The notes under the pieces are model-generated. The model saw only the letters and a program-made list of their open reading frames with translations, was not told the origin of the DNA and did not search any database. Positions 1-15,237 of a stretch of 15,237 nucleotides of DNA are shown here, piece by piece. The first letter of the stretch is position 1. Every line of letters starts with the position of its first letter. This DNA comes from Pedosphaera sp. (lineage in GTDB: Bacteria > Verrucomicrobiota > Verrucomicrobiia > Limisphaerales > SIBH01). The translations under genes were made by a program, and so were the position numbers. The DNA is taken from positions 1 through 15,237 of the forward strand of contig JANOQV010000041.1 in the NCBI GenBank assembly GCA_031414955.1. Reading direction: 5' to 3'.

Positions 1-66
1 CTCCACGGAGATGTTCTTGAGGTTGTGCTCCCTCGCGCCGCCGACCTTGATGAAATCTTTCGCCAT
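1..66 (-). CDS. uvrA: Excinuclease ABC subunit A, N-terminus only (runs off the left edge)
   Basis: Reverse complement of 66..1 translates as MAKDFIKVGGAREHNLKNISVE, containing the diagnostic UvrA N-terminal GAREHNLKN motif. Not in the ORF track. Confidence 0.95.
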   Translation of the reverse strand, partial: MAKDFIKVGGAREHNLKNISVE

Positions 67-99
67 GACCGCTGAATTCTGTGTTCAGAGAATTCCGCG

Positions 100-127
100 A
101 GCGTAAGGGCGCACGGCGCGGATGCAA
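100..127 (-). promoter_or_regulatory. Putative sigma70-type promoter of uvrA
   Basis: Minus strand TTGCAT (127-122), 16-nt spacer, TACGCT (105-100), about 34 nt before the ATG at 66. Confidence 0.4.
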
Positions 128-234
128 AGCGCGGGGTTGAATCGAAACGGATTTAGCGCAGAGACGCAAAAATGTGGCAAGCGGAGTGCGGTCGAACAAA
201 CCGCTACTTGCCAACCTTCACCAAACTAGCCTGA

Positions 235-1008
235 ATGCCATTCACCACTGTGACAGCATACGAAAAGTCAGCACTTGGATCTCGGCAACTCACCGATGCA
301 TTGCATCAAGAGCTATCCGTATTGCTGCCAACCACCAATCGACGCGATGCCGCAAGCCAAACGAGTTTCGGAGCCGAAGGCTACAACAAGTTCGTCTTCG
401 CATATCCATCCAAGAGCAAGGGACGGCTGCTGGTCTTTTTTCTCGGCGATGTTGATGACCACCCTTTACCGCAGCCCGGAATGCCAGCCGTGAGACTCCG
501 AGAAAAACTGAATGGCGAGCTTGCTGAACGCACACCATATTGCGTTTTCCTCGACCATCAGACTGAGGTTGCTCCTTTTGCGCGGTTTCTCATTTCCTAT
601 TCCTTACCGAAAGCAGTCCCAAAGCGGATCATTCAAGCTGGCGGCGTTCAACGCGGAGCCGCATTACCGGAGGAAGTTCCCGCAATATTCTATCGCGAAG
701 GGCACGCGACGCAGATAATCGTGAATCGTTATGAACGCGATCCGCAGGCACGCGCGGCCTGCCTTCTACACCATGGAACTCGGTGCGCCGGATGTGGTGT
801 CAATATGGAGGCCATCTACGGCGACATCGCGCGTGGCTTCATTCATGTCCATCACCTTGTTCCGTTGTCGCACCGCAAGCGCAGTTACGCCATCAACCCG
901 AAGCTCGACCTCATTCCGCTTTGCCCCAACTGTCACGCGGTGACACACCTTGCCAACCCGCCGCTTACACTTGAACAGCTCAAGCGCAAAATCGCCGTGA
1001 GCCGATAA
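235..1008 (+). CDS. McrA-like HNH endonuclease with an unrecognised N-terminal domain
   Basis: C-terminal EG..YERDPQARAACL..CAGC..IHVHHLVPLS..DLIPLCPNCHAVTH is the McrA-type Zn-binding HNH signature. The first ~150 aa were not recognised. Confidence 0.9.
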   Translation: MPFTTVTAYEKSALGSRQLTDALHQELSVLLPTTNRRDAASQTSFGAEGYNKFVFAYPSKSKGRLLVFFLGDVDDHPLPQPGMPAVRLREKLNGELAERTPYCVFLDHQTEVAPFARFLISYSLPKAVPKRIIQAGGVQRGAALPEEVPAIFYREGHATQIIVNRYERDPQARAACLLHHGTRCAGCGVNMEAIYGDIARGFIHVHHLVPLSHRKRSYAINPKLDLIPLCPNCHAVTHLANPPLTLEQLKRKIAVSR

Positions 1009-1025
1009 GGCGCTGACTCCGATTT

Positions 1026-1754
1026 ATGGCAACGCGTTCGGAACATTTCAGAACCAGCCTTGAACGGTGGCTTGCAAGTAATGGGCTTGATCAGGACTCG
1101 CATTTCTACACGGCTGAAGAGTGGCGCGAACGTCGCGAAGATTTGCTTAACGATGCACAGCTCATCCTCGTGACGGAGGGTGGCTTGCACTTTTTGCTCA
1201 ACTACAACTTTGCCCATCCGAAGGTCGAGGAGTTCCGCGACCTCTGCGAATCATTTGGTTACTGGTTTGATCTCGGCCACACTTGGAGTGTTGGTTTTTA
1301 TGGATTGAACAAAGCGGACGCCACGCCGACAAGCGGGAGCTATTCCGAAAAGCTCAAAGATTTGCGATGGAAGAAGAAAGCCGCGCTCGTGAAGCAGCGG
1401 GCACAGAACAAGTGCGAGGATTGCGGATCTACGAAGCAACCCCTTCACGCGCACCACTGTTGGTATTCGTATGGGCTTGAGCCTTGGCAGTACCCGCTCG
1501 ATGCCTTTAGATGCCTCTGCGAAACTTGTCATTCCACTAGGCACGATACAGAGCCGCACTTCCGCGCCATCATGGCCCGACACACCCAGACGGAGCTTGT
1601 GGCCCTGCGCAAGGCTATAGAGCAATTGTTTCACTGGTACGATAGGGGCGCTGTGCTTCAGTTCCTGAAGGCAGTCGGGCCGGACGACCGCAGACTCAAG
1701 GATGCATTGTCCAATCTCGCAAGATTCAAGACGGAGCCGGGTAGCACCACTTGA
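1026..1754 (+). CDS. HNH-family nuclease domain protein with N- and C-terminal extensions
   Basis: YSEKLKDLRWKKK..CEDC..LHAHHCWY..EPWQYP..CLCETCH is an HNH domain with two CxxC pairs. ATG lies 17 nt after the upstream stop. Confidence 0.8.
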   Translation: MATRSEHFRTSLERWLASNGLDQDSHFYTAEEWRERREDLLNDAQLILVTEGGLHFLLNYNFAHPKVEEFRDLCESFGYWFDLGHTWSVGFYGLNKADATPTSGSYSEKLKDLRWKKKAALVKQRAQNKCEDCGSTKQPLHAHHCWYSYGLEPWQYPLDAFRCLCETCHSTRHDTEPHFRAIMARHTQTELVALRKAIEQLFHWYDRGAVLQFLKAVGPDDRRLKDALSNLARFKTEPGSTT

Positions 1755-1804
1755 GACGGAGATGGTGCGTGAGCACGGACGGGTCGAGGTCGGCCATGGA
1801 CGCC

Positions 1805-1847
1805 CCCATGAAAGCCCGCGGCCCCTTTTCTGGGAAGGTTTTTTCAC
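1805..1847. repeat. 43-bp direct repeat, copy 1
   Basis: cccatgaaagcccgcggccccttttctgggaaggttttttcac, 42/43 identical to 2411-2453. Contains the stop codon of the 1844..2350 gene. Confidence 0.95.
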
Positions 1848-2350
1848 AGGCGCGAGGGCTGGACGGCATTTTTCTTTTGCGGCTGAACCTTCCGGAATTC
1901 GTAGCGATTCAGCCCATTATCTCCAGTGGGTTCAAAGCTCTTTGGCGCCACTCCGTCACCGTTACCCGTGGCCAGGGTCAATGTCCCGTCCTCAATCTTG
2001 AAGATGGCGACGACCACTTTGCCGACGCTGCTTTCCTGTTGTGGCGGACAATCGTGACAATCTTTGATGGTGGCGTGTAACTGACGTGGGTTGGTGTCCG
2101 CGGGCAGCGTAATGATCGTCTTCCACCAAAAGTTCGTGTCCCGGTGAAAATGGAAGGAAGTGCCGGTGATCGTGATGGTGATTTTTTGTTGCGCCTTATC
2201 GCCCACCATCACTCCCTCCCAGGTTCCTTGGAGTGGTTGCAGTTCGGAAGCCGTCGGCGGTTGCGTGGTGCAACCCGCTGGCAGGCCCAGGAGCAGAAGC
2301 GGCCCAAGCAGGGCCAGGGCCTTGAAGCCGAGCGATTCTTTGAGGCTCAT
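1844..2350 (-). CDS. TIGR03067-like domain lipoprotein
   Basis: Signal peptide with lipobox LPAG-C. ELQPLQGTW..ITITG..TITLPADTNPRQL..GKVVVAIFKIEDGTLTLA..PKSF resembles the Planctomycete/Verrucomicrobia TIGR03067 domain. Confidence 0.75.
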   Translation of the reverse strand: MSLKESLGFKALALLGPLLLLGLPAGCTTQPPTASELQPLQGTWEGVMVGDKAQQKITITITGTSFHFHRDTNFWWKTIITLPADTNPRQLHATIKDCHDCPPQQESSVGKVVVAIFKIEDGTLTLATGNGDGVAPKSFEPTGDNGLNRYEFRKVQPQKKNAVQPSRL

Positions 2351-2410
2351 TTTGATCTTTTGGATGCGCGCAAGAAACGCCGGACCTGGTTGTTCTGCGC
2401 GGTGGTCGCG

Positions 2411-2453
2411 CCCATGAAAGCCCGCGGCCCCTTTGCTGGGAAGGTTTTTTCAC
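2411..2453. repeat. 43-bp direct repeat, copy 2
   Basis: cccatgaaagcccgcggcccctttgctgggaaggttttttcac, 60 bp upstream of the ATG at 2350. Confidence 0.95.
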
Positions 2454-2598
2454 GGGCGGGGGCGCGCATCGCAGGGTGCCTTCCCCTTCCGTCCTTTCAG
2501 CGGCCTACTCCTCCGCGATGCGCGGCCACGCGCCCTTCACGGAGCCGTAGTGGCGCGTGAGCGCGGCGAAGCCCGGCGCGGCGGGAGACAAGCGGGAG

Positions 2599-2706
2599 GA
2601 CGGGGATGAATTGAGCCGCGAAAGAACGCAAAGAACGCAGAAAGGGAAGGAACAAAACCGGTTTCTTTGCGCTCTCTGCGTTCTTTCGCGGCTAATTCAT
2701 CCCGTC
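2599..2706. repeat. Long inverted repeat of the AGCCGCGAAAGAACGCAAAGAACGCA type (REP-like; possible terminator)
   Basis: Core arms agccgcgaaagaacgca.. (from 2614) and ..tgcgttctttcgcggct (to 2693), extended by gacggggatgaatt / aattcatcccgtc. Internal 9-nt periodicity (aagaacgca). Overlaps the stop at 2697-2699. Confidence 0.85.
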
Positions 2707-3704
2707 AGTTTCAACCCCAGTTCCAGTTGCTCATCCTCGCTCAAGGCCCAGGCCTCGAAGCCTTCACGGCGCAGCGTCCCAGCGAAGTCGGCGGCGAAGC
2801 CGTGCAGGGTGTGGACGCGCCGGGGCTGGACGCGCCGCACGAACTCGATGAGGTCGGGAAAGTCCGCGTGGTCACTGAGCGGGAAAGCGGCGTCGCAGCG
2901 GTGCTGGTATTTGCAACTGGCGTCGAGCGCCCAGCCGGTGATGACCGCACTACGCGAAGGGCCGAGTTGCACCGACGCCGGACGGGCCGCGCCCGGCGGG
3001 CAGACCACCACCCAGCCCCGACCATGCCCCTCAGCGAGGGTTTCGTGCGCGGGGAATCGATGGCCGAAGTGCTCGTAGATTTTGGTCATGGCGAAGGCGG
3101 CTTCGTGGAGCGCGATTGGCAAACCCGCACCAGCCAGGCCGCGCAGGACTTCCTGCGTCTTGCCCAGCGAGTAGCAATGGAGCAGCGCGGTGGCATCGGA
3201 CTCAATCGTCTCGCGGCAGAAACGCACCACGTCGCGCATGACTTCACTCGCATCGGGAAACTGGTAGCGCGGCTGGCCAAAGGTGGTCTCCATGATGAGC
3301 ACGTCGGCGTGGCGTGGCTCACACACCTCGGCGGCAAGGCCGGCGCGCAGCTTGAAATCGCCGGTGTAGAGCAGCGATTCGCCGCCGCATTCAAGCAACG
3401 CCATGGCGCTGCCCAGAATGTGGCCGGCGGGCAGGAGCGTGAGTTGAAACTCGACGCCGTCGCGCTGGAAGACGCGCGGTTCGCCAAATCGCAGCAGATG
3501 TTCTACGCGCTTTCCGCCCAACCGGGCTCGCATCAAGTGCGCCGTCGGCTCCGTGAGAATTACTTCACGGTGACGCGCGGTGTGGTCGGAGTGCGCGTGG
3601 CTGACGAAGGCGAGTTCATCCTTGGCCCGGTGCGGGTCGAACCAGAGCCGGAGACGCGGGAAGTAAATCCCGCCGTCGCGGTAATGGAACTCAAGCGCCG
3701 ACAT
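2697..3704 (-). CDS. MBL-fold (beta-CASP-like) exonuclease, related to ligase-associated DNA damage response exonucleases
   Basis: SHAHSDH, AGHILGSA, YTGDF, METTFG and SDHADF motifs. Start placed at ATG 3704 (MSALEF); the upstream TTG at 3740 coincides with a -35-like hexamer. Confidence 0.9.
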   Translation of the reverse strand: MSALEFHYRDGGIYFPRLRLWFDPHRAKDELAFVSHAHSDHTARHREVILTEPTAHLMRARLGGKRVEHLLRFGEPRVFQRDGVEFQLTLLPAGHILGSAMALLECGGESLLYTGDFKLRAGLAAEVCEPRHADVLIMETTFGQPRYQFPDASEVMRDVVRFCRETIESDATALLHCYSLGKTQEVLRGLAGAGLPIALHEAAFAMTKIYEHFGHRFPAHETLAEGHGRGWVVVCPPGAARPASVQLGPSRSAVITGWALDASCKYQHRCDAAFPLSDHADFPDLIEFVRRVQPRRVHTLHGFAADFAGTLRREGFEAWALSEDEQLELGLKLTG

Positions 3705-3743
3705 GGCGGAGAAAATCAGGGACGAGTCGGGGAAAGGCAATGC

Positions 3744-3855
3744 CCGGAGCGCGGGTTTTCAACCCGCAGCGGGCCGTGATCGTCCGAAGGTTCAGTGAAA
3801 TCATGAGTGCGGGCGGCGGGCGGGCGCTGCTGCGGGTTGGAAACCCGCGCTCCGG
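3744..3855. repeat. REP doublet (REPIN-like), GGAG-type
   Basis: ccggagcgcgggttttcaacccgcagc (3744-3770) and its inverted partner gctgcgggttggaaacccgcgctccgg (3829-3855); each unit is itself a hairpin. Confidence 0.9.
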
Positions 3856-3861
3856 CTGATG

Positions 3862-4596
3862 TCATGGGCCGGGCCACGCGCCGCACTTCTGCAACTGCGC
3901 GGTGGCCTGGCCGGCCCAGCCACGATTGGCGGCGGGGCTGGCCGGGCTGGGGTGGAGAATCTGCGCGGCCCGGACCTGGGGGGATTTTCCGAGCACGTTT
4001 TGCACGCGCACGAAGGCAAACCCCCCGACGCCAACCAGCCAGTCGGGTTCCAGCACTTCCACCACGCGGCGCAGGTGCTCGTCGCAGGCGGCGAAGAGCG
4101 GGGCGGTTTCGCGCGCGGGCAGTTTGTCGGGCGTAAGGTTCGCGCCCGTTTCAGAAAGAAACGCCAGCGGGCAGTAGTTCACGACAAAGTGCTCCGAAAA
4201 AAACTTCTCCGGAGTGACGAAGCGTTGCGCGAACAATCCCCACAGCCGCCGGCCGCTCACTTCCGAGCGCGGACAATCGAAGCCGAGCACGGGACGCTTC
4301 GGGTGTTCCCGCTTGGGCCGCTGGATTTCTGTCTTGATGCCCATCCAATCACGCACCGCCGCCACTTCGCCAAACGGCACGCCGATTTGCGCCATGCCGA
4401 ACGGGCCGGGATTCATGCCGAGAAAAACGATGCGCTTGGGCGTGGTGGCGAAACGCCGGAGGTATTCCTCGTGCGCCGCCCACGCGTAGTCGAGCGGGTT
4501 GTAAACAAACGAGACCGGGGGTGAGAAGTGGAGCCGGTCCACCGCGCAGGAGAGTTCGCGGGCCGCAGCGACCATCGACTTGTTGGTGAAAGTCAT
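3862..4596 (-). CDS. SMUG1-type (UDG family 3) uracil-DNA glycosylase
   Basis: GMNPGPFGMAQIGVPFG, RSEVSGRRLW, NYCPL and HPSPASP motifs. Start may be ATG 4596 or 4575. Confidence 0.93.
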   Translation of the reverse strand: MTFTNKSMVAAARELSCAVDRLHFSPPVSFVYNPLDYAWAAHEEYLRRFATTPKRIVFLGMNPGPFGMAQIGVPFGEVAAVRDWMGIKTEIQRPKREHPKRPVLGFDCPRSEVSGRRLWGLFAQRFVTPEKFFSEHFVVNYCPLAFLSETGANLTPDKLPARETAPLFAACDEHLRRVVEVLEPDWLVGVGGFAFVRVQNVLGKSPQVRAAQILHPSPASPAANRGWAGQATAQLQKCGAWPGP

Positions 4597-4731
4597 CTTC
4601 AAGATACGCGGAGACGGAACACGGCGCGCACGGGCGACTCAAGGGGAATTGCGGCAGGGACTGACTTCCGTCCTCGAAGCCTCAGTCCTTCACTTGCCAT
4701 GCGCCCGCCCAGAATCCACACTGCGCGCTTA

Positions 4732-6705
4732 ATGCTTACAGTTTCCAGCATCAGCAAGAGTTTCGGCGGACGCACGTTGTTCGAGGACGTGTCGTTCCAG
4801 GTGAATCGCGAGGACCGCATCGGCCTGGTCGGGCCGAATGGCGCGGGGAAAACCACGCTCTTTTCCCTCCTGCTCAAGAACGATGAGCCGGACGACGGCC
4901 TGATCAACATGGAACGCGGCATCACCCTCGGCTACTTGCCGCAGGAGAGCGCGCCCATCTCGGATGAAACCGTGCTGGAACTCGCCACGGCCGTGACGCC
5001 CGAGATCACCGCCATCCGCCGTGCGCTGGAGAAGAATGCCGCCGGGCACCACGATGAGAATAATCACGATCATCACGAGGACATCCACTCCATGCAGGCG
5101 CGCTTCGATGAACTGGGCGGTTTCAAGCTCGAAGCCGCCGCCAAGAAAATCCTGCATGGCCTCAGCTTCCGCGAGTCGGACTTCCACCGGCCCGCGCGGG
5201 AAATGTCCGGCGGTTGGGTCATGCGCGCGCATCTGGCGCGTTTGCTGGTGCAGGAGCCGGACCTGTTGATGCTGGACGAACCGACCAACCATCTCGACCT
5301 TGAGGCCTTGATCTGGTTCCAGGAATATCTCAAGGGCTATCCGGGCGCGATTCTGATGATCTCCCACGACCGCGAGTTCCTGAACCAGCTCGTGACCAGC
5401 ATCTTTGAGATTCGCCTTTCGAAAGTGTTTCGTTACCGCGCCAACTACGACGAGTTCCTCGTGCAGAAAGCCGCCGCCGAGGCCCAGCACCTGGCCGCCT
5501 ACAAGAACCAGCAGAAGGACATCGCGCGCCTCCAGGAATTCGCCGACCGCTTCCGGGCCAAGGCCAGCAAGGCCTCGCAGGCGCAGTCCAAGCTCAAGCA
5601 GATCGAGCGCATGGACAAAATCGAGGCGCCCGAGTCCGAGAACAAGGAGATGCACTTCTCCTTCCCGCAGCCGCAGCGCAGCGGGCAGAAGGTCATCAAG
5701 CTCGAGGACATTCATCATGCTTACGGAAATCACGCCGTGTACACCGGCGTCGATTTGGAAATTGAACGCGGCGAACGCACCGTACTGGTCGGCCCGAACG
5801 GCGCGGGCAAATCGACCTTGCTGAAGATTCTCGCCGGCAATCTCGCCCCCACCGCCGGCACGCGCACCCTCGGGCACAACGCCAAGGCGGGCTACTACTC
5901 GCAGTATCGCGTCGAGATGCTGCAACCCCGGCGCACGGTGCTGGAGGAGGCGCTGGACACGCCGCAGCGCATCACGGAGCAAAGCATCCGCACCCTGCTC
6001 GGCTCGTTCCTCTTTCGCGGCGATGATGTGTTCAAGAAGGTTTCCGTCTTGAGCGGCGGAGAGAAAAGCCGCCTCGCGCTGGTCAAGCTGCTGCTCGATC
6101 CGCCGAACTTCCTGCTCATGGACGAGCCGACCACGCACCTCGACATGGCGAGCATCGACGCGCTGGTCGCGGCGTTGTTGCAGTTCCAGGGCACGGTCGT
6201 GTTCATCAGCCACGACGTGTATTTCATCCGCGCCATTGCGAACCAGGTGATTCATGTGAAGCACGGACGCATCCATCGCTACCCGGGCGGCTACGATTAT
6301 TATCTGGAGAAGACCAAGCCCGTTTCCGAACGCGCCGGCCTGACGGCCGGCAGCGGCCTGGTCCCGGCACCGAAGCCCTCACTCAAACCCCAGGTGCCCG
6401 CCATCGATCGCAAGGAACAGAAGCGGCGGGAAGCCGCGCAACGCCAAGCTCGCACCACCGAGCAGCGCGTCGCGCACCAACTCGTGCGCAGCCTGGAAAA
6501 GCAGATTCAGGAACTGGAAGCCAAGCAAACCGAACTCGCCGCCGAGTTGGAGAAACCCGAGAGCTACGCGGGCGGACGCGCCATGCAGATCAACCGCGAA
6601 CTGATGGAGGTGGTCGATGAACTCGCGGCGAAGACCGCAGAGTGGGAGGCGGCGGCGGTAAAGTTGGAGGAACTGGACGTGCCCGAGGCCGCTCCGGCCG
6701 GGTAG
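4732..6705 (+). CDS. ABC-F family ATP-binding cassette protein (ribosome-associated, YheS/Uup-like)
   Basis: Two NBDs (GPNGAGKT..MSGG..LDEPTNHLD; GPNGAGKS..LSGGE..MDEPTTHLD), interdomain linker, C-terminal coiled coil, no TM segments. Start ATG 4732 (MLTVSS). Confidence 0.95.
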   Translation: MLTVSSISKSFGGRTLFEDVSFQVNREDRIGLVGPNGAGKTTLFSLLLKNDEPDDGLINMERGITLGYLPQESAPISDETVLELATAVTPEITAIRRALEKNAAGHHDENNHDHHEDIHSMQARFDELGGFKLEAAAKKILHGLSFRESDFHRPAREMSGGWVMRAHLARLLVQEPDLLMLDEPTNHLDLEALIWFQEYLKGYPGAILMISHDREFLNQLVTSIFEIRLSKVFRYRANYDEFLVQKAAAEAQHLAAYKNQQKDIARLQEFADRFRAKASKASQAQSKLKQIERMDKIEAPESENKEMHFSFPQPQRSGQKVIKLEDIHHAYGNHAVYTGVDLEIERGERTVLVGPNGAGKSTLLKILAGNLAPTAGTRTLGHNAKAGYYSQYRVEMLQPRRTVLEEALDTPQRITEQSIRTLLGSFLFRGDDVFKKVSVLSGGEKSRLALVKLLLDPPNFLLMDEPTTHLDMASIDALVAALLQFQGTVVFISHDVYFIRAIANQVIHVKHGRIHRYPGGYDYYLEKTKPVSERAGLTAGSGLVPAPKPSLKPQVPAIDRKEQKRREAAQRQARTTEQRVAHQLVRSLEKQIQELEAKQTELAAELEKPESYAGGRAMQINRELMEVVDELAAKTAEWEAAAVKLEELDVPEAAPAG

Positions 6706-6714
6706 AGGACGCGA

Positions 6715-6814
6715 CCGGAGCGCGGACCACCGAGTCCGCGTGTTCATCACTCCGCCGGAACCCGGAGTGCTTCCACATTTTCGGATCACGAGGAAAGGGC
6801 TGTCCGCGCTCCGG
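6715..6814. repeat. REP doublet, GGAGCGCGGAC variant
   Basis: ccggagcgcggaccaccgagtccgcgtg (6715-6742) and the degenerate inverted partner cacgaggaaagggctgtccgcgctccgg (6787-6814). Confidence 0.75.
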
Positions 6815-6956
6815 CCGAGTTGGGGCCACCGACCCTCAAGTTGCAACTCAGAAGCCCGCCGGGGAATTGGCTTGCCCCGGCGCAGGTGTTTTTCATTCAA
6901 TGATGGCGCACTTTGAACGCCACGCGCCCCGGAATCGGGCTTCGGCGTCCTCAGCA

Positions 6957-8012
6957 ATGAAACTCAAACTCGCTTCAAACCGCAGCGGCGTTCTCGCCGG
7001 GGGCAACTGGATCATCGATCAGGTCAAACTCATCGACGTGTATCCGCAGCGCGAACAACTCGCCAACATCCGGGGCAAAGTCGCCTACGGCACCGGCGGC
7101 GCGCCCTACAACGTCCTCATCGATCTGGCCAAGATTGGTGCGCGTTTCCCACTCGCGGCCGCCGGCCTGGTGGGCAAGGACGCCTTCGGCAACCAAATCC
7201 TCGCCGACTGCAAGAAGCACAAGATCGACACGAAGTTCCTCAAGGCCAGCGCCACCGCCGACACCAGCTACACCGACGTGATGACGGAGCCGAGCGGGGG
7301 GCGGCGCACCTTCTTCCATTATCGCGGCGCGAACGCCCAGTGGCGCGGAGACGGTCTCGATTTTGCCAAGACCAAGGCCAAGATTTTCCACCTCGGCTAC
7401 CTGTTGCTGCTCGACGCGCTGGATGAAGCCGATGCCAAGTTCGGCACCAAGGCCGCGCGCCTGCTGGCCAGCGCCCAGGCAGCCGGCCTCAAGACCAGTG
7501 TCGATGTGGTGAGCGAGGACAGTGATCGTTTCGCCAAGATCGTCGCTCCCGCCTTGAAGTTTTGTGACTACTGCATCTTGAACGAAATCGAGGCTGGCAA
7601 GACGGCTGGTTTCAAAATCCGCCAGGCTGACGGCACGCTCGACACCGTGGCCTTGCGCCACGCCGCCGGCGCGCTGCTCCAGATGGGCGTCAAGGAAGTC
7701 GTGGTCATACATTTCCCCGAAGGTGCCTTCGCCCGTACGCGCAAAGGCGACGACGTGTGGCAATCCTCGCTCAAGCTCGCCGACAAACACATCGCCGGCG
7801 CGGCGGGTGCGGGCGACGCATTCTGCGCCGGCGTACTCTATGGATTGCACGAAGGCTGGGAGCTGGATCAATGTTTGCAGACCGCCGTCTGCCTGGCCGC
7901 CGCTTCACTCTCCGACCCGACCTGCACCGGTGGCGTGAAGCCGCTCAACGCCTGTCTCGCGCTGGGCAAGAAACACGGCTACCGCCCCGCGCTGGAATCG
8001 AGCGACCGTTGA
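6957..8012 (+). CDS. PfkB/ribokinase family carbohydrate kinase
   Basis: GGAPYNV..LAKIG..GLVGKDAFG N-terminal signature, NEIEA, and C-terminal GAGDAFCAG. Start ATG 6957. Confidence 0.93.
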   Translation: MKLKLASNRSGVLAGGNWIIDQVKLIDVYPQREQLANIRGKVAYGTGGAPYNVLIDLAKIGARFPLAAAGLVGKDAFGNQILADCKKHKIDTKFLKASATADTSYTDVMTEPSGGRRTFFHYRGANAQWRGDGLDFAKTKAKIFHLGYLLLLDALDEADAKFGTKAARLLASAQAAGLKTSVDVVSEDSDRFAKIVAPALKFCDYCILNEIEAGKTAGFKIRQADGTLDTVALRHAAGALLQMGVKEVVVIHFPEGAFARTRKGDDVWQSSLKLADKHIAGAAGAGDAFCAGVLYGLHEGWELDQCLQTAVCLAAASLSDPTCTGGVKPLNACLALGKKHGYRPALESSDR

Positions 8013-8048
8013 GCGCTTCTTCCGCGCGCATCCACGAAGCCCACCAAA

Positions 8049-8148
8049 ACGAGACCGGAAAGTCTCATCACTTGCCGGCTGCAAAGCCGGCGCTACACAC
8101 GTCGCGCCGACATTCGTGTCGGCAGGTTGCGAGACTTTCGAGTCTCGC
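8049..8148. repeat. Two head-to-head copies of a 48-bp double-hairpin GTAG-type REP
   Basis: Minus copy (8096 to 8049) gtagcgccggctttgcagccggcaagtgatgagactttccggtctcgt; plus copy (8101-8148) gtcgcgccgacattcgtgtcggcaggttgcgagactttcgagtctcgc. 34/48 identical by hand alignment, with both stems kept. Confidence 0.8.
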
Positions 8149-8236
8149 GATCATGGTTCTTCCAAATCATCTCCCTCCGGCCAGGCCGCCCGACATTTCC
8201 TTTCTCATTCCGCCCCCGGCTGGTTAAGTCGGCGCG

Positions 8237-9031
8237 GTGAAAATCTTATTCATCGGAGACGTCGTCGGTTCGCCGGGGCGCAAAGCCGTGCATGAGCTCA
8301 TCCCGGTGTTGCGCAAACGGCACGGGTTTCAGTTCGTGATCGCCAACGGGGAAAACTCCGCCGGCGGCTCCGGCATCACGCCCGCCACGGCCGGGGAGCT
8401 GTTCGGCGCGGGCGTCGATGCCATCACCAGCGGCGACCATTTGTGGGACCAGCGCGAGGTGTCCGATCTGCTCATGAACGAGCCGCGCTTCCTGCGCCCG
8501 CGCAATTATCCGCACGGCACGCCCGGCCACGGCGCGGCGGTCTTCGAGCGCCAGGGTTTGCCGCCCATCGCGGTGATGAATTTGCAGGGCCGCACTTTCA
8601 TGGCCGATCTGGAAAACCCCTTCGCCTTCGCCCAGGACGAGGTGGCGCGGCTGCGGCTGCGCACCAACATTATCTTCGTGGACATGCACGCCGAGGCGAC
8701 CTCGGAGAAAATCGCCCTGGCCCGGATGCTCGACGGTAAGGTTAGCGCCGTCATCGGCACGCACACTCACGTCCAGACGGCGGACGAGCAGATTTTCCCC
8801 GGGGGCACGGCTTTTCTCTGCGACGCCGGATTCACCGGACCGCACGAGAGCGTGCTGGGCCGCGACATTGAGCCGGTGATCAAGCGATTCCTGACCAACA
8901 CGCCCCAGCGCTTCACCGTGGCACGCGACCGCGTGCTGTTGCAGGGTGCCGTGGTGCAGATCAACGACGTGACCGGGCGGGCGGAGAGCATTGAGCGCGT
9001 GTCGGAGCCGTTGGGCAACCAGTCGGAGTGA
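8237..9031 (+). CDS. ymdB: YmdB-like metallophosphoesterase (TIGR00282 family)
   Basis: MKILFIGDVVG, ANGENSAGG, DMHAEATSEK, GTHTHVQTADE, DAGFTGP motifs. Confidence 0.93.
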   Translation: MKILFIGDVVGSPGRKAVHELIPVLRKRHGFQFVIANGENSAGGSGITPATAGELFGAGVDAITSGDHLWDQREVSDLLMNEPRFLRPRNYPHGTPGHGAAVFERQGLPPIAVMNLQGRTFMADLENPFAFAQDEVARLRLRTNIIFVDMHAEATSEKIALARMLDGKVSAVIGTHTHVQTADEQIFPGGTAFLCDAGFTGPHESVLGRDIEPVIKRFLTNTPQRFTVARDRVLLQGAVVQINDVTGRAESIERVSEPLGNQSE

Positions 9032-9040
9032 GGTATGCCG

Positions 9041-9177
9041 AAACGCCAAACACCAAACTTCAAACATCAGGGAAAAACCAAACACCAAGCCGTCAGTCCT
9101 TGGGCGCGCGCCACGACGACACTTGATGTTTGGAGCTTGGTGTTTATTTGGTGTTTGGAGCTTGGCGTTTGGTGTTT
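9041..9177. repeat. Heptamer-periodic (AAACACC-like) inverted repeat
   Basis: Left arm aaacgcc-aaacacc-aaacttc-aaacatc.. (9041-9090); right arm ..ggtgttt-ggagctt-ggcgttt-ggtgttt (9122-9177) is its approximate reverse complement. Confidence 0.85.
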
Positions 9178-9183
9178 TTGAAA

Positions 9184-10638
9184 ATGGCTTCCAAAACCAA
9201 ATCGCAATGGGACTTTGGCGGGGAACTTTTTCCCGCGCAGGAACTGCGGCGTGTTCTCTCCGTGTCCGAGGTCACGACCACCGTGCGCAAGTTGCTCGAA
9301 GAGCGCGTGGGCAGCGTTTTCGTCACCGGCGAAGTTTCGAACCTGCGCGCGCAAAGCTCCGGCCACATTTACTTCTCGCTCAAGGATGCCAGTTCCCAGA
9401 TCGCCTGTGTCTGCTTCCGTGATTCGGCGCGTGGTACGCGGGATTTGCTCGAGGACGGGCGCAAGGTCGTGCTGCAAGGCGACGTGACGGTCTATGAAGC
9501 GCGCGGCCAGTATCAGTTGCTCGTGCGCAGCGTGGAGTTGGAAGGACTCGGCGCGCTGCAAGTCGCCTTCGAGAAACTCAAGCAGCGCCTGGCCGCCGAA
9601 GGTCTCTTCGCTCCCGAGCGCAAACGCCCGATCCCGCCCTTCATTCACCGGCTCGGCCTCGTGACTTCCCCCACCGCCGCCGCCTTGCGCGACGTGCTGC
9701 ATGTCGTCGAGCGACGGCATCCCGGACTCGAAATCATCCTTGCCCCGTGCCGGGTGCAAGGCCAGGGAGCGGCCAATGAAATCGCCGCCGCCATCCGACT
9801 GCTCAACGAGTGGAATGACTTCAACGCGGAACGCGGAATTCGGAACGCGGAACTCGACGCCATCCTCATCACGCGCGGCGGCGGCAGTCTCGAAGACTTG
9901 TGGGCCTTCAATGAGGAAGTCGTGGCGCGGGCCATTTTCGAATCGCGCCTGCCCGTCGTCTCCGCCGTCGGGCACGAGATTGATTTCACCATCAGCGATT
10001 TCGTGGCCGACCTGCGCGCCGCCACGCCGAGCGCGGGCGCGGAGTTGCTGACCGAGGGCATGATGCGGCGGCGCGAATGGGTGGCTGAGGCGGCGGCCCA
10101 CCTGCTCGAACTCACGCACGACCGGTTGCATGACGAACGTGGACGCTGGGAGCAACTCGCCGCCCGCCTCGACCGCACTCATCCTCGCCGCTTGCTCAAC
10201 GAGCGGTGGCAGCGGCTGGATGAACTGCACGTCTCGCTCTCCCGCGATACGAAGAAACAATTGCGCCGGCACGAGACCGCGCTGGTCAGCCATGTTCAGC
10301 GCCTCGCCCGGGTGAAACCGTCGCGGACTCTGCCTTTGCACCGCCAGGCTTTCGGCGAGTTGTGGCGTCGTTTCCAGGAAGCGGCTCGTCACGCGCTCGA
10401 CCAGCCCCGCCAGCGGTGCCGCGTCGCCGACACCCGGCTGCGCCTGCTCTCGCCGGAGAAAGTTTTGGAGCGCGGGTTTTCAATCACGCAGGACGCCGGG
10501 ACGGGTGCGGTGATTCGCTCCGCGCAACAAGTCAGCCCCGGACAGAAGCTGGTCACCAAACTGGCCAAAGGCGAAGTGGCGAGCGTCGCCAGCGAACCCG
10601 CCGCCTCCAAGCGCAAGCCGGCCAAGAATCGAAGCTGA
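9184..10638 (+). CDS. xseA: Exodeoxyribonuclease VII large subunit
   Basis: GEVSN..SGHIYFSLKD OB-fold, VTSPTAAALRD, RGGGSLEDLWAFNEE, SAVGHEIDFTISDFVADLRAATPSA, LSP..LERGF. Start ATG 9184; the ORF-track extension is repeat sequence. Confidence 0.97.
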   Translation: MASKTKSQWDFGGELFPAQELRRVLSVSEVTTTVRKLLEERVGSVFVTGEVSNLRAQSSGHIYFSLKDASSQIACVCFRDSARGTRDLLEDGRKVVLQGDVTVYEARGQYQLLVRSVELEGLGALQVAFEKLKQRLAAEGLFAPERKRPIPPFIHRLGLVTSPTAAALRDVLHVVERRHPGLEIILAPCRVQGQGAANEIAAAIRLLNEWNDFNAERGIRNAELDAILITRGGGSLEDLWAFNEEVVARAIFESRLPVVSAVGHEIDFTISDFVADLRAATPSAGAELLTEGMMRRREWVAEAAAHLLELTHDRLHDERGRWEQLAARLDRTHPRRLLNERWQRLDELHVSLSRDTKKQLRRHETALVSHVQRLARVKPSRTLPLHRQAFGELWRRFQEAARHALDQPRQRCRVADTRLRLLSPEKVLERGFSITQDAGTGAVIRSAQQVSPGQKLVTKLAKGEVASVASEPAASKRKPAKNRS

Positions 10639-10639
10639 A

Positions 10640-10745
10640 GGAGCGCGGGCTTTCCAGCCCGCAGCAATCGCCGCCGACGGAAGGTGCAATCGGAAAGGGG
10701 AACCTCCGCATACAACACCGCTGCGGGCTGGAAAGCCCGCGCTCC
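10640..10745. repeat. REP doublet (REPIN-like), GGAG-type, same family as 3744-3855
   Basis: ggagcgcgggctttccagcccgcagc (10640-10665) and its exact reverse complement gctgcgggctggaaagcccgcgctcc (10720-10745). Confidence 0.9.
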
Positions 10746-10807
10746 GGTCTCACTCGCGGCAGGATTCCCCATTGAAGCCCTCACCGGGCGCGTGGCAGTT
10801 TCATCCC

Positions 10808-12250
10808 GTGATTCACTCAACCCGACTCTCCCAAGTCCTGTGCTTGCTTACTGCGGCGGCGGCACTGGCCCTGTTCGGCTGCCAGTCCCATCGCCCGCCG
10901 CAAGCCACCACCACCCGATCGCCGAACGTCGTCATCATCTTCTGCGACGACATGGCCTACGCCGACATCTCACCCTTCGGCGGTAAGATCGCGACGCCAA
11001 ACCTGGCGCGACTCGCCCAGGAGGGCGTGCGCTTCACCGACTTCTACGTACCGCAAGCCGTGTGCTCCGCGTCGCGCGCGGCGTTGCTGACCGGTTGTTA
11101 TCCGAATCGCGTCGGCATCTTCGGCGCGCTGGGACCGCGCTCGAAGACCGGGATCAATTCCAACGAAGTCACACTGGCGGAAACGCTGAAAGCACGCGGC
11201 TATGCCACCGCCATTTACGGCAAGTGGCACCTTGGAGACGCGCCGTCATTCCTCCCCACCCGCCACGGCTTCGACGAATGGTTCGGCCTCCCCTACTCCA
11301 ACGACATGTGGCCCTTTCACCCCACCTCGGGGACGAACTATCCGCCGCTGCCGCTCTTCGAGAACGAGAAGATTGTGCAACTGATGCCGGATCAGACCCA
11401 GCTCACGAGTTGGTACACCGAGCGCGCGGTGAAGTTTATCGAGCGGAACAAGGAGCGGCCCTTCTTCCTCTACCTGCCGCACAACATGCCGCATGTGCCG
11501 CTGCATGTGAGCGCGAAGTTTGCCGGCAAGTCCGGCCAGGGAATGTACGGCGACGTCATCAGCGAACTCGACTGGTCGGTCGGGGAAATCCTGCGCACGC
11601 TCAAACGTCAAGGTCTCGATGAAAACACCCTGGTGGTTTTCACCTCCGACAACGGCCCCTGGTTGCTCTACGGCGATCACTCGGGCAATGCGCACCCCTT
11701 GCGCGAAGGCAAGGCCACCTCCTTCGATGGCGGCGTGCGCGTCCCGTGCCTCATGCGCTGGCCGGGAAAAATTCCGGCCGGCTCCGAGTGCCGCGAGATG
11801 GCCTGGACCATGGACTTGCTGCCGACGATTGCGAAGCTCGCCGGCAACACCGCGCCCACCGACCGCATCATCGACGGGCGCGACATCTGGCCGCTCATGT
11901 CCGGCCAGCCCGGCGCGAAAACACCGCACGAGGCGTTCTATTATTACTGGGACCGCGGACTGGAAGCCGTGCGTTCCGGCCCGTGGAAGCTGCACCTCGG
12001 CCACGAGTACGTGAAGCCCACCCCGCCCGGCGGCGGCGGCCGGCCCGGCAAATACTCCCGACCTAAAATCGGCGGGGAACTTTTCGACCTGGTGAGCGAT
12101 GCGCGGGAAACGAACAACCTCGCCGCCCAGTTCCCTGAGGTCGTGGCCCGGCTGCAATCCATCGCGGAAGAGGCGCGCGTGGATCTGGGCGATTCGCTCA
12201 CCAAGCGCCCAGGTCAGAACCTGCGTCCCGGAGGTTCACTGCCGCGGTAA
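10808..12250 (+). CDS. Arylsulfatase (family S1, Cys-type), probable lipoprotein
   Basis: PNVVIIFCDD, CSASRAALLTG (CxxxR formylglycine motif), GKWHLG, FTSDNGP; lipobox LFG-C. Start GTG 10808 preferred over TTG 10772. Confidence 0.93.
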   Translation: MIHSTRLSQVLCLLTAAAALALFGCQSHRPPQATTTRSPNVVIIFCDDMAYADISPFGGKIATPNLARLAQEGVRFTDFYVPQAVCSASRAALLTGCYPNRVGIFGALGPRSKTGINSNEVTLAETLKARGYATAIYGKWHLGDAPSFLPTRHGFDEWFGLPYSNDMWPFHPTSGTNYPPLPLFENEKIVQLMPDQTQLTSWYTERAVKFIERNKERPFFLYLPHNMPHVPLHVSAKFAGKSGQGMYGDVISELDWSVGEILRTLKRQGLDENTLVVFTSDNGPWLLYGDHSGNAHPLREGKATSFDGGVRVPCLMRWPGKIPAGSECREMAWTMDLLPTIAKLAGNTAPTDRIIDGRDIWPLMSGQPGAKTPHEAFYYYWDRGLEAVRSGPWKLHLGHEYVKPTPPGGGGRPGKYSRPKIGGELFDLVSDARETNNLAAQFPEVVARLQSIAEEARVDLGDSLTKRPGQNLRPGGSLPR

Positions 12251-12651
12251 GTTGCCGGCACCGCCCCGTCGCGCCCACGTTGCTGCGCTTTGATGGACGG
12301 CGTGAACGTCCGCCCCACGGCCTCCGCTTCCTCCGCCTCGTGTGTCTTGGCTGGACGAAGATACGGAGCCGGAGAATCCAGGCCAGTTCCGGCACGCAGT
12401 TCATCGCGACCGGGCGGGCTTGGTGCCCACGCCCCCCTCTGGCGTTGGGAGATTTTACAGTGTGTGGAATCCGTGACGAATCAGAGAAAGGCGTACGTGT
12501 CGAGCAGTAGCTTGCCTGACTTGTCGCCACGACGATGACGAAAGCGACTCGGAAGGCTGTCCTAGTTACGAAGGCGATTTTGATTCGTCCGGCGGCGGCG
12601 ACCGAAGTGCTGGCGGCGGAATCTAACCCCTCTGCCATGCGACCGATTCAC

Positions 12652-12686
12652 GGAGCTGCATCGAAAGGTGCGGCTCCTTTTCCTTT
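12652..12686 (+). terminator. Rho-independent terminator
   Basis: GGAGCTGCATC-GAAA-GGTGCGGCTCC, an 11-bp stem with two G-U pairs, followed by TTTTCCTTT. Confidence 0.8.
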
Positions 12687-12689
12687 ACG

Positions 12690-12812
12690 TCACTTCACCG
12701 CCGCCAATTCCGCCCCGATCAGTTCCCTAGTCTTGGCCTTCGCGTCAGCAAGTTGCACTTCGCCCTTGTCGAGCTTGGCGAGGAAGCCCTTGTTGGCCAC
12801 GCTGGCTTTGCG
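12690..12812 (-). repeat. Gene-tail fragment R1 (start-less C-terminal coding segment)
   Basis: Reads RKASVANKGFLAKLDKGEVQLADAKAKTRELIGAELAAVK-stop. Homologous to 14706-14846 with an 18-nt in-frame deletion. No start codon between it and the HEPN stop. Confidence 0.85.
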
Positions 12813-12826
12813 GCGTTCCTGCGTGG

Positions 12827-13239
12827 TTACGGCCGAACATCTGGCGGCAGCAGAGCGAGGACGAAGTCCTAAATGGCCTGGGCGTGCTGCAACGCCTCGT
12901 CGAATTCCTCACGCGTGGGGTAGGTCTCGGTCAAGTCGTCGGGGTAGCGAAATTCCCAGGCGTAGGGCGTCAACGCCGCGGCGGGCGTGCCAGTTGATCG
13001 AAGCGCGGTTCGAGCGCGGAAGCTTCGACCGCCAGCCGGCGGATGTCGTGCGTCTTGGCGGGAGTAAGGCCCCTGAACACCAGAAAGGCCTTCACCGACT
13101 TTTCTCCCGCCTGCTGGCAGTGATAGATCGCCAAATCCAACGGACCTTCCGGGTCGGTGCTCAGAATCCGCGCGCCCTTTAGATCATGTGCCGCTTTGAT
13201 GAGCCACGAATGGAGGAGTTCCTGGCGGGCCTCATCCAT
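12827..13239 (-). pseudogene. HEPN domain protein, disrupted
   Basis: YHCQQAGEKSVKA..KTHD..EFRYP motifs. Versus the copy at 14861-15237 it has a 1-nt deletion at about 12986-12990 and a TAC-to-TAG nonsense codon at 12869-12871. Original stop TAA at 12827-12829. Confidence 0.88.
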
Positions 13240-13552
13240 AGAGTTTGCGCCCCCGGCTCAGCACCTCATGCGTCAGACTGCCGCGCACCTCCCGCACCCG
13301 GTTGACTTCGCCGCGCGTGCGCACCAGCACGTCGGCGGAAACTGGCAGCCGCCCGAGGCAATGCTGCGCGCGCTGGTCGCGACGGATGGGGCGTTCGTCG
13401 CTCTGCGCGAGAATGACCATCAAGTCCAGGTCGCTCTCCTCGCCGGGGTTTCCCCACGCCTGGGAACCGAACAGCCAGATTTGCTCCGGCTGAAACTCCG
13501 CCACGAGCCGCTGCTTGACGGTTTCCAGAAGTTCGGTGTTGAGCGTGTTCAC
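13232..13552 (-). CDS. Minimal nucleotidyltransferase (MNT) of an MNT-HEPN pair
   Basis: LFGSQAWGNPGEESDLDL fits GS-x10-DxD. Overlaps the HEPN start by 8 nt. GTG start at 13552. Confidence 0.9.
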   Translation of the reverse strand: MNTLNTELLETVKQRLVAEFQPEQIWLFGSQAWGNPGEESDLDLMVILAQSDERPIRRDQRAQHCLGRLPVSADVLVRTRGEVNRVREVRGSLTHEVLSRGRKLYG

Positions 13553-13559
13553 GGAATGG

Positions 13560-13588
13560 AACCTAGCGATCACATGACCCGCAAACAA
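13560..13588 (-). promoter_or_regulatory. Putative sigma70 promoter for MNT-HEPN (leaderless)
   Basis: TTGTTT-17 nt-TAGGTT, 7 nt before GTG 13552. Confidence 0.45.
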
Positions 13589-13634
13589 GCTCCGTTCGGA
13601 TGCTGTTCCCGTCCCGATGACACGCCGTGGGAAA

Positions 13635-13790
13635 TTAGCCGGGGGCGAGAACGCGACAGCGTGCGTGGCCCCCGGGCTTCGGAGACGGCGGCGGACTGGC
13701 GGCCAGCGACTCCACCAGTTGCAGCAACGCGGCCTGCGTCGGCTCCAGCAGAACCCGCGCCTTCTCGAACAGTTTTTCCGCTGTGCTCAT
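13635..13790 (-). pseudogene. DUF2281-like antitoxin, probably truncated; no cognate toxin follows
   Basis: 51-aa ORF below the track cutoff: MSTAEKLFEKARVLLEPTQAALLQLVESLAASPPPSPKPGGHARCRVLAPG. The N-terminal half resembles DUF2281 antitoxins; the usual acidic DFD..L tail is missing. Confidence 0.55.
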
Positions 13791-13796
13791 GGGGAA

Positions 13797-13824
13797 ATAG
13801 TATCGCGATGAAAGCTGGTTTCAA
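13797..13824 (-). promoter_or_regulatory. Putative sigma70 promoter for the 13790 ORF (leaderless)
   Basis: TTGAAA-16 nt-TACTAT, 6 nt before ATG 13790. Confidence 0.55.
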
Positions 13825-13950
13825 GGCTGCTGAAGGGCGTTTTTGAGTTCTGACGTCGCAACGGACAGAGGGGAATATCGACGCTGAAGTCGGGTGGTTG
13901 AGCGGCGTTGGTATCTCTGGATGATGCGCCTGCGATTCACGCCACTTGGC

Positions 13951-14658
13951 CTACTGACTGGGCAGCGGGAAATTCATCGAGATGGACCCCTTGGGTTGGA
14001 AAACAACTCGGAGGTCGGTTCCCTGCGCGTGCGCCTTGGTGGCCGCTGCTCGCTCAATTGCGCCGTGAACCAAGTGGCGAGACGGGCCGTAAATGTATAA
14101 ACGATCGAGATTCCGACTGCTGTCCAAAAGTCCAACCACCTCAGCTGTTGTCAGGCGATCAGCTGAAAAACTTATGTATCTGAGAGTGTCGGTCTGGACG
14201 AGCTTGAGTAGCCCGTTGACGGTGATGTTGCTGCAGCTTGCGACGTTGACGCCCCACGGCTGCATTCGTGCAGCGATCAGTTCCAAGCCGGCATCGGTGA
14301 TGGATGTGCCCTCCAATCCCAGATCGTGCATCGAAGGAATTCGGGCCAAAGACTCGATCCCCTGGTCAGTGATGCGGGATGATCCATTAAGGCTGGCGCA
14401 AAAAAGATTCGTGAGACCTACCCGACCGAGCGCCTCCATTTTCTCGTCGGTCGCTGTGCGATACCAGAACTGAACCTCTCGCAGTTTATGAAACTTCTTA
14501 AGGTCGGGATAATCCTTCAGCGGGAGGTAATCGAGAATCAGGTGTGTATTGTTCCGAGAGGTCCACGCGATACCCCAACGCGACCCTGGCGACGGTGGAG
14601 GGCTGCCGCAACCGGCGACGAACAAGGCCAGCAGCACAACAATGACGAGAACGCGCAT
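13951..14658 (-). CDS. Leucine-rich-repeat lipoprotein
   Basis: Lipobox VAG-C after a hydrophobic signal; repeats LNGSSRITDQGIESL, LEGTSITDAGLELI, VASCSNITVNGLLKL. Confidence 0.8.
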   Translation of the reverse strand: MRVLVIVVLLALFVAGCGSPPPSPGSRWGIAWTSRNNTHLILDYLPLKDYPDLKKFHKLREVQFWYRTATDEKMEALGRVGLTNLFCASLNGSSRITDQGIESLARIPSMHDLGLEGTSITDAGLELIAARMQPWGVNVASCSNITVNGLLKLVQTDTLRYISFSADRLTTAEVVGLLDSSRNLDRLYIYGPSRHLVHGAIERAAATKAHAQGTDLRVVFQPKGSISMNFPLPSQ

Positions 14659-14705
14659 AAGCCGCCGAACGCTTTAGTGGAGCGCCCACTCTCCAACTCG
14701 GATTC

Positions 14706-14846
14706 TCACTTCACCGCTGCCAGTTCCGCCCCGATCATTTCCTTCGTCTTCGCCTTCGCATCGGCGAGCTGCACTTCGCCCTTGTCGAGCTTGGCGAGGA
14801 AGGCCTTCTGCGCGAGGCAGTCCTTGTTGGCCACGCCGGCTTTGCG
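14706..14846 (-). repeat. Gene-tail fragment R2
   Basis: Reads RKAGVANKDCLAQKAFLAKLDKGEVQLADAKAKTKEMIGAELAAVK-stop; begins 14 nt after the HEPN stop, as R1 does. An in-frame GTG at 14855 could give a 49-aa ORF. Confidence 0.85.
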
Positions 14847-14860
14847 ACACGTCACCCAGC

Positions 14861-15237
14861 TTATGGCCGCACTCCGGTCGGCAGCAAAGCGATCACAAAG
14901 TCGTAGATCGCTTGAGCGTGTTGAACCGCTTCGTCGAATTCGGCGCGCGTCGGGTAGGTTTCCGACAAGTCGTCGGGATAGCGAAATTCCCAGGCGTAAG
15001 GAGTCAACGCGGCGGCGGGAGAGATCAGTTCGTCAAAGCGGCGATCCAGTGCGGATGCTTCCACCGCCAGCCTTCGGATGTCGTGCGTCTTGGCGGGAGT
15101 GATCCCCTTGAAAACCAGAAAAGCTTTCACCGCCTTTTCGCCCGTTTGCTGGCAATGATAAATCGCCATGTCAAGCGGACCGTCAGGGTCGGCACCGAGA
15201 ATGCGCGCGCCCTTGAGATCGTTCGCGGCCTTGGTCA
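14861..15237 (-). CDS. HEPN domain protein, intact over the visible part (start lies beyond the right edge)
   Basis: Frame is open from the window edge: TKAANDLKGARILG..YHCQQTGEKAVKA..KTHD..EFRYP..VRP-stop. About 82% identical (22 differences in 124 aa, hand count) to the disrupted copy. Confidence 0.9.
   Translation of the reverse strand, partial: TKAANDLKGARILGADPDGPLDMAIYHCQQTGEKAVKAFLVFKGITPAKTHDIRRLAVEASALDRRFDELISPAAALTPYAWEFRYPDDLSETYPTRAEFDEAVQHAQAIYDFVIALLPTGVRP

Follow-up and report, generated by a model that had tools for sequence, protein, structure and literature searches.

Copies of a PFOR gene end among toxin-antitoxin cargo in a Pedosphaera contig: probable displacement by the DNA of relatives

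Alignment to the fused pyruvate:ferredoxin oxidoreductase (PFOR) gene on another contig of the same genome confirms that two short repeats, R1 and R2, which punctuate a small toxin-antitoxin array, are copies of the PFOR 3' end, 88-91% identical to it. The window analyzed is an entire contig of 15,237 nt (C41) of the Pedosphaera sp. genome GCA_031414955.1 (G000), and the PFOR parent lies on contig C65. We consider it probable that R1 and R2 are old PFOR ends, pushed downstream by DNA arriving from relatives, with no integrase found.

The array and its parent gene

The features of the array and its flank are as follows:

10772..12250, plus strand: sulfatase (domain match), the convergent flank of the array
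12652..12677, plus strand: 11-bp hairpin with a T-run on the plus strand, 12 nt past the R1 stop
12690..12812, minus strand: tail R1, which copies the PFOR 3' end but lacks 18 nt in frame (alignment to C65)
12754..12786, equivalent to 14770-14802, no strand assigned: 33-nt block identical in R1 and R2 (alignment)
12827..13239, minus strand: HEPN-T pseudogene, distal copy (HEPN1); it has lost one base near 12990 and stops prematurely near 12870
13232..13552, minus strand: minimal nucleotidyltransferase (MNT), overlapping the HEPN start (PF18765 E 2.8e-8, PF01909 E 4.3e-8)
13635..13790, minus strand: remnant of a DUF2281-family antitoxin (74% amino acid identity over 42 aligned residues to the DUF2281 gene L039:14490-14699)
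13797..13824, minus strand: promoter-like motif TTGAAA-16-TACTAT before the DUF2281 remnant
13951..14658, minus strand: predicted lipoprotein of 235 aa with LRR-like repeats, 56% GC, lipobox-like LFVAGC in the sequence
14706..14845, minus strand: tail R2, a copy of the last ~46 PFOR codons and the stop (alignment to G000:C65:1-133)
14861..15237, minus strand: HEPN-T (PF05168), proximal copy (HEPN2), a 124-aa open frame with its 5' end cut by the contig end

The minus-strand gene order and coordinates in the first-pass annotation, which was made from the sequence alone, hold, as do its naming of HEPN (PF05168, E 4.6e-22 and 5.4e-15 in Pfam), of MNT and of the DUF2281-like remnant through the matches listed above. 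The MntA model scored under its cut-off on the MNT of the window. The MNT and PF05168 HEPN genes adjoin, and of the two HEPN copies the distal is disrupted, in agreement with the expectation that the distal unit decays first. The putative LRR lipoprotein does carry the lipobox-like motif, but its LRR assignment is weak (LRR_6 E 0.082, under the cut-off); no second copy of its gene was found in the genome or in the compared loci, and PADLOC gave no result for the HEPN or LRR proteins. The cargo of the window consists of MNT-HEPN, DUF2281 and lipoprotein genes, with no restriction-modification genes; the R2-R1 unit measures 2 kb and holds no mobile-element gene, and the proximal unit is truncated where the contig stops. 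The hairpin read earlier as the terminator of the array exists (folding energy -21.2 kcal/mol, z -4.98), but its T-run lies on the plus strand, so that by consensus it ends transcription from the sulfatase side and not that of the minus-strand array.

R1 and R2 start 2016 nt apart, and each ends at the TGA of a frame reading ..IGAELAAVK, as had been noted. The long parent gene predicted for them turned out to be PFOR on the minus strand of C65, where its 3' end extends beyond the left edge of the contig. We infer that C41 and C65 are physically adjacent; the two share no end overlap of at least 15 nt, and none of the contigs of the public runs bridges the gap. R2 matches G000:C65:1-133 at 91% over 133 nt (12 differences), R1 matches C65 at 88% over 95 nt, or 90% over 115 nt with the gap included, and direct repeats longer than 30 bp flank the insert, with R1, R2 and the parent aligning over 115-133 nt. 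Homology had been described as stopping at the TGA. This is correct; on the 5' side, however, similarity continues past the tail, and HEPN and tail form a single repeat (78% over 528 nt) with 15 nt between the HEPN stop and the tail in both units. Of the 75 differences between HEPN1 and HEPN2, 54 are at third codon positions. R1 and R2 resemble two alleles of a single junction between HEPN and tail more than they do two fresh insertions. That the tail represents a small protein family was rejected: the parent was found, and the tails carry deletions, frameshifts and changes of conserved residues. Of the three outcomes named beforehand as refuting the anchor idea (a small protein family, no long parent, one fixed duplication with invariant cargo), none occurred.

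The block of 33 nt common to R1 and R2 is a candidate crossover point, and it is also a place where an assembler could switch strains; public contigs break there. It appears unlikely to us that the two-tail array is a chimera of a strain carrying PFOR-LRR-MNT-HEPN1-R1 and another carrying PFOR-(MNT)-HEPN2-tail, joined at this block, in which case the existence of single tails would be unaffected. X1 and X2 are the two best public runs and come from one study; in them the contig with the LRR gene has depths of 13.6 and 8.1 versus 3.1 and 0 for HEPN2 (values per contig, not cell shares), and since HEPN2 is covered poorly or not at all, the join may be a strain mix; the same depths, however, fit a population in which only some cells have the proximal unit. 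A 90-nt contig from the same runs (depths 9.8 and 9.2) spans 14773-14845 with 7 differences and continues for 17 letters identical to PFOR, which suggests, from only 17 letters past the joint, that the PFOR end is intact at the site of R2. A chimera would also agree with the end of C41 inside HEPN2, with the contamination of this 95.9% complete genome (5.84%) and with aspS, adjoining PFOR, which holds an in-frame 300-nt repeat at 87%. It agrees less well with the assembly of this genome, which has only the C65 allele of the PFOR end, with a repeat of 33 nt, shorter than the usual sequencing read, and with the multi-tail arrays found in other assemblies. Runs X3 and X5, which have small shares, were left out as evidence.

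Tail copies in this genome and in relatives

A within-contig scan of this genome identified 28 same-strand downstream tail copies behind 24 of its 3,789 genes, as compared with 3 upstream tail copies, 1 inverted copy and 7 upstream head copies. Besides PFOR, the housekeeping genes with tail copies include lysS, thrS, lepA, gcvP, asd, thrC and nuoL. The recurring 3'-end anchor proposed in the first-pass annotation is supported, with variable cargo and up to three tails, and extends beyond PFOR to these 24 genes. Among the 15 genes whose cargo was compared with Pfam, 11 have toxin-antitoxin or restriction-modification matches (the latter type only at thrS and C31 in this genome), one has AAA_14/DUF4143, one DUF6883/DUF4926, and two have cargo without a match; relatives of MNT-HEPN lie between thrC or nuoL and their tails (3/14 loci). 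The distance from gene to tail has a median of ~1.6 kb, with inserts mostly of 0.2-5 kb, the tails start 57 to 489 nt before the stop, and the repeats are 72-99% identical to the parent, some tails reaching 95-99%.

Once C11, two C56 rows and C184 had been set aside, 24 of the 28 tails remained, in which differences from the parent were counted by codon position. The counts at positions 1, 2 and 3 are 71, 46 and 270, respectively (387 in total), with 251 synonymous versus 89 non-synonymous codons, and in 20 of these 24 tails similarity is lost no more than 10 nt from the stop codon. By our estimate, copies identical at birth would give a third-position count of at most about twice the second-position count. 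The 270 third-position differences therefore indicate that the two copies had been separate coding alleles, although later overwriting of the parent's end by the alleles of relatives could be another source of this bias. These figures bear on a true target duplication, in which the resident 3' end would have been copied in break repair as the cargo entered and the copies would have diverged later, a course of events that we regard as quite unlikely. The length range, the absence of mobile genes and the defense-type cargo match the cases in the excerpted text of Furuta 2010 (PMC2853133), some tails are nearly identical to their parent, and tails cluster with the parent type found in their lineage, with rough support. 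However, the excess of third- over second-position differences and the end of similarity at the stop codon, not in intergenic DNA, fit two alleles and not the copying of both repeats from the recipient's target, and in other families the same cargo lies behind an intact gene without a tail.

As predicted, the cargo between PFOR and its tail differs among genomes, and one fixed segmental duplication was rejected on this ground. Arrays with up to three tails in a row occur at PFOR in L186, L060 and L215, and lysS arrays in G007, G010 and G123. The MNT, HEPN and LRR genes of the window turned up in none of the PFOR loci compared, and its DUF2281 module stands directly behind intact PFOR in G131 and G216, where a leader homologous to that of the remnant lies within ~60 nt of the gene. 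Units of the lysS array in this genome share 80-93% protein identity with direct neighbors of intact lysS in other families; in G007 and G009 the cargo behind lysS differs and the gene behind the last tail is the same (94.7%). Across families, cargo families stay tied to particular anchor genes. The best match is the own parent for four tails (G305, G131, L130, G296) and not for five (R1, R2, G106, L231, L209), so that a foreign source for one of the copies is not a uniform feature. The class-wide search matched 24 of 401, with extra copies only in G000 and G093, the latter left out as ambiguous because both matches lie at contig ends; none of 11 congeners matched the PFOR end of this genome, and no PFOR was found behind the sulfatase in the congeners fetched. 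Some tail records are titled Acidobacteria, but the titles in that list are unreliable and we make no claim of cross-phylum spread.

At PFOR, the tails start 115 to 285 nt before the stop (the self-aligned L095 and L156 rows and the weak G216 row were dropped from the alignment), and this variation argues against a site-specific att core. Four of them, R1, R2, G106 and L263, share the same start base, 140 nt before the stop, and G106 and L263 also share a flank. One travelling ancestral tail behind this start was not supported, as tails group with local parent types (bootstrap unsettled). The sequence has two GCAAAGCC repeats at a distance of 24 nt, and slippage between them can yield a 140-nt start.

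The shared start would suit relics of elements whose integrases, now lost or acting in trans, were directed at the PFOR 3' end like that of e14 at icd, and so would the gene-cargo-tail anatomy, identical in the excerpted description of e14 (PMC13626634), and the unseen C41-C65 gap, which could hold a recombinase (the families searched were PF00589 and PF00239). Such an origin nevertheless seems rather improbable to us. The spread of tail starts, both at PFOR and genome-wide, speaks against it, even if erosion is possible, and no common junction motif was visible by eye. The 24 anchors in one genome contrast with 8 tyrosine-recombinase matches (PF00589), none of them on the 21 tail-bearing contigs or on C41, where the first reading had likewise seen no integrase; PF00239 had no match in the genome. 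No integrase lies between PFOR and tail in G305, G131 or G106, the median gene-to-tail distance is ~1.6 kb, and IMG/VR gave no match to the tail pattern; two weak protein matches there were not confirmed.

A possible route by host recombination

Displacement by the DNA of relatives, the reading we favor, would begin with incoming DNA that comprises the 3' part of a gene and its downstream neighbors and recombines with the resident gene through ordinary homologous pairing. At the far end of the incoming DNA, a junction with little homology would form some 60-500 nt upstream of the stop codon of the resident gene; alternatively, the piece may circularize and enter by a single crossover, a route weakened by the fact that Ku was not found in this genome (95.9% complete). 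The first entry would leave the order gene-cargo-tail, the gene with a new end and the old end behind the cargo. A donor tail would then be a ready right-hand homology arm, so that the block could enter any relative with both crossovers in the recipient's gene, and repeated entries would stack units with the newest adjoining the gene. For the window this would mean that a single block is present as two alleles that have diverged, HEPN1-R1 and HEPN2-R2, and that the latter arrived after the LRR-DUF2281-MNT-HEPN unit and was placed in front of it. Toxin-antitoxin cargo would resist loop-out between the repeats, and distal units would decay. That nearly all tails are shorter than 500 nt is explained here by an assumed selection only.

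Homology-facilitated illegitimate recombination, which occurs during DNA uptake and needs RecA, combines a homologous anchor at one end with a homology-poor junction at the other. The anatomy of the tails, judged from alignments, is compatible with this combination, and comEC and dprA are present, common genes that constitute weak evidence. In experiments, the process is rare according to the excerpted text of Kirchberger et al. 2017 (PMC5361080).

Tentatively, we suggest that conserved gene ends might serve as enzyme-free attachment sites, at which the gene-cargo-tail order, with the tail as second arm, propagates itself by host recombination across Verrucomicrobiota families and stacks integron-like toxin-antitoxin and defense arrays at PFOR and lysS hotspots. 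If this is true, such attachment would be a main route of spread for small chromosomal toxin-antitoxin pairs without transposase or integrase.

Relation to known systems

The arrival of small chromosomal toxin-antitoxin and defense cassettes, often without a mobility gene, is poorly documented, and the scars can be counted (they follow 24 of the 3,789 genes of this genome) and show the order of arrival inside arrays. The codon position of differences and the end of similarity at the stop provide a sequence test that separates allele displacement from true target duplication. A search of the open-access literature by strict phrase matching, which is weak, found no description of PFOR or lysS tails or of toxin-antitoxin pairs moving in this way. 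Insertion with long target duplication was reportedly described by Nobusato in 2000, as cited by Furuta, Abe and Kobayashi in 2010.

The closest case in print, as far as the excerpted text of that 2010 paper goes, is the insertion with long target duplication of restriction systems (PMC2853133), where inserts were defined by direct repeats >30 bp, a length <20 kb without mobile-element genes and an empty site in a close genome. As there, a small defense-type insert in which no mobile-element gene was seen is flanked by direct repeats measuring tens to hundreds of bases, and repeats often span the start or stop so that the gene is kept intact. In contrast, the cargo here is mostly toxin-antitoxin pairs, the 72-99% identity, the synonymous bias and the end at the stop point to two alleles (its supplementary figure 7 may show how many of those repeats also end there), and units stack at one gene, with cargo families tied to anchors across families.

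The displaced T6SS effector-immunity, rhs and cdiA ends, as excerpted from Kirchberger et al. 2017 (PMC5361080), likewise form integrase-free arrays in which the incoming piece is anchored in conserved sequence upstream, older units are shifted downstream, and travel by homologous recombination has been proposed; there the displaced 3' end is a variable toxin tip, whereas the part displaced here belongs to a housekeeping gene, is conserved and has no relation to the cargo. Similarly, in the excerpted account of e14 at icd (PMC13626634), the element brings a new 3' end and the old one, the icdC fragment, remains past the insert with few substitutions, but e14, a prophage of 15 kb, excises under SOS, whereas the units here mostly measure 0.2-5 kb, with no recombinase detected and no fixed crossover. 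The order of MNT followed by an overlapping PF05168 HEPN resembles the HEPN-T/MNT pairs in the excerpted text of Anantharaman et al. 2013 (PMC3710099), which notes for several HEPN-T proteins what we saw by eye in the predicted toxin of the window, a HEPN without Rx4-6H. An arrangement of this kind is known in print for restriction systems and little studied; the present loci do not constitute a new class, but they broaden the known one, show stacking at named hotspots and sharpen the mechanism.

The window and the parent gene of its tails

The window comprises all of contig C41 of the genome G000 (6.5 Mb, 313 contigs). The minus-strand order proposed in the first-pass annotation, comprising HEPN, tail R2, a 235-aa predicted lipoprotein (LRR gene), a DUF2281 remnant, a minimal nucleotidyltransferase (MNT), a broken HEPN, tail R1, and a hairpin, was borne out, as were the 2016-nt spacing between R1 and R2 and their common terminal TGA. 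The features discussed here are the following:

14861-15237, minus strand: proximal HEPN gene (HEPN2), truncated by the contig end
14706-14845, minus strand: tail R2, copy of the PFOR 3' end
12690-12812, minus strand: tail R1, copy of the PFOR 3' end
12652-12677, T-run on the plus strand: strong hairpin

The hairpin had been read as the array's terminator; it is indeed strong, but its T-run does not lie on the array's minus strand. The repeated tail is likewise real, although the repeat is longer than the tail: HEPN and tail align together (78% over 528 nt), with exactly 15 nt between HEPN stop and tail in both units. The distal HEPN1 differs from HEPN2 at 16, 5, and 54 first, second, and third codon positions, respectively, which indicates that the distal copy broke after a period in which both were evolving under coding constraint.

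The long parent gene predicted to the right of the window was found on contig C65, the left end of which is a third copy of the tail and forms the 3' end of a ~1,600-codon frame with POR_N, POR, PFOR_II, Fer4, and TPP domains, that is, a fused pyruvate:ferredoxin/flavodoxin oxidoreductase (PFOR; TIGR02176 match below the cut-off). R2 is 91% and R1 88-90% identical to this end. C65 ends a few bases before the PFOR stop codon and does not overlap C41; the two contigs probably adjoin, with an unseen gap between them. Upstream of PFOR on C65 lies what we take to be an aspartate-tRNA-ligase-like gene; within it, at L001:5829-6473, 300 nt recur in frame at 87% identity with a spacing of 345 nt, representing two alleles joined within one gene, naturally or by assembly.

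Matches to the PFOR end came from 146 of 401 genomes in the order and from none of 11 congeners; two of five congeners carried PFOR homologues of just 25-40% identity. The nearest copy belongs to another family (95% protein and 91% DNA identity), and records with close PFORs, as captured by record title, are mostly Verrucomicrobiota. On this pattern, PFOR itself appears to be exchanged among lineages. Three congeners (L329:1383-2016, L331:2844-3577, L333:2708-3318) have small accessory or toxin-antitoxin-like genes behind the sulfatase that in G000 is followed by the PFOR array. Elsewhere in the window, long intergenic inverted repeats recur, some made of short tandem units (2614-2693, 3744-3855, 9041-9177, 10640-10745), and two neighboring genes at the left contig end (235-1754) have HNH-like C-termini, one with a Pfam HNH match (E 6e-4).

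Tail copies across the genome and the order

A within-contig tail/head scan of the 3,789 genes of G000, called by a purpose-made codon-score caller, found 28 same-strand downstream tail copies behind 24 genes, three upstream tails, and one inverted tail; head copies numbered seven upstream and three downstream. Anchors, the genes whose 3' ends are duplicated, include lysS, thrS, lepA, gcvP, asd, thiH, LytB, an M16 peptidase, and an aldehyde dehydrogenase. Pfam searches on the cargo of 15 of the 24 anchors gave toxin-antitoxin or restriction-modification matches in 11. G000 is not unusual, since 129 loci (930 genes) from other genomes contained eight downstream tails, of which three are at PFOR and two duplicate each other. 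One to three lysS tail copies occurred in 8 of 11 loci examined (4/4 among congeners), partly selected for having extra matches, and lysS is a second hotspot. The window's tails belong to a genome-wide and order-wide pattern.

On contig C83 (L298:1-3870), lysS is trailed by three copies of its own 3' part, and each interval holds a toxin-antitoxin pair; this array is cleaner than that of the window. On the same contig, thrS converges with it and likewise has tail copies, which surround methylase and nuclease genes. Orphan thiC tails lie at C144:4113-4259, C27:373-516, and C31:2878-2958, one of them within cargo bracketed by another gene's tail, and thiC itself is on C231. A 9.5-kb block at C56:90027-104320 is shared by two convergent genes, and the tail copy of either gene sits at the end of the block farther from that gene. 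In rarer mirror cases (C90:5987-7405, C267:9211-10284), a copy of a gene's 5' part stands upstream of it, and cargo fills the interval between the two.

Two PFOR-end matches on one contig were present, among the matches listed, in at least 4 of 145 other matching genomes (G106, G131, G296, G305). Pattern scans, likewise among the matches listed, showed parent and tail at L130, L231, L209, and L262/L263, three tails at L186, two at L060 and L215, and tails only at further loci. Among 113 intact, non-redundant PFOR ends followed by 1.5 kb or more of sequence, a set enriched by the choice of multi-match genomes, seven had a tail copy (at least 50 nt) downstream, one in direct tandem; one had a long truncated copy and three more had 17-22-nt matches only. 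Variable cargo in relatives, as expected from the initial reading, was confirmed: it differs at each PFOR locus (DUF2281-PIN, DUF5131 with a PDC-M30 partner, HNH, serpin, sigma factor, secreted proteins). On the parentless contig L186:1-11809, the genes flanked by the three tails encode a secreted protein, a PDC-M30 pair, HNH, and serpin. In G296 (L040:9894-14899), 786 nt of the PFOR 3' region recur at 96% identity ~4 kb downstream, stopping 114 nt before the stop, with a transposase-like frame, identified by eye, in between; this is another kind of duplication.

Origin of the tails

Leaving out C11, two C56 rows, and C184, the other 24 of the 28 tails differed from their parents at 71/46/270 codon positions 1/2/3; for eight PFOR tails the counts were 37/22/109. 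By our estimate, if a copy started out identical and decayed neutrally while its parent stayed under selection, third-position differences would number at most ~2 times those at second positions; because the observed ratio is higher, tail and parent copies were, judging from sequence, most likely separate coding alleles. True target duplication, in which both copies would come from the target, appears quite unlikely. At PFOR, the distance from tail start to stop ranges from 115 to 285 nt. In 20 of the 24 tails, similarity ended no more than 10 nt from the stop, a measure whose lower bound, unlike its upper bound, is inherent in the class definition. PFOR tails cluster, with rough support, by lineage, next to the local parent type; the best match was the own parent for four and not for five.

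We consider it fairly probable that incoming DNA from relatives, anchored by homology in a resident gene, brings a new 3' end with trailing cargo, the displaced old end remaining as the tail. A donor already organized as gene-cargo-tail could enter by two crossovers within the recipient's gene, so that units would stack, and the window may contain one HEPN-tail block in two allelic forms. Units of the G000 lysS array show 80-93% protein identity to direct neighbors of intact lysS in G087, G015, and G164, and the DUF2281 module of the window, together with its promoter-like sequence, lies directly behind intact PFOR in G131 and G216. In 3 of 14 loci, thrC or nuoL and a tail copy bracket relatives of the MNT-HEPN pair; at a further locus such relatives come immediately after intact thiC. 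The gene after the last lysS tail is common to G007 and G009, whose lysS cargo differs, an arrangement that locates incoming cargo between the gene and its tail. Decayed integrase elements could also leave displaced gene ends; PF00589 was absent from C41, from the 21 tail-bearing contigs of G000 (profile search), and from the PFOR-tail intervals of G305, G131, and G106, and no PF00239 match was found. This origin is unlikely.

Eight public sequencing runs contain part of the window; two contain most of it, both from one study. Depth, per contig and not as a share of cells, was 13.6 (run X1) and 8.1 (run X2) over the LRR gene and 3.1 and 0 over HEPN2. A 90-nt contig from X1/X2 spans 14773-14845 with seven differences and continues with 17 letters identical to the PFOR gene, fewer than the 31-letter rule for a bridge, and PFOR sequences of other organisms also map to this region; it hints at an allele with intact PFOR ending at the R2 position, an empty site for the proximal unit. 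Public contigs break at a 33-nt block common to R1 and R2, where a natural crossover and an assembler switching strains would look alike; a chimera behind the two-tail join, which would give this picture, is unlikely.

Relation to known systems

PMC3710099 provides the HEPN-T naming, and PMC2654758 the Nobusato reference. The integrase-driven form of a displaced gene end is e14/icdC (PMC13626634), and Kirchberger et al. (2017, PMC5361080) propose that T6SS-locus arrays arise by homology-facilitated illegitimate recombination. The value of the present arrays lies in stacking at named hotspots, cargo pools linked to anchors, and a testable second-arm step. As described by Furuta et al. (2010, PMC2853133), insertion with long target duplication places restriction systems, without mobile genes, between direct repeats of ~24-420 bp, often across a start or stop site. 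The window's array works in a similar way and differs from that description in two features, restriction cargo and the derivation of both copies from the target, and is for this reason classed as its variant: the tail-anchored array is real and is not a new class.
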